Virus record (IMG/VR): IMGVR_UViG_3300026097_000008
Span: 90,977-154,976 of that record
Length of the DNA stretch: 64,000 nucleotides
Strand: one strand, 5' to 3'
Source: a virus
In this document: one piece after another, positions 1-64,000 of the stretch
Layout of the letters: each line of letters starts with the position of its first letter
Numbering within the stretch: the stretch's first letter is position 1
Translations under genes and position numbers: made by a program
The notes under the pieces: model-generated
Told to the model about the DNA's origin: nothing
What the model saw: only the letters and a program-made list of their open reading frames with translations
The model's database searches: none

Positions 1-3000
1 AGATTTATTACCGCCATTGTGTAGATTGCCGTCGATTTTTTGTCCTATGGCTGCGGTTCCTAGAGTTGTCACACCTTGTATGTACGGAGAACGATTGTTG
101 ATCCATGTTCTTTCGTCTGCTGGTCCCCAACCTGGATCTAAAGAACAATATGCTCCTCCTGTTGGTCTTTGGAACTGTGCAAACACACCTGGAGGATTAA
201 GTCCACCGCGCAATCCGTCGACAGTACAGTTTCTTAACCCTGTAGTGTCTCTTAGATAGAACATGTCGTCAATTTGACTTCCTAGAACCTGACTTGCAAA
301 TCTTCTGCCTGCAAGAGTAGTTGCATAATTACCGCTAAAGGTTAAATCTCTATTAAAGGCTCTAATTAGAGAATATACGTCTGCTTTTATATTATCCGGG
401 TAAAAGGTTATCGACGGATATGTATCTTCTAAAAAGCCTATGATTTCGTTGTATATAAATTCTCTATTTGCTTGTAAAATAGCACCTGCATTAGCAATAT
501 CTTGATCAGGGTTTGCTTCGTTGGATCCTGTCACAGTAGGATTATTACCGCCTGATAGTAATCTAGCTTCTATTGTGTTTTTGTAATCTGTAATCAAAGC
601 ACTTGTTGCGTTAGTGCCATCTAGATTTGAAGATGCTAGAGTTTTATTTTGGCCAACACCGCCTGTATATCCGCCACTTACATCTTGATTAGTAAGTAAA
701 TTATTTAAGAAAGTAAGAACATAATCTAAATATGCCGAGACGTAAGTATAATGTCCGTCGTATTCGGTTTTTGGACTATTTGCAATTATTGTTGTAGATC
801 TTAATTCGTCGCCCATTACTACACAACCCGCAGGTATAATAATAGGACAATTTTCTTCATATCTTCCTGTTGCAATTGATACCTTTGTCGGAGTAAGAGC
901 AGGTATGTTATCCTCTATATATTCGCATGCATGTCTAATTGTTTTGAATGGAGAGTATAATGTTCCATTTCCTGTAATATCACTTCCTTTTGTAGAAACA
1001 TAGATTACTTCGGCATCGTTAGTGACTTCTCGCCAAAATACTTCTAGTTCTTCACTTACCGAAAGTTTCTGATTTGCTGTTCCAATAGGTATGCGCAACG
1101 AACCTTCGGTACTGCCGTCTCCTACATTTTCTCTGTTTAGACCGTATGATAATAAATCACCAATTTGAAGCATTCCGCCTGGCTGGCCAGCTTGTATGAG
1201 TGTATCCCAGAAATTAAAAGTATTTCCGTTATCTCCTGGAAAATTTAAATTTGACGAAATATGTTCGATATTACACACATAGGCTGTACCTAGATAACTT
1301 ACAACTTCTCCTACAGAATACCTTTGTCCAGATTGCCACTGACTCGAAAATACATTTCCAGGTAGTAGTAATTCCCACTGAGCTGTATCAACTTCTGTAC
1401 CTTCGTCTACTATAATGTTAAGTTGATTTCCTTGATTTGCATTGAAATGACCATAGTAATATAATGTATCCGGTGCGTCAAGTGGCACTGAAAATTCTAT
1501 TGTACGCACTGTAGCATTTTGAAATCCTGTGATATATTGATCTACAGTTAACTCACGACCGTCTAATTTGTAAACTACGCCAGTTGTGTAAGCTGTACCA
1601 CCCAGCACTAAATCTCCATCCTCACTAGTACTAAATTTAAGTGGATGATATAGTGGATCATCCTCTCCTATAAGAGAATATTCGTTGTTAGAGGAATCAG
1701 ATTGATCAAATATATAAGTAGCTCCCTTGATTAGATCAAGCTGTGGTTTTTCTACTCCGTCTATATAAAATGCTCCTGCATTTTGATTTGATGCATTATC
1801 TAGTCCTACCGTGATTACTTTTGTAAGGTTTTTTGCGCTTTCATCTATATCAGTAAGTGCTTGATAAAGTCTGCCGCCTCTAAGAATTATATCACCTGGA
1901 CGATATTCTGTTTCAAGATTCCATTCGTTTGTAGCGTATATGCTTAATGAATTCCCCTGATTAAGACCGTTATGACCAAAATAATACAGGGTAGCCGGCG
2001 CACCAAAGTCAACGGTTATTTCAACTGTGCGTGTAGAAGCTGCTTCGAACCCGTTCATATAATCATTCATAGATACAGCGACACCGTCTAATTTATAAAC
2101 AACTCCTGTAGAATAATGACTAATAACGTCATTATTTCTACCATCACTTATTGTACTAAACATAAATGGATGATATGTTCCTCCAAAGCTACTATTTGTA
2201 GCATCAGATTGATCAAAAATGTAAGTTGATCCTTTTACTAGATCCAGTGTAGGTTTTTCGACACCGTCTATATAAAATACGCCAGTCGCAAGTCCATTAA
2301 CTGTATCCGTACCTACTGTCACAGTCTTTTGCACTAATCTACTAGATCTAAAGTTATATGTTTTTGATAATAAAGACCAATATATAATAGGTATTTGTAC
2401 CGTAATAGACGATGCTCCTGCTATACCAGTTTGATTTTCACTTGCATAATAAAGTGTTTCGGGTGTACCTGTATTAATAGCGATTCTTAGTTCTCGCTGT
2501 GATGCTGCGTCAAATCCTGCTACATATGCAGCTCGATTCGCTACTTGAACTCCATCTAGAAAGTATGTGACTCCGGTACTATAAGCAGTGCCGTCACCTA
2601 ATATTCCATCTTGTGTCGTGCTTAAATCTAGCGGATAACCGTCATTGGTTGCAGAATCCTGATTAAATATATAAATTCCATTAGGCACAAATGTTAGATT
2701 TGGTGTTTGTGTATCGTCTATAAGATAAACATCTCCGCTTCCTCCGTCCTCAACTGTGACAGTATATGTAGTAGTCACGACGGTTTCACTATCTTCTTGT
2801 TCAGCTGAGGTTGATGGTAATTGATTACTATTAGTTAAATTTGCATAATATAAATATCCGCCGTATCTTACAACATCACCAACTTGATATGTTTCTGAAC
2901 TTGACCAATCTTTTTCGTGTTGATATCCTGGAAATTCCAATGTAAAATTTGTTGTACTAAAAGAACTTGTAGAAGTATGTGTTGTATTACATACAAAAAT

Positions 3001-3597
3001 ACTTCCGCCATATTTTACTCTATCGTTTTTTCTATAAGCAGTACTAGAAGTCCAAGCTCCTTTATAGTCTACGCCTTCATAAAATTCTCGCCAGTCGCTA
3101 ATATTATCCTCTAATAACGATCCTGAATTGTGTGCAGTTATACATTCGTATACATAGCCGTTATATTTTACAATTGCACCAGGAGCGTAATCTATGCTAG
3201 TATTCCAATCTCCTAGATAATCGATACTTGCAGCAAACACAGTCCAATTAGAATAATCAGTGACAAAGGATGTAGAAGAATGACTAGCGGTACAAAGATA
3301 TAGATGACCGTTATAAAGCACTATATCACCTAAATTATAATTTACAGAAGTTATCCAATCACCGAGGAAAGATCTACCGCTAGTCATTACTACCCAACGA
3401 GGTTGCGGTTGCGGAGGATTAGACCCTGGTAATATAGCATTTAGATCATTACGAAATGCACTATCTGCAACGTGTGCTATCAAACAAACATAACTTTTTC
3501 CGTTAACACGAATAATGTCATCTCTTCTATAACTTGCTGCGGCTGTCCACTCACCTCGCCATCTATATTTAAATTTATCTAAACTAAATTCTGACAT
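1..3597 (-). CDS. Large virion fibre/appendage protein (partial, C-terminus beyond window) with CBM5/12-like repeats and a beta-helix-type domain
   Basis: Not in the ORF track because it has no stop in the window. ATG at 3597 (MSEFSLDKFKYRWRGEW...) reads open to position 1 (1199 codons). Contains multiple W-x4-5-Y-x2-GD-[IV]V-x-Y-x-G-x2-Y-x-C repeats, three 'YIDGVEKPxLDLxKGxTYIFDQSD'-type domains, and a 'IYVSTKGSD...PFKTIRHA...RSPYIQGVT' domain like those in the two neighbouring large proteins. Confidence 0.85.
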   Translation of the reverse strand, partial: MSEFSLDKFKYRWRGEWTAAASYRRDDIIRVNGKSYVCLIAHVADSAFRNDLNAILPGSNPPQPQPRWVVMTSGRSFLGDWITSVNYNLGDIVLYNGHLYLCTASHSSTSFVTDYSNWTVFAASIDYLGDWNTSIDYAPGAIVKYNGYVYECITAHNSGSLLEDNISDWREFYEGVDYKGAWTSSTAYRKNDRVKYGGSIFVCNTTHTSTSSFSTTNFTLEFPGYQHEKDWSSSETYQVGDVVRYGGYLYYANLTNSNQLPSTSAEQEDSETVVTTTYTVTVEDGGSGDVYLIDDTQTPNLTFVPNGIYIFNQDSATNDGYPLDLSTTQDGILGDGTAYSTGVTYFLDGVQVANRAAYVAGFDAASQRELRIAINTGTPETLYYASENQTGIAGASSITVQIPIIYWSLLSKTYNFRSSRLVQKTVTVGTDTVNGLATGVFYIDGVEKPTLDLVKGSTYIFDQSDATNSSFGGTYHPFMFSTISDGRNNDVISHYSTGVVYKLDGVAVSMNDYMNGFEAASTRTVEITVDFGAPATLYYFGHNGLNQGNSLSIYATNEWNLETEYRPGDIILRGGRLYQALTDIDESAKNLTKVITVGLDNASNQNAGAFYIDGVEKPQLDLIKGATYIFDQSDSSNNEYSLIGEDDPLYHPLKFSTSEDGDLVLGGTAYTTGVVYKLDGRELTVDQYITGFQNATVRTIEFSVPLDAPDTLYYYGHFNANQGNQLNIIVDEGTEVDTAQWELLLPGNVFSSQWQSGQRYSVGEVVSYLGTAYVCNIEHISSNLNFPGDNGNTFNFWDTLIQAGQPGGMLQIGDLLSYGLNRENVGDGSTEGSLRIPIGTANQKLSVSEELEVFWREVTNDAEVIYVSTKGSDITGNGTLYSPFKTIRHACEYIEDNIPALTPTKVSIATGRYEENCPIIIPAGCVVMGDELRSTTIIANSPKTEYDGHYTYVSAYLDYVLTFLNNLLTNQDVSGGYTGGVGQNKTLASSNLDGTNATSALITDYKNTIEARLLSGGNNPTVTGSNEANPDQDIANAGAILQANREFIYNEIIGFLEDTYPSITFYPDNIKADVYSLIRAFNRDLTFSGNYATTLAGRRFASQVLGSQIDDMFYLRDTTGLRNCTVDGLRGGLNPPGVFAQFQRPTGGAYCSLDPGWGPADERTWINNRSPYIQGVTTLGTAAIGQKIDGNLHNGGNKS

Positions 3598-3598
3598 T

Positions 3599-4036
3599 TT
3601 AGTATCCTTCGTTTGGTTGGCTATATGTTGTAATTACATCTGTGTCTGGTCCGTCACCGTATGCAGGAGATGATATATTTGTTGGATATGTGTATGTTTC
3701 TGATAATCTCTGAATAAACTGGCCGTCACTAGGGTCTATAAAATATGTTAAACTTCTGTTATCCCATCTAAATTGCGGATAACGTAAATTGTCGTTTACA
3801 ATTTCGTGATCTTCGTTAATTCCTGCCAGGTAATTAATACCTTCTTCAAAATCAAGATAGTTTTCTGCTGCTACACCAATATCGTTTATTACAGCAATAT
3901 TTTCGTCGCCTCCTGATAACTGATCTATTTTTACTAAAAAAAGTTCACCGTCGTCATTTCTACGCATACCATACATATATCTTTTAATAAAACCGTTGAT
4001 TACGTCAGTAGGACTTGTTCCTATATAATATGTCAT
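3599..4036 (-). CDS. Hypothetical virion-associated protein (145 aa)
   Basis: Tightly coupled ORF (stop/start overlap at 4036) in the late structural operon; no recognisable motif. Confidence 0.7.
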   Translation of the reverse strand: MTYYIGTSPTDVINGFIKRYMYGMRRNDDGELFLVKIDQLSGGDENIAVINDIGVAAENYLDFEEGINYLAGINEDHEIVNDNLRYPQFRWDNRSLTYFIDPSDGQFIQRLSETYTYPTNISSPAYGDGPDTDVITTYSQPNEGY

Positions 4037-4365
4037 TATGTTATCTCCACATAGCTTACTACTACGTCAACTGCATCATCTACACTCGACCTTACAAGCA
4101 ATCTATTACTAGGTGCAAGTACTAGTTTTTCACCTGTACTCACTGCTCTCAAACTAGTTCCTGCTGGTAAAATACTATCTTTTAGATAGTAGCCGCTAAC
4201 ACTAGTATCGTCTTCAACTAACACATCTACGTAAACAAACTGATTTGTTAGATTTGTAAAACTTAAACCAAGTATTGTGACTCTGGTTGTCGGTAGTGTT
4301 TCGTAAATTAACACAGGTACTGTACCACAATTTTTTATTACTGTATTTTTTAATAGTGTTGCCAT
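4036..4365 (-). CDS. Small beta-rich virion protein (109 aa), paralogue of 12950..13306
   Basis: Shares 'LPAGxS/T...EK/RxVLxxxD/N...VxSY[VL]E[IV]' with the 118-aa ORF. Confidence 0.7.
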   Translation of the reverse strand: MATLLKNTVIKNCGTVPVLIYETLPTTRVTILGLSFTNLTNQFVYVDVLVEDDTSVSGYYLKDSILPAGTSLRAVSTGEKLVLAPSNRLLVRSSVDDAVDVVVSYVEIT

Positions 4366-4368
4366 TTT

Positions 4369-7300
4369 CTATCCAAATATTAAAACTTTTTCAATTGCTA
4401 TATCTTCTGCATCTTGGAAGCTGATACCACCTGATGCTCCAGCAACAGAAACCCAATTAGTCCCGTCAAATAATTCAACCCTTGCATCATCAGTATTGAA
4501 ACGTATCATTCCTGTAACACCTGTTGGTCTAGTGACATTACCCCCAACTGGTAAAACTACTCCATAAGTTCCGTCTATGTTTACATAACCATCACCAGTC
4601 GTTGTGAAAGTAGTAATAGCATCTTCTACAGTATTAGTTATAGTATTGTCTTTAAATCCAAAATTCTCAAAAACAACTCTTCCAGTCCCTTGTGCAGATA
4701 ATTGCAAATCAGTGTTTGTTGTAGTAGTACTTATCACATTACCATCTACTTCAATGTCATCTACGGTTACTCTATTCGCATTAAATCTAGACGAATCTAT
4801 ATCTGCTACTGCTACTCCGTCAATATAAAATCTTATGACGTTGTCATTTGCTCCGGGAGTAAGTTCTGCCGTAATACGAGTATTTCCGTCTAAATCTTGT
4901 AATCCATTTAGCCGTATCCAATTAGTGCCGTCGTATCCTTCAAATTGTGCAGTGTCACTGTTAAATCTAATTTGTCCTGCATTTGCGCTTGGTCGATCTC
5001 CTGTACCCCCTACAGGTAATTTGAGTGCTCCTGTACTATCTATATTAACTAATCCTGTACCAGGTGATAATGTCATATCACCTGTGGTTGTAATAGTACT
5101 GTCTTTTATCGAAAAATCGTCAATAACAATAGATCCGGTTCCTGCTGCACGTAGTTCTAGATCAGAATTAGAAATTGTTGTTGTAATAAAATTATCATCT
5201 ATCAGGATATCGCCAGTCGTAAAGTTATTCGCTTGAATAGTACCAGCACTTTCTATATCATTTACAGTCAACGTACCGGTTATATTTACATTATTACCAA
5301 CGGTTATGTTTCCTGTGACTTCTAAATTTTGAGACATTTGAACATCATTACTTGGTACATTTACTACACCAGACCCGTTCGCACGTAATATTAGATCTGT
5401 ATCTGCTGTTATTGTTTCTACAACATTGTTGTCAATTAATACAGTGTTATTTGTAAAACTGTCTGCTGTTATCAAACCTGTACTAATTATATCAACTGTA
5501 GTAGTTGCTCCGTTTACTGTAAAGTCATTGTTTACTGTAAAATCGTTAGTCGGTATCAGTATTTTACCTGTGCCATTTGCTCGTAGTTCAAGATCAGTAT
5601 TTGAGGATGTAGTAGTGATAAAATTATCGTCTACTAGTATTTCTTCAAACTGTGCAGAAGCACCTACATTAATGTCCTGTTCTACTGTGACATCGCCAGA
5701 CACACTTGTGTCTCCTGTCTGGTCAAAATCTCCTACAAGTGTCACTGTACCTGTAATATTTGTATTAGCAAGAGTTGCGGTTCCATCAACATTAAGATCT
5801 TGATCTATTTGTACATCGTTACTAGGCACAACAACGTTGCCTGAGCCGTTTGCTCGTAAATCCAAATCAGCGTTTGAATCTGTTGTTGTAATGTAATTTT
5901 GTGTAATTTTTATGCCGTCAATGTCTGCTTCATTAACATATATATTACTCCAAGTTTTTGATGCACTACCAAGATTATATGTTGAAGTTAAACTAGGTAA
6001 TAAGTCACTGTCTATACCTGCAACAATTTGTATTGTATCACTAGGGTCATTACCTACAGTAATATTACCCCCAATAGTCACATTTCCTGTGACATCAAGA
6101 TCACCTGTGATATTGACATTATTATTAAGATTGATTATGTCACTACTTGCAGTAAAGTTTACGTCTCCTGACAAGCTTTCTATAGTATTACCACTTATTC
6201 TAAGATTACCAGTATCTATTCTTTCGCCGCTTACAAATGTAGTATCGCCGCCTGTGGTAAATGTTGCACCAGTAGTTAGGTCTATGTTTAGAGCACTTGC
6301 AACAAAGTTTACAGTTCCGTCATCTTGATTTACATAGAATAAATCACCTACTCTAAAATCACCTTTGTGGTCAACACTGTTATAGCGTATTTTTGCACTA
6401 TTAGATTCTACTACTTCATTTTCTTGTATAACTGTAGCTGCGTCATTTGTGACTTCTTTACCATTTCCGATATATGCTAAATTTTGTCCTATAGCATATA
6501 CAATCACGCCGTCGCCGTCGCCTACTAATCCAAAATTTCCGTAAACAGATGCAGAGCCGATCATGCGCATTTCAGCGCCGAAGTCGCGTTTGTCTATGTT
6601 GAGTATTTCTGTGGCTGTTTCTGTGCCGTCACTTATACTTTGTGGAGTAGTATCAAAACCGTCTAAATCATCGAACTTGCCTGCGATACTGATTACATCT
6701 CCATCAACTGCTGCAATAGTTCCTGTAACAACAGTTGAGCTATCAGTTGATGTAAATGTAACTGTTGCACCTTCAGTAAATGTTCCGCTAGTTCCGCCTA
6801 AACGTATATGCGTTTGTCCTGCACTTTTTAAACCTAAATTACTATTATACGCATACAAACTTCTATTTGCAAAATACGTAAAGCTGTTTAGCCATTCAAT
6901 ACGTACACCGTTTGTAGCTACAACACCATCTACACCAGGTACAATAAATGTGACACTATGGAACAGCATACTTGCTTCTTTAGAATTTGCTGTAGCATAT
7001 GAACCGTCTATGTATGCTCCTTTACCTGCGTCACCTGAATTAAATCCTCTTGGATCTTCTGCTGTAGTTGTGCTACCTGCTGTAATTACTGTAACATTTC
7101 TAATATAAGGAGAACGTGTAGTGACTTCAAAGTCTGTTGCGAAACGGAAAGCATATCCGTTGTTAGGGTATACTTTATTTCCATTACTACAGCTAAATGT
7201 TAGATTTGACACAAATACACTATGACCTACATAGCTATCGTGTGCTGCATCTAAATCTATTGTTAGCACACCAGTAGTGTTATCATAAGTTGCATTGTTT

Positions 7301-8409
7301 ATATCGATCGGTGCAGTGCTGTCACTAAAGTCAACAGTTCCGCCACTTACGTATGTATGTGCTTGTGGTGCTGTACCTATGTTAACTTTGATAGTGTTTG
7401 CATCAACAACTTCAGTAATATCAAAATAATTCCCGCCGCTGTAGAAGCCTTTAATAGTAACATCTTCTACAGTGCTTTCACCATTTACAAGTATTGCATC
7501 ATTATAGCGTGTTTCTGTAGTAGGTTGTATTGTGACACTTCTTAAACTTGTACCTTTTAGAGTGACTCCAACTGGTACAGTTAGCGGAAATTCTTCTGTG
7601 TAAACACCGGGATAAATGTGAACAGTATCTCCTGCTGTTGCTAAACTTAGTGCGTATTTGATAGTACCTACAGGATCTTGCTGGTGTGTTCCTGTATTTG
7701 TGTCGCTACCATTTTCGGCAACATAAAAAATATTTCCTTGACGAAGCACTAGATCAACTCCGTCAACTACTAATGCAGTAGAACTAATTGATCCTGCTAC
7801 AAAGTTATCTACCCAAACATCAGACCACTGTTTTCCGCCGCTTAATGGGTCACTTCCTAAGGTATATGTGCTAGTTGTATCCGGTATAATATTGCTTGCT
7901 ACTTCTGCATTGAATGTGACGTTGTCTGTATCAGCATCACCAATTGTAATATTGCCGTCTGCTGTGATATTTCCAGTAGCATGTATATTACCGTCTACGT
8001 TCATAGATGCAGCAACTTCTACTGTGCCTGTTCCGTTGGGTCGTAGTTCTAAATTGGCATTTGAATCATTAGTGCTGATAATGTTGCCTTCAATATCAAT
8101 GCTATCTATTCTTGCACGATTTTGATATACAACAGTGTCTAGTGTTCCTAAGTTTAGGAATCGATTAGGTGTGCTAATTGTATTGCCAACTATGTTAATA
8201 TCAGCAATATCAGCTTCTGTGTCTACAATAAGATTTGTAGTTCTAGTGGTTCCGATTACGTCTAATTCGTGTTGAGGCGCATTTGTTTTGACGCCGATGC
8301 GCTGGTTATTTACATCTAGATATAATAGATCAGTCTCAAAGGCTAAATCAATCCCATTACGGATCAAGTTAGACTTCAAGAGCGGACCTGATATGCGACC
8401 TACAGCCAT
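4369..8409 (-). CDS. Virion fibre-like structural protein (1346 aa) with beta-helix domain and fibre repeats
   Basis: RBS GAGGAG upstream. Repeated 'IxxNxIxTxxSNxDLxLRxxGxGxV' units, 'IFYVAENGSD...RSPYIRNVT' domain, and C-terminal 'LPVG..RP..G.IRFN.D...E..DG..W' motif twice. Confidence 0.8.
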   Translation of the reverse strand: MAVGRISGPLLKSNLIRNGIDLAFETDLLYLDVNNQRIGVKTNAPQHELDVIGTTRTTNLIVDTEADIADINIVGNTISTPNRFLNLGTLDTVVYQNRARIDSIDIEGNIISTNDSNANLELRPNGTGTVEVAASMNVDGNIHATGNITADGNITIGDADTDNVTFNAEVASNIIPDTTSTYTLGSDPLSGGKQWSDVWVDNFVAGSISSTALVVDGVDLVLRQGNIFYVAENGSDTNTGTHQQDPVGTIKYALSLATAGDTVHIYPGVYTEEFPLTVPVGVTLKGTSLRSVTIQPTTETRYNDAILVNGESTVEDVTIKGFYSGGNYFDITEVVDANTIKVNIGTAPQAHTYVSGGTVDFSDSTAPIDINNATYDNTTGVLTIDLDAAHDSYVGHSVFVSNLTFSCSNGNKVYPNNGYAFRFATDFEVTTRSPYIRNVTVITAGSTTTAEDPRGFNSGDAGKGAYIDGSYATANSKEASMLFHSVTFIVPGVDGVVATNGVRIEWLNSFTYFANRSLYAYNSNLGLKSAGQTHIRLGGTSGTFTEGATVTFTSTDSSTVVTGTIAAVDGDVISIAGKFDDLDGFDTTPQSISDGTETATEILNIDKRDFGAEMRMIGSASVYGNFGLVGDGDGVIVYAIGQNLAYIGNGKEVTNDAATVIQENEVVESNSAKIRYNSVDHKGDFRVGDLFYVNQDDGTVNFVASALNIDLTTGATFTTGGDTTFVSGERIDTGNLRISGNTIESLSGDVNFTASSDIINLNNNVNITGDLDVTGNVTIGGNITVGNDPSDTIQIVAGIDSDLLPSLTSTYNLGSASKTWSNIYVNEADIDGIKITQNYITTTDSNADLDLRANGSGNVVVPSNDVQIDQDLNVDGTATLANTNITGTVTLVGDFDQTGDTSVSGDVTVEQDINVGASAQFEEILVDDNFITTTSSNTDLELRANGTGKILIPTNDFTVNNDFTVNGATTTVDIISTGLITADSFTNNTVLIDNNVVETITADTDLILRANGSGVVNVPSNDVQMSQNLEVTGNITVGNNVNITGTLTVNDIESAGTIQANNFTTGDILIDDNFITTTISNSDLELRAAGTGSIVIDDFSIKDSTITTTGDMTLSPGTGLVNIDSTGALKLPVGGTGDRPSANAGQIRFNSDTAQFEGYDGTNWIRLNGLQDLDGNTRITAELTPGANDNVIRFYIDGVAVADIDSSRFNANRVTVDDIEVDGNVISTTTTNTDLQLSAQGTGRVVFENFGFKDNTITNTVEDAITTFTTTGDGYVNIDGTYGVVLPVGGNVTRPTGVTGMIRFNTDDARVELFDGTNWVSVAGASGGISFQDAEDIAIEKVLIFG

Positions 8410-8520
8410 CTCTTCTCCTCAACACGGGGATCCTGTCCCTCTAGCCTAAATTTTCAGCTTGCGCTCTTTGCTGGCTAACCACAGTTTGACCCTGCAATAC
8501 AATGGTCGCTGTACTGCATT
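8410..8520 (-). promoter_or_regulatory. Structured late 5' leader (candidate cis-regulatory RNA)
   Basis: Lies between a TAAATA box and the RBS. Stems UGCAGUACA/UGUAUUGCA, UAGCC/GGCUA, CAGC/GCUG and GGGA/UCCC; GC-richer than flanks. Confidence 0.5.
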
Positions 8521-8525
8521 AGTAG

Positions 8526-8531
8526 TATTTA
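8526..8531 (-). promoter_or_regulatory. gp55-type late promoter (cATAAATA)
   Basis: TAAATA core of the T4 late promoter TATAAATA, intergenic, upstream of a structural gene. Confidence 0.65.
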
Positions 8532-8555
8532 TGTGTTTTAAAGAAAAGGTGCTTA

Positions 8556-11500
8556 TTACCCGTAAATTAAAGTTTGAATTAGACTTATATCGTCCATTTC
8601 GGCTTCACTTACAGCTTCAAATGCTCCAGCTGATGTTTGCCATTGATCACCAATCCAAGTTTCCATTTCTCCTGAATCTGTATTCACACGAGTTTGACCA
8701 AGGATTGGTGATGCAGGTCTATTGCTGTTTGAGCCTGTAGGTATTTTGACGGCACCGTCGCCGTCAAACTGATAATAACCGTCGTCTGTACTACTAAAAA
8801 CTAGGGGCTCGTCGGTTGCTGTATTTTGAATGGTGCTACCAGAAACTTTAATGTTGTCAATTATAACACCGCCAGATCCGTCTGGTCTTAATTCAAGATC
8901 AGAATTTGAAACTGTTGTGCTTATACCAAGGCCGTCTATAAGTATATCATCAACCTGTAAACCGTGTATATTAATGCCGTCGCTATCAAAATTTCCTACT
9001 TGTATATTTGCAATATCTAATAATAATGTATCATTTGTTGGGTGGGCTCTTAAATTAGTTAAGCTATTATCTGAGTAAACACCGTTAAAAAATATATTTG
9101 ATGTAGCATATCCTTGAAATAAATTTTTATCAGTATTCAACCGTATTTGAGATTGGGTGAGTGTATCGTCAGGTCCAATTGGTAATTTTAATGCTTTAGT
9201 ACTATCAATAATTAATTGATCTTCAACATCTAATACAATGTCTGTAAGCGAACTATCCGGAGTTGTTTTACTACCTATAGTATTGTTTGTAAATTCAAGA
9301 ATCTCTAAATATATACTTCCAGCACCGGCTCCGCGGAGTTCAAGATTTGAATTAGAATTAGTGGTTGTAATTACATTATCAAATATTTGAATATCAGTAC
9401 TACTGGTCATATCTTCCATTGCAAAGCTATCTGTGATATTAATCGCGCCAACTGTGATAGAGTCAGAGGTTAGATTTTCTCCAGAGATATTATTAGAAGT
9501 AGTTAAATTTTGTGTAATATTCACATCATTACTAAAAAGTACATTTCCTGTTGCACGTATGTCAAGATCAGCGTTTGATATATGAGTTTCTATTATGTTT
9601 GTCTGAGTGCGCACTGTACTATTATCAAAATTTACTGCTTCTACTTGTGTTGCACTTATCCAATCACTGGAATAAACTGTTCCTTGTGTATCAAAGTTAT
9701 TTGTTAATACTAAATCTTCTGTAGGAACAAGTATATTTCCAGTACCTGAAGCACGTAATTCAAAATCTGTATTAGAAGTTGTAGTGGTTATATAATTATC
9801 ATCGATTTTTATTTCTTCAAATTGCGCAATTTGAGCTACGTTTAGATTTTGGGTTATTGTTAAATTTGTAGTAGAAAAATTATTATTAAGTGCAATAGCA
9901 CCTGCAGTTGTTAAATCATTTGTAGAAAGATTGTTTATAAAAGTAGTGGTTTGAACTTGAAGATTGTTAGTAATATTTAAATTTTCATCTTCAAAATATA
10001 TACGTCCGGTACCGTTTGCGCGAAATTCAAGGTCTGCATTTGAATCATTAGTAGTAATTACATTATCAAATAATTGTACGTCACCTAAGTTTGCTTGACT
10101 TCCGTGTACTATATTCCAAACTTTTGTTGGGCTTCCTAGATCAAATTGGAGAGTTTGATTTGGTACAAGATCCTGATCAAAATCTACATTAAAGTCTACT
10201 GTATCCGTTGACTGATCACCTATAGTATTCAGTGTGCCATCAAAACTGAGATTTCCTGTAATATCAAGATCTTTTAAAATATTAGTGCTAGATGTAAAAT
10301 TTATATTTCCAGCCGCACTGTCTATTTCAATATTTCCAGACAGACTACGGATAGTGTTTTCTCTAAAACGAATATTTCCTGTTTCTACTCTTGTGCCGTC
10401 AATAAATGTTGTACTGCCGTTTGTAGTCACGGTCATGCCGCCTAACGAATCAATATCCGCTTCGGTTAAAACTAAGCTTGTTTCTCCTGATTCCTGATCA
10501 ACTAAAAAATTGTTGCCTACTCTAAAATTGCCTAAATGATCTTCTGTTTGGAAATATATTCTACCAGAATTAAGTTCTGACACTTCTTGGCTCTGTATAA
10601 CTCTACTTGGGTCATTATCTACAAACTTGCCGGCGCCTATATAGGCCATGTTGTGTTGTATTAAGTACATTAAACAATCAGAGCCATCTGCTACTGCGCC
10701 ATAATTACCGTACACGTTTGCACTACCAATAGAGCGTATTTCTGCACCATACTTTACAGTACTGCCATCAGTACTTAAATGACCAGTAACTCCGTCGAAT
10801 GCATATAAACCTCTATTCGCAAAATATGTAAAACTGTTAAGCCATTCTACCCTAACACCATTGGTCATTGTAAGGCCGTCCACTCCGGGTGTGATAAAGG
10901 TCACACTATGAAACAACATACTTGCTTCTTCGCTTGCGCTTAAAACATCAGCACCATCTACCAAAGCACCTTTACCTGCGTCGCCGCTAGCAAACCCCCT
11001 AGGATCACTTGCACTAGTTGTAGTGCCTTTGGTGATAACTGTGACATTTTGTATATATGGAGAACGTGTTGTGACTACAGTATTAGGTGCAAAACGGAAG
11101 GCGTACCCGGTATCATTTCCGCTGTCATAATAAAAATCAGTAATAGTAAGATTTTGAACTGTACTTTCACCATTTAGGTGGAAAATATCTTTTGACTGAT
11201 CTGCACTCGTTGGACGTATAAACGTATTCCTGTAATCTTCCCCTACAATATTAACATTAGTAGGAACAACTAGTGGAAGTTCTTCTTCGTATCCGCCAGC
11301 GTATACATAGATTGTGACTGGCCCACTTGTACTTGCATCTGCAAAATCTAAAGCACGTTTTAAAGTTTTAAAAGGACCATTTGGATGATCACCTACATTA
11401 GAATCGTTGCCGTTTTCAGCTACATAAATTATATTTCCTTGCCTACTAGATAGGAAGACCGGTCCTACTGCAACACTAGCAGTTGTAATGCTTTGACCGT

Positions 11501-12116
11501 TTAAAAATACAGAATACAAATCTTTCCATCTTTTAGAAGGAGTTCCTAAAGAATATGTGTTGTTTTGATCAGGTATAATACTACTATTGACATCAGAGTT
11601 TATGATTACAGTATCTTGTGCTAAAGCATCACCTAAAATTATACTTCCGTCAAAAGTAATATTTCCTGTAGCATGCAAACTTCCGGCTATGTTTACATTA
11701 TTATGTACATCAAGTATTCCTGTACCATTTGTTTGTAAATCTAAATTACTATTAGATCTATAAGTAGAAATAGTATTATCAGTAATACTAATATTATCTG
11801 TTTGAAAATTGCTAAGACTAATTATTTCACTTGCATTAAGATTTATATCTCCTGTGAGATTATTAATATTATTTGTATCAATAGAAAAATCTGAAATATT
11901 TGCACTAGTGCTTGCGATTAAATTAATAGTTTTAGTTGTGCCAGAAATATCTGCTGTATTTCCAGGATCGCTTTTGTTGACTCCGATTAATCCGGTGTTA
12001 ACATCTAGAAATAAAAGTTGTGTGTCATCTTGCGTGTTTCGAAACGCTAGATCAATTCCGTTTCTTTCTAAATTAGCGTTTAATAAAGGACCAGATATTC
12101 TACCTACTTGTGCCAT
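8556..12116 (-). CDS. Virion fibre-like structural protein (1186 aa), paralogue of 4369..8409
   Basis: N-terminus MAQVGRISGPLLNANLERNGIDLAF nearly identical to its neighbour; same beta-helix core (ASMLFHSVTFI, NGVRxEWLNSFTYFANR) and same fibre repeats. Confidence 0.8.
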   Translation of the reverse strand: MAQVGRISGPLLNANLERNGIDLAFRNTQDDTQLLFLDVNTGLIGVNKSDPGNTADISGTTKTINLIASTSANISDFSIDTNNINNLTGDINLNASEIISLSNFQTDNISITDNTISTYRSNSNLDLQTNGTGILDVHNNVNIAGSLHATGNITFDGSIILGDALAQDTVIINSDVNSSIIPDQNNTYSLGTPSKRWKDLYSVFLNGQSITTASVAVGPVFLSSRQGNIIYVAENGNDSNVGDHPNGPFKTLKRALDFADASTSGPVTIYVYAGGYEEELPLVVPTNVNIVGEDYRNTFIRPTSADQSKDIFHLNGESTVQNLTITDFYYDSGNDTGYAFRFAPNTVVTTRSPYIQNVTVITKGTTTSASDPRGFASGDAGKGALVDGADVLSASEEASMLFHSVTFITPGVDGLTMTNGVRVEWLNSFTYFANRGLYAFDGVTGHLSTDGSTVKYGAEIRSIGSANVYGNYGAVADGSDCLMYLIQHNMAYIGAGKFVDNDPSRVIQSQEVSELNSGRIYFQTEDHLGNFRVGNNFLVDQESGETSLVLTEADIDSLGGMTVTTNGSTTFIDGTRVETGNIRFRENTIRSLSGNIEIDSAAGNINFTSSTNILKDLDITGNLSFDGTLNTIGDQSTDTVDFNVDFDQDLVPNQTLQFDLGSPTKVWNIVHGSQANLGDVQLFDNVITTNDSNADLEFRANGTGRIYFEDENLNITNNLQVQTTTFINNLSTNDLTTAGAIALNNNFSTTNLTITQNLNVAQIAQFEEIKIDDNYITTTTSNTDFELRASGTGNILVPTEDLVLTNNFDTQGTVYSSDWISATQVEAVNFDNSTVRTQTNIIETHISNADLDIRATGNVLFSNDVNITQNLTTSNNISGENLTSDSITVGAINITDSFAMEDMTSSTDIQIFDNVITTTNSNSNLELRGAGAGSIYLEILEFTNNTIGSKTTPDSSLTDIVLDVEDQLIIDSTKALKLPIGPDDTLTQSQIRLNTDKNLFQGYATSNIFFNGVYSDNSLTNLRAHPTNDTLLLDIANIQVGNFDSDGINIHGLQVDDILIDGLGISTTVSNSDLELRPDGSGGVIIDNIKVSGSTIQNTATDEPLVFSSTDDGYYQFDGDGAVKIPTGSNSNRPASPILGQTRVNTDSGEMETWIGDQWQTSAGAFEAVSEAEMDDISLIQTLIYG

Positions 12117-12135
12117 TAAAGTCTCCTTGACACAG

Positions 12136-12143
12136 TATTTATA
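12136..12143 (-). promoter_or_regulatory. gp55-type late promoter (TATAAATA)
   Basis: Exact T4 late consensus, followed by AAGGAG RBS and ATG. Confidence 0.75.
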
Positions 12144-12146
12144 GCT

Positions 12147-12950
12147 TTATTTGTTGAAATTATGTAGGACTGTTACAGGCTTATCAAGATCAACCGGCGA
12201 CGTAAAAGATAGATACCAACCTGGTAAATATGGTCCGGTGCTTGAACCTACTTCTAGAATAAACCCAGTGCTAGAAACATAGTTTCCAATATTTGCACCT
12301 GATGTGTCTACGGCTAATTCTAAACGTGTAGCAGTTGGTGCGCTTACAACTCCATGACTTCCTGGTGAGCTAGAATCATCAGTATTCAAGTTTTCTAAAT
12401 TATCATCAGTACTAGATTCAACACCACTAACATACACTTGATCTCCGGCGCTTAATCCGTGAGATCCTGATAATTCTATTACAGTTGTTGTGCCTACACT
12501 AATAATATTAATTACTTCTAATCTATTACCAGGATTTTGTGTTAGTGTATAGTTTGTACCAAAAATTTGAAATACATTTTCTACAAATACAAGTATGTCT
12601 GTAGATCCGCCGCTGTTTTGTGGACTAGGGTAATCTGTATCGCCGTTATCTAAAGGTCCAAATAGTGTTTCAACAGCATCGCCTGAGCCAAGATTTTGTT
12701 GTACAATAGTCCTTGGTTCTTTATAACGACCTTTGCGCCAGGCTCCATCTTGATAAAATTCAAATTCGTTAGCAGTTGTATTGTAGCGTATATGACCGTT
12801 TGTAGGATTGTCAGGACGCTGCGCTTCTGTACCTTTTGGTACAAGCATAACATTAGTACTATCTACAACTACCTGGTCGTTAACATCATACTTAACGCCC
12901 TTTCCGTAAATATTACGTAGATTAGTATTTTGCGCTTTTAATAATCTCAT
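12147..12950 (-). CDS. Virion structural protein (267 aa)
   Basis: Contains 'VPKGTEAQRP..PTNGHIRYNT...FEFY..GAW', the motif at the C-termini of the large fibre proteins, plus an 'HGLSAGDQVYVSGV' beta module. Confidence 0.7.
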   Translation of the reverse strand: MRLLKAQNTNLRNIYGKGVKYDVNDQVVVDSTNVMLVPKGTEAQRPDNPTNGHIRYNTTANEFEFYQDGAWRKGRYKEPRTIVQQNLGSGDAVETLFGPLDNGDTDYPSPQNSGGSTDILVFVENVFQIFGTNYTLTQNPGNRLEVINIISVGTTTVIELSGSHGLSAGDQVYVSGVESSTDDNLENLNTDDSSSPGSHGVVSAPTATRLELAVDTSGANIGNYVSSTGFILEVGSSTGPYLPGWYLSFTSPVDLDKPVTVLHNFNK

Positions 12951-13306
12951 TAAACTTCCAAATAGCTAATGGTTGCTGCCAAATCTGTATTACTACCGCC
13001 TACATCAGGCTCTGCAACAAAAGCCACAACATCACCTGCATCTAAAACAACACGCTCTGTGTCAAATGTAAAAGTTTCTCCTGCAGGTAATGTCAGTTGT
13101 CTAACTACGCATGTTCTTGTATTAGACAATGCTTGACCGTTAGGAATTAAGTGTAAATCAAATATTGCATCGTGCGATGCTGCATCAACTGCACCCGGGT
13201 CGTATGTATTACAAACAAGTATATTTGTAATTGCATATTGCGTATCTGCAGGCACAGTTATAATATCTAATTGTGTGGTTGTAAGTCTTTGATTTACTAT
13301 TGCCAT
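12950..13306 (-). CDS. Small beta-rich virion protein (118 aa), paralogue of 4036..4365
   Basis: GAGGA RBS; ends 'LPAGETFTFDTERVVLDAGD...ISYLEV'. Confidence 0.7.
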   Translation of the reverse strand: MAIVNQRLTTTQLDIITVPADTQYAITNILVCNTYDPGAVDAASHDAIFDLHLIPNGQALSNTRTCVVRQLTLPAGETFTFDTERVVLDAGDVVAFVAEPDVGGSNTDLAATISYLEV

Positions 13307-13317
13307 TTGTTTTCCTC

Positions 13318-14346
13318 TTAGAATAGCATGCTAAAAATTAGTGATCTATTTCTACTTATTAATTCGTCTGATGTATTACTTTTATTTACAAAATAAATCC
13401 CGCTGCCGCCTTCTGCTTGAGTTTTGGAATAAATTTTTACTCCTTCGGTCGGTGCATTTGGATCAATAAATGCATCATCGTCATTTGGTGTTTCAGAAAT
13501 CTCCAAGTTATCGTTTATCTTAACAGTTCCAGTTCCAGGAGATTTTAAAATCAAGTCTTCATTACTGTTGACTGTACTAATTTCGTTATTTTGGACTTTT
13601 ATATTTGCAACTTCTAGTCTGTTTGAATAGAAATTAGCAATAATCGATCCGTCTACTGTAGCGACTATTGTACTCTCAACACTAGTTTCGCTATCATCTT
13701 CAGTTGCTAGTCGTGTGTCGCCTTCTTCAATTGCATCTTGCAAATTCGTAGATAAAGCAAAATCTACATAGTCTACTACACCTTTTGCATTAGGTATAAA
13801 GTCATTATTTAATACAGCCGGCGCAACAATACTACCTGCAGAGTAATTAAAAACATTTTCTTCGTAGTCTGTTGTTCCTGCAACATTTATAGCACTACCT
13901 GGAGTAGTTATATAAAGTGTTCCCTGAGCGTTTATACTGTTAACACTGACTGGTAATAATTGACCTGCTGCATTTTCAAATACAAAACTTCCGTTGCCGC
14001 TAGAACCTCCTGTGACATAAGGAACACTTTCGTCAAACAATAATCTTGCTTCTGATAAACTTCCTCTGTCTATTCCAATTCCTGCTTGAAATCCCAATGC
14101 TGCACTGATACCATCTCCAGTCTGGCCTTCATTAAGTGTAATAATATTATCTGCGATTGTAGTGACGGTAGATTCAACAGTAGTAGTGATACCTTTAACT
14201 TCTAAGTCTCCGGTTATCACTACTTTTCCTCTGTCGGTAGTATAGCCTCCAGTAGTGTCAAGTGTAATCAATCCTCCAGAAGCATCTGATGGATTGTCCA
14301 CTACAATTTTATAATTGCCGTCTTTTACTCTAACTACTCTTGACAT
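13318..14346 (-). CDS. Virion structural protein (342 aa)
   Basis: Fibre-type motifs 'ITGDLEVKGITTTVESTVTTIADNIITLN' and 'NEISTVNSNEDLILKSPGTGTV'. Confidence 0.7.
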   Translation of the reverse strand: MSRVVRVKDGNYKIVVDNPSDASGGLITLDTTGGYTTDRGKVVITGDLEVKGITTTVESTVTTIADNIITLNEGQTGDGISAALGFQAGIGIDRGSLSEARLLFDESVPYVTGGSSGNGSFVFENAAGQLLPVSVNSINAQGTLYITTPGSAINVAGTTDYEENVFNYSAGSIVAPAVLNNDFIPNAKGVVDYVDFALSTNLQDAIEEGDTRLATEDDSETSVESTIVATVDGSIIANFYSNRLEVANIKVQNNEISTVNSNEDLILKSPGTGTVKINDNLEISETPNDDDAFIDPNAPTEGVKIYSKTQAEGGSGIYFVNKSNTSDELISRNRSLIFSMLF

Positions 14347-14358
14347 TGATTACCCTTA

Positions 14359-14844
14359 TTAGATTGCTGTAAGAATAAGCACGTTTTCAGCAGAGTCGTT
14401 ATCAACATACCAAGTATACTGGTTGTCGTCGAACCCTGTAATCTTACGTCCTGAAATTTTCTTTACAAAGACTTGAGTTCCTGAATCAGTTCCTACAAAT
14501 CCACGTAGTACCATTTCGTTATTACCAATGCCCGACGACCCGTCATCATCCACAAGTTTACATACTCCTACGCCGTTAGCTTCTGAATATACTTTGAATC
14601 TACGAGCACCTTTTTGTTGTAAAATATAGCAACTGTTTGGTCCATCATCTTGCACATCTACCGCTGCTGTGCTTGAAACTTTAGCTTTGTACACTGGAAT
14701 GTTATATCCTTTTTGACGATCTGTGCTTGCAGATGTAGTATCAAATCCGTGGATATTACGGCCGTCTCCTGTATCAGGGTATCCTGATGTGCTTGTTGTT
14801 GATCCTAGTGGACCGAAGTTCTTTTTACCTAGTGGTCTTCCCAT
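14359..14844 (-). CDS. Hypothetical late/virion protein (161 aa)
   Basis: Strong RBS AAGGAG and its own late promoter; first gene of the left-arm structural cluster. Confidence 0.7.
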   Translation of the reverse strand: MGRPLGKKNFGPLGSTTSTSGYPDTGDGRNIHGFDTTSASTDRQKGYNIPVYKAKVSSTAAVDVQDDGPNSCYILQQKGARRFKVYSEANGVGVCKLVDDDGSSGIGNNEMVLRGFVGTDSGTQVFVKKISGRKITGFDDNQYTWYVDNDSAENVLILTAI

Positions 14845-14864
14845 TTGTTTTCTCCTTTTTAAGA

Positions 14865-14934
14865 AGTCCGATGCAGGTTCTAGCTGCTACGCTGTGGGTA
14901 CAGCATAAGTCCGCCTCGCGGCACACTATCTGAC
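14865..14934 (-). promoter_or_regulatory. Cloverleaf-like late 5' leader RNA
   Basis: GUCAGAU/AUCGGAC closing stem encloses three hairpins: CCGC-GAG-GCGG, UAUGCUGU-ACCC-ACAGCGUA and GCAG-CUAGAAC-CUGC. Confidence 0.55.
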
Positions 14935-14939
14935 ATATG

Positions 14940-14945
14940 TATTTA
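14940..14945 (-). promoter_or_regulatory. gp55-type late promoter (gATAAATA)
   Basis: TAAATA just downstream of a terminator and just upstream of the structured leader. Confidence 0.65.
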
Positions 14946-14954
14946 TCAAAAGAG

Positions 14955-14987
14955 AAAAAAGCCCGACACAGTTAAGCATCGGGCTTT
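14955..14987 (-). terminator. Rho-independent terminator
   Basis: GCCCGAUGC-loop-GUGUCGGGC followed by UUUUUU on the minus strand. Confidence 0.8.
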
Positions 14988-14995
14988 ATAAAAAA

Positions 14996-15198
14996 GTGGG
15001 TGAAGGACTTGGGTTTACCTCCAACTAAGCGCCTAGATACCTTTCATCGTTAACACTTAGAACCTTGCTCTGTCTAGTATGACAGTGTGCGTACTCCTAG
15101 TCTCCTAAGTCTACGCCGGGCACTACCCCTAACAAGTGCGCTTATCCTCTCTAGAAACAGGATTATTAGCGCCAACCCTTGTAACAACGTCTTGCTAC
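14996..15198 (-). ncRNA. Candidate stand-alone structured ncRNA (~200 nt), family unknown
   Basis: No ORF; bounded by a sigma70-like promoter and a terminator; at least six consecutive hairpins with G-U pairs on the minus strand. Confidence 0.65.
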
Positions 15199-15205
15199 AG
15201 TAATA

Positions 15206-15233
15206 ATAATAACATCACTGCAACAAATGTCAA
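15206..15233 (-). promoter_or_regulatory. Sigma70-type promoter (TTGACA-16 nt-TATTAT, extended -10 TG)
   Basis: Minus strand TTGACAtttgttgcagtgaTGtTATTAT, immediately after the capsid terminator. Confidence 0.7.
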
Positions 15234-15255
15234 CCACTTTTTTTAAAAAAGTCAT

Positions 15256-15281
15256 AAAAAAAGGCCCCGTAGGGCCTTTTT
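15256..15281 (-). terminator. Rho-independent terminator after major capsid gene (bidirectional form)
   Basis: A7-GGCCC-CGTA-GGGCC-T5. Confidence 0.85.
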
Positions 15282-15304
15282 CTTGTTGTCGTTCTAAGTT
15301 AAAC

Positions 15305-16474
15305 TTAGCTGAATGACAAGTTCCCAGTTGTAACTGTGATCTCGTCTAGGTAGTCAGCTGCATTACCTAGTGACGATGCTGTGTTTGATAGCTCAACATA
15401 ACCATAACGTGTCATGAATGATACGACTGGCTCAAATGTTGATGGATCTAGTACAACACCACTGCTCATCAATGGAATGTATGGGCAGTAGAACGCTGCT
15501 GCGTCTGATTCTGAAGTACCTTTGTACCCAACAAGAATGTTGTCATCAGATGCATATGTGTTTACATACACTTTCATTGCATTGTTCAATGTACCAACCA
15601 TCTTAGTGTTAGTTGGTGCTTCGAATGTACCTTCTGTTGTACGTGCAAACGCTGAAGTAGTTGCTGACTGTAGGATTGTTAACACTGTTGGTGAAACAAC
15701 TGCCCAATTACCAGCACCACGACGTGTACGCTGTGCGATACGGTTTGCTGCGCGGTTCATAAGAACTGCTAGAGCAGCATGCTCGTCGCCAACGAATGTT
15801 GCAGTACCACTTACTGCTGCCTGATCGTATGTATCAGTTGCACCAGCTAGTGTGAATAGTGAAGCAAGTACTTCTTGGTCGATTTCAGCAGTAATCTCTT
15901 GAGCAAGTGCTGCCATGATTTCTGCTTCTACGTCGATGCCGTGCTGCGACTGAGCGTCTTGTGCAGACTCAAAAGTCCAACGTGCGCTTAGTTTACGAGT
16001 CTTAGCTTCAACTGTTTGCTTCAAGATTTGAATGCTTAGTCTGTTTCCAGCTGCACCTTCTAGTGCTGCTGTTGCATCAGCTTTAGCAGTTGTAGCATTA
16101 CCCGAGTATGCTTCTGCAATCTTGAATGGGCTTAGAGCCTCTTCGCCTGCTACTGCGCCGCTTGCGTCTGAGCCAGCTGTGTCCGAATAACGAACACGTA
16201 ATGTGTGGATTTGACCCACAGGACCAGTCATAGGCTGAACACCTACAAGCTCGTTTGCAATGACTGTTGGCATTACACGACGAATAACTGGAAGAATAAC
16301 ACGGTTAAGTGTTGCGATATTACCGGCAGAGGTAGCACCAGCTGTAGCAGTCTCTGCGAGATACGAGCGAGTATTCTCTAGAGTAGTTGCCATAACAGAT
16401 TTCTTTGTGCCTTGTAGGCCTTCAAGTAGAGCTGTTTTGGTGTCCTGCCAGCGACTTTCTAGTAGTTCTGACAT
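15305..16474 (-). CDS. gp23: Major capsid protein (T4 gp23 family)
   Basis: Family motifs 'RRVMPTVIANELVGVQPMTGPVGQI', 'VEAKTRKLSARWTFESAQD', 'AFYCPYIPL', 'FMTRYG'; follows the scaffold gene. Confidence 0.97.
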   Translation of the reverse strand: MSELLESRWQDTKTALLEGLQGTKKSVMATTLENTRSYLAETATAGATSAGNIATLNRVILPVIRRVMPTVIANELVGVQPMTGPVGQIHTLRVRYSDTAGSDASGAVAGEEALSPFKIAEAYSGNATTAKADATAALEGAAGNRLSIQILKQTVEAKTRKLSARWTFESAQDAQSQHGIDVEAEIMAALAQEITAEIDQEVLASLFTLAGATDTYDQAAVSGTATFVGDEHAALAVLMNRAANRIAQRTRRGAGNWAVVSPTVLTILQSATTSAFARTTEGTFEAPTNTKMVGTLNNAMKVYVNTYASDDNILVGYKGTSESDAAAFYCPYIPLMSSGVVLDPSTFEPVVSFMTRYGYVELSNTASSLGNAADYLDEITVTTGNLSFS

Positions 16475-16486
16475 AATTATCTCCTT

Positions 16487-17584
16487 TTATAATCCAGCTA
16501 GACGTTTAATGTCAACGACATTGTGTTCGTCTGCTGTTCTACTAACGTTAGTTTGTGACTGTGTGTCACGGTTGCCTGTTACTTCTTTTGCCTCTGATAA
16601 TACTGCCTTCTTTGCCGGTGTCTTACCATCGATAACTGATGGTAGATACTTATCAAACGCAGACTGTAGTCTGTTTGTTTGAACCGATTCAAGTAAATCT
16701 GTCATGATTTCTTTTTGGTCCTTGCTTAGAGGACTTACAAGATTACTCATAACTTCTTTGCGTTCTGCTAATGCTTTCATTTTACCAATTTCTGCATCTT
16801 TGCTTTCTGCAAGTTGTTTTTTCTTAGCCGCTTCTGCTTTTGCTTCTGTAAGTTGCTTGTCTTTTAGAGCAACAACTTTCATTAGTTTAGCAGTTTCTGA
16901 TTTCTCATTTAAGTGGCTAGTTGAATATTCGTTCGCAAATGCTTCGAATAGCTTGCGACCGAAGTCGTTTCTACGTGCTTCTTCGATATCTTCTTTAAGT
17001 GCAGTAATTTCACTTGTGAGTGTCTTACTGACAATATCTGATACCTTGTTAGCACTTGTTTCGACAAAGGATTTTTTAACCTCTGCGAATTTTGATTTTG
17101 CTTCTTTAACAAGTTTAACTTTTGTTTCTGCAAGATCTTTTTTATCTTCGTGGAACTCAGCAATTTCTTTAGCTAGTGCATCTACAACAAAGTTCTCTAG
17201 CATGCCAAACTTGTCAGCAATTGCTTTTTGATCTTCGTGTAGTTCTGAAATTTCTTTTGCAAGAGACTCTGCAACAAAACGCTTCATTAGATCAGCATTT
17301 TCACGCATTGCAATGGCATACTTTGCCTTTGCTTCTGCAAGTTGCTTTCTATCATCTGCAAATTCTGCAATTTCTTCTGCAAGACGCTCTGAAAGCATAG
17401 CATCGATAGCTTCAACCATAGTTGACTTATCGTGCTCGTACTTTTGTGCAAATTCTTCGCGAAGCTCAGCTGTGACAGCTTGCTTATTCTCGAGGATTTT
17501 TGCATTCCAAGCCTCTTCAATTTCCGCACGAACATCTTCTGAAACAACATCGTTCTCGAAAAGTGTTTTTAGTGCATCCAACAT
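16487..17584 (-). CDS. gp22: Prohead core scaffold protein (T4 gp22-like)
   Basis: Long E/K/A-rich coiled coil between the protease and capsid genes. Confidence 0.85.
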   Translation of the reverse strand: MLDALKTLFENDVVSEDVRAEIEEAWNAKILENKQAVTAELREEFAQKYEHDKSTMVEAIDAMLSERLAEEIAEFADDRKQLAEAKAKYAIAMRENADLMKRFVAESLAKEISELHEDQKAIADKFGMLENFVVDALAKEIAEFHEDKKDLAETKVKLVKEAKSKFAEVKKSFVETSANKVSDIVSKTLTSEITALKEDIEEARRNDFGRKLFEAFANEYSTSHLNEKSETAKLMKVVALKDKQLTEAKAEAAKKKQLAESKDAEIGKMKALAERKEVMSNLVSPLSKDQKEIMTDLLESVQTNRLQSAFDKYLPSVIDGKTPAKKAVLSEAKEVTGNRDTQSQTNVSRTADEHNVVDIKRLAGL

Positions 17585-17597
17585 AGTGTTCTCCTTT

Positions 17598-18224
17598 TTA
17601 TTGGAGTCGACTGATTATATTAATCAGCGATTCTTTTAAATATTTTTGTGCCTTAGGGTCTTCTTTTGTTGCCTGTGCTAATTCGTATGCCTTGTATCCT
17701 CCACGAGCATTCATTAAGTGTTCGTAAATTGGTGTAGGATATGCACCAGGGGCGCTAGGCTGAGCCACTACGTCCACGGTGATAATTTCAAAATCAGAGA
17801 CAGTATTACTGCCGTCTTCTGATACATTTCCGCTACCACGCGATGAAACACCTAGCTTAACTCCGCTTTCAAGCATTGTTTTAACTAAGGTGCCCATCGG
17901 TGTAGGTAGGATTTTCATCTTTCCATAACCATTAGCATCGTCCATCCACATTTCTGTAATCATGTGCGATACTCTATCTAGGTTAACATTAAGTCCATCT
18001 GGATGATCAACTTCGCCGAGAACACTATAACCTCCGCTAATTTGATCGTTGAGAGTTTTGACAGCCCTGCCAATTTCATTTACAGGGTACACACGCTGGT
18101 TAGCGTTGCGTACTCCGCCTTGTATACAAATACCTTTCATATACAAGTCTTTTCCTTCGTTGGCATTCTCAACTACAATCCTTGCAGCATCAAATGTCAA
18201 ATGCTCTCTTAAAAAGTTGTTCAT
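17598..18224 (-). CDS. gp21: Prohead protease (T4 gp21 family)
   Basis: 'NANQRVYP', 'GEVDHP', 'LGVSSRGSG', 'DVVAQPSAPGAY'. Confidence 0.95.
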   Translation of the reverse strand: MNNFLREHLTFDAARIVVENANEGKDLYMKGICIQGGVRNANQRVYPVNEIGRAVKTLNDQISGGYSVLGEVDHPDGLNVNLDRVSHMITEMWMDDANGYGKMKILPTPMGTLVKTMLESGVKLGVSSRGSGNVSEDGSNTVSDFEIITVDVVAQPSAPGAYPTPIYEHLMNARGGYKAYELAQATKEDPKAQKYLKESLINIISRLQ

Positions 18225-18247
18225 TCAAACTTTCCTCTTTATACTGC

Positions 18248-19198
18248 TTACTTTGCTCTTTTTGGAGCACCGTTTAGTGGTGATCCTGCGCTTTTGTCAG
18301 CAGTCTCTGGCTTGCCCTTTTTCTCAGCGCCGTGGCCAGGTTGTGACTTCATTGATTTTGAAGCCTTTCCACCAGGTACATTTACGTTCCCGTGTGAATC
18401 TTCTTTAGTATTTGGAGCAGCTAGACCACCTTGTGTGCCGCCTGTTCCGCCGTCACCGCCTGCTGTAATATTAGACGCTGTTCCGCCCATATCGTTTTTA
18501 CCAGCTACAGTTGACTTTGTGTTTGCACCATTGTCGCCCATTTTAGCATTGACTTTTTCTACATACTCACGCATTTCTTCTGCGTTAGATTTTTTCATTT
18601 TCTTTTTGCCTTCTTCGACGTTGTCTTCAAATGATTCCATTTCGTTGTCATCATCTTCGCCTTCGTCGTCCATGTCCATGTCGTCTCCGCCCATATCCAT
18701 GTCGCCGTCTTCGTCTTCTTCGCCTTCGTCGTCACCGGCCATCATTTTTTCAAATTCAGCTTTTAGATCTTGTAGTGCATCTTCTAGGTCTTCAACACGG
18801 TCGTCTAGATCTTCGTCATCGCCGTCCATGTCCATACCGTCTTCGTCGCCCATCTCTGGCTCCATAGCACCCATCATGTCGTCTGCTGGGTCACCGCCCA
18901 TCATGTCCATCGGATCTGCTTCTACTTCAAACTCGTCTAGATCGAAGTCTTCAGACATTTCTTCGTCTTCGTCTTCATCTTCATCTTTTGATTCGTCAAC
19001 TTCTTCATCATCTGACTCATCTACTTCTTCGTCAGAAGCTTCGTCAACTTCTTCGTCTTCTAAATCTGCTTCTAATAGTGATTCATAAATGTCACGTGAT
19101 TTTTCAACCACGATCTCGTGGAATAGCTCTTCCGCACCGTCACGATCTTCGTTGACTAGGCGCTCAAGCATTTCTTCAAACTTATTGCGTGTTGCCAT
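18248..19198 (-). CDS. Highly acidic prohead core protein (positional analogue of T4 gp67/68)
   Basis: D/E/M-rich low-complexity middle with 'DEEVDE' repeats and a basic/Gly tail; directly upstream of gp21. Confidence 0.65.
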   Translation of the reverse strand: MATRNKFEEMLERLVNEDRDGAEELFHEIVVEKSRDIYESLLEADLEDEEVDEASDEEVDESDDEEVDESKDEDEDEDEEMSEDFDLDEFEVEADPMDMMGGDPADDMMGAMEPEMGDEDGMDMDGDDEDLDDRVEDLEDALQDLKAEFEKMMAGDDEGEEDEDGDMDMGGDDMDMDDEGEDDDNEMESFEDNVEEGKKKMKKSNAEEMREYVEKVNAKMGDNGANTKSTVAGKNDMGGTASNITAGGDGGTGGTQGGLAAPNTKEDSHGNVNVPGGKASKSMKSQPGHGAEKKGKPETADKSAGSPLNGAPKRAK

Positions 19199-19244
19199 TA
19201 CTTTTCTCCTATAAATGTTATACCTATGGTAAGGCTGTCAGTTG

Positions 19245-19250
19245 TATTTA
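19245..19250 (-). promoter_or_regulatory. gp55-type late promoter (TTAAATA)
   Basis: TAAATA upstream of the core-protease-scaffold-capsid run. Confidence 0.6.
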
Positions 19251-19299
19251 ACATACTGCGAGAAAAGTACGTAGAAATAGGCCAAAAACGGCGTATTTT

Positions 19300-20052
19300 T
19301 TAACAGTTGCCAGAAAAGTCGAAAATTCTTTGAAAATTTTCTACTGTTATTGTATTAAAGTTGTCAAATTTATTTAGTTCGTCAGGCTGATAATTATCAG
19401 GTGCTATAACTCTAATGTAGTGAGTTTGTTTATGTTCTTGAATAACACTTTTAGTTTGACGCAACCAATTTCCAAAAAAAGTAGCACCATCTAATGACTT
19501 TTTATAGTTAGGTGTATCAGCATACATGTTATTAAAACGCTTTCCATTTTCTAGACCTTGATAATCAAATCCTAAAATGTAAATTGTTTTATATCCATGC
19601 TGACTTGCTAGCCATAATGCTGTAGGACCACTGCTCCAACCTTTTGAAGGATTGAAATAATTGAATCCTTGCATGCGTTGGTATGCTTTGTTTGGATTGG
19701 TCCATACTTCGTGTTTTTTTTGATATCCGGACTTGTTTATTTCTAATATCATTTTAGTATCAACAGCAACTAGATAGTCAGGGTTAAATGTTCTATATAG
19801 AGCATTGCAACCGTATGTATTTCCAAATTGTGTTAAATTTTCCGGATTTATAGGTGATCTACTAGTTCCATTGCCAAGAACAAAGGCTGTGTTCTTTTTT
19901 TCTAATCCTATATTCTTTGTAGGAGCAGCAATAAATTCTATTTTTTGTTCAGGATCTTTATTCAGACGTTTTTCTTCTTTTTGTCTACGCCTTTGTTCTT
20001 TAATAATTTTCCACTGAGATTTAGAATATTGAGATTTATCAATTTTAGCCAT
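19300..20052 (-). CDS. Maf/DUF115 (MptE-like; GT42/CstII-like fold) putative glycosyltransferase
   Basis: Motifs 'AFVLGNGTSR', 'YGCNALYR..PDYLVAVD', 'SSGPTALWLA', 'IYILGFD'. Confidence 0.6.
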   Translation of the reverse strand: MAKIDKSQYSKSQWKIIKEQRRRQKEEKRLNKDPEQKIEFIAAPTKNIGLEKKNTAFVLGNGTSRSPINPENLTQFGNTYGCNALYRTFNPDYLVAVDTKMILEINKSGYQKKHEVWTNPNKAYQRMQGFNYFNPSKGWSSGPTALWLASQHGYKTIYILGFDYQGLENGKRFNNMYADTPNYKKSLDGATFFGNWLRQTKSVIQEHKQTHYIRVIAPDNYQPDELNKFDNFNTITVENFQRIFDFSGNC

Positions 20053-20300
20053 TATACTCCGCCGGCTGCTGCTTGAGCTGCTATTCCATACATTTGTCTT
20101 ACAAAGTCTAGTTCTTTTGACTTTTCATTTGTATGTAGCTCACTTGCTTTCCTTGCACGGTTTATTTGGCGTAGAGTAAGTCTTGTTTTGCGAGTATCGT
20201 CTAAGTCAACAATACTATCGTCATACTGAGGATCGTAGCGATCGTCTTCGATCGGCTCAATAGTTTCTTTGTCGTAATAAAAAAGTTCTCTCAGTATCAT
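20052..20300 (-). CDS. Small conserved-looking head-module protein (82 aa)
   Basis: Follows the portal with its own TATAAATA; translationally coupled to the next ORF. Confidence 0.65.
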   Translation of the reverse strand: MILRELFYYDKETIEPIEDDRYDPQYDDSIVDLDDTRKTRLTLRQINRARKASELHTNEKSKELDFVRQMYGIAAQAAAGGV

Positions 20301-20305
20301 GTTAG

Positions 20306-20313
20306 TATTTATA
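20306..20313 (-). promoter_or_regulatory. gp55-type late promoter (TATAAATA) overlapping portal stop codon
   Basis: Exact consensus. Confidence 0.7.
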
Positions 20314-22063
20314 TCGTTTGATCAGTTGTTGCGCCAGTCGGTGCTGGTTCTTGTCCTGTGACAGTATCAGGTGGAGTTGCTTCAGGTCCTGTTTCTGCTT
20401 CTCCTTCAATAGGAGCTAAGTCTTCTGCTCCATCTAAGTCTGCACTAATACCTGCACTACTAATGCCTGCGGAGCGCATTTCACCTGCTGCATCAGTTGA
20501 TGGTTGATCTAGTGTTTCGTCATTTTCTTCACGCCATAGACGTTCATTTTCTGCAACTTCTTCGTCGCTTAGTCCAAGGAATCTTTTAAGCGCAAATCTA
20601 TTAGACATGTAAGGTATAGCACTCATTTGTGTAAATGTCGGAACGCGACTGTTGTCTAGTTCTGCTTGACGATAGCTTGCAAAATTCTGTGGCGGCATAA
20701 ACTTGAGGTCAAACATGTTAGTATCAATGTTTACACCTTTTTCTAATAAGAAACGTTTAAATTCTTGATTAAACTGTTCTACTACTAGGCCTTGTAGACG
20801 TTCGCAATAAGTGTTAAAACGTAGCTCTTGAATATAAGCTGTGCCTACTCTACCGTCGTTATAGCTAGTTGCTCCGTCATCAGCGCCGGTAGGCAAATAT
20901 GAACTCGGGATTCGTAAGCCGCGTACAAGCTTATTAGTAAAGTATCTAAGATCATCAATTTCTCCTAGGTTAGTTCCGCCCGGTAGTGTTTCAACTTTTG
21001 ATCCACGACCTTCAGCAGTTTGTGGGAAGAAGTAGTCTTCGTTGATTGACAGCGGATTGTAAGAACTGTCTATGACATTTGTGCCTCCGCCTGTCTGCGA
21101 TGGGATACGTCTTTGATGTATTTCCGTCTTGACACGTTCAACAAATTGCATCGCCAAGTGACTTGGCATATTGCCCACATCAACATAGAATACTCTTCTT
21201 TCTGGAGCTCTCTGCACACGATAGATAATAATCGCGTCTTCAAGCAATTCTTTTTGTTTGTAAACTTTAAAAATAGTTTCTAATAAACTATTTCCAAACG
21301 GAAAATTGTTGTCTAATCCTTCGCTTAAACTGAGATGCATAACATGCTCCGCAGCAATAGCAATTTCGCCTTCTTCAATAGTAAATCTATTTCCATTTTG
21401 TACAGGGGAGTTCCCTACCATACCTTGTGCACCGCCAGTAAAATATCCTTGGCCACCTGGTACATTTGGAGATTGAATATTACCATTTGTAATATGCGGA
21501 CTAGTTGCTACTAGATCTTTAAAATTAAGATTAATATCTTTTATTACATATTGCTCAGGAGTTTTTCCTTCGCTTTCGTTTACAATTATACGTGTGACTT
21601 TTGCTGGGTCTACGTAAAATAATTTTTTAGTTTCAGGATCTCTAAGAAAAAATTGATCGCCATACTTAAATGTATTACGAAAAACACGAAACATACGTGT
21701 GTCAAATTGTTGCAGTTTTACCCATTGCTTAAGGTATTGTCCTAAAATTTGTACTTCTGTGTTTGTTGCACTTTTATTAAACTCAAAATCAAAATTTGTA
21801 TTATTTCTTTTGTTTTTTTGTGTACAAAATTCAGCAAGGATATCAAGTGCTGCATTAACTTCTGAATCTTGATCCATTGTGTTATACTGCCCGTAGCGTT
21901 CAACACGATTAGGCGAACCTACATACACGTCTGGAAGATAACTAGAATAGTTTGATCGTGCAGGACCAGCTTGTGTTCCGTTTCTCGATCCGTTTATAGG
22001 TGAGTAATTGCCGCTAGGGTTGTCACCTGTAGGTACTGGTGTGAAGTACTTTTTCCAGCTCAT
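20309..22063 (-). CDS. gp20: Portal vertex protein (T4 gp20 family)
   Basis: 'LLEDAIIIYRVQRAPERRVFYVDVGNMP', 'EDYFFP..EGRGSKVETLPGGTNLGEIDDLRYF'. Confidence 0.97.
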   Translation of the reverse strand: MSWKKYFTPVPTGDNPSGNYSPINGSRNGTQAGPARSNYSSYLPDVYVGSPNRVERYGQYNTMDQDSEVNAALDILAEFCTQKNKRNNTNFDFEFNKSATNTEVQILGQYLKQWVKLQQFDTRMFRVFRNTFKYGDQFFLRDPETKKLFYVDPAKVTRIIVNESEGKTPEQYVIKDINLNFKDLVATSPHITNGNIQSPNVPGGQGYFTGGAQGMVGNSPVQNGNRFTIEEGEIAIAAEHVMHLSLSEGLDNNFPFGNSLLETIFKVYKQKELLEDAIIIYRVQRAPERRVFYVDVGNMPSHLAMQFVERVKTEIHQRRIPSQTGGGTNVIDSSYNPLSINEDYFFPQTAEGRGSKVETLPGGTNLGEIDDLRYFTNKLVRGLRIPSSYLPTGADDGATSYNDGRVGTAYIQELRFNTYCERLQGLVVEQFNQEFKRFLLEKGVNIDTNMFDLKFMPPQNFASYRQAELDNSRVPTFTQMSAIPYMSNRFALKRFLGLSDEEVAENERLWREENDETLDQPSTDAAGEMRSAGISSAGISADLDGAEDLAPIEGEAETGPEATPPDTVTGQEPAPTGATTDQTI

Positions 22064-24369
22064 CTAGCTCTTACCCCTTGTAATAGATTACCGCTTGCAC
22101 CTCTTAGTGCATCTACAGTTTTGTTGCCTGTTCTTGACATATTGTTATTTATTGAAACTAATTGTAACATACTTTGGTTAAGAGTGTCAAGTAATTGCTC
22201 CATGCGCTGGGTGCTTATAGCAGGATCATCATTTATTGCGCTTTTCAATTCTTCAATTGTGTTAGTAAGATCGTTGCTAGTATTATTTTCGGGCATATTT
22301 TCTAGTCTAGATCGTAAGTTGTTGGCCATTTGCATCATAGAGCTTTGCATAGATACAGATTCACTTCTCATAGAAGGCATAATAGATCCCATTGCTTGTT
22401 GCATAGATGCTGATTCACTTTGCATAGCTGTTTGCATTTTAGGTATATTATTTTCTATCACCTGTTGCATAGATGCTGATTCACTTTGCATAGCTGTTTG
22501 CATTTTAGGTATATTATTTTCTATAACCTGTTGCATAGATGCTATTTCTTCTTGCATATTAGGAAGAATTACGCCATTTGCACCTGGAACAAATGTTTCT
22601 GGACCTTCTTCGCCTACAAGGTAAGATCTACCTGTGTTGACTGGACCGCCTAGAGCTCTTGCTCCGTCTCGTTGCACTCTAGCTTTGTCTAATGCACTTG
22701 CAACTTGATCAGAATTAAAACCTAAACCATTTAAAATATCAGGTAAATTTACAATTTCTGTACGCAAGGCATTAGTAGTAATTAAAGGTTTAAATAAACT
22801 TGTAAATGGACTTAGTTCAGCAATTTCTGGATCTACTTCTCCAGGCGTTACTCCTTCGACTATACCTTTACCTATTTCGCCTGCGCCTATAGCTATTGAA
22901 CTTATCGCCTTCAGCCCTTCGGCAGCAGAGTTCTGTAATTCAGTATTAGCACTTAGATTTCTTCCAATTTCTTGATTGATGCCGGCAGCACTATCAGCTA
23001 GTGCAACGGTTGCTATGTTTATTTCTCTAGATATTGCTTGCCCTTCTGCTTCTCCTCCTCTTTGAGCACCAACTCGATCTCTTGCTTCGGCTTGGAATCT
23101 TCTAGCAGCTTCGGCTTCGGTGACGTCTCCAAACCCGCCTGTATATTTTTGTCCAGATGCTTCTGCTCTTTCGCGAGCCATTTGCGCTCGCATTTGTTCT
23201 ATGCCTAGTCTAGTATTTTCAGTTTGTGCAAGATTGTCGGCTACAGTTTGTCCTACACCACTTACTTGACCTAAAGAAGCTGCCGCAGTATTAGTTGCAC
23301 TTACATATTCAGATGCAGAAACTTGCACAGCTCTGTCAGCTTGTTCTCTAAGTCTTATTCGCTTGGTTTCTGCATCTTCTTCGCTTTTTAACACAGCTGC
23401 CATTTGCCTAATTTGTTCAGCTACTTGAGGATTCATTGCAGCAAAATTCTTAGTAAGGTCACTCATAGGAGCACCAGATTGTATCATGTCTTGAAAAAAT
23501 GCTTGAGCCTGCTGACCAGCAGGAGCTAGACCTGCAAATGCTTCGTCAAATCCTCCCTGGATTCCTTCAAGGCCTTGAGCTTCTAAGCGTCTCAGTGCAG
23601 CTATATTTCTACCATCACGTTGTGCGTCTACAAGGCTTTGGCGTTGCTGGTCTGCACTTTCGCCTGTAATTTCTGCCATATAAGCAAGATTTTCAGCCAT
23701 ATTTAGAGTAGCTTGAGCAACTTGATCTGGCCCCATTCCTTCAAGCATTTGTTGACGTCTTAGAAGGTTTGCATTATCTAGCAAGAACTCGTTTGCTTGT
23801 TCTATAGTATATCCTAGGTTCATCATTCCTCGGATAACTTGACCGTCTTCGAACATTGCACGAGATAATTCTGCAAATCTTTTAGCGCCGTTGTTTACAC
23901 CTGTGCCTAACCCTGCCAAGGAATCACTATTTTTACCAACTAGATCTGCAAATGCTTCTAAAGGCATTCTTGTATTAGCAGCAGCAGATCTTAATGCACC
24001 TAGGTCTCCATTAAACCCTGCACCTACTTTAGACAAAGCTTGAAAGGTAGCGTTTGTGTTGTCTAAGTATCCAACTACGCCTTGCACAGAATCGCCAAAC
24101 AATCCAAGGATACCGCCTATAGCAGGCACTTCTTTTGCTAATCTATTAACATTTCCTGTAAAATCGCTTACAGATCCGCCTGCACGACTAACAAATCCTG
24201 TAAGGTCGCCAAAAGCACCTTCTAATTCTTTTGTCTTTTGTCCAAATTTTAAAGAAGATTTGTCAGAGGACGCCCTAGGCTGGGATAGGGTTGATCCTTG
24301 CTGCCTTAATGATTTTGCAAGGGCTTCTATGCTTTCGGGAGATAGATTTACTTCTTCTGTTGCTGACAT
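22060..24369 (-). CDS. Tape-measure / gp29-like tail length protein
   Basis: Long A/Q/E/G-rich helical protein with the tape-measure-type motif 'RALGGPV..G..YLVGEEGPETFVP..NG.ILPN'; adjacent to gp26. Confidence 0.7.
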   Translation of the reverse strand: MSATEEVNLSPESIEALAKSLRQQGSTLSQPRASSDKSSLKFGQKTKELEGAFGDLTGFVSRAGGSVSDFTGNVNRLAKEVPAIGGILGLFGDSVQGVVGYLDNTNATFQALSKVGAGFNGDLGALRSAAANTRMPLEAFADLVGKNSDSLAGLGTGVNNGAKRFAELSRAMFEDGQVIRGMMNLGYTIEQANEFLLDNANLLRRQQMLEGMGPDQVAQATLNMAENLAYMAEITGESADQQRQSLVDAQRDGRNIAALRRLEAQGLEGIQGGFDEAFAGLAPAGQQAQAFFQDMIQSGAPMSDLTKNFAAMNPQVAEQIRQMAAVLKSEEDAETKRIRLREQADRAVQVSASEYVSATNTAAASLGQVSGVGQTVADNLAQTENTRLGIEQMRAQMARERAEASGQKYTGGFGDVTEAEAARRFQAEARDRVGAQRGGEAEGQAISREINIATVALADSAAGINQEIGRNLSANTELQNSAAEGLKAISSIAIGAGEIGKGIVEGVTPGEVDPEIAELSPFTSLFKPLITTNALRTEIVNLPDILNGLGFNSDQVASALDKARVQRDGARALGGPVNTGRSYLVGEEGPETFVPGANGVILPNMQEEIASMQQVIENNIPKMQTAMQSESASMQQVIENNIPKMQTAMQSESASMQQAMGSIMPSMRSESVSMQSSMMQMANNLRSRLENMPENNTSNDLTNTIEELKSAINDDPAISTQRMEQLLDTLNQSMLQLVSINNNMSRTGNKTVDALRGASGNLLQGVRAR
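22397..22543. repeat. 66-bp in-frame tandem repeat (~2.2 copies)
   Basis: Units start at 22397, 22463 and 22529, with one mismatch between the two full copies; encodes ASMQQVIENNIPKMQTAMQSES twice. Confidence 0.95.
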
Positions 24370-24405
24370 TTGTATTCCAAATTAAAATATACGTACTTAA
24401 TTTAT

Positions 24406-24430
24406 TATAAATACTTGTACAATGTATTTA
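24406..24430. promoter_or_regulatory. Face-to-face late promoters for gp26 (+, TATAAATA 24406-24413) and tape measure (-, TAAATA 24425-24430)
   Basis: Both boxes lie in the 74-bp gap between the divergent genes. Confidence 0.65.
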
Positions 24431-24443
24431 GCGAGATTATAAT

Positions 24444-25310
24444 ATGAGTAGTTTTCTTCAAAATTATCAAAGACAACCTAAACTTTTTATAGATTTACCT
24501 AGTAAAGGAAAATACTATGATGCGTCTATTGTAGAAGATGAACAGTATGTGCAAATTCCTGTATTTGGAATGAATGCAATGGACGAAATTATGTTTAAAA
24601 CTCCTGATGCATTGTTCGGAGGCGAAGCTACAGCACAAGTTATACAGAGTTGTATTCCTACAATTAAAGAACCGTGGAAGCTAGTAGGCTTTGATATTGA
24701 TTTTATTTTAATTGCAATAAGAATTGCTACCTACGGCGACGATATGGCTGTATCAACACAATGCCCTAAATGTGCAGAAAGAACAGAAAACAACCTAAGT
24801 TTAACCAACATGATTCAAACTTATGAAACTTTTCCAGTTGATCATAGCTTTTCTATAGACGATCTAACATTTAATCTTAAGCCTTTGACATATAAGCAAA
24901 TGACAGATTTTAGTATCGAAAACTACACTTACGAACGGCAACTTTTACAAATTGCTCAACAAACAGAAATGTCTGATGATGATAAAAATAAAGCAACACA
25001 AGACATATACAATAAAATTAACGACTTAAATTTGCGTGTTGCTATTTCATATGTTAAATCTATTTCTAACAATACAGAAGCAGAAACTAATATTGAAAAT
25101 ATAACACAATTTATTATTCAAAATGACGCTGTTTTTTATAATAATTTAAAAGACAGTGTATTTGAACTAAGCAATCGTTGGCGTGTTCCTAAAATGACTG
25201 CACAGTGTGCAAATGAAGAATGTAATCATGAGTATGAATCAAAAGTAGAATTGGATTACTCAAATTTTTTCGGACTCAAATTCTTACACTCTCGGAATCT
25301 GATCTCTTAA
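24444..25310 (+). CDS. gp26: Baseplate hub assembly protein (T4 gp26-like)
   Basis: 'RQPKLFIDLPSKGKYY', 'DEIMFKTPDAL', 'D.DFILIAIRIATYG', two Cys pairs (CPKC, CANEEC) and terminal 'SNFF'. Confidence 0.8.
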   Translation: MSSFLQNYQRQPKLFIDLPSKGKYYDASIVEDEQYVQIPVFGMNAMDEIMFKTPDALFGGEATAQVIQSCIPTIKEPWKLVGFDIDFILIAIRIATYGDDMAVSTQCPKCAERTENNLSLTNMIQTYETFPVDHSFSIDDLTFNLKPLTYKQMTDFSIENYTYERQLLQIAQQTEMSDDDKNKATQDIYNKINDLNLRVAISYVKSISNNTEAETNIENITQFIIQNDAVFYNNLKDSVFELSNRWRVPKMTAQCANEECNHEYESKVELDYSNFFGLKFLHSRNLIS

Positions 25311-25504
25311 GTTTAGTAGACGATTACGAAAACGATGTAAAACGTATCAAAGACGAACGTTATAGGTTGGGTTGGTATATGAGAGGTTCAATAACATATC
25401 AAAATCTAATGTATAATATTACTAGAGATGATATTGAAATCTTAAACAATATTATCAAAGATAATATAGAAGCTACAGAAAAAACTAGATTGCCTTTAAT
25501 TTAA
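25268..25504 (+). CDS. Start-less 78-codon ORF (gp51-like position), probable -1 frameshift extension of gp26
   Basis: Not in the ORF track. The -1 frame reads FRTQILTLSESDLLSLVDDYENDVKRIKDERYRLGWYMRGSITYQNLMYNITRDDIEILNNIIKDNIEATEKTRLPLI*; slippery A_AAT_TTT_TTC at 25262-25271. Confidence 0.65.
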   Translation, partial: FRTQILTLSESDLLSLVDDYENDVKRIKDERYRLGWYMRGSITYQNLMYNITRDDIEILNNIIKDNIEATEKTRLPLI

Positions 25505-25507
25505 TTC

Positions 25508-26806
25508 TTATCCAGGATCTCCTGAACGCATAATTTCTTTTGCTTCTTCTTTTCCGCGCTTATAAGCAGCTTGCATTTTTGGATTTGATTTAATAAAGTC
25601 TTTAATAATTGCTTTTGCTTTGTTAGGATTTATTGCATTATTCTTGTTTTCTGTATAGGTTATACTATCTCTTACAATATCTCCTGCATCGTCGGCACCG
25701 GCTATTCCCCCTAACCAGTCTAGACGTTCGCCAAACCATTGTTGAGTTCCGTCAACTGCTAGTGCAGTTCCTAAAATTCTTGCAGGGTTCATTAGAGGTC
25801 CAGACATGTTGTTTTCTAACCAATCATTAATTCCTAAAGATTCAAATAACTGATACAATGCCATAGTGCCGCCTACTACAAAGGCACCGCCTGCAACAAG
25901 TGATAATATAGCACCAACCCCGCCAGTGCCTATAGAAAATCCTGTAAGCAAGGCGAATGCTGTCCATCCTCCTGCTAGTACAATGCTTATAACAGCTTCA
26001 ACTATTAATTGATTAAATCTTTCTACAGCTTCTAAATATGCTCTACTTACGCCTGGTGTAAGATTACCGTTTTCTAAACCTGTTAAAAATGCTTGGCGTC
26101 CTGCTTTATCAACATTATTAGCATCGTTTTTTATAGCTCGTAAATAAGCATCCAGTTGATCTTCGAAAGCAGATATATTAATTGCAGAATTTAAAACTAC
26201 AGCAATTTTTGTACTAAAAAGTGCCTTAAGTGTTGAAGCTACACGTGATCCTAAAGCGTCTAATATTTTTCCTAATAAACCTTTTGGAGGATCGTCTGGA
26301 GTATCAGGAGTATCTGGTTTAGCAGTAGGCTTTACTTTATCATCTCCAGGACGTACATCTTTACCAGCAGCCGAATTGCGAATACGTTCTGCTTCTGCAT
26401 CTGCTGCTGCAATCTGTGCTCTAGTATATGATTGACCATTTACCTTAATTTTTCCGTGTCTAGACAACTTTCTTTGTTGGCTTCTACTAAGACTATCACT
26501 TGTAGGTGTGCCAGGTTTAACACCTGCTTTTAATTCACCAGGATCTTTAGGAGTATCAGTAGGTGTTGCAGGACCAACTTTAGGAGCATCGCCTTTAGGC
26601 TGATCTACGATTGGAGTTGGCGCTTTTGCACCAGGCAACATTTCCTTAGCTCGTATTTCAGCAGCATATCTGTTAGATGCAATAGATGTTTTTCCATCAG
26701 GAGCAGTAATTTTTATCTGTCCGTCATCAAGTGTATCAAAAGAAAATCCTTGAAGTGGTCCTTTTTTTACAATAGTTTTTGCTTCTGTTATTTGATATAC
26801 CTTCAT
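25508..26806 (-). CDS. Putative internal head / ejected protein with hydrophobic hairpin (432 aa)
   Basis: Own late promoter; N-terminus MKVYQITE; P/K/D-rich linker; two Gly-rich hydrophobic segments. Confidence 0.55.
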   Translation of the reverse strand: MKVYQITEAKTIVKKGPLQGFSFDTLDDGQIKITAPDGKTSIASNRYAAEIRAKEMLPGAKAPTPIVDQPKGDAPKVGPATPTDTPKDPGELKAGVKPGTPTSDSLSRSQQRKLSRHGKIKVNGQSYTRAQIAAADAEAERIRNSAAGKDVRPGDDKVKPTAKPDTPDTPDDPPKGLLGKILDALGSRVASTLKALFSTKIAVVLNSAINISAFEDQLDAYLRAIKNDANNVDKAGRQAFLTGLENGNLTPGVSRAYLEAVERFNQLIVEAVISIVLAGGWTAFALLTGFSIGTGGVGAILSLVAGGAFVVGGTMALYQLFESLGINDWLENNMSGPLMNPARILGTALAVDGTQQWFGERLDWLGGIAGADDAGDIVRDSITYTENKNNAINPNKAKAIIKDFIKSNPKMQAAYKRGKEEAKEIMRSGDPG

Positions 26807-26831
26807 AATCGTCCTTCGATATTGTTAAGTA

Positions 26832-26837
26832 TATTTA
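26832..26837 (-). promoter_or_regulatory. gp55-type late promoter (cATAAATA)
   Basis: TAAATA followed by GAAGGA RBS and ATG at 26806. Confidence 0.65.
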
Positions 26838-26841
26838 TGTC

Positions 26842-26942
26842 TCAACTTCGTTGATCCAAGTTTTCGCTATCGCTCAAACTGTTTACTTCGTAATTAATTA
26901 TGTGATATATTATTTGAAACGCATTATTACGAAGTAATAATG
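26842..26942. repeat. Cluster of short inverted repeats with GAA/TTC loops
   Basis: TCAAC-TTC-GTTGA (26842-26854), TTAC-TTC-GTAA (26883-26893), CATTATTAC-GAA-GTAATAATG (26922-26942); 12-bp inverted repeat 26883-26894 / 26926-26937. Confidence 0.85.
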
Positions 26943-26944
26943 TT

Positions 26945-27410
26945 TAAGTTTCATGTAGATTGTTTCAGTCAGACGGAACCTGTTACGGTTCCATCTAATC
27001 TCAAAAATAGCTTCATGTGAGTTCGCCACCAGCCGAGACTTGGAAGTAGGTGTTTTCTGCTACACAATGGGCTCTGACCTTTCCCAACCTACGTCGACAT
27101 CACATAATGCGCATTTATTTGCACTTTATCTGTAAAAATACAAGTTAAAGTGCAAATGATTGCACACTATGCTACCTTCCGCTTCGTTCCTGTTGCTAAG
27201 AAGTTTTTGTGTGTAATTTGCAGTTTTTCGAATGACAGCAATTCATCCTATGTCAATACGTTGGGCATATGGTTCGAACCCTCAGACTCACTTCCATTTT
27301 TCAGGATACTAGGATCTACCTAGGGGAGTGTCTCAACATGTTACGTGTGCTCCGATCAAGGATGCTTTTTCCACAGCGGTATTACAATCTGGCCCGCTAA
27401 CCTTATGTGC
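26945..27410 (-). ncRNA. Candidate large structured ncRNA (~470 nt) downstream of GIY-YIG nuclease
   Basis: Largest non-coding gap in the window; several long stems whose mismatches are G-U pairs only on the minus strand. Confidence 0.6.
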
Positions 27411-27412
27411 TG

Positions 27413-27649
27413 TTATATGCTGCCTTTTGGTAACCATGTAACAAATTTGCCGTTGCAATCGTTACATATTACTTTGCCTGCGTGTGGGCCTAAATCTAAC
27501 TTTATAACTTGCCAGTTGTGATTTTCGTGGATGCCTAACTTGATATCTTTCTTAGGTTTTTTCTTTTTCAATTGATTGCGTTCAATTGCTTCGGCATAGT
27601 GATCTATCTTATCGTATTGATTACGTTTTTGATGATTTAACTTTGCCAT
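27413..27649 (-). CDS. Small basic protein with putative Zn site (H...H...CxxC)
   Basis: 78 aa, 'LKKKKPKK', 'HENH...GPHAGKVICNDCNGKFVTW'; overlaps the end of the GIY-YIG gene by 29 bp. Confidence 0.6.
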   Translation of the reverse strand: MAKLNHQKRNQYDKIDHYAEAIERNQLKKKKPKKDIKLGIHENHNWQVIKLDLGPHAGKVICNDCNGKFVTWLPKGSI

Positions 27650-28067
27650 GTTCTAAAAGTGCCGTCCTAAGTTTTTCTGACCCGCCTACTCTAACATTAA
27701 TAATACCATTGTAGTATTCATCTGTTTCAAGTACACGCCTGTCAAATTGTTCTCTTGCCTCTATGTAGGACATTTCGCCCCTACCTTTACATAGGTATAA
27801 TATTTCTCTTGTGAAGTTTTCTGGGCCTAGTGCTGCAACGTCAGCATTGAGTCTATCAGATGATCCCCAATAGTCTTTCCAATCGCTTTCTTTTGTGCCG
27901 CGCCTTTTATTTTTCTTGCCTTTGAGTGGAGGTTTGGTAGTTTTAAATTTTGCAAGTTTTTTGCCTATATATTTTTGCCCAGTAGTTAGATTGGTTATGA
28001 GATAAACAAAACCTTCGTATTCGTCTGGTATTGTTTCTATTACTTTGCCTTGATAAGTCCACTCCAT
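27621..28067 (-). CDS. GIY-YIG family endonuclease (single domain, 148 aa)
   Basis: 'GFVYLITNLTTGQKYIGKK', 'Y.GSS', catalytic-type E in 'YIEAREQ', C-terminal 'YYN'. Confidence 0.85.
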   Translation of the reverse strand: MEWTYQGKVIETIPDEYEGFVYLITNLTTGQKYIGKKLAKFKTTKPPLKGKKNKRRGTKESDWKDYWGSSDRLNADVAALGPENFTREILYLCKGRGEMSYIEAREQFDRRVLETDEYYNGIINVRVGGSEKLRTALLEHGKVKSSKT

Positions 28068-28091
28068 GCGTGTACTTACCGATTGCCTATG

Positions 28092-28289
28092 TTATTTGCT
28101 TTCTATCTTGGTTTGATGCTTTTCGTGTATTTCTTCCATGCGGGCCTTTGCAAGTTCTCGTATTTTTCTTAACCAACGCCTTGCTTCTCTGTGTGTTCGC
28201 ACACTATTTCGAGCCTCAAACTTTTCGTTTGCCTTAAAATAGGCCATGTATGCCTTTGTTAGTTGATCGTGTGTATCGTCTTCAATCAT
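28092..28289 (-). CDS. Small basic helical protein (possibly Hc1/histone-H1-like family)
   Basis: 65 aa, 'NEKFE...EARRWLRKIRELAKARMEEI'; coupled to gp46. Family call is tentative. Confidence 0.5.
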   Translation of the reverse strand: MIEDDTHDQLTKAYMAYFKANEKFEARNSVRTHREARRWLRKIRELAKARMEEIHEKHQTKIESK

Positions 28290-30061
28290 TAATCTACAAT
28301 GTCTATGTCATTTGCATATGACGTAAAGCCATTCTCCTTCACAACTTTCATAACATGATTAACTCTTCCAACTAATTCGTCTTTGTGCGAGATTAGATAG
28401 ACATTTTTATCACGTTCGCGCCCCATTTTCTTAAGGACGCTTAGTGCATTTTCTACACCAGCGGTATCCATACCGCTATCGATAAGTTCGTCAATGAACA
28501 GTAAGTTAATGTTTTGATATAAACTTTCCCAAACATCTCTAAATGCAAAGCTCATACCTAATATAAGTCTGTTGCGCTCACCACGACTCAGATTATCAAA
28601 GTCTAGATCCTGACCTAACTGTGTAATTTCAACGTTTAGATCATTTTGGAATACAACTTGATGCGGCAGACCCAAACGATCGAGATAGTATGTAAGTCTA
28701 TTGTTTAGATATGCGAGATTTTGATCAATAATTTTCTTACGTATAAAACTATCTTTGTTTGTAAGAAGTTTAAGCAAAAATTCTTGGTGTTCCTTAAAGC
28801 TTGTAAGATCATTTACAGGCATCCAGTCAATATCTTGTAGTGCAGTTTCTGTCAGATCGTTAATTTGTTCTTGATAAGGATCTGCTTCTGTTTGCTTTGC
28901 TTCTAATGTTTGTTTTAAACTATCAACATTCTGTCTATGTTCGTAAGCTTCTTTAGCAGTTTCATAAAATGTATTAGGACGTCCGTTGATATCGCCAATT
29001 TCACCTAATCCTGCAAGAACATCTTGTAGTTTTGTACTAACTTCGGTTTGATATGCTATTGCATCGTTTAATTCTTTAGTTTTTCTAGACAAAATTTCTT
29101 CTTTTTTGTCTGCGTGAAGCTCTTGTCCGCAAGTATAACATGTAGCATCGTCAAGATTTGAGATGTCTTTTTCTGCTTTTTCAACACTTTTATCAGCACG
29201 TAATAGTGCCGAGTCCAGTGTGCTTTTTTCCTTATTAAGAGCCAAAATAGCATTGTTCATTTCTGTCCAATTAGACAGTTTTTCGTGTGCTTCTAGCTCG
29301 GCATCAATATCTAGTTTTTCTAATTGTGCAATACCCTGTGATAATTTTTCACAATCTTGCTTCTGTTTAGATTGCCAAGCACGTTGTCTACCTTCTAATG
29401 TGCTAATGCTTTCATTAATTTTTTCATTAGCTGTTTGAATTGCATTAATTTTTGCAGTTTCCTCTGTGATTGCTTCTTTGGTCACACGAACTTGTTCTTT
29501 AAGTGCTTCTGCCTTTTCTGTAAGAATCGTAATACCTAACAATTGTTCGATAATAGCACGTTGATCATTTGCTCGCATACTTAAGAACGGCTCAGTGTAG
29601 GTATTAAGTGCAACAATATGCTTAAACATATCGTGACTCATGTTTAGTAAGTCATTAATAAATTCTTGTGTTTTACGACTATCGCCTTGCGATTCATCGA
29701 TCATTTCTTGTTCTTGATCATTAATATAAAACTTAAGAACGTTAGGCGAACGTCCTCTTTCAATACGATAATCTTGTCCATCTTTCTCAAAATGCAAAGT
29801 CACTAACATTCCCTTGCTATTTGTCTTATTAATAAGATTATTACGCTTGATGTTAGTCAATGCAGTACCGTATAATGCATACGATAGTGCATTAATAATA
29901 GTTGTTTTACCAGTACCATTGCGGGATCCGCTGTCGTCTCCGCCTTGATCTAGATTTTCACCTAGCACAAGTGTTAATTGTTCTCTATTAAAGTCAACAG
30001 CTTGAGTTTGATTGCCCACGCTCATAAAATTCTTGACGGTAAGATCTTTAATTTTTATCAT
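28289..30061 (-). CDS. gp46: Recombination endonuclease ATPase subunit (gp46, SbcC/Rad50-like)
   Basis: Walker A 'NGTGKTT', coiled coil with CxxC hook 'CYTCGQ', signature 'LSRGE', Walker B 'LLFIDE', H-loop 'ISHK'. Confidence 0.95.
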   Translation of the reverse strand: MIKIKDLTVKNFMSVGNQTQAVDFNREQLTLVLGENLDQGGDDSGSRNGTGKTTIINALSYALYGTALTNIKRNNLINKTNSKGMLVTLHFEKDGQDYRIERGRSPNVLKFYINDQEQEMIDESQGDSRKTQEFINDLLNMSHDMFKHIVALNTYTEPFLSMRANDQRAIIEQLLGITILTEKAEALKEQVRVTKEAITEETAKINAIQTANEKINESISTLEGRQRAWQSKQKQDCEKLSQGIAQLEKLDIDAELEAHEKLSNWTEMNNAILALNKEKSTLDSALLRADKSVEKAEKDISNLDDATCYTCGQELHADKKEEILSRKTKELNDAIAYQTEVSTKLQDVLAGLGEIGDINGRPNTFYETAKEAYEHRQNVDSLKQTLEAKQTEADPYQEQINDLTETALQDIDWMPVNDLTSFKEHQEFLLKLLTNKDSFIRKKIIDQNLAYLNNRLTYYLDRLGLPHQVVFQNDLNVEITQLGQDLDFDNLSRGERNRLILGMSFAFRDVWESLYQNINLLFIDELIDSGMDTAGVENALSVLKKMGRERDKNVYLISHKDELVGRVNHVMKVVKENGFTSYANDIDIVD

Positions 30062-31068
30062 AGTTCGTTATAAATGTCCAAAAGTGTTTTCTTGTCGTAG
30101 TTAGTAGTGTCTAATGCAGATATTTCTCCTGCAACAATCTGATCAACACTTTCAAAGTGCTGAATGTCTAATTGTGTCGAAATTTCTTCCATTTGTTTTT
30201 GCGGAATAAGACTTATCTCTCTACAGTTGTATTGTCTAATGAATGTCTCTTTGATAAATTGTGCTTCTTCATAACTGATAGGCTTATCAATAGTGACACG
30301 TAGGTACATTTTAGGTTTTATAATACTTTCGATATTATCTAGTAAATTGCTTAATGCTATAGTTCTGTATTTAGGACAATTAGGCCAGTTAATATATTCA
30401 GGTTCCTTGCCGTTTTCGCGATCAAGGATCATCATACCACGCTCGTCGTCTCCAGCATCTGCATAGTTATGGGGAAATGCATTACCTATATAGTGTACTT
30501 TACCTTGTTTTTGCCGCTTGTGAAAGTGACCACTGAATACATATTCTTGATTTTTAAAATGTTCTACTTTTAAATCACCATGATCAGGCATTTGCACCAT
30601 AGCGTTCATGTAAAAGCTAGGAAGTTCAAAGTGACCAAACATGTATTTGGCTTTGATCTTTTCAATCTTCTTCCATTCATCGCCTACTAGCCACGGAACA
30701 AGACACACGTCGTCTTCTTGATAAATTTCATCAACAAATGTAATACCTGGAATATGTTTTGCAAATGCAGTTGAATTTACGTCACGCTTGTCTTTGTAGT
30801 ATAAATCGTGGTTGCCGTCAAAGAAGTAAAACTTTTCAAAAGCAGAACCAAGTTTTTCCATACTACGAATGGTTGCATCCATAGTCGTAAGGTTAAGACT
30901 GTTGCGATTGTGATGCCAATCGCCACAAAAGATACCAGTTTCACAACCATTGGCTTGTGCTTGTTCGATAAACCAGTCGACAAATTCTTCGCAATCGTCG
31001 TTGTGTACACGCGAGTTGCCTTTTAGACCAAAATGGATGTCTGTAAACACCGCAGCTTTTTTAAACAA
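30058..31068 (-). CDS. gp47: Recombination endonuclease nuclease subunit (gp47, SbcD/Mre11-like)
   Basis: Metallophosphoesterase motifs 'DIHFG', 'GDWHH', 'GNHD', 'GHFE', 'SGHFH'. Confidence 0.95.
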   Translation of the reverse strand: MFKKAAVFTDIHFGLKGNSRVHNDDCEEFVDWFIEQAQANGCETGIFCGDWHHNRNSLNLTTMDATIRSMEKLGSAFEKFYFFDGNHDLYYKDKRDVNSTAFAKHIPGITFVDEIYQEDDVCLVPWLVGDEWKKIEKIKAKYMFGHFELPSFYMNAMVQMPDHGDLKVEHFKNQEYVFSGHFHKRQKQGKVHYIGNAFPHNYADAGDDERGMMILDRENGKEPEYINWPNCPKYRTIALSNLLDNIESIIKPKMYLRVTIDKPISYEEAQFIKETFIRQYNCREISLIPQKQMEEISTQLDIQHFESVDQIVAGEISALDTTNYDKKTLLDIYNEL

Positions 31069-31095
31069 AATTAAATTCCTCTTTTATGCTGTCTT

Positions 31096-31124
31096 ATAAT
31101 AGCAGTTTTTTTGACAGGTGTCAA
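31096..31124 (-). promoter_or_regulatory. Sigma70-type promoter for gp47-gp46 operon
   Basis: TTGACA-17 nt-TATTAT; the -35 box is half of the palindrome TTGACAggTGTCAA (31111-31124). Confidence 0.75.
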
Positions 31125-31134
31125 GAGAATTTTG

Positions 31135-31962
31135 TTATTTTTCATTATTTTCTGCTTCTCGTTTAAGAGCAGCTTCCCACTCTCCTGCATGTTGTCTAGT
31201 ATGACTTGGATTGAGATCGTTCATTTCTAGAATATCATCTCTAATGTTTTGATTGCGTTTTTCAATATTGATAACTCTTACAAATGAGTTTGTCACAGCC
31301 GCAGTATAATACGCAAAAGGATTCTGTGATTTTGATTCGTCAAACTGTAATCCAATCTGAGCAAGTTGTAGAATTGCTTGACCGCGCATTTCGTCATTGT
31401 AAGTATAACCACGAACATTACCGCGAGTAGCATATCGATCACACAATTTCATCCACATAAGTGCAAGTTTGTCAGTTGCCTTACCGTGATCTTTTGAAAA
31501 ATGTCCGTTTTCCATACCTCCTATCCAGTGACTTTTACCTACGCAAACAAGTTCGCCGTCCTCGTTAAACTTAAAATGTTGAAAAGGAGGAAAGTTAAGC
31601 TTAGTTTTTGTATCTGCAACAGTTTTTGGATTCTTTTTTCGTCCAGGTTCCTCTGGAATATGATCAAAAGTCATAATACGAAAGATAAGTTCTTCTTTTG
31701 TAATCTTTTTATAATCAACTTCGCATTCTGCTAATTTAATCTTTTCGCCTGCTAGTTTACGCGAATCAAAGTCTTGATGTTGCAATCTTTTTGCTTTGTT
31801 TCTTTTTGCTTCTGCTATTGTTCTAATATTAATTTTTTCAATACTAGGTAATATAATATCGTATTGCCCGTATTCTGATTCAACATAGCTACAAAACTTG
31901 TTTTTTGATTTGTGTATTTCTTTCAAAATATCTTTATTGTTAAGGTAATTTGTTTTCCTCAT
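31135..31962 (-). CDS. gp55: Late-transcription sigma factor (T4 gp55 family)
   Basis: 'NYLNNKD', 'GYTYNDEM', 'FDESKSQNPFAYYT..V.NSF.R.I..EK'; adjacent to gp47/gp46 as in T4-like phages. Confidence 0.9.
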   Translation of the reverse strand: MRKTNYLNNKDILKEIHKSKNKFCSYVESEYGQYDIILPSIEKINIRTIAEAKRNKAKRLQHQDFDSRKLAGEKIKLAECEVDYKKITKEELIFRIMTFDHIPEEPGRKKNPKTVADTKTKLNFPPFQHFKFNEDGELVCVGKSHWIGGMENGHFSKDHGKATDKLALMWMKLCDRYATRGNVRGYTYNDEMRGQAILQLAQIGLQFDESKSQNPFAYYTAAVTNSFVRVINIEKRNQNIRDDILEMNDLNPSHTRQHAGEWEAALKREAENNEK

Positions 31963-31983
31963 GAGTTCTCCGTTATTTTAACT

Positions 31984-32012
31984 ATTATAATATACGCAGA
32001 TAATTTTGTCAA
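31984..32012 (-). promoter_or_regulatory. Sigma70 consensus promoter for gp55
   Basis: Exact TTGACA-17 nt-TATAAT. Confidence 0.85.
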
Positions 32013-32013
32013 C

Positions 32014-32019
32014 TAAATA
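32014..32019 (+). promoter_or_regulatory. gp55-type late promoter (cTAAATA) for baseplate operon
   Basis: Back-to-back with the gp55 promoter; followed by AAGGAG RBS. Confidence 0.65.
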
Positions 32020-32040
32020 ATGTATAAGGAGACTAATCTC

Positions 32041-32928
32041 ATGGCCGGGTACGATGACGCAATTTTACGACAAGCTAGAGCACAACAAAGTTCTACACGT
32101 TCACAACAACGAAATTCTGTTAATCCACAACAGTCTGTACAAAACTTTTTAGGTTCAGCAGGCAGATTTGGACAAAATTTAGGCAATGCTGTTGTAGATG
32201 TTGGCAAACAAGTTGTAGGCGAAATTGCAAGTGCAACAGGATTTGGTAGATTTCTTCGAGGTGCAAATTTACCTGTATTTGGTATGCCAGGCGGAGCAGG
32301 GTTTGCTGAAGGCGCCTGGGCAAGTCAAGATCCTGGTGACTGGCGTGTGAGATTAAGTATTCCTCCTAATTTTAATTTACCTGGGCCGCTAGGTACAAAG
32401 CTAGCTGCTACTAACGGTATGGTGTTTCCTTATACACCGCAAATTATTTTGCAACATTCTGCACAGTATGGTCAGCTAAGACCTACACATAGTAATTATC
32501 CTTTTCCGGTATATCAGAGTAGCTCAGTTGATACAATTAGTATAACTGGAGAGTTTTTAGTAGAAAATACAGACGAAGCAAAATATTGGATAGCCGCTGT
32601 ACACTATCTTAGAAGCGTCACTAAAATGGCGTATGGTGAAACAAGTAATCAAGGATCGCCTCCTCCTGTGGTGCGACTAAACGGGTACGGAGACTTTGTC
32701 TTAAAAAACGTTCCTGTAGTTGTCACAGTATTCAATGTAGACATGCCTACAGATGTCGACTATTTGCATGTACCAGATATCGGACCGCAAGGCACATGGG
32801 TACCTGTAAGAAGTCAGATTGCAATCCAAGTCACACCAACATATAGTAGACGTGCTGTGCAGTCATTTAGTCTCGACAAATTTGTAGCAGGCGGATATGC
32901 TAACAGCAATGGAGTAGGATTTATCTAA
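32041..32928 (+). CDS. Baseplate tail-tube cap/initiator (gp48/gp54-like)
   Basis: Start moved from 32020 to the ATG at 32041 that follows AAGGAG. Tube-fold-type motifs 'FPYTPQI', 'ISITGEF', 'GSPPPVVRLNGYG..V.KNVPVVV'. Confidence 0.65.
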   Translation: MAGYDDAILRQARAQQSSTRSQQRNSVNPQQSVQNFLGSAGRFGQNLGNAVVDVGKQVVGEIASATGFGRFLRGANLPVFGMPGGAGFAEGAWASQDPGDWRVRLSIPPNFNLPGPLGTKLAATNGMVFPYTPQIILQHSAQYGQLRPTHSNYPFPVYQSSSVDTISITGEFLVENTDEAKYWIAAVHYLRSVTKMAYGETSNQGSPPPVVRLNGYGDFVLKNVPVVVTVFNVDMPTDVDYLHVPDIGPQGTWVPVRSQIAIQVTPTYSRRAVQSFSLDKFVAGGYANSNGVGFI

Positions 32929-33230
32929 TGGCAAGTTATACATCAACAAGTCCATGGCATAAAACAAATATAGTTAGAGGACAGTATCTGGATGTTTTAA
33001 CAATTCGACCTGTACCTGCAGAAAGTGACGATGTATTATACACAATAGAAGTTCAGTATACACATCGCCCTGACTTGCTAGCATACGATATGTATGGCGA
33101 TAAAAATCTTTGGTGGGTATTTGCCCAAAGGAACATGAATATAATAAAAGATCCTATTTACGATATTGAAGCAGGAGTAGAAATTTATGTTCCTAAGGGC
33201 GAAAAGCTACAACGAGTATTAGGAATCTAA
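32928..33230 (+). CDS. gp53: Baseplate wedge LysM-like protein (gp53-like)
   Basis: 'RPDLLAYDMYGDKNLWWVFA..N...I.DPI..IEAGVEIYVP'. Confidence 0.8.
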   Translation: MASYTSTSPWHKTNIVRGQYLDVLTIRPVPAESDDVLYTIEVQYTHRPDLLAYDMYGDKNLWWVFAQRNMNIIKDPIYDIEAGVEIYVPKGEKLQRVLGI

Positions 33231-35909
33231 ATGTCATTTGTACCCCAAAACTGGAAAGACAGATTAAGTGCAGCTGGTCGCTCTATAGAAGAACGTGCAG
33301 AAGGTGTAGCTAGCGGTTTAGCAAAAAATGTAGGGCAGTCTGCTCGAATAGATGTAAACGGAGTAGCTAGTGCAATAGAAGGTGCTGCTTCAGAGCTTAC
33401 TGGTGCTACAGTAGATTTAGCAAAGAGTGTAAATGGACTTACTGGACAAAGTATAGCAGATGGCATTAGTGGTGCTGTAGCAGGAGCAACAAGTGATTTT
33501 GTTAATGGCATTACCAATCAATTAGGAGGAGTGCTAGGAGGTCTCCTTGGCGGCGACAAACAACCTAATCCATTAGATCAATATGCAAGCTACAATTACG
33601 ATATTACACTAGGATGTTTAACCTCGTTCGAAGTAAATTTACCAGACTTTACTTATAGACGTAGAGAACCCTTTGTCACAGTTTTACGAAGCAGTGGCGG
33701 AGATACTAGAGGTAGTCGATTATTATTTGAAAACGGCGGAAAAACCGAATATTTTATAGATGACCTTGAAATCGATTCTATTGTTGCACCTAATGATAAT
33801 ACAAGACTTACTAATGCACATTCTATTAGTTTTAATATTTTAGAACCGTATAGTATGGGCAATTTTTTAGAAGCACTACAAGTCGCTGCTCTTACAGCAG
33901 GACATAAAAATTATATAGAAGCCCCTTATTGCCTTATTATTCAATTCAAGGGTTGGGATGATTTTGGAAGACCAATAAGCGTTCCGAATACTAGAAGAGT
34001 GTATCCTCTAAAATTTGTCGACATTAAATTTGATATAGACGAAGGTGGTAGTAATTATAAAGTTCAAGCTATACCTTATAATGAAGTTGCACTTACAGAT
34101 GAAAATCAAGCGTCTCATACGGACATACAAATACAAGGCAGAACAGTAGCTGAAATATTACAAACAGGAGCAGAAAGTTTATCCACAATTTTAAATAATA
34201 GAGAATTGCAAAGGGTAGAAGCAGGTCAAATAGAAACTGCAAATCAATATGTAATAATGTTTCCTACATCAACCAGCAGTGTAGAAGAAGCCTTACTTGC
34301 AGGTCCTGAGAATAATGACGGCGCAACTTCTGCCAGTTCTGCTGACAGTGAAAGTGCTGGTATGCGAGAACTTACAGAAGAACAAAAGCAAAGATTATTT
34401 GAAAGTATAACAGGAATTCAAAATGGAGAAGTTCCCGCAGACTTTGATGCAGAACTTGAAAAGATAGCCGGAATAGTTGTAAGAAGATCTGACTACGGCG
34501 AACAGATTAGAGAATACGCCGAAAAAGTAGAAAACACCAATGCAGTCGGCCAGGCATCTTTAGTAAAAACTAATTTAGACGGCGGCACTCAACCTATGGC
34601 AACTCCAAATTTAAGCGAAGATGAAAATCAACCAGGAAAATTTAATAGATGTCAGATTGGAAGAAGTCAAGACTTACGTTGTATGACTTTTAGTTCTGGT
34701 AAAAGAGTGCAAGATATGATCGAACAAGTTGTACTTGCTAGCGAATTTGGTAGAAGTATAGCAACTGCTGAATCAGACGCAAATGGGATGGTAAATTGGT
34801 TTAGAATAGAATCGCAAGTATACCTAGTGGGCGGAAGCGAACAAGTTGATAGAACTGGCGAACAAGCAAAAGTTTTTGCTTATAGAGTAGTGCCCTATAA
34901 AGTTCATAGGAGTGTATTCCAATCACCTACTCAGAGTGCTCCGGGAATTAATAATTTATTCAAACAAGCAGTTAAAGAATATAATTACATCTATACAGGA
35001 TTAAACAAAGATATAATAAATTTTGATATACGCTTTGATTTAGCTTTTTTTACCGGAGTAAATGGCGACCTAGGACAACTAAGTTCTGATTCTCAGCAAG
35101 GCGGCGCCCAAGAAATAGCTAGTGGCAATAATAGATCAACTCCAGCTATACCAGAGGGAAATACCGAAGCTCTAGCAAATGGAAAAATAAAAGAAAAAGT
35201 TCCAGGTGCAAACAAACTAGACGGTGGCGGCCTAGTCTTACATCCTGAAAATATTATAGGTATGAATTTCAACGAAAACCTTGTTAATAATCCTGTAGAC
35301 CTTGTAATGGTAGATTTAGAAATCGTAGGAGATCCGTATTACCTAGCGGATAGTGGTATAGGAAATTACAATTCACGTCCACTAGGAAGTTTGCTAAATC
35401 TAACTTCAGACGGCACCATGGCATATCAAGATAGTGAAGTAGACATTGCAATAAACTTTAGAACACCATTAGATTATGGATCCAATGGTTTAATGGAATT
35501 TCCTGGACTAGGAACTCAGCCTGTAAGAAAATTTAATGGGTTATATAAAGTTATTTTTGTAAAGCATACGTTTAATGGCGGACAATTTACACAAAAACTT
35601 GAATTAATTAGAAGACGCTCCCAAGACGTTGCAGCAGAGCTTGCATCCGTACAAAATACTGGCGCAGTAGAACTTGGAAGTTCAGATAAGCAAATTTCCG
35701 AAACTCCAGAGATATCAGCATCAGGCAGCGGAGCAAGTCGTGGAGGTACAGGTGGACAAGCGAGCCAAGGCACGCCTACTAGAGGAACCGAAGGATACGG
35801 TGAAGGTCAAGTTGACCCTGGCATAAATCGTGCAGCAACACAAGCAGAAGCTACAAGAGTAAGCAATGTTCAGTCTGCTAGAGCAAACGGCGCAAACATA
35901 GGATTCTAG
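33231..35909 (+). CDS. Baseplate hub protein (gp27 / late control D-like)
   Basis: Between gp53 and gp5; C-terminal 'LEIVGDP...GLYKVIFVKHTFNGGQFTQKLELIR' typical of hub proteins. Confidence 0.65.
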   Translation: MSFVPQNWKDRLSAAGRSIEERAEGVASGLAKNVGQSARIDVNGVASAIEGAASELTGATVDLAKSVNGLTGQSIADGISGAVAGATSDFVNGITNQLGGVLGGLLGGDKQPNPLDQYASYNYDITLGCLTSFEVNLPDFTYRRREPFVTVLRSSGGDTRGSRLLFENGGKTEYFIDDLEIDSIVAPNDNTRLTNAHSISFNILEPYSMGNFLEALQVAALTAGHKNYIEAPYCLIIQFKGWDDFGRPISVPNTRRVYPLKFVDIKFDIDEGGSNYKVQAIPYNEVALTDENQASHTDIQIQGRTVAEILQTGAESLSTILNNRELQRVEAGQIETANQYVIMFPTSTSSVEEALLAGPENNDGATSASSADSESAGMRELTEEQKQRLFESITGIQNGEVPADFDAELEKIAGIVVRRSDYGEQIREYAEKVENTNAVGQASLVKTNLDGGTQPMATPNLSEDENQPGKFNRCQIGRSQDLRCMTFSSGKRVQDMIEQVVLASEFGRSIATAESDANGMVNWFRIESQVYLVGGSEQVDRTGEQAKVFAYRVVPYKVHRSVFQSPTQSAPGINNLFKQAVKEYNYIYTGLNKDIINFDIRFDLAFFTGVNGDLGQLSSDSQQGGAQEIASGNNRSTPAIPEGNTEALANGKIKEKVPGANKLDGGGLVLHPENIIGMNFNENLVNNPVDLVMVDLEIVGDPYYLADSGIGNYNSRPLGSLLNLTSDGTMAYQDSEVDIAINFRTPLDYGSNGLMEFPGLGTQPVRKFNGLYKVIFVKHTFNGGQFTQKLELIRRRSQDVAAELASVQNTGAVELGSSDKQISETPEISASGSGASRGGTGGQASQGTPTRGTEGYGEGQVDPGINRAATQAEATRVSNVQSARANGANIGF

Positions 35910-35910
35910 A

Positions 35911-37509
35911 ATGACATCACCTAATGAAGAAAAACGCACCAAAAGCGGAACCGCAGGACCATTAGATGGCCCAGGTCCTTATCTTGCAAAAGTTAAAAGT
36001 CATTTAGACGGAGAGTACATGGGCAGACTCGAAGTAGAGTTGCTTAAACATAATACAGAAGGCAACTCAACGGAAACAACAGGTCAATTAGTCACAGTTC
36101 AATACCTTAGTCCGTTTTATGGCATAACCCCGTATAAAGGTGTAAGTGAAAATGAAGGCGGACAGTATTCACAGAGTAGTTATGGGTTTTGGGCTGTACC
36201 GCCTGATATTGATACTACTGTGCTAGTAATTTTTGCAGAAGGTAATAGAGGTCAAGGATTTTGGATAGGCTGTGTACAAGACCAATATATGAATTTTATG
36301 ACTCCGGGTCGCGCCAGCACAGGATATAACGAGGAAGAATCTGGACAATTAAGGCCTACAACAGAATACAATAAACGGACAGAAGATGGCGCAGGAAATA
36401 ATCCAACACAATTTATAAAACCGTGTGATCAAGATGCATGTGATATGCTTAATAGATCAGGATTAATGTCAGATGCAATAAGAGGACATACTAGTTCTAG
36501 TGCAAGACGAGAAGTGCCTAGTATGGTATTTGGTTTAAGTACTCCGGGACCAGCAGATTGGAGAGATGGCTCTCCTAGAGTTGCATATGGAGAAGAGTTT
36601 GGACAAAGTCAAGTTCCATTTAATAGATTAGGTGGAAGTACATTTGTTATGGACGACGGCGATCCTAGTATGTATAGAACTAGTCCGCCAGGAGAAGGAC
36701 CAAGTGCATATGCATCTATAAGCGCCGGCGGATTACCAGAATATCCTGCCAATGAATTGGTACGTATTAGGACACGCACAGGACATCAAATACTTCTACA
36801 TAATTCGGAAGACTTAATTTACATTCAGCATGCAAATGGTTCGTATATAGAATTTACTTCAAATGGGAAAATCGATGTTTACGCTAAAGACAGTGTTAGT
36901 GTACACTCTAATAACGATATAAACTTAAAAGCAGATCGTAATGTTAACATAGAAGCAGGTAGTGCTATCAATATAAAATCAGGAACAAATACAAATATTG
37001 AAACAGGTTCAGAGTTTAATTTAAAAGTTGGCGCAGACGGAAAAATTACAACCGCAGGAACAACAAATTTTACCGCAGATGGATTTTATGTCACTTCTGA
37101 TCCGATACACCTTAATGGACCCGCCGCGGCAGACGCAGCAGCAGCACCGTCTCCTACTAGAGTGCCAGCAGGCGGAGGATGGACAGGTAGTGAAAATAGA
37201 AATCCTGCCGCACATACTCCTGAAAAAACTGAAAATGCTGAAGGCACTAGTGCTCCGCAACCAAACGCTGACGGAACAACAGCTGAACAAGCTCCAGCAG
37301 ACGCAGGAGAACAACCGCCAACTGATACATTTGAACAATGTCAGCCAATGGAGAGCACAAATGGCGATGCACCTCAAACTGATTCAGAGCTAGATGCTGA
37401 TAGTGCAGACAATAGTACAGTAACACAAGATCCTGAAAGGGCTCAGGTTGTTAATCCTGATGAAACAGATGATGCAAGAGCAGCAAGGACAAGTGGCGGA
37501 GCAGGGTAA
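35911..37509 (+). CDS. gp5: Baseplate central spike (gp5/VgrG-like), no lysozyme domain
   Basis: OB-fold 'D.EYMGRLEV...SYGFWAVPPDIDTTVLVIF..G...GFWIG', then 'RTRTGHQILL' and beta-helix repeats ending 'IHLNGP'. Confidence 0.8.
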   Translation: MTSPNEEKRTKSGTAGPLDGPGPYLAKVKSHLDGEYMGRLEVELLKHNTEGNSTETTGQLVTVQYLSPFYGITPYKGVSENEGGQYSQSSYGFWAVPPDIDTTVLVIFAEGNRGQGFWIGCVQDQYMNFMTPGRASTGYNEEESGQLRPTTEYNKRTEDGAGNNPTQFIKPCDQDACDMLNRSGLMSDAIRGHTSSSARREVPSMVFGLSTPGPADWRDGSPRVAYGEEFGQSQVPFNRLGGSTFVMDDGDPSMYRTSPPGEGPSAYASISAGGLPEYPANELVRIRTRTGHQILLHNSEDLIYIQHANGSYIEFTSNGKIDVYAKDSVSVHSNNDINLKADRNVNIEAGSAINIKSGTNTNIETGSEFNLKVGADGKITTAGTTNFTADGFYVTSDPIHLNGPAAADAAAAPSPTRVPAGGGWTGSENRNPAAHTPEKTENAEGTSAPQPNADGTTAEQAPADAGEQPPTDTFEQCQPMESTNGDAPQTDSELDADSADNSTVTQDPERAQVVNPDETDDARAARTSGGAG

Positions 37510-37511
37510 GG

Positions 37512-37517
37512 TAAATA
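37512..37517 (+). promoter_or_regulatory. gp55-type late promoter (gTAAATA)
   Basis: TAAATA 4 nt before the gp25 ATG; would give a near-leaderless mRNA if used. Confidence 0.5.
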
Positions 37518-37521
37518 CGTT

Positions 37522-37971
37522 ATGAGCAGTTTAGAAAAGAAACTTTATAAAGAAATTACAGTAAGACCTAATGTTAGACCTGATTACGGTGTAGGTTCAA
37601 AAACCTATAGAGGGTTTTCTACTGTAAGTCCTGAAGCTACTAGTTTTGTTCTCTATGATATGGAACTAATAAAACAAGACATTATAAATCACTTTCATAT
37701 TCGTCAAGGAGAATTACTTAGTAATCCAGAGTTTGGAACTATAATATGGGACGTAATTTTTGAACCTTTGACAGACCAATTAAAAAATGCTATTGTAGAA
37801 AATGTCACAGAAATTATTAACAGTGATCCTAGAGTCAGTGTAGATAGTGTTATTGTTGATCAGTACGAAAGTGGAATACTAATAGATGCTTCGCTTGTTT
37901 ATCTAACTTATAATATAGCTGAAAATATGCGCCTTACTTTTGATGAAAACAACGGGTTTGTATCCGAATAA
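37522..37971 (+). CDS. gp25: Baseplate wedge subunit gp25
   Basis: 'LIKQDIINHFHIRQGE...PEFGTIIWDVIFEP...DPRV'. Confidence 0.9.
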   Translation: MSSLEKKLYKEITVRPNVRPDYGVGSKTYRGFSTVSPEATSFVLYDMELIKQDIINHFHIRQGELLSNPEFGTIIWDVIFEPLTDQLKNAIVENVTEIINSDPRVSVDSVIVDQYESGILIDASLVYLTYNIAENMRLTFDENNGFVSE

Positions 37972-37997
37972 TTAAGTACGCAGTTTTCTAAATTCAA

Positions 37998-38003
37998 TAA
38001 ATA
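37998..38003 (+). promoter_or_regulatory. gp55-type late promoter (aATAAATA)
   Basis: Intergenic, upstream of the gp6 RBS AAGGA. Confidence 0.65.
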
Positions 38004-38027
38004 CTGTGTATAAAAAAGGAAGCAAAT

Positions 38028-41000
38028 ATGTCATCAACAGATAGACAAAACAGACTGTTAGTAGCTGAGGACTGGAAACGCATTTACCAAAGCTATAGAA
38101 ATGCAGATTTTAAATCATATGATTTCGACAATCTACGTCGAACAATGATTAACTATCTACGTCAAAACTATCCAGAAGATTTTAATGATTATATTGAAAG
38201 TTCGGAATACCTTGCACTGATTGACCTTATTGCTTTCTTAGGTCAAAACTTTGCTTTCCGTAATGATCTCAATGCTCGAGAAAACTTTCTCGAACTAGCA
38301 GAACGTAGGGAAAGCGTATTACGACTAGCACGTTTGCTTTCGTATAATCCTAAACGTAATCAAGCTGCCAACGGTTTACTTAAAATAGAAAGTGTTCAAA
38401 CTTCAGAGGAAGTTAGAGATAGCAATAATGTTAATCTTTCTAATCAAACAATTATTTGGAATGATCCTAGTAATTCAAATTGGTACGAGCAATTTATAAA
38501 AGTAATGAATGCTGCACTTCCTGTGAATAATACATTTGGTAGACCGATTAAATCTGAATCAGTAAATGGCATTCCAACACAACAATATAGATTTAATAGC
38601 ACTAATGCAGATACTCCAGTATATGGATTCAATAAAACAATTGACGGTACCACTGCAAGATTCGAAATTGTAAGCACAGATATTAATGCAGCTACTATTC
38701 AAGAAGAAGCTCCCTTTCCTGGTAATAATTTTGCTTTTCTTTATCGAGATGACGGTCGAGGATTTGCAAGTTCTAATAGCGGATTCTTCTGTCATTTCCG
38801 ACAAGGTACACTAGATCAAGGCACATTTAATGTAGCTGCTCCTAGTAATAATCAAGTAGTTGCAATTGATGCAGTAAATGTTAATAACACAGATGTTTGG
38901 CTGTACAAACTAAACAACTTTGGAGCAGAAGAAGAACTTTGGACAAAGGTAGATGCTGTAGAAGGTAATAACGTTATCTACAATAGTTTAAGCAAAGACA
39001 TCAGAAATATATACAGCATATTGACAAGAGCAAACGATCGAGTAAGTCTAATTTTCGCAGATGGTACATTTGGTAATTTGCCCCAAGGTCAGTTTAGAAT
39101 ATACTATAGAACAAGTAAAAATCAAAGACTTGTTATTGATCCAAGCGACATGCGCGGTGTTAGCATTCGTGTTCCGTACTTGTCTAAAACAGGCAAACAA
39201 GAAAGTCTTACTATTGTATTTTCTTTAAAGTATTCAGTAGATAATAGTTCAACAAGTGAAACAAATGCAAGCATAAAAGCGAATGCTCCTGCAACATACT
39301 ATACACAAAATCGTATGGTCACAGCCGAAGATTATCAGATTGGCCCACTAGCAGTTAGCCAAGAAATTGTAAAAGCAAAAAGTGTTAATCGTCTCGCTAG
39401 TGGAATAAGCAGATATTTTGATTTAAAAGATGCTACAGGAAAATACAGCCAAACAAACTTATTTGGTAAAGATGGTGTAATTTATAAAGAATTTTTAACG
39501 CCTAAACAAACATTTAGTTTTACAACTAGAACTGACGTAGAAGGTGCTATTGTGAATGTTGTAGAACCTATACTTGCAGACAGGAAGGTAAAAAACTTTT
39601 ACCTAAACAGTTTTCCAAAGACACTAGTAGGTGATTTAAACGTATTATGGAATAGTTTAACTACTGATACCAATCAAAGCACAGGATTTTTTACCAATGC
39701 TAGTGGACTTAGAGCCGAGTTAGGAACGTTTACTGCAAGTACATTGAAATTAATTAAGGCAGGATCTCTTATAAAGTTTGAATCACCCACCGGAAGTTAT
39801 TTTGACACAAAAGATAATAATAAATTAAAAACTATTCCTCAGACAGGTATTATACCACCAGGAGGAAAAACTTATCTATGGACAAAAGTAATTAATGTAG
39901 TTTCTGCAGGTACAGAAATACAATCAGACGGCACAGGACCTGTTATTTTTAATGATATCATTCCTACTAACTCGTTGTTAGTGCAAATTGTGCCAAGGAT
40001 AGCTACAACATTACAGAGTCAAGTCAAGACACAAATTATTGACCAGACTTTCGCATATAGAACATTTGCACTCCGGTTTGACACCAATATCGGAGAGTGG
40101 AGACTTATAACAAATAATAATTTAAATGTCAATTCAGATTTTAGTATAGGTAAAACAGGAGACAATACTAATCAGCAGCTAGATGCAAGTTGGCTATTAC
40201 TATTTGAAACCGACGGCGACAAGTATACAATTACCTATAGAGGTAGTCGGTATGTGTTTGAGAGTGAAGACGAAATCAGATTTTATTATGACAGCTCAGA
40301 TAAGATTTATAACAGCTCTACTGGAGAAGTTATTAAAGACAGAATTTCAATACTAGAAATAAATCCAGAACCTGATAGCACACAATCATTTACTACTGAT
40401 TTTGATTGGGAAGTAGTAGAAGAGTACAGAGATGCTGAAGGTTATGTAAACAGCAAAAAAATACAAGTTAGTTTTTTTGATTCAGATGACGACGGAGTAG
40501 TAGACGATCCTGATGTATTTGATGTAGTGGTAGATGAAGAAACTAATGCTATATCAAAGTATGTGTTCTTACAAAAGAATATAACAAGCGACGGAGTAGA
40601 AGATTTCAACTACATTGCTCAAACTTCGCTAGATGTAATTGTACTTTCAAGCAAAGGCAATATAGGGTCTTTAAGCCAATACGACGACGGACAGCTTTTT
40701 TATTACATTAACGAGGATATCTTTGAAACTCTTAACAAATCTGCAGGCACTTTAAATATTACTCAAGAATATAAAGCAAGAATAGGTAGAGACAATGTTA
40801 AGTTTCAATATGTTCATGCTGCTGATGCTAATACAAGAATTGACCCTAGTGTTAGTAATATCATAGATACATATTTGCTTACTAGAAGTTATGATACTAG
40901 TTTTAGACAGTATCTAGAAGGAACAACAGCAACTTTACCGCTACCTCCTAGTTCGGATCAATTATACTTAAACTACGGTGAAAGTATAAACAGAATTAAA

Positions 41001-41465
41001 TCACTTAGCGACGAAGTAATATACCATCCGGTTAAGTATAAGATACTATTTGGAGATAAGGCTGATACTGATTTGCAAGCCAAATTTAAAATTGTTAAGA
41101 ATCCAGATGCTGTATTAAACGACAATGATGTAAAGTCAAGAGTGATTGCAGCAATTAATCAATTTTTCGCATTGGAAAATTGGGAGTTCGGCGAAACATT
41201 TTATTTCTCTGAACTTAGCACGTATGTAATGCAACAGCTTGCACCTGACTTAGTGACTTTTGTTGTTGTTCCTAATCAAACAACACAGAGTTTTGGTAGT
41301 TTATTTGAAATAAAATCAGAAAGTGACGAAATTTTTATAAGTGGTGCAACAGTTGATGATGTAGATATTATTGATGCTGTCACAGCAAGTAGGTTAAAGG
41401 CAACAGGAAATGTAGTTTCATCTACAAATAATTTGAATGTTGGAATTCAGAGTAGTTCTAATTAA
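38028..41465 (+). CDS. gp6: Baseplate wedge subunit gp6-like
   Basis: 'DFDNLR..MINYL....DFNDY.ESS...LID..A', 'A.RRESV..LA..L.YNP', 'FADGTFG', 'QNRMVTAEDY'. Confidence 0.88.
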   Translation: MSSTDRQNRLLVAEDWKRIYQSYRNADFKSYDFDNLRRTMINYLRQNYPEDFNDYIESSEYLALIDLIAFLGQNFAFRNDLNARENFLELAERRESVLRLARLLSYNPKRNQAANGLLKIESVQTSEEVRDSNNVNLSNQTIIWNDPSNSNWYEQFIKVMNAALPVNNTFGRPIKSESVNGIPTQQYRFNSTNADTPVYGFNKTIDGTTARFEIVSTDINAATIQEEAPFPGNNFAFLYRDDGRGFASSNSGFFCHFRQGTLDQGTFNVAAPSNNQVVAIDAVNVNNTDVWLYKLNNFGAEEELWTKVDAVEGNNVIYNSLSKDIRNIYSILTRANDRVSLIFADGTFGNLPQGQFRIYYRTSKNQRLVIDPSDMRGVSIRVPYLSKTGKQESLTIVFSLKYSVDNSSTSETNASIKANAPATYYTQNRMVTAEDYQIGPLAVSQEIVKAKSVNRLASGISRYFDLKDATGKYSQTNLFGKDGVIYKEFLTPKQTFSFTTRTDVEGAIVNVVEPILADRKVKNFYLNSFPKTLVGDLNVLWNSLTTDTNQSTGFFTNASGLRAELGTFTASTLKLIKAGSLIKFESPTGSYFDTKDNNKLKTIPQTGIIPPGGKTYLWTKVINVVSAGTEIQSDGTGPVIFNDIIPTNSLLVQIVPRIATTLQSQVKTQIIDQTFAYRTFALRFDTNIGEWRLITNNNLNVNSDFSIGKTGDNTNQQLDASWLLLFETDGDKYTITYRGSRYVFESEDEIRFYYDSSDKIYNSSTGEVIKDRISILEINPEPDSTQSFTTDFDWEVVEEYRDAEGYVNSKKIQVSFFDSDDDGVVDDPDVFDVVVDEETNAISKYVFLQKNITSDGVEDFNYIAQTSLDVIVLSSKGNIGSLSQYDDGQLFYYINEDIFETLNKSAGTLNITQEYKARIGRDNVKFQYVHAADANTRIDPSVSNIIDTYLLTRSYDTSFRQYLEGTTATLPLPPSSDQLYLNYGESINRIKSLSDEVIYHPVKYKILFGDKADTDLQAKFKIVKNPDAVLNDNDVKSRVIAAINQFFALENWEFGETFYFSELSTYVMQQLAPDLVTFVVVPNQTTQSFGSLFEIKSESDEIFISGATVDDVDIIDAVTASRLKATGNVVSSTNNLNVGIQSSSN

Positions 41466-41478
41466 AGGATATTAAAGT

Positions 41479-44400
41479 ATGGCATACGAAAACGATCAAA
41501 ACGAATCAGCACTTCCAGCAGGTCCTGGTGGTAATAGAAAGAGAAAAAGTTCTGATCATCTACCTCGTTATTTTAGAACACAGGCTAATACTAAGTTTTT
41601 ATCTAGTACACTTGACCAACTTATTCAACCAGGCGTAGTAGAACAAATTAACGGCTTTGTTGGAAGAAAAAGTGCAAAGGCGTTTACTCAAAATGACAAT
41701 TATGTAGCTGATGTAAGTAAGTCTAGAGAAGACTATCAATTTGAGCCTGCTGCTGTCATTAAAGATGATTTAGGTAATGTAAAATTTTATAAAGATTATA
41801 ACGATTATGTAAATCAATTAGGAAGTTTTAATAAAGGTATAAACGACCATAGTATTCTAAATAGGCAAGAGTATTATGCTTGGGAACCGCATATTGATTG
41901 GGATAAGTTTAGTAATTTCCGTGAATATTATTGGCTGCCTAATGGACCACAAAGTGTTCCTATAGCGGGAAATACTATAGATGTAGAAAGCAATATCAAA
42001 GTCACTGTAGGTGACAATGTAGACAATAATACATTCTTATTTTCTAATGCAGGCACAACCAATAATCCTACCATTACTCTTTATAGAGGACAAACTTATA
42101 GATTTGAAGTTGATACACCAAATCTTCCATTTACTATTAAGACTCAAAGAACACTTGAAGATGATTTTAACTTGGATTCTAGTAGTATTCTTGTACTTGA
42201 AGGTGTAAGTTTACAAAATTTAGAAAGCGGAACAACTACAATTCAACTAGGACCAGATGTTCCTGACATCATTTACTATGTTGCTGCTAACGATATCAAT
42301 GCCGCAGGCACTATTATTGTAAAAGATATTGAAGAAGCAACTTTTATAGACGTTGAAAACGAAATATTAGGCAAGCGTTATTACAAAACTTCTAACGGGT
42401 TTGATCTTTCAAATGGCATGAAGGTGTATTTTACAGGGGATGTTGAACCTGCTTCTTATTCAACAGGTGCATATTATGTAGAAGGCGTTGGTAATAGTAT
42501 AAAACTAGTATCAGAAACTAGTCTAAACGTACCTAGTGCATTTACGAGTGATATTGTTCTTGAATTTGATGACGAACAAGAAGGATTTGATACAGTTCCA
42601 TTTAGTAGTGCAATTGGTTATGCAGGTACTAAAGATTATTTTGTAGTGAATAGAGCATCACAAGATGGAAATCTTTGGAGTAGATATAATCGCTGGTTCC
42701 ATAGAAGTGTAATTGAGCAAAGTGCAGCAATTAACAATCAACCAGTTGAGGTTGATCAATCTCTACGAGCTAAAAGACCGATTATTGAATTTAATGCAGG
42801 ATTAAAACTTGCAAATTTTGGTACACTTGCAAAAACTGATGTTGATCTTGTAGACGACTTTACAACAGATGTATTTTCTGTTATTGAAGGTAGTCCGGGA
42901 TATAATATTGACGGTATTGATATTGTAAACGGAATGAGAATTCTTTTTACAGCTGATACTGATATTCTTGTAAAAGGTAGAATCTTTGAAGTTGAATTTA
43001 TTAATTTTGCAAGCGGAGGAGCATCTAACAGACAAGTTCACTTGAAAGAAGTTAGTGACACACAGCCTTTAGATAATGAAGTTGTGCTTGTAAAAAACGG
43101 CACAACTTACAAAGGAAAATTGTTTTATTTTCAAAATGACGCCTGGAAATTAACACAAGATAAAACAAATGTAAACCAAGCTCCTCTCTTTGACGTTTTT
43201 GATGCAGACGGAAATAGTTATGCAGATACAACAGCATATTCTGCTTCAAACTTTTTAGGAACCAAAGTTTTTAGTTATCAAGAAGGCACAGGTTCAATAG
43301 ATGACGAATTAGGAATTTCTTTAAATTACAGAAACATTGCGAATGTAGGCGATATACTTTTTGATTTTAATCTTCTTAATGATAGTTTTACCTACACTAT
43401 TGACAATGCAATTTTTAGTAAGAATACAGACATAGGATTTTTAAGATCTTATACTGATAGAACTTCTTTTACTACACTTAACGGCTGGACAGAAGCTGAC
43501 ACTGATAGTGATCAACCTGTAATTAGACAGTATGTATTTGATAATACTAGTGTAGGATTTGAAATCGATGTATACGATAATAGTGCAAGTCTTACAGACT
43601 TGTGGATAAGAGTTTATCTAAATAATGATCTTAAATTTGAAGGCACGGATTATACAATTAATACAAATGTACAAGGAAATAGTGTTATTAATTTTAATAA
43701 CTCCCTAACAATTGGTGATGTAGTTGTAATTAAAACTAAATCTAGCACAATAAAAAATGATAATGGCCTTTACGAAGTTCCAATCAATCTAGAACGCAAT
43801 CCGTTAAATGAAAATTTAACTGAATTTACACTAGGTGAAGTTAATGATCATGTTAGTACTATTATAGAGGGTACAGGAGAATTTGCTGGCACTTATCCTG
43901 GTACAAGCAACTTAAGAGATCTAGGATCTGTATCAAAATTCGGACGCAGATTTGTACAGCATAGTGCTCCTCTAAATCTAAGTTTATATCATTTGCTCGA
44001 TAAAGAAAGCAATATAGTTAAAGCAATTAGTTTCGCTAGAAACGAGTATGCTAAATTTAAGAGACAGTTTTTACTTACTATAGATGAACTAGGATATGAT
44101 GGACCTGTCAAAGGTCACGTAGACAAAGTATTGTCAGAGATCAACAGAGCAAAAACTGAAAGTATGCCGTTTTACTTTTCAGACATGGTTCCAACGGGTG
44201 CTACAAAAAAGAATACATATATTGTAGAAGATGTGAATTTTACATTCTTTGGTCTGACCAGGACTTTCTTGCTTACTGAGCAATCTCGACGAGCTGTTGA
44301 GGTATATCAAAACGGAGTTCAACTAGTATACGGAAAAGATTATACTTTTAACACTGATGGATTCTGTGTAATCACAGCAACCAAACAGCTAGACGATGTA

Positions 44401-47400
44401 ATTGAAATTTACGAATACGAAAGTACAAACGGAAGCTTTGTGCCTCCTACCCCTACAAAATTAGGATTATATCCCAAATACGAACCTAGTGTGTATGTAG
44501 ACAACACATATCAAACACCTACAAAAGTAATACAAGGTCACGACGGAAGTATTATCGTAGCATACGATGATTTTAGAGATGACTTAATTCTTGAACTTGA
44601 AAAAAGAATATACAACAATCTAAAAGTTGAATACGATGTATCCTTGTTTGATATTCACGACATAAAAGGCGGCGAGTATAGAAACACTGGTGTTGATAGA
44701 ACGGATTTGAACCGTGCAATGCTAGGAGATTTTATTGAATGGAGTAATCTTGTTGAATCAGATTACACACTTCATGATTTTTTTGAAAGAACTAACAGAT
44801 TTACTTTCAATCATAAAAACCTACAATCACCTAGTGGCAAAACTGTACCAGGATTTTGGAGACAGATTTACAAAGAAGCATATGATACTGACCGCCCTCA
44901 CACACATCCTTGGGAGATGCTAGGGTTTACCATTCAACCTACATGGTGGGAAGAAGTATATGGCCCTGCACCATACACAAAGGATAACCTTATCCTATGG
45001 CAAGACCTTGAAGGAGGTATTGTAAGAGAACCTAACAAGAAACTAGTCTTTAAAACAAAATATAAAAGAAGTGGACTAACTAGTTATATACCAGTTGATG
45101 AGCAAGGTAATTTGTTGCCTCCTGTGGATAGCGGTTATATTAGAAATTATACGGCCCAAGAAATAGACGACAGCTTTGTATTCGGTGACGGTGCACCTGT
45201 AGAAACAGCTTGGCGCAGAAGTTCGGAATATCCATTTAGTTTACTAAAATCATTTGTTATAAATCAGCCTAGCAAAACGTTCGCAACCGCATTTGATAGA
45301 ATTAGGCAGACTAGAAATGCTACAGGACAAATTGTTTATTCAAGTACAAACAAGCGATTAAGACTTAGTGATATTGTATTTCCTAATACATCCGAAGATA
45401 CTACGCAAGTATATACAGCTGGACTTGTAAATTATGTTTCCGCATATATGGCAGCTGATGTTTTAAGATCTTATACAGAGTACAAAGAAAACATCAATAA
45501 TTTGAGAAATCAAATTGGTTTCAAGATCGGCGGATTTACTGATAAAGAAAAATTTAGATTAATTTTAGACAGCAGAACGCCGTTAAATGAAGGCAACGTA
45601 TTTGTTCCAGATGAAAACTATCAAATTTTCTTAAACACTAGTTCTCCTATCGAAACTATATCATATAGTGGCGTCATTGTAGAACGCAGAGAAGACGGTT
45701 ATGTTATTAAAGGATACGATCGTCAAAATACATCATTCAAATATCACAGGGCTGTCCAAACTCAAAATGATCCTAGTATCAACATAGGAGGCATTAGCGA
45801 ACCTTTCTTGATTTGGACAGCAGGAAAACAGTATGTACCTGGAACCAATGTAGAATTTGAAGGATCATACTATAGAGTTAAAACAGCACACACTAGTGAA
45901 AATGATTTTGATTCTAGTTTCTTTGCAAAGCTTCCCAATTTACCTTTGATAGGTGGCAGAGACGCAGTTATAAGAAAGAGCTTTCTTGCAGATTTTGAAG
46001 AAGAATTACTGTATGGTACTTTATTACCAGAAGTTCAAGATGTAGTAGATTTTTTATTAGGTTATGGAAGTTGGTTAGAATCCAAAGGATTTGTATTTGA
46101 TTACTTTGACGGAGATTCTGCGGCAGTATTGAACTGGAGACACAGCGTAAACGAATTTCTATTTTGGACTACACAAAACTGGAGTGCTGGGAGTGTAATT
46201 GCACTTAGTCCGGCTGCAAGTAGACTAAAACTACAAACAGATTATTCAACAGTTGATAATGTTTTTGACAGTTTTTACGGTTATACACTTTTAAAGTCAG
46301 ATGGTAATAAACTAGTAGAAGAATTTAGCAGTCTAGGTAGAGAACCAAACGAATTTATACTACAACCTAAGAACACCGAAGATGGAATATTTTCTGTTAG
46401 GTTGCCTCTTATACAAAAAGAACATGTATGTCTTATAGACAACAGGACAGTATTTGGTGATGTAATATATGATCTACAACCAGGATATAGGCAAGAGCGT
46501 ATCAAAGTATTAGGTTATAGAACAGATGGCTGGGACGGAAGTTTAAATATTCCAGGCTTTATCTATGATAATGCTACTGTAGAAGAGTGGGAATCTTGGA
46601 AAGATTACGCCATTGGCGATGTTGTAAAATATAAAGAATTTTATTATAGTGCTGCTGTAAAAATTTCTGGAGAAGAAAACTTTACAGCATCTAAATGGAA
46701 TAGACTTGCTGAAAAACCAGAGGCAGGATTGTATGCAAACTTTGAATACAAAACTAATCAGTTTGGAGATTTTTACGATTTAGACAGTGACAATTTTGAC
46801 ACAGAACAACAGAGATTGGCACAACACCTTATTGGCTATCAAAAACGCGACTATTTAGAAAACATTATTAACGATAGTGTAAGCCAGTATAAATTCTACC
46901 AAGGCATGATTGCAGACAAGGGTACTGAAAATGCTCTTACTAAATTGTTTGACGCACTTGCAAGTGACGACAAAGACAGTTTAGAATTTTACGAAGAATG
47001 GGCAATTAAAGACGGTCAGTATGGAGCTTCGGATGGATTTGAAGAAGTAGAATTCAAACTTGACGAATCTAAATTTAGATTGACTCCGCAGCCTATAGAG
47101 TTAGTAAATCAAGTCACCGGACAGGAAACAGACCTAGTTTATAGGATACAGCCTTTTGAAACGTATGTCAAGAGCACAGATTATGATCATACTAATGCTT
47201 TTCCTAGTAAGAAAATCCTAGACACATATATTAACAATGCTGGCTATGTCAATCAACAAGATGTATTAGGTATAGCATCCTCCTACACTGATATCACTAG
47301 CTTCTTCTACAATCAAGTAAGACAAGGTGCTTATATCTGGGTAGGCAACGATAACAGATCTTGGAATGTTTATAAACATGTAGGAACGCCATATATAATT

Positions 47401-50400
47401 GAAAATGTAGAAAGTACTACAGGCGGATTTACAATTACCGTAAATGCAACTCCGCAAGATATTGCAACGGGAGATGTAATTGGTGTAGCAGATCTTTACA
47501 GGTATAATGCTGTTGGTGCCACAGACAGTAGTATGGATGCCTCTTATGAAAAGTTTACCCTAGAAGGGTTTTTTGAAGTGTTAACCGTTGCTAACAATAA
47601 AATTACATTAGCTACTGATCAAACAATAGAAGATATTGACTCTGTAAGGGGTTCTTTAACTAAATTTATATCTGTAAGATCGAGTAATGCTATAGAAGCA
47701 AATGCAATATCACAGCAGGGCGTTTCTAAGAACGATTTAATCTGGATAGATGATAACGGGCAATTGGCATGGAACGTACTAAAAAACAATCAATCATTTT
47801 TAGAATTGCAAAAATTGTCTAATGATACTGCCGGTGAAGGACATAACTACGGATTTAGCATCAGTGCTGATGATAGGAATACAACATTACTTGTAGGTGC
47901 GCCTGATTACGAAGACGGTAGAGTTTTTGTTTATAACAGACCTGCAAACAGTGTAAATTTTGTTCAAACACAAATTATTGAACCTTTTGGTTTTGCAGAT
48001 CCAGCAGAACGATTCGGAGCAAGTGTTGCTGTGAGCCCTGACGGTGAATATGCTATCATTGGCTCACCTAACGCATCTAATGTAAAAACAAAATACGATA
48101 GTAATAAAGATTTTGTTGCTACAACTGATTATCCAAAAGGTTCAATAGTTAGAAAAGATCAAAGTTTATGGAAGTCTGTAGTAGATATTCAAGGTCAAGA
48201 AGATAATATTCTTTTCAACAGCTTTGGTAGTACAACCCAAGCAATAGAAACGCTGAGTATTGAAGCAGATAGCACTCAACAGTCGCCTGTTCTATTAGTT
48301 GGTAATTATGCTATAGATGCAACAACAGGATTGTATGCATTTCCTAACTTCCAAACAGATCATTTCTTAGTAAGAGTACCTTTAGAGATATATGAAGGGT
48401 CTGGCCAAAACGATGAAGTTAAACTAGGATGGAATAAGAGGACTTATTCCAATCAATCGCAATCAGTATTAGTAGATAGAGAACCTTTTAACGGAGACTA
48501 TCCTTTAATAACAGGCGAATTTTTAGAACAAACTAGAAGTATACAGCATAAAGTAGATGTTATACTTTATATTAATGCTGCAACAAATGTTCCTAATATA
48601 GGCGACACCCTTCAAACTGATACAGGAAGCGGCACAGTTTCTTATGTATTTTCAGATGCATCTGAAACAGTGCTATACCTTAGCGATCTTAACGGTTCGT
48701 TAAATGCAGAAGATCCTATTTTTAGATCAGATGGAGATTTTATAGGACAATACGTAAAACAAGGTCCTAATGACGAAGTTGATACTTCAGCTGTTTGGGG
48801 CGGATATTGGATGATAAAAGTTAGTACATCCTATACTCCCACTACACTTACTAACGTAAGCGACCAAGGCAAGGCATTAGTCTTTTATGATGTAATACCT
48901 GATAGTACTTCCACAGGCAGATATTACTATAATAGTTTAGATTTTCAAGCCGGCGTCACAAGAAGTCAAAACACTTTAGGTAGTCTTATCGAAGTCTTAA
49001 GCTTTAGCGGCTCCCCCGGACCTGGCGGCACTACAGGAGATTTTTTAAGTAATTTATATGTGGTAAGAACTCCAAAGCAGATTACTGATATAATTACAGC
49101 CGGAGACGAAATAGATTTATATGTCAATCAATTACCTAGAGACGGTATAGGTATTGTTAAAGATCTTACAGATATAAATCTTTCTACAACAATTACAAAT
49201 AAAAAACAAACAGTATACGATGTTTGGGACGGCTACATTAATCTTGATTTTACAAAGTTTGATGCAGGCGGCAATCCTTTTGAACCTAAGATAGGCTTGA
49301 CTGTAAGAGACAGAACACGTGGAGGCACAGCTGAAATTGCTTTCTATCAAAGGAATGGACTTAACGTTACTATTTTTGTTAAAAATGTTTCGGGAACTTG
49401 GTCGTTAGGTGACGATTTTGGACAAAATGCAGAAATAGAATTTTTAGGAGTTCCCGGAGATCCAGATGTTATATATCAAGTTGATAGAATCATGGGTCAA
49501 ATACAGTACATTGGACTAGGATATGCTCCGGCAAATATCGGCGGACTGCTAGTCTTTGAAGCTGCTGAAAATATAGATATTCCTACTACTAGAGTACTAC
49601 TCGATATAGAATATTGGTTGTATAATGAAAGTGAAATTCAAGGAATTCCTAGACCAGCAAATGCTCCTAGTCCTGTGAATAATGAATGGCAAGAAGTATT
49701 CAATATACCTGCAGACTCTACAGGTACAGCAAGCGGATTAACTAATGAAGGACTGTACAATCTATATCAAAAATCAAGACCAGGAGTTTATGATCTTGTA
49801 GCTTCTTATACTGTTCCTGAACAACAATCAAATCTTTATCTAGGCAATCAAGTAAAAATTACAAAATTCAACGAATTGTACAGAGCTTTTATTCATGCAA
49901 AAGGATTAGAAACTGAATCGTCACCTGGTCGAATATATATGGTCAAAGACGGAATTGAAAATGACAACAGCTACAATTGGGAATATGCAAAAAATAAAAA
50001 GTTTAGAGGGCCGTTTAACGACAGTATAAATTATTATACCGGAGACATAGTTTATTTACAGGACGGATATGATTCGTCAGGTATTTCGAGCGTTGATACA
50101 TTATATACTGCTAAGACAAACATAGCAGCAGGCAACTTTGATGCAAATGACTGGACCTCAACTGATGACCTTATTGATTATGTAGGTTATATTCCTAATA
50201 ATACAGGACTAAGTGTTGTCAATGACAGTAGTAATGATTTTAGTACAGTCCTCGATCAAGGAAATTTATACAGTTTTGGTACATCATATGATATATCAAA
50301 AAATGGCGATGTGTTAGTTGTATCAGCATTATACGATAATACTAAGGCTAATAGAGTTGTTGTTTACAGATCAAATAACGGACACTTTGAAAGACGTCAA

Positions 50401-53400
50401 GAAATATTAGCTGATAGTAATACTAGCGGATTTGGACAAAGTATTTCTATTAGTGATGACGGAATGCTAATAGCTATAGGCGAACCTTTCAATGACGATG
50501 TTGATGAAGATCAAGGTTTAGTTTATATCTATAAACAAATTAACAGCGTATTTGAATTGTATCAAACACTTAATAGTCCTAGCAATGAACGAGCTGAAAT
50601 GTTTGGATGGAATATCGAATTCGACGGCGACAGTCTTGCAGTCAACGCAAGAAATGCAGATTCTTTCGATAAAACTACATTCGATTTATATCAAGATGCA
50701 ATCACATCAGATGATTCTAATTATGTAAATGATCCAACTAGTATAGAAAATACAAATGCTACAACTTTTGATAATGGATTTACGTCATTCAAGACTGTAA
50801 ATAAAAATAGCGGTGTAGTTTATTTGTATGAAAACTATAACGAAACTATGCTATATGGGCAAACTATACAAGTAGCAGATGCAAATATTAACTATTTTGG
50901 TCGAAATTTATTGATTAAAAACAATCATGTTTATGTTAGTCTACCGTCATTGGAGGAAAATGATCGAGAAGGCCAGCTTTATGATTTTAGAAAACCTGAA
51001 AACAGTAGAATATGGAACATACACCGAGAAGCTAAAGACACTGTAGATCTTGACAAAATTAAAAAACTATTCTTGTACGATACTGTGCAACAAGAACTTA
51101 TCACCTACCTAGACTTTATAGATCCATTACAAGGCAAAGTTGCAGGCATAGCAGAACAAGATATTAGATTTAAGACTTATTATGATCCTGCAACGTATTC
51201 GACCACTTCAAATGCTGATCCGTTAGCTACGCAAAGTTTAGTTTTTGACAGAACAGATAGTTGGGGTAAAGAACACGTAGGCGAAGTATGGTGGAATCTA
51301 AACACAGTTAAATTTTATAACCCTTATCAAGATACAGTAATCTATAGCACACAAAACTGGAATCGTATTTTTGTAGGTAATAGTGTAGACGTGTACGAAT
51401 GGGTGGAAAGTGATGTTCTGCCTAGCGTTTGGGACGAACGTGCAGACACAAATCAATGGTTCCCAAGGGGTTATAGTGGCACAAGCTTATATGGTGATAG
51501 TGCATATTCTACTAAATCAGTATATGATAGTGTCGGACAAATATTCAAAACAAAATACTACTTCTGGGTCGAAAATAAAAAGGTTATTCCAAATGTAGAA
51601 TTTAGGAATATTAAACTAACAGAAATCAAGAGCTATATCGAAGATCCGCAAGCCGCAGGTTTAAGATTTGCAACTCTAATTAGTCCAACACAGTTTGTAA
51701 TTTACAACTGCGAAGATTTAATTAAAAATACAGATGTGGCACTAAGTGTGCAATATTGGACAATCGATAACCAAACTCAAAACATTCACAATCAATATCA
51801 GATTGTTAGTGAAGGACTCGAAACAAGTCAGCCAAAGGCAGATATCACAAGAAAATGGTTCGATAGCTTAGTTGGATATGATGAACAAAAAAGACCTGTA
51901 CCCGATCCTTCACTTTCACCTAAGTACAAATATGGTATTCTAAATAATCCTAGACAAGGATGGTTTGTAAATAGAACTGAGGCACTAAAGCAATTTATTG
52001 AAAGAACCAATCGTGTATTGCTGGAAAATTTAATAATTGACGACAAAGATATTTCTAATTTGTTCCAAAATGAGGAAGCACCTAGTGTTCAGTCAAAACA
52101 ATACGATACAACTGTTGATACACTTGCAGATTTAGAATTTGTAGGTGTAGCAAGAGCCGCTCAAGCAAGCCTAACTCCTGTTGTAGAAAATGGTAAAATC
52201 ACAAGAATTATAATTGATAACCCTGGGAGAGGTTATAGAGTTGTACCTACTTTTACTTTAAGTGGCAACGGTGAAGGTGCAGAGATAGAATTAGAGATTA
52301 ACAATATCGGACAAATAATTAGTGCAACTGTAATAAAGCAAGGCAATAATTATGATAATAGTACCACCATTACAGTACGAAGATTTACAGTTTTGGTTCA
52401 AAGTGACAATACAATTCAAGGTAAATGGGCTTTATATGAAAGGTTAACAGCAAATACAGGATCTTGGAATAGAATAAGAAGTCAAGCGTTTGATGCATCG
52501 TTATACTGGAGTTATGCTGATTGGTATGCTATAGGATATAGTGAATTGACAGAAATAAATTTCTTGATAGATAATTCATACGAACTAACAAGCCTTGAAA
52601 ATCAAATAGGCGACACTGTGAAAATATCTAGTATCGGCACAGGTGGTTGGCTATTGCTAGAAAAAATAGATGAGCAGGACACACAAGATTATACTGTAAA
52701 CTATAAAACTATTGGACGAGAAAACGGAACTATACAATTTAATCGAAGTCTTTATGATTTCAATTTTTCAAGTGTCGGTTTTGATACTATTAGTTTCGAT
52801 ACAAAAATATATGACAGCGAACCTGTGAACGAATTAAGGATTGTGCTAAACGCTATTAAAGATGATTTATTCATAGATGATCTATTGATAGAATTTAATA
52901 AACTTTTCTTTGCAAGTATACGATATATTTTCTCAGAGCAGCCTTATGTTGATTGGCTTTTTAAAACAAGCTTCATTAAAGCTAAACATAATGTCGGTAC
53001 ACTTAGAGAAGACATTACTTTTAATAATGATAATCTTCCGAGTTATGAAGCATATGTAAAAGAAGTCAAACCTTTTGCTACTAAAATTAGAGAATACTTG
53101 AGTGCTTATGAAGGGTTAGATAATACAAGATCTGTAGTCACAGATTTTGATCTTGCACCTAGATATCAAGATGCTCTTAAAAAGATATTGCCTGAGGCTA
53201 TAAAAATAGTTGATAATAATTTAATTGGCGTAGATGCAGATCTTGAAACCTATCCGAATAAAAATTGGTTAGATAATGCATCTTACAAAATTACATCTGT
53301 AGATGTTGTAAATAACGGGTCAGGATATACTTCACCACCTGAATTAATTGTTGAAGGCGGCGGTGGATCTGGTGCAATCTTAAAAGCTTTTTTAGGAAGA

Positions 53401-56400
53401 AATGGGCAAATAAGTTCTGTAGAAGTTGTGAATGCAGGCACAGGGTACTATAGTTCTCCTACAGTGAGTATAAACGGCAATCTAATTGAAAGCGGCGAAG
53501 ATGCAACACTCAGTGTAAAGATTGGTGATAGTCCTGTTAGAAATATACATACTATTGTAAAGTTTGATCGCACTACAGGCACTTATCTACACACTAATTT
53601 GTCACCTGACCCGGAAACATTTGTAGGTTCAGGAAACAAATTTGCTTATGATCTAATTTGGCCAATGGATCTTCTAAAAACTAATGTTAATATCTCAGTA
53701 AACAATATAGAATTACTAGAAAGTGAATATTCTTATGAGAATATACTTGATACTTCTAAAGGGTATGATAGATATTATGGTAGAGTAATATTTACTGATG
53801 CACCTCTAGTAGGGGATCAAATTAGTATTACATATAAGAAAAATATTAATTTGCTTCAAGCACAGGATAGAATTAACCTAGCATACGAAATAGGTGCAGG
53901 TAAATTTGGTAAAGACCTTGGTCAATTAATGGACGGCATTGACTACGGTGGCGTCGAAGTAAAAAGTTTCAGTTTCGGCGGCTCAGGCGGCTGGGATGAT
54001 AATTCATGGTTTTCAGATACTTGGGATTCAAACTACGACATTTCTTATGAAGACGAAATTTTCGAGTTTGACGGATCTACAATAGAAGTCACACTTAGTC
54101 AGCCACTAGAACTAGGGGTAGTTTATAATGTATACTATCAAACTCCTACAGATAGTCAACCAGTAAGAATTGATGATCCTGCCTATGACGGAAGTACAAT
54201 TGTAGATAATCCTAATGCAATTATGCGGTCGTTTGTTGGCGACGGAGTGACGCAAACACTTTATCTCGATGATCTTAAATTATCTACATATCAAGAAGAC
54301 GGAAACAATACAGGTATATTTTTACAAACAGGTGCAAATTACAAACTAATTATCCGTAAGTCTACAAGTGACGGTACTTTTGATATTGACCCAGAAGGTT
54401 ATGATACAATTCTTGCAGGTGGTAATTTGAATTATTCTACTGCCACTGGCTTAGCTGCCGAAGATATTACTATCGACGGCGATGGATTTGTGACACCTAC
54501 TACATCAAAAGGTCCAGAAGAATTAATACCTGGACAAATATTGGACACTGTTGATATTAAAGTATTTGAAAGACCTAAAGGCGGAAGTAGTCCTATAACC
54601 TCTAGATTTTATAGAGGCGATGGGTCTACAAAAACATTTGATATTGGAAGTTCATTAATATTAAAAGATAGTATTTTTGTAAAGGTAGAATTTGAAGTAA
54701 AGTCTAGTGATAATTACACTATAGATTATGCAGAAAATACTATAACACTTGATACTGCTCCTGCCGCTGGTCAAAGAATTAATATCTTGACATTAGGAGT
54801 AAGTGGCACAAATGTTCTAGATATTGACGAGTTTATTGCCGATGGAAGCACTGTTGAATTTTTAACTAATGTAAGATGGAGTGAAACTCTTTCTTATTAT
54901 ATAACTATTGACGGTGAAAAACAAGAAAACATTGTATTCCGATCTGACGAAACATACGAAGTTCCTAACAATGTGGTATTAAAGTTAGCTACCCCGCCTA
55001 GTGCAGGAAGCGTTATACGTTTTGCTTTTTTTGAAAATGATACAGATGTTAAAAACTTTAGTGAAGTATTGATAGATAACTTTATAGCAGACGGAAGCAC
55101 AACTAGTTTCCAACTTAGTCAAACACCATTCACACAAAAAATAGAATCCTGGTTTACAGTAGTAAAAGTGAACAATAAAATACTTAATGCAGGGTATAAT
55201 AAACGATTCATTGCCACAGCAGCTAAATTAGAATATAAATTAGACGAATGGCAAGTTCCGCCAGGTTCTATTAGAAATAGTCAAATTAAAGTATTCTTAA
55301 ATGGAACAGAGCTCGAATATATTCAACAATGGACGTTTGTAGGAAATCCTAGCACAGATGATCAAGACGGTACACTAATAAGATTAAAAGATAATGTAGT
55401 ACAGCAAGATGGCAACGTTTTAGATGTATATGTTATAAGCGATGGCGAGTATAGATACGGAACATTTGACAACAATCTACAATTTACCGAAACACCAGGT
55501 ATTTTACAATTAGATAGTGCTTATAATGATGGCGATACTATTACAGTATATCAATTTAGTAATCACGACAGTCAAGGATTTGAAAGACAAAAATTCGATG
55601 TAGTGGATAGGGTTAATATTACTAATCTAGAAGATGGTAGTACTATACCGGTAGATGATGCAACATTTCCTGAAGAATGGTATCAAATACAGCACCTAAG
55701 AAATGGTCTGATAGAGCTTCGCGAAGAAGCAATAGATGCACAATATGTTTGGGTGACAATTAATGGCGATCTATTGACACCTAACGTAGATTACTATATT
55801 ACAGAAAACAAACGTTATGTAAAAATAGATGCAACTATTGCGGAAAATGACACTATTGAATTAATACAATTTAGCAATCCGATCACCACTAATAAATTAG
55901 GTTGGAGACAGTTTAAAGACATGTTGAATCGCACACACTACAAACGCCTTGATGGTACAGAAAATATCACTCTTGCAAGCGATTTGAATTGGTACGATAA
56001 TGAGATAGTACTTATTAATGCAGACAGTCTTGTGGAACCACAGCCTAACGGCAAAGTTCCTAATATTATTTTTATTGAAGGAGAACGTATTGAATACTTT
56101 ATTAAGGACGGTAATACGCTCAAGCAGCTACGTAGAGGCACACTAGGTACAGGAGTGAAGGATGTTTATACGACAGGTACAGAACTTTATAACCAAAGTC
56201 AAGAATCTACAATGCCTTACAAAGACGAAACAATTACTACTATATTAGATGCAGACGGAACAAGCACAGTTTATGAACTAGATTTTGTTGCAAATAATGT
56301 AAACGAATTTGAAGTTTTTGTCGCAGGTAGGCGCTTGCGAAAAAGTGAAATTAATTCTTATGTACAACCTAATCCAACTGCACAAGATTCGCCAGAAGGA

Positions 56401-56595
56401 GACATAACTCTTCCAGCAGAATTTAGTGTTAATGGAAATCAATTAACTTTAGCAGAAGCACCAGAGATTAACACAAAAATAATTATAGTTAGAAGACAAG
56501 GTAAACTTTGGAATGATCCGGGAACTGCACTAGCAGATGCAGATACCGACATTGCAAGATTCTTACGTGCGAAGTCTCCGGACTTTCCGCGCTAA
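41479..56595 (+). CDS. Giant baseplate wedge / virion protein (5038 aa, gp7-like position)
   Basis: Single uninterrupted ORF after gp6. Contains FG-GAP-like propeller repeats, CBM-like W..Y..GD.V.Y repeats, 'I.N.G.GY...P' repeats, 'VKPFATKIR' and '(G/A)DGST..F' repeats. Confidence 0.75.
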   Translation: MAYENDQNESALPAGPGGNRKRKSSDHLPRYFRTQANTKFLSSTLDQLIQPGVVEQINGFVGRKSAKAFTQNDNYVADVSKSREDYQFEPAAVIKDDLGNVKFYKDYNDYVNQLGSFNKGINDHSILNRQEYYAWEPHIDWDKFSNFREYYWLPNGPQSVPIAGNTIDVESNIKVTVGDNVDNNTFLFSNAGTTNNPTITLYRGQTYRFEVDTPNLPFTIKTQRTLEDDFNLDSSSILVLEGVSLQNLESGTTTIQLGPDVPDIIYYVAANDINAAGTIIVKDIEEATFIDVENEILGKRYYKTSNGFDLSNGMKVYFTGDVEPASYSTGAYYVEGVGNSIKLVSETSLNVPSAFTSDIVLEFDDEQEGFDTVPFSSAIGYAGTKDYFVVNRASQDGNLWSRYNRWFHRSVIEQSAAINNQPVEVDQSLRAKRPIIEFNAGLKLANFGTLAKTDVDLVDDFTTDVFSVIEGSPGYNIDGIDIVNGMRILFTADTDILVKGRIFEVEFINFASGGASNRQVHLKEVSDTQPLDNEVVLVKNGTTYKGKLFYFQNDAWKLTQDKTNVNQAPLFDVFDADGNSYADTTAYSASNFLGTKVFSYQEGTGSIDDELGISLNYRNIANVGDILFDFNLLNDSFTYTIDNAIFSKNTDIGFLRSYTDRTSFTTLNGWTEADTDSDQPVIRQYVFDNTSVGFEIDVYDNSASLTDLWIRVYLNNDLKFEGTDYTINTNVQGNSVINFNNSLTIGDVVVIKTKSSTIKNDNGLYEVPINLERNPLNENLTEFTLGEVNDHVSTIIEGTGEFAGTYPGTSNLRDLGSVSKFGRRFVQHSAPLNLSLYHLLDKESNIVKAISFARNEYAKFKRQFLLTIDELGYDGPVKGHVDKVLSEINRAKTESMPFYFSDMVPTGATKKNTYIVEDVNFTFFGLTRTFLLTEQSRRAVEVYQNGVQLVYGKDYTFNTDGFCVITATKQLDDVIEIYEYESTNGSFVPPTPTKLGLYPKYEPSVYVDNTYQTPTKVIQGHDGSIIVAYDDFRDDLILELEKRIYNNLKVEYDVSLFDIHDIKGGEYRNTGVDRTDLNRAMLGDFIEWSNLVESDYTLHDFFERTNRFTFNHKNLQSPSGKTVPGFWRQIYKEAYDTDRPHTHPWEMLGFTIQPTWWEEVYGPAPYTKDNLILWQDLEGGIVREPNKKLVFKTKYKRSGLTSYIPVDEQGNLLPPVDSGYIRNYTAQEIDDSFVFGDGAPVETAWRRSSEYPFSLLKSFVINQPSKTFATAFDRIRQTRNATGQIVYSSTNKRLRLSDIVFPNTSEDTTQVYTAGLVNYVSAYMAADVLRSYTEYKENINNLRNQIGFKIGGFTDKEKFRLILDSRTPLNEGNVFVPDENYQIFLNTSSPIETISYSGVIVERREDGYVIKGYDRQNTSFKYHRAVQTQNDPSINIGGISEPFLIWTAGKQYVPGTNVEFEGSYYRVKTAHTSENDFDSSFFAKLPNLPLIGGRDAVIRKSFLADFEEELLYGTLLPEVQDVVDFLLGYGSWLESKGFVFDYFDGDSAAVLNWRHSVNEFLFWTTQNWSAGSVIALSPAASRLKLQTDYSTVDNVFDSFYGYTLLKSDGNKLVEEFSSLGREPNEFILQPKNTEDGIFSVRLPLIQKEHVCLIDNRTVFGDVIYDLQPGYRQERIKVLGYRTDGWDGSLNIPGFIYDNATVEEWESWKDYAIGDVVKYKEFYYSAAVKISGEENFTASKWNRLAEKPEAGLYANFEYKTNQFGDFYDLDSDNFDTEQQRLAQHLIGYQKRDYLENIINDSVSQYKFYQGMIADKGTENALTKLFDALASDDKDSLEFYEEWAIKDGQYGASDGFEEVEFKLDESKFRLTPQPIELVNQVTGQETDLVYRIQPFETYVKSTDYDHTNAFPSKKILDTYINNAGYVNQQDVLGIASSYTDITSFFYNQVRQGAYIWVGNDNRSWNVYKHVGTPYIIENVESTTGGFTITVNATPQDIATGDVIGVADLYRYNAVGATDSSMDASYEKFTLEGFFEVLTVANNKITLATDQTIEDIDSVRGSLTKFISVRSSNAIEANAISQQGVSKNDLIWIDDNGQLAWNVLKNNQSFLELQKLSNDTAGEGHNYGFSISADDRNTTLLVGAPDYEDGRVFVYNRPANSVNFVQTQIIEPFGFADPAERFGASVAVSPDGEYAIIGSPNASNVKTKYDSNKDFVATTDYPKGSIVRKDQSLWKSVVDIQGQEDNILFNSFGSTTQAIETLSIEADSTQQSPVLLVGNYAIDATTGLYAFPNFQTDHFLVRVPLEIYEGSGQNDEVKLGWNKRTYSNQSQSVLVDREPFNGDYPLITGEFLEQTRSIQHKVDVILYINAATNVPNIGDTLQTDTGSGTVSYVFSDASETVLYLSDLNGSLNAEDPIFRSDGDFIGQYVKQGPNDEVDTSAVWGGYWMIKVSTSYTPTTLTNVSDQGKALVFYDVIPDSTSTGRYYYNSLDFQAGVTRSQNTLGSLIEVLSFSGSPGPGGTTGDFLSNLYVVRTPKQITDIITAGDEIDLYVNQLPRDGIGIVKDLTDINLSTTITNKKQTVYDVWDGYINLDFTKFDAGGNPFEPKIGLTVRDRTRGGTAEIAFYQRNGLNVTIFVKNVSGTWSLGDDFGQNAEIEFLGVPGDPDVIYQVDRIMGQIQYIGLGYAPANIGGLLVFEAAENIDIPTTRVLLDIEYWLYNESEIQGIPRPANAPSPVNNEWQEVFNIPADSTGTASGLTNEGLYNLYQKSRPGVYDLVASYTVPEQQSNLYLGNQVKITKFNELYRAFIHAKGLETESSPGRIYMVKDGIENDNSYNWEYAKNKKFRGPFNDSINYYTGDIVYLQDGYDSSGISSVDTLYTAKTNIAAGNFDANDWTSTDDLIDYVGYIPNNTGLSVVNDSSNDFSTVLDQGNLYSFGTSYDISKNGDVLVVSALYDNTKANRVVVYRSNNGHFERRQEILADSNTSGFGQSISISDDGMLIAIGEPFNDDVDEDQGLVYIYKQINSVFELYQTLNSPSNERAEMFGWNIEFDGDSLAVNARNADSFDKTTFDLYQDAITSDDSNYVNDPTSIENTNATTFDNGFTSFKTVNKNSGVVYLYENYNETMLYGQTIQVADANINYFGRNLLIKNNHVYVSLPSLEENDREGQLYDFRKPENSRIWNIHREAKDTVDLDKIKKLFLYDTVQQELITYLDFIDPLQGKVAGIAEQDIRFKTYYDPATYSTTSNADPLATQSLVFDRTDSWGKEHVGEVWWNLNTVKFYNPYQDTVIYSTQNWNRIFVGNSVDVYEWVESDVLPSVWDERADTNQWFPRGYSGTSLYGDSAYSTKSVYDSVGQIFKTKYYFWVENKKVIPNVEFRNIKLTEIKSYIEDPQAAGLRFATLISPTQFVIYNCEDLIKNTDVALSVQYWTIDNQTQNIHNQYQIVSEGLETSQPKADITRKWFDSLVGYDEQKRPVPDPSLSPKYKYGILNNPRQGWFVNRTEALKQFIERTNRVLLENLIIDDKDISNLFQNEEAPSVQSKQYDTTVDTLADLEFVGVARAAQASLTPVVENGKITRIIIDNPGRGYRVVPTFTLSGNGEGAEIELEINNIGQIISATVIKQGNNYDNSTTITVRRFTVLVQSDNTIQGKWALYERLTANTGSWNRIRSQAFDASLYWSYADWYAIGYSELTEINFLIDNSYELTSLENQIGDTVKISSIGTGGWLLLEKIDEQDTQDYTVNYKTIGRENGTIQFNRSLYDFNFSSVGFDTISFDTKIYDSEPVNELRIVLNAIKDDLFIDDLLIEFNKLFFASIRYIFSEQPYVDWLFKTSFIKAKHNVGTLREDITFNNDNLPSYEAYVKEVKPFATKIREYLSAYEGLDNTRSVVTDFDLAPRYQDALKKILPEAIKIVDNNLIGVDADLETYPNKNWLDNASYKITSVDVVNNGSGYTSPPELIVEGGGGSGAILKAFLGRNGQISSVEVVNAGTGYYSSPTVSINGNLIESGEDATLSVKIGDSPVRNIHTIVKFDRTTGTYLHTNLSPDPETFVGSGNKFAYDLIWPMDLLKTNVNISVNNIELLESEYSYENILDTSKGYDRYYGRVIFTDAPLVGDQISITYKKNINLLQAQDRINLAYEIGAGKFGKDLGQLMDGIDYGGVEVKSFSFGGSGGWDDNSWFSDTWDSNYDISYEDEIFEFDGSTIEVTLSQPLELGVVYNVYYQTPTDSQPVRIDDPAYDGSTIVDNPNAIMRSFVGDGVTQTLYLDDLKLSTYQEDGNNTGIFLQTGANYKLIIRKSTSDGTFDIDPEGYDTILAGGNLNYSTATGLAAEDITIDGDGFVTPTTSKGPEELIPGQILDTVDIKVFERPKGGSSPITSRFYRGDGSTKTFDIGSSLILKDSIFVKVEFEVKSSDNYTIDYAENTITLDTAPAAGQRINILTLGVSGTNVLDIDEFIADGSTVEFLTNVRWSETLSYYITIDGEKQENIVFRSDETYEVPNNVVLKLATPPSAGSVIRFAFFENDTDVKNFSEVLIDNFIADGSTTSFQLSQTPFTQKIESWFTVVKVNNKILNAGYNKRFIATAAKLEYKLDEWQVPPGSIRNSQIKVFLNGTELEYIQQWTFVGNPSTDDQDGTLIRLKDNVVQQDGNVLDVYVISDGEYRYGTFDNNLQFTETPGILQLDSAYNDGDTITVYQFSNHDSQGFERQKFDVVDRVNITNLEDGSTIPVDDATFPEEWYQIQHLRNGLIELREEAIDAQYVWVTINGDLLTPNVDYYITENKRYVKIDATIAENDTIELIQFSNPITTNKLGWRQFKDMLNRTHYKRLDGTENITLASDLNWYDNEIVLINADSLVEPQPNGKVPNIIFIEGERIEYFIKDGNTLKQLRRGTLGTGVKDVYTTGTELYNQSQESTMPYKDETITTILDADGTSTVYELDFVANNVNEFEVFVAGRRLRKSEINSYVQPNPTAQDSPEGDITLPAEFSVNGNQLTLAEAPEINTKIIIVRRQGKLWNDPGTALADADTDIARFLRAKSPDFPR

Positions 56596-56598
56596 ATA
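56593..56598 (+). promoter_or_regulatory. gp55-type late promoter (cTAAATA) overlapping stop codon
   Basis: TAAATA ~20 nt upstream of the next ATG. Confidence 0.6.
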
Positions 56599-56617
56599 CA
56601 CTAGCAGGATATAAAAA

Positions 56618-57229
56618 ATGAGCAATATAAACGATAAAAGTGGAATACTACTACAAGGTCATATTAAGATTCACGAGCCTGAAACAGGCAAAGTTCTTAT
56701 TGACAAACGGAATGCTATTCACTATGAAAACATGAGTATCAGCCTTGCTGAAAGTATAGCCAACGGCGGACAAGGTTGGATATATGAAATGGGCTTCGGA
56801 AACGGCGGCACAAGTGTTGACCCTACAGGTATTATCACATACTTAACACCGAACAGTACAGGAACCAATGCTAGCTTGTATAATGAAACATTTACAAAAG
56901 TAGTAGATGACCGTTCGATTAATAATTTAGATCCTGCAAGAAACAAAATCGAAACTCGTCATGTAAGCGGTACTAACTATACTGATGTTCTCATAACTTG
57001 TTTATTAGATTACGGCGAGCCTAGCGGACAAGACGCTTTTGATACTGCTACTGATACAAACAGTCTTTATATATTTGACGAACTAGGACTAAAAAGCTAT
57101 AGTCCTGCAGGAGACGGACGTCTGCTGACACACGTAATCTTCCATCCTGTGCAAAAAAGTTTAAACAGATTGATCCAAATTGATTATACTGTAAGGGTAC
57201 AGAGCTTAACTGGATTTAACGAGGGATAA
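56618..57229 (+). CDS. Baseplate protein (203 aa; fibre-attachment / gp8-like position)
   Basis: 'GFGNGG', 'LDYGEP', 'FDELGL...LLTHVIFHPVQKS..R.IQIDYTVR'. Confidence 0.65.
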   Translation: MSNINDKSGILLQGHIKIHEPETGKVLIDKRNAIHYENMSISLAESIANGGQGWIYEMGFGNGGTSVDPTGIITYLTPNSTGTNASLYNETFTKVVDDRSINNLDPARNKIETRHVSGTNYTDVLITCLLDYGEPSGQDAFDTATDTNSLYIFDELGLKSYSPAGDGRLLTHVIFHPVQKSLNRLIQIDYTVRVQSLTGFNEG

Positions 57230-57235
57230 AGTTAG

Positions 57236-59344
57236 ATGGCATATACAATACAATTTACTGACAGTTCTAACAAAGATCCTATTGTAGTTGAAGATCAAAC
57301 AATTAATACTGAAACTACAATAGGCTTCCCTGGCAAGAATTCGACAGGTTATGGACAAGTTATTGCAGAAGATTTATTGCATTTACTAGAAAATTTTGCA
57401 AGTCCAACAGAGCCTAGTCGTCCTGTAGAAGGACAACTATGGTATAATAATGACACCAATCAATTATTAATTTATGATAGTACTAATTGGGTTCCAGCAG
57501 GTGGTCTAAGAAAAAGCATAAATCAGCCAGATCCTGTAGAAGCATTAGACGGTGATCTTTGGGTAGATACAGATAACCAGCAACTTTACCTATTCTCCGG
57601 GTCAACATGGATACTTGTAGGGCCTACATTTAGTGAAGGTCTTTCAACAGGAACGTTTCCTACTACTATTGTAGGACAAGATAACATAGAATATACTGTT
57701 TTAGAAGTACAAGTTAAGGCACAAGTAGTAGCAATAATAGCATTTGATACATTTGTACCTAAAGCAACAATAACTGGATTTGCGGCAACAACAATTCGTC
57801 CCGGTATTAATCTAGCAACAAGAGATACCGACGGTGACGGACAAAATAATGTAAAGTTTTTTGGTACCGCAGAAAAAGCGGAAAGCCTTATTGTAAATAA
57901 TTTATCTGTACCTGCAGGAAACTTTTTACGAGGTGATGCAGAATCAACAACTACTTTTCCTTTAAACATTCAGAACAATAGTGGTATTGCATACGGTATT
58001 AATGCTGAAATGAATATTGGTATTGAAGGTAGTGCAGGTGTTATACAACATAATATTGAAGGATCAAATGTTGATGTAAGGGTAAGAAATGCAGGCTCAA
58101 GTAGCACCGTTCTTAGAGTTGATTCTAATTTAAGAGTTGGTATAAACAATGTAGCACCGGACGAAGCTTTAGATGTCACTGGAAATCTTTTAACAAGTGG
58201 TACTATTAGAACAAACGATACAACAGAGAGTACTACCATTAGTAATGGAGCATTAATTGTTAAAGGCGGCGCAGGTATTGCAAAAAGTCTTAATGTAGGA
58301 GAAAATGTTCTAATACAAAAAACACTTACATTAGGAAATGTTGATCTTACAGTTGATGCTGAGGATAGTGATGTATTACTACCCGATAGCAATAATACTA
58401 GAGATATAGGTAGAAATGATCTACGCTTCCGTAGGATGTATGCGACTACATTTATTGGAAACTTAGAAGGGATTGTAAGTGGTAATGTTTCAGGAAAAGC
58501 AGGAAGTGCTGATAGATTAACATCTGCAACAACTTTCCGTTTGCAAGGAGATGTAGAAACTGTAGAAAATAGCTTTGATGGCCAGACAGGCGGCGGACTT
58601 AAGGAATTCAATGTTTCGATATCAAACAGTATTATTTCTGGCAAAGAACAAATTACAACAAGTCAAGCAGATGATGATTTTATTATTAATAGAACCACTG
58701 GTGATACCGGCTTAAAACGTATATCACGCTCAAGTTTATTTAATAGTATAAGTGGCCTTACTCCGATAGGCAGTATAATGCCCTATGCCGGCACAGCCGA
58801 GCCTGCAGGATGGAAATTTTGTAATGGACAAGAATTATCACAAGGCTTATTCGAAGCCTTATTTGAGATAATAGGATTTACATACGCTCCAGAAATTGAA
58901 GTGACCGCAGGATTTTTTGCTGTACCGGACTTAAGAGGTAGGTTTCCATTAGGTAATTTAGCAATGGGAGGATCTGCTCCAGGAGTGACTACACCGGATC
59001 ATAGAACTAGAGGAACGAATGCCCAAACTTTAGGAGCAGCCGACGGAAGCGACGATGTTGAAATCGGCGTAGATAACTTGCCTGAACACCAGCATGATAT
59101 GAAAGACCCTGCGGGTAGACAATTCTTTGCTGTGCGTGAATCTGTAGGTACTGGAGATAAGCCGTTAGGCGTATCAGATTCGAAATTTGTAGATGGTGCT
59201 GACGATCTTTCAGAAAGATTGTCTAATTCGGGTGGGATAGATGTAGATGCAGCAGGAGTGACATCAACTGGCAACGCACTTGATATTGCAAATCCGTATC
59301 AAACTATTAACTATATTATATATACAGGACGAGTAGGAACATGA
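57236..59344 (+). CDS. Tail fibre with tail-collar domain (702 aa)
   Basis: Collar motif 'PIGSIMPYAG..EPAGWKFCNGQ...VPDLRGRFPLG', 'NLPEHQH', 'NPYQTINYII'. Confidence 0.85.
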   Translation: MAYTIQFTDSSNKDPIVVEDQTINTETTIGFPGKNSTGYGQVIAEDLLHLLENFASPTEPSRPVEGQLWYNNDTNQLLIYDSTNWVPAGGLRKSINQPDPVEALDGDLWVDTDNQQLYLFSGSTWILVGPTFSEGLSTGTFPTTIVGQDNIEYTVLEVQVKAQVVAIIAFDTFVPKATITGFAATTIRPGINLATRDTDGDGQNNVKFFGTAEKAESLIVNNLSVPAGNFLRGDAESTTTFPLNIQNNSGIAYGINAEMNIGIEGSAGVIQHNIEGSNVDVRVRNAGSSSTVLRVDSNLRVGINNVAPDEALDVTGNLLTSGTIRTNDTTESTTISNGALIVKGGAGIAKSLNVGENVLIQKTLTLGNVDLTVDAEDSDVLLPDSNNTRDIGRNDLRFRRMYATTFIGNLEGIVSGNVSGKAGSADRLTSATTFRLQGDVETVENSFDGQTGGGLKEFNVSISNSIISGKEQITTSQADDDFIINRTTGDTGLKRISRSSLFNSISGLTPIGSIMPYAGTAEPAGWKFCNGQELSQGLFEALFEIIGFTYAPEIEVTAGFFAVPDLRGRFPLGNLAMGGSAPGVTTPDHRTRGTNAQTLGAADGSDDVEIGVDNLPEHQHDMKDPAGRQFFAVRESVGTGDKPLGVSDSKFVDGADDLSERLSNSGGIDVDAAGVTSTGNALDIANPYQTINYIIYTGRVGT

Positions 59345-61254
59345 GCTATCAAATAAACAAAACAAATGGCGAATTATTAACAGAACTAGTAGATGGCTCA
59401 ATAGATACAAGTAGTACTGATCTTACACTTGTAGGAAGAAATTACAAAGGCTACGGTGAAGCCTTCAATGAAAACTTTATATCTTTATTAGAAAATTTTG
59501 CTAGCACAAGTGCTCCTAGTAATCCACTAAGTGGACAACTTTGGTTCGATCTTAGCGATGACAGACTAAAAATTTATGATGGATCTGCGTTTAGAACAGC
59601 AGGAGGTCCTATAGTATCTCCTGATCAACCTACTAATCAAGTTACTGGTGACTTATGGATCGATAATACTGAGAAAAAGCTATACATGTGGGACGGCACA
59701 GTTTGGACTCTTGTAGGGCCAACATTTACGTCAGGACAAGGCAAGACCGTATTCGAAGCTGAAACTATGGTTGATACCTCAGGAACACAGAGAACTGTTC
59801 TTGCTTTGTATATCGGCGGAGTACTAGCAGGAATATTAAGTAGACAAGAGTTTACACCGGCTAGTGCGTATGTAATACCCCCGTATGCAGAAGGAAGAGC
59901 AATCAAAGTTGGTTTTAATCCTGTAGAAACTGCTACATTTAAATATCAAGGAACTGCAACTTCTGCAGAATCGTTGGTAAACGACCAAGGAGATCCGTTT
60001 ACTAGTGAAGACTTTGTGCGTACAAATGAACGAGACGGATCAAATAATATCGTTGATCAATCTATGCTAGGAGCACTTTTTGTAAAAGGTGAAGATGGTG
60101 TTCAAGTGGGTATAGGCGACACAATTTATGCAAAATTTAATGTTCCTAGCACCAATACTACCAGCGTTATTCAAACTACTCAGACAAATTATGACTTTGC
60201 TATCAGGGTTCGTCAAGGTAGTGATAATATAGATGCTATTACTGTTGACACTAGCTCGTCTAGCGTGGGGATATTTAATTCAACGCCTAGCTTTAACTTA
60301 GATGTCACAGGCACTGGACGATTTACTGGAGATGTCACAATTGACGGGAATCTATTGGTTCAAGGCGATACAAGTTATTTTAATGTAAGTACTCTTAGGG
60401 TTGAAGATCCTAATATAGAACTTGGACTTTTAGATGATAGTACAGAAGGTGATGATGTAAATGCAGATGGCGGCGGCATCACATTACGTTCTACAAACGG
60501 TTCTAAAGATATACACTGGGTAAGAAGTACAGGAAATTGGACATCTAATCAAAACTTTGATCTAACTATAGGTAAAGAATTTAGAATTGAAAATACACAA
60601 GTTCTTAGTAAAACTCGTCTAGGAGATACTGTAGCAACTGCAAACGGATTAACTAGCATAGGTACACTTACATCATTAGCAGTGGCAGGCGATATCACAC
60701 TAGGTAGCGACATTATTAATGCTGGTGCAATGAATATTACCACAGGCGGAACTATTACACTTAATAATGTAAAAATCGCTGGATTAGATACTCCTACTGC
60801 CACAACAGACGCAACTAATAAATCTTATGTAGATAACGAAATTGCTACTATTCCAGTTAACTTTAGTTTAGATATTACCGCACTGAGTAATCCAAATATA
60901 CCCGGAGTTAGCGACGGACCCGTTAATGATGTAAAAAATATTTTAGATGACATATCACCAGTCACAACAGCTAATAATGGCACAATAGCAAGGATACATT
61001 GTGTATCCTATACAGCTTCTGCAGTAAGTGGGATTACAATTACTGTTGGCACTGATCCTGACACAACTAAAACTCTTACAAAATCTACTATTGCTGTTGA
61101 TAGTGCAGGCACACAAAATGAAAGCGTTATTCAAGACATTGTTGCATCTAATACTGTTTCAGGTACATTTACTCCTAGTCCGAGTAGATATACTATGACT
61201 TTCCAAGTTGTAGCAGGTGCATGGGCACACCAGAGTACAACGAATTATACGTAG
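59341..61254 (+). CDS. Tail fibre-like protein (637 aa), paralogous N-terminus
   Basis: 'LVGRNYKGYGE..NENF..LLENFA....P.NP..GQLWFD' shared with both neighbours. Confidence 0.75.
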   Translation: MSYQINKTNGELLTELVDGSIDTSSTDLTLVGRNYKGYGEAFNENFISLLENFASTSAPSNPLSGQLWFDLSDDRLKIYDGSAFRTAGGPIVSPDQPTNQVTGDLWIDNTEKKLYMWDGTVWTLVGPTFTSGQGKTVFEAETMVDTSGTQRTVLALYIGGVLAGILSRQEFTPASAYVIPPYAEGRAIKVGFNPVETATFKYQGTATSAESLVNDQGDPFTSEDFVRTNERDGSNNIVDQSMLGALFVKGEDGVQVGIGDTIYAKFNVPSTNTTSVIQTTQTNYDFAIRVRQGSDNIDAITVDTSSSSVGIFNSTPSFNLDVTGTGRFTGDVTIDGNLLVQGDTSYFNVSTLRVEDPNIELGLLDDSTEGDDVNADGGGITLRSTNGSKDIHWVRSTGNWTSNQNFDLTIGKEFRIENTQVLSKTRLGDTVATANGLTSIGTLTSLAVAGDITLGSDIINAGAMNITTGGTITLNNVKIAGLDTPTATTDATNKSYVDNEIATIPVNFSLDITALSNPNIPGVSDGPVNDVKNILDDISPVTTANNGTIARIHCVSYTASAVSGITITVGTDPDTTKTLTKSTIAVDSAGTQNESVIQDIVASNTVSGTFTPSPSRYTMTFQVVAGAWAHQSTTNYT

Positions 61255-61258
61255 GCGA

Positions 61259-61264
61259 TAAATA
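61259..61264 (+). promoter_or_regulatory. gp55-type late promoter (gATAAATA)
   Basis: Intergenic TAAATA. Confidence 0.6.
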
Positions 61265-61288
61265 CATTACGCAAGGGGTTTAACTAAC

Positions 61289-62794
61289 ATGGCTTATACT
61301 ATTGATAGATACAATAATGTCACACTAACTACTGTCGAAGACGGTACTATTGATCAAACTACTGATCTTAAATTAGTAGGAAAAAATTATGCAGGGTACG
61401 GTGAAATACAAAATGAAAACTTTGTATTTTTGCTAGAAAATTTTGCAGGCGGCAATGCTCCGCCTAAGGCAATTAGCGGACAAGTTTGGTTTGATAGTAA
61501 TAATTCAAAACTTAAATTTTATGACGGTAGTCAGTGGCGTACGACAGGCGGTGCTGAGATAAGTGCAACTGCTCCAAGCGGATTATCAACAGGTGACTTT
61601 TGGTGGGATACATCGAACGAACAGCTTTATGCCTATAACGGAAGCGACTTTGTCTTAGTAGGACCTCAAGATGCAGGCGAAGGCATTACACAGATGCAAA
61701 GCCGAACAGTTCGTGATACAACTGATACAGCTAGGTCTATAATTGTTGCTACTGTAAACGACGAAGTAATTTTTGTTATTAGCGGACAGGAATTTACAAT
61801 TGATAGTAGTGATGCTGAAAATGCGATTGCGGGATTTGATGTTGTCCGCCAAGGTGTAACTTTAAAAAATACAATTGATGCTACAAGCGGGGTCACAAGC
61901 GGCGCTCAGAGATTCTGGGGAACAGCATCTAACGCATTAAAACTAAATGGTATCGATGCAAGTAATTATGTAACTACAGGCGGAAGCTCTACAGATTTTA
62001 CAGAGTTGGTTAATATTCAAAACGATTCTGGTATAGCAATAGGATTAGGACTAGACCTAAAATTGTTTGTCGAAAATGACAACGAAGGCGTTATTCTAAA
62101 TAATGTAGGCACTAAACTTAAATTTAGAGCTAAACAAACAGGTACAAATTTAAATATTGTAGAAATGTCACCAGGAAGTGTTTTACCGGGCAGAAATGCT
62201 GCGGACACTGGCGTTAATACTGTAAATTTAGGTGCAAGTGGAAGTGAGTTTAATAATGTTTATGCTACTACATTTACAGGAACAGCCACACAAGCAAGTG
62301 CTCTTGTAGTCGGCGGAAGTGCAAGATCAGGTAATGTTGGATCAGCAGGAACAGGAACACCTAATACTGTAGCAGTAAGAGATTCAAGTGGCAACTTAAA
62401 TGCAGTACTATTTCAAGGAACGGCAACAAGCGCAAGATATGCTGACCTTGCAGAAAAATATACAACATCAGCAGAACTTGCGGTAGGAACAGCAGTAGCA
62501 GTTTGTGTCCATGAAACCCACGAAGTAGAGCCTGCTGTAGCAAGTCAAATGTGTATAGGTGTTGTATCGGCAGAACCTGCATACTTAATGAATTCGGATG
62601 CAGATGGTCAAGCAATAGGACTCAAAGGTCGAGTTCCTGTAAGAGTAAAAGGTCCAGTTAAGAAAGGCCAAGAAGTTTATGCTTGGGAAGAAGGCGTATG
62701 TAGCATAATTAAAACACAAGGACTAGTAGGAATCGCACTAGAATCTAATAGTGAAGAGTCAGAAAAATTAGTAGAATGTGTTTTAAAGGTATAA
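61289..62794 (+). CDS. Tail fibre with C-terminal intramolecular-chaperone (peptidase G2-like) domain (501 aa)
   Basis: Same N-terminal module; C-terminus 'YADLAEKY...IGVVS..PAYLMN...IGLKGRVPVRVKGPVKKG'. Confidence 0.75.
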   Translation: MAYTIDRYNNVTLTTVEDGTIDQTTDLKLVGKNYAGYGEIQNENFVFLLENFAGGNAPPKAISGQVWFDSNNSKLKFYDGSQWRTTGGAEISATAPSGLSTGDFWWDTSNEQLYAYNGSDFVLVGPQDAGEGITQMQSRTVRDTTDTARSIIVATVNDEVIFVISGQEFTIDSSDAENAIAGFDVVRQGVTLKNTIDATSGVTSGAQRFWGTASNALKLNGIDASNYVTTGGSSTDFTELVNIQNDSGIAIGLGLDLKLFVENDNEGVILNNVGTKLKFRAKQTGTNLNIVEMSPGSVLPGRNAADTGVNTVNLGASGSEFNNVYATTFTGTATQASALVVGGSARSGNVGSAGTGTPNTVAVRDSSGNLNAVLFQGTATSARYADLAEKYTTSAELAVGTAVAVCVHETHEVEPAVASQMCIGVVSAEPAYLMNSDADGQAIGLKGRVPVRVKGPVKKGQEVYAWEEGVCSIIKTQGLVGIALESNSEESEKLVECVLKV

Positions 62795-62795
62795 G

Positions 62796-62803
62796 TATAA
62801 ATA
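62796..62803 (+). promoter_or_regulatory. gp55-type late promoter (TATAAATA)
   Basis: Exact consensus, with AGGAG RBS downstream. Confidence 0.75.
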
Positions 62804-62832
62804 TATACGTAGTTAATTACAGGAGCTAAAGT

Positions 62833-63780
62833 ATGGCAAAAAATGCCGGTGATAAGATAACAGAATTAGATTATAATACCCTACAAAGTAATATTGCAGT
62901 CATCATGGGTACTCCTGCAGGAACTACAGATACTACAGCGACCGGTTATAATCAAGCATTGTCTAGTAGTCAGGTAAGTGTAGGCAATTCAGTCACTGAA
63001 GCACAATGGGATAATTTACGTACTGATATTACAAAAGCATATAAGCATCAATTTGGGTTGGATCCTACAATAACCAATGTTAGTAATGCAGACACTGTTG
63101 ATGCAACATTACACAATCAATACGAATCTCTTATTACAACAGTAAGTGGTGATCCTAACAGATACACTGTAAATGCTAGCACAGCAGGCGGTAGAGAAAC
63201 ACAAGTTTCAATTGTGACTGGTCAAACTGCACAATTAGGTGCAAATTGGAATGGTACACAAACACATCAATTTACTGCAACATTTAGTAGCTCAAACGAA
63301 CGCAGAGCTTTTTTTAATGCAGGCGGCACTATTAGAATTAATTTAACACTTGCATATACTGGCAGCGAGCAAAAAACATTAGACTGGCAAACAATGATGA
63401 GTGACTTAGGAACTATCGAGTTTGGCGTAAAAGAAACAACTGGCGGCGGCGGGTCTGCAATCGGTAATTATGATGCATCAGGAACTTTCCAAACTATTGC
63501 TGTAGAAAATGGCGCCAATCCTTATTCGGAAAACGATATTGCTGTCCAAGTCAAGTCTAATAGTGCAACACAATTAGAATTTGCAGTTATTTTAAGAGAT
63601 GATGACTCAGGTGACAGACCTGTGCCTAGCCCACCTCCACCATTTGGACCTCTGGTTGACGAAAACGTTCAAGGTACAACTACTAGTACAATTACAATTA
63701 AAAAACCAAACGGCTCCAACGTTAGTGTGCCTGCTCCAACAGTAGCAGCAGCCGCTGGCAATACATTCACTGTAGTATAA
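62833..63780 (+). CDS. Virion structural protein (315 aa)
   Basis: T/S/G-rich; 'ITELDYNTLQ', 'QWDNLRTDI..A..HQ', 'RAFFNAGG.I'; late promoter. Confidence 0.65.
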   Translation: MAKNAGDKITELDYNTLQSNIAVIMGTPAGTTDTTATGYNQALSSSQVSVGNSVTEAQWDNLRTDITKAYKHQFGLDPTITNVSNADTVDATLHNQYESLITTVSGDPNRYTVNASTAGGRETQVSIVTGQTAQLGANWNGTQTHQFTATFSSSNERRAFFNAGGTIRINLTLAYTGSEQKTLDWQTMMSDLGTIEFGVKETTGGGGSAIGNYDASGTFQTIAVENGANPYSENDIAVQVKSNSATQLEFAVILRDDDSGDRPVPSPPPPFGPLVDENVQGTTTSTITIKKPNGSNVSVPAPTVAAAAGNTFTVV

Positions 63781-63785
63781 TTCAC

Positions 63786-63814
63786 TTGACAAGCATATAA
63801 ACTTCTAGTATAAT
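63786..63814 (+). promoter_or_regulatory. Sigma70 consensus promoter
   Basis: Exact TTGACA-17 nt-TATAAT, then AGGAG RBS. Confidence 0.85.
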
Positions 63815-63837
63815 AATTACAATACTAGGAGTTTCTT

Positions 63838-64000
63838 ATGGACGAACGTTTAGAAAAAGCACTTGAATTTTCCAATTATATGATTACGTTGAACAATCAG
63901 CGAAAACTAATTCAAGAAAAATTTCAAGAAGAATCAATTCATTATTATAACGGCGGCAAGTTTTGTGTTAGTAGAGATTTAGTAGCATTTGTACAAAGCC
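63838..64000 (+). CDS. Hypothetical protein, partial (MDERLEKALEFSNYMITLNNQRKLIQEKF...)
   Basis: ATG after AGGAG; open to the window end. Confidence 0.7.
   Translation, partial: MDERLEKALEFSNYMITLNNQRKLIQEKFQEESIHYYNGGKFCVSRDLVAFVQS

Follow-up and report, generated by a model that had tools for sequence, protein, structure and literature searches.

A manA-family RNA gene, probably free-standing, behind the major capsid gene of an uncultured jumbo phage

Directly behind the major capsid gene of an uncultured phage lies a short interval with a promoter and a terminator of its own, which raises the question of what RNA is made there, and whether that RNA serves the gene that follows or acts by itself. 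The interval was found in a stretch of 64,000 nucleotides (hereafter the window), the last 64 kb of IMG/VR record IMGVR_UViG_3300026097_000008. The record is 154,976 bases long with a CheckV completeness of 44%, so that the whole genome should measure about 350 kb. Among cultured phages, the closest capsid genes belong to jumbo phages of about 350 kb, with Vibrio phage 2.275.O at the top (71.5% DNA identity), followed by the 121Q/PBECO4 group (about 68%). Genes for a prohead protease, a scaffold-like protein, and a baseplate wedge protein are found nearby, and DNA sequencing runs containing the stretch carry the labels marine plankton, marine, saltern, and aquaculture. The virus is a jumbo phage, uncultured, of marine or salt-marsh origin, and its T4-type capsid is of the Rak2/121Q type.

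An initial annotation of the locus had placed a capsid terminator, a promoter, a body of about 200 nt, and a second terminator on the minus strand, and all four lie where it put them. Its expected 5' end near 15198 agrees with the start near 15199 that is predicted from the position of the promoter. Its description of the body as free of ORFs is only roughly true, as two mechanical ORFs, 37 and 29 codons long, overlap with the unit. The features of the locus are as follows.

15305-16474, minus strand: major capsid protein gene, Gp23 family (Pfam PF07068, E 2.4e-101), the upstream neighbour of the unit
15283-15256, minus strand: intrinsic terminator of the capsid gene (12-bp stem, 4-nt loop, T run)
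15233-15206, minus strand: sigma-70-type promoter, TTGACA-16-TATTAT with TG-extended -10 (11 of 12 matches)
15197-14993, minus strand: manA-family RNA, Rfam RF01745 (cmscan; about 205 nt, helices P1-P9)
14987-14958, minus strand: intrinsic terminator of the manA unit (12-bp stem with 6 G-C pairs, 6-nt loop)
14947-14939, minus strand: GATAAATAC, T4-late-promoter-like motif (TATAAATA type, by motif likeness), for the downstream gene
14925-14842, minus strand: freshwater-2 RNA, Rfam RF02980 (cmscan, 73.1 bits against a cut-off of 49.9, model positions 1-84)
14359-14844, minus strand: conserved 161-aa gene (ORF; protein beginning MGRP)

The body of the unit belongs to a known family. A cmscan search of the whole window against Rfam 15, a check proposed in the initial annotation, returned two matches above the curated cut-offs, namely manA and freshwater-2. 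The manA match scores 78.6 bits against a cut-off of 55.2 (E 2.6e-18), and covers the RF01745 model fully and untruncated, from position 1 to 192 of 192. A covariance model built from related phages (R2, described below) matches 14992-15201 with 117 bits and finds nothing else in the window; the whole record holds one manA and one freshwater-2. When the manA consensus is transferred to the window RNA, 50 of its 52 pairs are standard, and the unconstrained minimum free energy fold (-64.8 kcal/mol) contains the same helices, with a z-score that by itself is modest (-2.19). The consensus helices, all on the minus strand, take the following form in the window RNA.

P1: UAGCAA/UUGUUA
P2, the closing helix: GGGU/ACCC
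P3: UCCUGU/AGAGGA within CG/CG
P4: CUUGUU/AGCAAG
P5: GGG/CCC
P6: GCGUA/UACGC, with a GAGA (GNRA) loop
P7: CUGUC/GACAG
P8: CUAAGUG/CGCUUAG
P9: GGAGG/CCUUC

The layout is that of the consensus: a 5' hairpin, the closing helix, the P3 hairpin, an inner junction of three hairpins, and two 3' hairpins. Every hairpin listed in the initial annotation turns out to be a manA helix, with P4 and P5 overlooked, and its suggestion that an ACCC near the 3' end pairs with a 5' GGGU describes P2. Its comparison of the 3' end with the T-arm and acceptor strand of a tRNA is not supported, since this segment consists of the 3' strands of P9 and P2 in the manA fold. The window RNA is thus a member of the manA family and no new kind of RNA.

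The family was described in 2010 by Weinberg et al. from marine metagenomes, T4-like cyanophages, and two gamma-proteobacteria, and was rated cis-regulatory, a probable riboswitch, commonly found in 5' UTRs (PMC2864571). The window RNA shares with it the nine helices, the GNRA loop on P6, an origin in marine phages, and complementarity between loops L5 and L7 (UAGU/ACUA in the window, UGGU/ACCA in the consensus). It differs in having a lengthened P6, and in its host, a jumbo phage of about 350 kb with a Rak2/121Q-type capsid rather than a T4-like cyanophage. It differs also in context: it ends in its own terminator, and this terminator, a late-promoter motif, and a separate leader intervene before the next gene, where the family label would have a 5' UTR. 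Membership stands, because the label concerns context, which is outside the model; the description "5' UTR, cis-regulatory" does not fit the window member, given its own terminator and the separate promoter of the next gene.

That label, which Rfam applies too, together with an aptamer-like fold, a terminator, and a gene on the same strand in the classic layout, suggests a reading in which the window RNA is a riboswitch-type leader whose ligand would choose between stopping at the terminator (14958-14987) and reading on into the 161-aa gene. We consider this reading unlikely. A riboswitch expression platform would be expected to overlap or compete with its aptamer; in the window, the terminator neither overlaps the manA fold nor has a predicted pairing that competes with it. 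In the ensemble, the pairing probability of its 5' arm sums to 11.6 of 12 nt for its own 3' arm and to 0 for manA, so that no anti-terminator is predicted. The stem is followed by the tail TTTTCTCTTTT, and the T run reaches about 14948.

Comparison with related phages supplied further evidence. More than 595 capsid relatives were found in IMG/VR, and the best 80, at 80-93% identity, were taken for analysis together with their flanks. The RF01745 model finds full-length manA in the records of 18 of these 80, only 4 of them above the cut-off. An alignment made by MAFFT (A1), and RNAalifold applied to another (A2), recovered only 22 pairs, and the window structure mapped onto A2 gave 68% pairing owing to register shifts. 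Since these alignments were inadequate, a clade covariance model, R1, was followed by a second, R2, built from realigned hits. R2 identifies 25 copies, the window and 24 of the best 80 relatives, of which 22 are complete (21 of those in the 24 relatives) and three are truncated where the contig stops. No record has more than one copy, and every copy lies downstream of the capsid gene, on the capsid strand. About 34 further relatives have a readable interval from the capsid gene to the next gene without manA. Present in roughly 40% of assessable relatives, manA is therefore an accessory element.

The fold is conserved by compensatory substitution. In the R2 alignment of 23 distinct sequences, which is fitted to the model and therefore favours the structure, standard pairs occupy 80.8% of cells against 62.0% in shuffles, a value reached in 0 of 500 shuffles. 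Both sides of the pair change in compensation in 45 of 59 base pairs, the outcome of an alignment of the interval downstream of gp23 that the initial annotation had proposed. If the 3' partners are slid by one to three columns, pairing falls to 35-47%. Independent minimum free energy folds of many single variants show the same architecture.

Counts of flanking signals use the 20 distinct complete copies that remain after removal of exact duplicates. A promoter with (G)GTTGAC, 16-17 nt, TGn, and a TATATT-type -10 element precedes all 20, and is kept in some relatives that have other genes between capsid and manA. A terminator follows 19 of the 20, directly in 17 (2-10 nt behind manA where the scan located it) and behind a tRNA gene in two. 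In the latter (L020 at 4366-4439, L029 at 4499-4573), a tRNA-Gly(UCC) starts 5 nt after manA and the terminator comes after the tRNA; manA and tRNA would form one transcript in these phages, with RNase P making the 3' end of manA. The single copy without a terminator (L005) runs into a late-promoter motif and an ORF, an arrangement that counts in favour of a riboswitch leader. Such a leader is hard to reconcile with a tRNA gene placed between aptamer and terminator, and with the exchange of terminators, as three near-identical manA variants (L003, L021, L065) carry three unrelated terminator stems.

The gene downstream, moreover, appears to have its own means of expression. The late promoter of phage T4 is TATAAATA. 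In most relatives a motif of the ATAAATAC type lies about 70-105 nt upstream of the conserved start codon of the MGRP gene, whether manA is present or absent. Further late-promoter-like motifs of the form TATAAATA[CT] occur in the window at 12143 and 20313 on the minus strand and at 24406 and 62796 on the plus strand; an RBS and ATG follow those at 12143, 24406, and 62796, and the first of these precedes the 1186-aa baseplate-wedge ORF. Right behind the motif of the MGRP gene begins the freshwater-2 RNA, which in the window is a 5' leader that ends in AAGGAGAAAACAAATG and holds the RBS and ATG of the gene. Rfam matches freshwater-2 in all three relatives that were scanned, two without manA (L007, L069) and one with it (L020), and in two of the three the match is above the cut-off. 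A search of a limited literature set found no paper on freshwater-2, and the 161-aa protein has no match in Pfam, in PHROG, or, by tblastn, in cultured phages. In nine relatives without manA, the MGRP gene with its motif and leader comes only about 160-190 nt after the capsid gene. A late-type promoter motif and leader that intervene, and that keep a similar spacing in relatives without manA, argue that manA does not regulate the MGRP gene in cis. Because the downstream gene has this motif and leader of its own, manA appears to be a separate cassette of promoter, RNA, and terminator in a variable slot, and no riboswitch leader.

The slot itself is a hot spot for insertion. Small ORFs between capsid and MGRP genes differ from relative to relative, most behind a TAAATA-type motif of their own, and inserts occupy the first 300-750 nt or so past the capsid gene in L004, L014, L035, L041, L054, L056, L068, L079, L081, L018, L038, L071, and L072. 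By eye, the insert in L038 has the look of an IscU-type iron-sulfur scaffold protein. L069 has in the manA slot, at about 4230-4560, a different structured, ORF-free stretch of about 300 nt, with the same promoter type and a TGTTATATT-type -10 element in front, and a 3' hairpin (GGAGG...CCUCC) like P9 of manA. Neither R2 (at E up to 1) nor Rfam (at E up to 0.001) matches this stretch, which may be a manA relative that has diverged or become larger. In the structural-gene region of the window, three more sigma-70-like promoters (22190-22161, 31124-31096, and 32013-31984, all on the minus strand), with TTGAC and TGn-TAnnnT or TATAAT, may mark other early units or other units read by host polymerase.

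Three cultured cyanophages, with one manA each, allow the same comparison at greater distance. In Prochlorococcus phage P-HM1 (NC_015280), manA (112740-112927, 186 bits) lies directly behind gp23, and the order is that of the window: the gp23 terminator, overlapping a TTGACA, then TGcTATAAT, manA, and a weak terminator-like hairpin. The annotated hypothetical protein PHM1_121 (112705-112881) overlaps this manA almost entirely and is probably a mis-annotation. In S-CREM1 (OP535465), manA is set flush between tRNA-Leu and tRNA-Asn within a tRNA array, a position that speaks against a riboswitch leader. In P-SSM2 (NC_006883), a perfect promoter, TTGACA-16-TGcTATAAT, precedes manA, purL starts 16 nt past it with no terminator between, and a terminator comes only after purL. 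The strong sigma-70-type promoter directly upstream is thus a property of the window manA and of those of P-HM1 and P-SSM2 alike. The P-SSM2 copy stands in a true leader context and is a point in favour of the riboswitch reading; it makes a cis role possible elsewhere in the family. Throughout the three cyanophages and the jumbo phage clade, manA heads a transcription unit in which the follower may be a terminator, a tRNA, or an ORF, and a self-contained RNA module fits this variable follower better than does a gene-specific switch.

Such comparisons depend on structure-aware searches. Among 50,697 cultured phage records, blastn with the region found short chance hits only, and blastn with the manA of S-CREM1 found only itself; the family is therefore too diverged for search by sequence only. 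A search with RF01745 found no match in five cultured jumbo phages (Vibrio 2.275.O, Sinorhizobium Phosso, Escherichia SHEFM2K, Erwinia Kaldavass, and Yersinia fHe-Yen9-04), a result that does not imply absence, since the prefilter also missed clear copies in two relatives (L005, L012).

A second alternative dispenses with the promoter: the RNA would be a small RNA derived from a 3' UTR, cut from a late read-through transcript of gp23. Its position would suit such an origin, since in the window and in P-HM1 alike the RNA comes immediately behind the late gene with the highest transcription; so would the abundance of capsid contigs in the RNA data. Six metatranscriptomes hold about 9% (0.09) of the sampled words of a 2.2-kb stretch around the locus, a share too small for a habitat to be named, and four of the six runs were mapped. 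Three runs from three studies yield whole short contigs inside the RNA body, at 15004-15181 (177 nt), at 15004-15160 (157 nt, one difference), and at 15033-15122 and 15110-15191 (90 nt and 88 nt). Depth is zero or near zero at 15188-15335, across the promoter and the spacer with the capsid terminator, and zero at 14374-14817, in the body of the downstream ORF, gaps that carry no evidential weight. As hints of a discrete RNA the contigs are weak to moderate; they are blind to starts, ends, strand, and level, and DNA may be present in RNA libraries. Against a read-through origin stand the strong terminator between the capsid gene and the RNA, and the promoter found in every distinct complete copy, even where genes separate manA from the capsid gene. 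We regard this origin as quite improbable.

Poorer still are the prospects of the tRNA-like mimic or decoy suggested in the initial annotation, whose 3' end would stand in for a T-arm and acceptor stem and could be a substrate for CCA addition. Behind the 3' hairpin there is indeed a strand whose partner lies in the 5' region, and manA adjoins tRNA genes in two relatives and in S-CREM1, contexts in which manA and tRNAs may share processing enzymes. That strand, however, is part of P2, which closes a six-way architecture and forms no acceptor stem, and the loop of P9, at 11-12 nt, is variable and lacks a T-loop motif. ARAGORN finds no tRNA or tmRNA gene in the whole window, in keeping with the judgment in the initial annotation that the RNA is no canonical tRNA or tmRNA, and no Rfam tRNA or tmRNA is among 29 matches in the region at E up to 10. 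The mimic is left with very little probability. A protein sponge, also suggested in the initial annotation, is a possible role. That the unit encodes a small protein, for which mechanical ORFs such as the 37-codon TTG ORF at 15074-15187 offer candidates, is effectively refuted, as no ribosome-binding site was noted, the longest ORFs of 20 variants range from 18 to 56 codons in varying places with none conserved, and substitutions track base-pairing, not codons.

The unit is thus, quite probably, a free-standing gene for a manA-family RNA that likely acts as a folded RNA particle, with no cis regulation of its neighbour. To this extent the initial annotation is borne out in proposing, among late structural genes, a dedicated noncoding RNA gene that has a host-type promoter and ends in a terminator of its own. 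Host RNA polymerase with sigma-70 would initiate at about 15199, presumably early in infection, and transcribe about 205 nt that would fold into the nine-helix architecture; the intrinsic terminator directly behind would then stop transcription and leave a discrete RNA of roughly 240-250 nt.

What such a particle might look like is suggested by a July 2026 preprint, not yet reviewed, reporting cryo-EM of five manA RNAs, the window sequence not among them (10.64898/2026.07.01.735769). In vitro, at high concentrations of RNA and Mg, these RNAs are reported to assemble into octamers, decamers, and an icosahedral-like cage of 60 subunits and about 430 Å, all of them built from pentamers (10.64898/2026.07.01.735769). 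Contacts within the pentamers are kissing loops, either L5-L7' with L8-L9', or L5-L7' with L3-L8' and a contact between the L6 GNRA loop and a receptor (10.64898/2026.07.01.735769). The window RNA, of the same family, has the loops in question: UAGU/ACUA in L5-L7, GAGA in L6, CUAGA/UCUAG between L3 and the 3' side of P8, and a weak match of 3 bp (GGU/ACC) in L8-L9.

Two of these loop pairs, L3-L8 and L8-L9, also co-vary in the clade. Complementarity of L3 with L8 is 4.47 for cognate against 3.22 for non-cognate loops (0 of 5000 permutations), and that of L8 with L9 is 4.25 against 3.50 (8 of 5000), in tests that ignore sequence relatedness and are inflated by it. For L5-L7, co-variation in the clade is not significant (989 of 5000 permutations). 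Variants pair L8 with L9 as AGGAU/AUCCU, CUGAU/AUCAG, CAGAA/UUCUG, AAUGAUC/GAUCAUU, or GAGA/UCUC, and L3 with the 3' side of P8 as ACAGA/UCUGU, GUAAG/CUUAC, GUAGAG/CUCUAC, GCAAC/GUUGC, or UACCA/UGGUA. This co-variation is compatible with selection for assembly but is no proof of it; sequence cannot separate contacts within a molecule from those between molecules.

If the window RNA behaves as other manA RNAs are reported to do in vitro, its copies would join by loop-loop pairing into closed rings or cages, with L5-L7, L3-L8 or L8-L9, and the GNRA loop L6 as candidate contacts. Action as a free folded RNA particle, and hence in trans, is the most likely mode. A more specific proposal, that manA is an early-made building block of RNA-only rings or cages in infected cells that hold or sequester a host or phage component, is offered tentatively and is, in our view, unlikely. 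That manA directly follows the major capsid gene in lineages as far apart as the jumbo phage clade and P-HM1 might reflect a link with head production.

To our knowledge, manA has been since 2010 an orphan riboswitch candidate with no ligand and no known function. We add to it a whole clade of giant phages in which it is a self-contained transcription unit, gained or lost without touching the neighbouring gene, and natural co-variation at the loops reported to mediate contacts between manA copies. The stand-alone cassette and the loop co-variation together argue for a free RNA particle as the functional form and for a second look at the cis-regulatory label. A stand-alone gene for manA also fits the preprint's account of RNA-only rings and cages, and cultured systems with comparable layouts exist in P-HM1 (gp23, promoter, manA) and S-CREM1 (tRNA array).

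Among known systems, terminating riboswitches, like the window unit, place an intrinsic terminator between a structured RNA and a same-strand gene; the window unit differs from them in having no competing helix, an interchangeable terminator, and a separate promoter for the gene. Phage T4 encodes stable RNAs other than tRNAs, rnaC and rnaD, of unknown function and linked to tRNA genes. By description only, this linkage resembles that of manA within or beside tRNA genes in S-CREM1 and the two relatives with tRNA-Gly, whereas the window copy lies outside any tRNA cluster. The large structured RNAs ROOL, GOLLD, and OLE are associated with phages and tRNAs. No Rfam match to any of these three families was found in the region at E up to 10. 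They are alike to manA in outline, with an ornate protein-free fold, a gene of their own, often near phage tRNA genes, and assembly into homo-oligomers; manA, at about 205 nt, is far smaller. RNA-only multimers of all three have been reported (10.64898/2026.07.01.735769). A further comparison is with the manA RNAs seen by cryo-EM, which are of the same family, whose contact loops (L5-L7', L8-L9' or L3-L8', and the L6 GNRA loop) are present in the window RNA, and whose L3-L8 and L8-L9 contacts have, in the window's clade, co-varying counterparts known here from sequence alone.

Follow-up and report, generated by a model that had tools for sequence, protein, structure and literature searches.

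A large, intricately folded RNA, probably of an undescribed class, encoded by T4-like jumbo phages and ~30-kb phages

Genes and features of the locus

The DNA analysed here, referred to as the window, is a stretch of 64,000 nucleotides (positions 90,977 to 154,976) of the 155-kb IMG/VR virus record IMGVR_UViG_3300026097_000008. It contains, on the minus strand, a GIY-YIG nuclease gene, a small basic ORF that overlaps it by 29 nt, and a gene for a structured RNA (Table 1). Between the small ORF (27413–27649) and the next gene (25508–26806) lie 606 nt (26807–27412), in which the longest ORF has 57 aa and is on the opposite strand. A preliminary description of the window had noted this ORF-free stretch, had placed in it an ornate minus-strand RNA of about 470 nt, and had proposed that RNA and nuclease form an RNA-associated nuclease system; the stretch and the length are accurate. 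It had also seen no terminator between the ORFs and the RNA, and the sole site reported by a terminator scan, whose output, like that of a sigma-70 promoter scan, was at chance level and was given no weight, is the tip of hairpin j, inside the RNA.

Table 1. Features of the RNA locus. Positions are those of the window; RNA position p corresponds to window position 27448 − p
Feature	Position	Strand	Remarks
GIY-YIG gene, 148 aa, lone-domain SegE-type	27621–28067	−	Upstream neighbour of the RNA in the T4-like lineage
78-aa basic ORF with His/Cys motif	27413–27649	−	Accessory insert between nuclease gene and RNA
RNA gene	26949–27418	−	About 470 nt here, about 400 nt in most relatives; edges are limits of homology with ~30-kb phages
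T1 5′ strand ACAGCA	27408–27413	−	Pairs with loop of hairpin g; 100% paired, 3 of 6 pairs change on both sides
Hairpin b (GCGG...CCGC)	27376–27397	−	Invariant save for a compensatory G-C to A-U change in two sequences
Helix c 5′ strand UGGAA	27369–27373	−	Partner 27041–27045 (UUCCA); closes central domain
Hairpin d	27349–27365	−	Both scored pairs covary (GC/CG/UA)
Helix e 5′ strand and helix f with variable tip (27260–27329)	27250–27345	−
Hairpin g	27230–27248	−	Loop 27235–27240 pairs with T1; 5 of 5 stem pairs covary
PK2 5′ strand	27210–27214	−	Pairs with 27062–27066; 5 of 5 pairs change on both sides
Hairpin i, near-invariant AGGAACGA loop	27176–27203	−	6 of 6 pairs covary
Hairpin j, hypervariable peripheral stem	27100–27175	−	Relatives have unrelated hairpins here (a few nt up to about 140 nt)
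Helix e 3′ strand, helix k, hairpin l (AAAGGUCAGAG loop), PK2 3′ strand	27046–27098	−
2-bp pseudoknot in loop l	27093–27094 with 27077–27078	−
DR1, ACUC-ACAUGAA-G	27011–27022	−	First copy of matched core
Hairpin m (GAUGGAACC...GGUUCCGUC)	26972–26995	−	5 of 9 pairs change on both sides
DR2, AUCU-ACAUGAA-A	26949–26960	−	Second copy of matched core; 3′ edge of conserved unit
Downstream spacer	26807–26945	−	Conserved in alignment of RNA loci and in the divergent homologue L278; outside the unit common to ~30-kb phages
AU-rich UUCG-capped hairpin in spacer	about 26923–26941	−
Conserved small hairpins in spacer	within 26807–26945	−
T4-late-promoter-like ATAAATA ahead of next gene	about 26831–26838	−	In downstream spacer

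The 148-aa protein, in whose translation the GIY and YIG motifs are legible, matches Pfam family PF19835 (SegE_GIY-YIG) over the full length of the model (E = 2.5e-35, residues 3–123). About 25 residues follow the catalytic domain, in agreement with the earlier statement that a C-terminal DNA-binding domain is missing; the Lys/Arg-rich insert pointed out there is a segment of the Pfam family itself and not special to this protein. A match to TIGR01453 (group I intron endonuclease) is weak and below the cut-off (E = 7.7e-4). The 78-aa ORF, whose stop codon immediately precedes T1, matches no family in Pfam or PHROG; relatives of this small ORF occupy the place between nuclease gene and RNA at about one locus in five, and some of them weakly match PF12843.

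Fold and covariation of the RNA

The curated fold comprises 14 helices with a total of 67 base pairs; three of the helices are of pseudoknot type. It was scored on 119 distinct full-length sequences. Under it 97.9% of alignment cells are paired, compared with 87.0% in shuffles (0 of 500 reach the observed value) and 27–44% with slid partners. Both sides change in 39 of the 67 pairs, far above both controls, and the covariation score is 0.351, as against 0.140 for shuffles and 0.03–0.07 for slid partners. Minus-strand folding of the region beats both shuffled sequences (z = −4.9) and the plus strand (z = −3.4), and the conserved G-U pairs fit the minus strand alone; extensive folding and strand-specific G-U pairing, both read earlier from the single sequence, are confirmed. 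The alignment consists of conserved blocks interleaved with variable, indel-rich stems.

A three-way core, made up of helices c, d, e and k, bears the sub-domains f, g, i and j. Three pairings lock this structure: that of the 5′ tail with loop g (T1), PK2, and the 2-bp knot in loop l. The 3′ hairpin m comes after it. T1 pairs as ACAGCA/UGCUGU in the window and as CCAACA/UGUUGG in the consensus, and the highest covariation score belongs to PK2. Most of the stems proposed in the preliminary description have a place in this architecture: GUAGGU/ACCUAC enclosing UGGG/CCCA corresponds to helices k and l, both of which covary; AGCGG/CCGCU is helix b, with its one compensatory change; and the hairpin at 26969–26998 is helix m, whose covarying pairs alternate between G-U and A-U and between U-G and C-G. 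Helix c, formerly a possible long-range pair UGGAA/UUCCA, is 93.6% paired in the 119 sequences but has no both-side changes. The large hairpin at 27103–27171 is real (helix j), but as a peripheral stem that is swapped for unrelated hairpins in relatives. In helix f five of nine pairs change on both sides, and the tip exists as three alternative modules; CUAGG/CCUAG covaries within its module but is confined to that one, and the T-loop-like GGUUCGAACC, variable and found in one tip module, is not a general feature. The suggested long-range pair GUGAGU/ACUCAC was dropped, because GUGAGU does not occur in the other tip modules and the changes that it undergoes are uncompensated.

Two matched segments

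Two segments of 7–10 nt flanking hairpin m, DR1 and DR2, remain identical to each other while their sequence drifts. The 7-nt cores are identical in 115 of the 119 copies and comprise 11 variants; counted on a tree of the RNA without these segments, each core has changed about 20 times in parallel with the other, almost without mismatched intermediates. The divergent homologue L278 has a wholly different core, GAAUAAU, again matched in both copies. There are two copies only, spaced 50–67 nt apart. The search for a variable segment in a conserved scaffold, suggested earlier, thus yielded a core that occurs twice, but no target or complement: no complementary partner was found within the RNA or within 3 kb, and no such motif was found enriched across the 155-kb record.

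Several explanations of the repeats were rejected. The first RNAalifold proposal, in which DR1 and DR2 pair via their CAUG palindrome, fails because variants alter the same position in both copies and are not mirrored. Translational bypass or small ORFs at the repeats are incompatible with a linker that varies by non-multiples of three and with variants that have no start codon; nine of the 11 core variants can be read as a sense codon plus UGA or UAA. The U/G-rich stretch after PK2 is inconsistent across variants as a wobble partner of the cores. We cannot match the identity constraint on DR1 and DR2 to any RNA mechanism known to us.

Occurrence in phages

The RNA is common, occurring in well over 200 IMG/VR and metagenome contigs. 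Pattern scans gave at least 120 matches in each of two viral-contig scans and one metagenome scan, and an nhmmer profile recovered 133 full-length copies; model R1 finds a single copy in the 155-kb source record. The carriers are uncultured phages of aquatic habitats, marine and freshwater, and comprise T4-like jumbo-lineage phages, with contigs of up to about 335 kb, and ~30-kb phages. Blastn detected nothing similar to the region among 50,697 phage records, neither the RNA profile nor model R1 found a copy in the loci of Melnitz, PA5oct, Phosso, S-SSM7 and P-SSM4, and a DNA-similarity search of the whole Melnitz record for the RNA found nothing. A 17-mer scan of genome contigs gave 38 matches, of which three are genuine; all three are phage contigs binned into MAGs and so give no evidence on the host. 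Seeking relatives' loci through the 432-aa protein of the next gene gave no match, because that gene differs between relatives.

In the T4-like lineage a GIY-YIG gene is the upstream neighbour of the RNA at 147 of 153 IMG/VR loci and 35 of 38 metagenome loci (about 95%), and the evaluable relatives selected by gp46 all have both. GIY-YIG divergence tracks that of gp46 (rho = 0.71; mean identity 76% vs 71% for gp46), and RNA and GIY-YIG divergence are correlated within the lineage (rho = 0.77). By these comparisons the GIY-YIG gene of the T4-like jumbo lineage is conserved and vertically inherited; present in about 95% of loci and tracking gp46, it lacks the sporadic, horizontally moving distribution that is a Seg-type trait. 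At almost every locus the stop codon of the upstream ORF marks the start of the RNA, a hint of coupling, and the link between nuclease and RNA could be a real functional tie within this lineage. At two T4-like loci (L026 and L052) a PD-(D/E)XK nuclease (PDDEXK_15) occupies the GIY-YIG slot beside an otherwise ordinary RNA. For lone-domain GIY-YIG homologues 795 phage records match, and the three examined (Melnitz, S-SSM7 and P-SSM4) are all without the RNA.

Two ~30-kb records of non-T4 phages bear the RNA: L082 (29,480 bp, CheckV 100%), whose tail adaptor is of podophage type and whose terminase is short, and L064 (30,141 bp, CheckV 98%). Neither matched PF19835, PF01541, PF24608 or Gp23, and neither contains a GIY-YIG or PDDEXK_15 gene; as a positive control, the PF19835 search does detect the gene in the window's own record. 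Blastn similarity between the ~30-kb phages and the T4-like loci is 80–86% over about 385–415 nt and stops at the edges of the RNA. No protein flanking the RNA is common to the two groups, and an ESM Atlas search with the uncharacterised upstream ORFs of both records gave no usable lead. The unit common to these unrelated phage lineages is the RNA alone.

Contigs from RNA libraries of at least three studies match the GIY-YIG gene and the RNA, so that the RNA is covered in metatranscriptomes, although such contigs prove neither transcription nor its ends or strand. In run X17 the depths are about 700–2,500 on GIY-YIG/RNA contigs and 26 on the contig of the gp46 3′ end. One 335-nt contig from the T4-like jumbo lineage runs from the 3′ end of the GIY-YIG gene directly into the RNA. 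Bare flanks in this matching carry no information, because the flanks are too diverged for the contigs of relatives to match. No RNA-library contig joins across the element as a splice junction would, a search in which rare forms can be missed.

Searches against known families

A cmscan against all 4,227 families of Rfam 15 gave only sub-threshold miRNA matches on a hairpin, and divergent copies of the RNA matched no Rfam family. The covariance models of GOLLD, ROOL, OLE, raiA and HEARO did not match. ARAGORN found no tRNA or tmRNA in the window; with ARAGORN and Rfam both empty a tmRNA was rejected, and the earlier statement that RNase P and tmRNA signatures are absent is borne out. An RNase P-like reading of GGGAAAGGUCAGAGCCC was rejected because this is a covarying hairpin whose loop pairs locally; likewise, the AAAGGUCAGAG loop bears a superficial likeness to RNase P CR-I and pairs locally. 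Neither the window nor divergent copies matched the group I intron model RF00028, whether at the gathering score or with E values as high as 10. The strand order of PK2 is right for a group I intron, but all five of its pairs covary, so that there is no invariant G-binding G-C pair; in addition, the P8- and P7-like strands lie inside helices k and c, an arrangement foreign to group I introns, and the flanking genes are complete and differ between phages, with no RNA contig joining across. These findings speak against a group I intron, consistent with the absence of a group I P7 and of an interrupted gene noted before.

Against an OMEGA-type system, the neighbours are GIY-YIG (PF19835) or PDDEXK_15 proteins and not RuvC-type nucleases (IscB, TnpB); against an obligate pairing of that type, two complete ~30-kb phage genomes have the RNA without such a nuclease. 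A check for an OMEGA-type guide found the lineage-variable 7–10-nt core at the 3′ edge (DR2), its internal duplicate (DR1), and no targets. A type III toxin-antitoxin system (ToxIN-like), in which an endoribonuclease toxin processes tandem repeats of an antitoxin RNA, does not fit a single non-repetitive unit of 400–470 nt whose neighbour belongs to a DNA-nuclease family. No description of such an RNA was found in the literature searched; a 2023 catalogue of 29–151-nt candidates from IMG/VR (PMC10690425) may contain fragments of it.

Discussion

We consider it probable that 26949–27418 on the minus strand encodes a non-coding RNA that stands alone, is highly structured and belongs to an undescribed class, and we rate this RNA as a new class of large phage RNA. 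Since it is also present in phages without the nuclease, it probably works on its own, and its presence in both jumbo-lineage and ~30-kb phages shows that it has moved between lineages as a bare RNA gene. The RNA would be transcribed as the 3′ end of the GIY-YIG message, from the stop codon of the upstream ORF, and may act alone or with factors encoded elsewhere, on a host or phage process common to the carrier phages; it would most likely engage its partner through the two single-stranded, matched 7–10-nt segments flanking hairpin m. The association with the nuclease seen in the preliminary description stands as about 95% adjacency, apparent co-transcription and correlated divergence in the T4-like lineage, but not as an obligate partnership: the nuclease-free ~30-kb phages, the PD-(D/E)XK swap and the RNA-free GIY-YIG homologues all indicate an autonomous RNA gene, and the proposal that the RNA is the obligate scaffold or specificity partner of the GIY-YIG protein is not supported. 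We infer that the nuclease is a conserved neighbour in one lineage, not a required subunit; plausibly it is a domesticated free-standing homing-type endonuclease parked by a very conserved RNA gene.

A ribonucleoprotein in which the RNA serves the lone GIY-YIG domain as scaffold or guide, the 7-nt cores being short specificity elements and the PD-(D/E)XK protein an analogous effector, is nevertheless suggested by a nuclease gene directly upstream in 147/153 and 35/38 evaluable loci and present with the RNA in all evaluable gp46-selected relatives, by the contig spanning both, by a protein without a DNA-binding domain, by a nuclease of another fold in the same slot at two loci, and by a lineage-variable core inside conserved flanks. 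We judge it unlikely, since the RNA occurs in complete phage genomes without a GIY-YIG or PDDEXK_15 gene (which would require a nuclease encoded elsewhere or by the host), one scaffold beside two unrelated nuclease folds is hard to fit to a single protein-RNA interface, homologues with a lone domain but no RNA are widespread (795 records match; 3/3 examined are RNA-free), a 7-nt guide is very short, and two identical guides would not address both strands of a duplex. Little probability attaches to a further possibility, that the RNA is a bivalent, programmable recognition device whose core sets its specificity and so drifts in lock-step, and which delivers or restrains the co-transcribed nuclease of the jumbo lineage; the two matched single strands either side of hairpin m, held by a rigid pseudoknotted scaffold, would then each bind a copy of the same complementary sequence, or link two nucleic acids to each other. 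Decidedly unlikely, too, is a self-cleaving, self-ligating or intron-derived RNA, with DR1 and DR2 as equivalent substrate sites read by one internal guide and the nuclease left over from a mobile intron and its endonuclease. In its favour are traits typical of large ribozymes, namely the size of the RNA, its pseudoknots and its A-rich joining strands, which are highly conserved; the strand order of helix e, PK2 and hairpin l, which is that of P3, P7 and P8 in the group I architecture as we know it, with i and j in the places of P7.1 and P7.2 of subgroup IA; the weak, sub-cut-off TIGR01453 match of the nuclease; and the location of DR2, precisely on the 3′ border of the conserved unit. However, all Rfam intron and ribozyme models are unmatched, no complementary internal guide was found within the RNA, and the enclosing helices k and c, the fully covarying PK2, the absence of an interrupted gene, the differing flanks and the lack of an RNA contig across the element all speak against it.

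The parallel changes in the cores, with almost no mismatched intermediates, could also mean that the constraint is partly on DNA, the repeats being protein-binding or crossover sites (an iteron-like origin, a packaging or a recombination signal) within or next to an RNA gene. Identity without sequence constraint is indeed a property of iterons and of the crossover regions of recombination sites; even so, the rest of the element has strand-specific RNA covariation with G-U pairs, there are just two copies, 50–67 nt apart, the core flanks do not form inverted repeats, the rest of the 155-kb record holds no further copies of the motif, and the repeats accompany the RNA into unrelated phages with no flanking proteins in common, which makes this account improbable. 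Least of all do we expect a UTR structure that controls how stable the nuclease message is or how well it is translated, or how the late gene downstream is expressed, and we regard it as very improbable: the RNA starts at the upstream stop codon, appears co-transcribed, and in most loci has T1 overlapping the last GIY-YIG codons, so that translation could remodel the fold, but it occurs with unrelated upstream and downstream genes, a late-promoter-like box separates it from the next gene, and 400–470 nt with three pseudoknots far exceed the leaders and 3′ stabilisers known to us. To our knowledge, large, intricately folded, conserved RNAs are rare, and nearly all that are understood are ribozymes, ribonucleoprotein cores or a new kind of assembly. 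Explaining the matched segments of the stand-alone RNA that we favour could reveal a new mode of RNA target recognition or processing, and the locus teaches that a nuclease beside an ornate RNA is not in itself proof of an RNA-guided nuclease.

Comparison with known systems

The seg genes of T4 are sporadic, and segB sits in a cluster of tRNA and stable-RNA genes. As with segB, the GIY-YIG gene described here occupies an intergenic slot of a T4-like genome by a highly conserved RNA gene, a slot open to other nuclease folds; unlike the Seg endonucleases, its product has no DNA-binding domain, and the gene is nearly fixed in its lineage and vertically inherited. The T4 td intron with I-TevI offers a similar T4-like setting, a GIY-YIG ORF by a pseudoknotted RNA of about 400 nt and a partial match of strand topology, whereas the present RNA has extra enclosing helices and no interrupted gene, splice junction, G-binding pair or Rfam match to group I introns. 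Like HEARO/omega RNA with IscB and the reRNA of TnpB, it is a large structured RNA adjoining a small nuclease gene, and, as in TnpB reRNA, its start lies at the 3′ end of the nuclease ORF or overlaps it, and a variable segment forms its own 3′ edge. In contrast to those systems, the nuclease is GIY-YIG or PD-(D/E)XK and not RuvC/HNH, there are no transposon ends, the variable core is just 7–10 nt and is duplicated inside the RNA, and the RNA also exists nuclease-free.

GOLLD and ROOL are large ornate RNAs with Rfam families, often found in phages and prophages, and are known from cryo-EM (PMC12286853). The RNA described here resembles them in being hundreds of nucleotides long, multi-domain, pseudoknotted, conserved by covariation, phage-borne and not tied to a single protein gene. 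It differs from both in having no sequence or model match to them, in its hosts, which are uncultured marine and freshwater jumbo T4-like and ~30-kb phages, in usually being a 3′ extension of a nuclease message, and in possessing two matched variable segments.

An RNA of large size with pseudoknots

We regard it as almost certain that the roughly 470-nt RNA in the ORF-free stretch behind the GIY-YIG gene exists, that it is large, pseudoknotted and widespread, and that RNA libraries contain it. It is probably an autonomous module and not an obligate nuclease subunit.

The window derives from an uncultured aquatic T4-like jumbo phage: its source record in IMG/VR has 154,976 bp (CheckV completeness 44%), its gp46 shares no more than 48% identity with that of any cultured phage, the nearest being PA5oct, Phosso and Atu_ph07, and related contigs are up to 236–335 kb long. 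The 78-aa ORF, for which no family match was found, is followed by 606 nt without any ORF longer than 57 aa. The 148-aa protein covers the whole Pfam model PF19835 (SegE_GIY-YIG; E 2.5e-35), with only about 25 residues beyond it, so that its Lys/Arg-rich segment is part of the family itself. The 65-aa ORF is highly basic and helical-looking, has the same place in most relatives, between gp46 and the GIY-YIG gene, and matched no family; it is a candidate for a putative nucleic-acid-binding partner. Among loci L006–L194 the interval between gp46 and the GIY-YIG gene is an insertion hot spot, with extra ORFs of about 240–250, 336 and 544–550 aa in different contigs.

Features of the window discussed in the text
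Feature	Position	Strand	Remark
gp47	30058-31068	minus	
gp46	28289-30061	minus	
65-aa basic ORF	28092-28289	minus	between gp46 and the GIY-YIG gene
148-aa ORF, GIY-YIG nuclease	27621-28067	minus	Pfam PF19835
78-aa ORF	27413-27649	minus	overlaps the 148-aa ORF
Structured RNA	26949-27418	minus	
DR1	27011-27022	minus	ACUC-ACAUGAA-G; one side of hairpin m
DR2	26949-26960	minus	AUCU-ACAUGAA-A; other side of hairpin m
Spacer 3' of the RNA	26807-26945	minus	
432-aa gene		minus	downstream of the ORF-free stretch
manA and freshwater-2 RNAs	14842-15197	minus	adjoining

Conservation and reach of the family

By way of relatives of the 78-aa ORF we reached contig L002, which is syntenic and has a spacer 78% identical to that of the window. 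Two short conserved blocks of the RNA, used as exact search patterns, each matched at least 120 viral contigs, a later pattern scan of metagenome contigs gave at least 120 matches, and an nhmmer profile recovered 133 full-length copies. Dropping duplicates and copies too near a contig end left 119 distinct copies, which are 391–534 nt long including a 35-nt flank and 49–82% identical to the window. Conserved blocks alternate with stems variable in length and sequence, and the indel lengths are not divisible by three. Sixty-one of about 194 contigs start or end inside the RNA, at scattered positions, which we read as assembly breaks at a sequence common to co-occurring strains.

In the related contig L278, whose GIY-YIG nuclease and gp46 are 84% and 82% identical to those of the window, a ~470-nt ORF-free stretch (L278:5969-6439) was missed by the nhmmer profile; it scores 20 bits (E 0.008) with R1, our search model of the RNA, and retains the k/l hairpin motif, a compensated hairpin m and the 3' tail. 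Thus, the family reaches further than sequence searches reveal. A variant with a much shorter, unrelated 5' domain occurs in L319:524-880 (PBPT01000016.1, 335 kb) and L323; helices b, c (5') and d are unrecognisable there, and the 3' two-thirds and the pseudoknot PK2 are intact. Both contigs represent jumbo-phage DNA that was binned into a Neomarinimicrobiota MAG, and a further copy lies in a Crocinitomicaceae MAG.

The spacer 3' of the RNA is itself kept among relatives, L278 included. Within it lie a UUCG hairpin rich in A and U, the block AGUUUGAGCG.UAGCGAAAACUU and a small hairpin of the form C-GAA-G; a late-promoter-like box, ATAAATA, precedes the next gene, one that varies between relatives.

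Fold and covariation

The folding z-score is -4.9 for the minus strand versus -3.4 for the plus strand. A curated fold of 67 pairs in 14 helices, built from RNAalifold and an all-against-all covariation scan, was scored on alignment A2, and covariation bears out the structured RNA of the preliminary description, with pairs changed on both sides exceeding both controls.

Pairing and covariation of the curated fold against two controls
Measure	Observed	Shuffled partners	Slid partners
Cells paired	97.9%	87.0% (0/500 reach observed)	27-44%
Pairs changed on both sides	39/67	27.3	8-16
Covariation score	0.351	0.140	0.03-0.07

Hairpin d, domain e and domain k meet at a three-way junction, which helix c closes. 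Domain e is made up of helix f with a variable tip, hairpin g, hairpin i with the near-invariant loop AGGAACGA, and the variable hairpin j; domain k contains hairpin l and is followed, near the 3' end, by hairpin m. Three tertiary pairings show covariation: T1, between the 5' tail and loop g (ACAGCA/UGCUGU in the window versus CCAACA/UGUUGG in the consensus); PK2, in all five of its pairs; and a 2-bp knot between the strand before helix k and loop l. Most stems proposed previously are real, the 69-nt hairpin being stem j, which is dispensable; neither the supposed T-loop nor the GUGAGU/ACUCAC pair is a general feature of the family.

Matched segments beside hairpin m

Two segments, DR1 and DR2, lie 50–67 nt apart with hairpin m between them, and their 7-nt cores are identical to each other in 115 of the 119 copies, even though 11 different cores occur (ACAUGAA, ACAUAAU, ACAUGAU, GCAUGAA, ACGUGAA and others). 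For each variable core position the best-correlated alignment column is the same position of the other segment (normalised mutual information 0.84–1.0), and no complementary partner column was found in the whole RNA alignment. On a tree from the remainder of the RNA each segment changed about 20 times, a count that recombination could inflate, and at least ten matched double changes are required. In L278 the core, read by eye, is wholly different and matched again (ACUC-GAAUAAU-G and AUCU-GAAUAAU-A); metagenome copies, a set not independent of IMG/VR, show the same matching. No complement of the cores was found within 3 kb, and neither motif nor complement is enriched in the 155-kb record. Direct pairing of DR1 with DR2 is excluded, because the changes fall at the same and not at mirrored positions.

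The identity may reflect binding of one shared partner in trans, processing at two equivalent sites read by a single guide, or a need for identity at the DNA level. Our best guess is that the RNA acts in trans via the matched single strands. That it works as a ribonucleoprotein we consider unlikely, and that it is a ribozyme less likely again; a role of the element as a DNA signal appears improbable, and cis-regulation by the RNA highly improbable.

In the ~30-kb phage L082 (L082:3020-3330), two of the genes downstream are each closely preceded by CACACAGAAAG, a string that includes the repeat core of this phage, ACAGAAA. Such a recurrence may be due to chance in a leader rich in A, and the window's record has no equivalent enrichment.

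Relation to the nuclease

Within the T4-like lineage the link between the GIY-YIG gene and the RNA is strong. Of the IMG/VR loci whose upstream sequence is long enough, 147 of 153 have the gene just upstream of the RNA, as do 35 of 38 metagenome loci (selected via a 3' motif of the RNA), and all evaluable loci selected by gp46 have the nuclease and an RNA. The GIY-YIG stop codon precedes the conserved GCGGGCCAG block by 5 nt in most loci, so that T1 overlaps the last codons of the gene; about one-fifth of loci have a small ORF resembling the 78-aa ORF in between. The pairwise identities for GIY-YIG, for the RNA and for gp46 correlate with one another (rho 0.69–0.77), and GIY-YIG is conserved to the same degree as gp46, with mean identities of 76% versus 71%. 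The nuclease gene behaves like a core gene passed on vertically, unlike a sporadic selfish element.

This link is not an obligate one. At L026:8216-8728 and L052:1517-2071 a PD-(D/E)XK nuclease (PF24608; E 1e-24 to 1e-25) occupies the GIY-YIG slot beside an RNA of the usual build; the PHROG that it matches is labelled RusA-like resolvase. Three further loci (L082, L064 and L089) have the RNA, with gp46, gp47, baseplate hub and GIY-YIG absent nearby, and L082 encodes a podophage-type tail adaptor (PF23148) and a 407-aa terminase. The whole records of L082 (29,480 bp, CheckV 100%) and L064 (30,141 bp, 98%) gave no match to PF19835, PF01541, PF24608 or Gp23; the PF19835 search detects the GIY-YIG gene in the window's own record. 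Their RNAs are 76–81% identical in the alignment to those of one T4-like subgroup, and blastn homology to T4-like loci (80–86% over about 385–415 nt) ends at the RNA edges, which sets T1 and DR2 as the limits of the unit. No flanking proteins are common to the ~30-kb phages and the T4-like loci. Conversely, coding genes directly follow the GIY-YIG homologues in Melnitz (70% identical), S-SSM7 and P-SSM4. By the criteria that the preliminary description itself set, these findings remove the reading of the RNA as an obligate partner of the nuclease; the RNA itself stands.

Presence in RNA libraries

Six RNA-library runs contain parts of the stretch, and contigs from four of them (at least three studies; relatives 85–99% identical) cover the GIY-YIG gene and the RNA. 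The depths in run X17 are about 700–2,500 for GIY-YIG/RNA contigs, 26 for a gp46 3'-end contig and 404 for a contig that extends into the late genes downstream. A 335-nt contig of depth 1,697, from a relative without the 78-aa ORF, joins the GIY-YIG 3' end continuously to the RNA. All joints in these contigs correspond to natural indels between relatives, and none removes the RNA. Since contigs reveal neither strand nor ends nor true levels, they speak for presence of the RNA in RNA libraries and for an apparent co-transcription with GIY-YIG, short of proof.

Comparison with known RNA families

ARAGORN detected no tRNA or tmRNA, the literature searched had no description of such an RNA, and the divergent copies, too, had no Rfam match. 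Unannotated gaps near gp46/gp47 in the cultured jumbo phages Sinorhizobium phage Phosso (L286:7410-8425, about 1,015 nt) and PA5oct (L285:7867-8531, about 660 nt) match neither Rfam nor the window RNA. Against Rfam 15, cmscan gave for the window RNA only sub-threshold miRNA matches, to one hairpin; elsewhere in the same window it detected the manA (78.6 bits) and freshwater-2 (73.1 bits) RNAs, both at gathering score.
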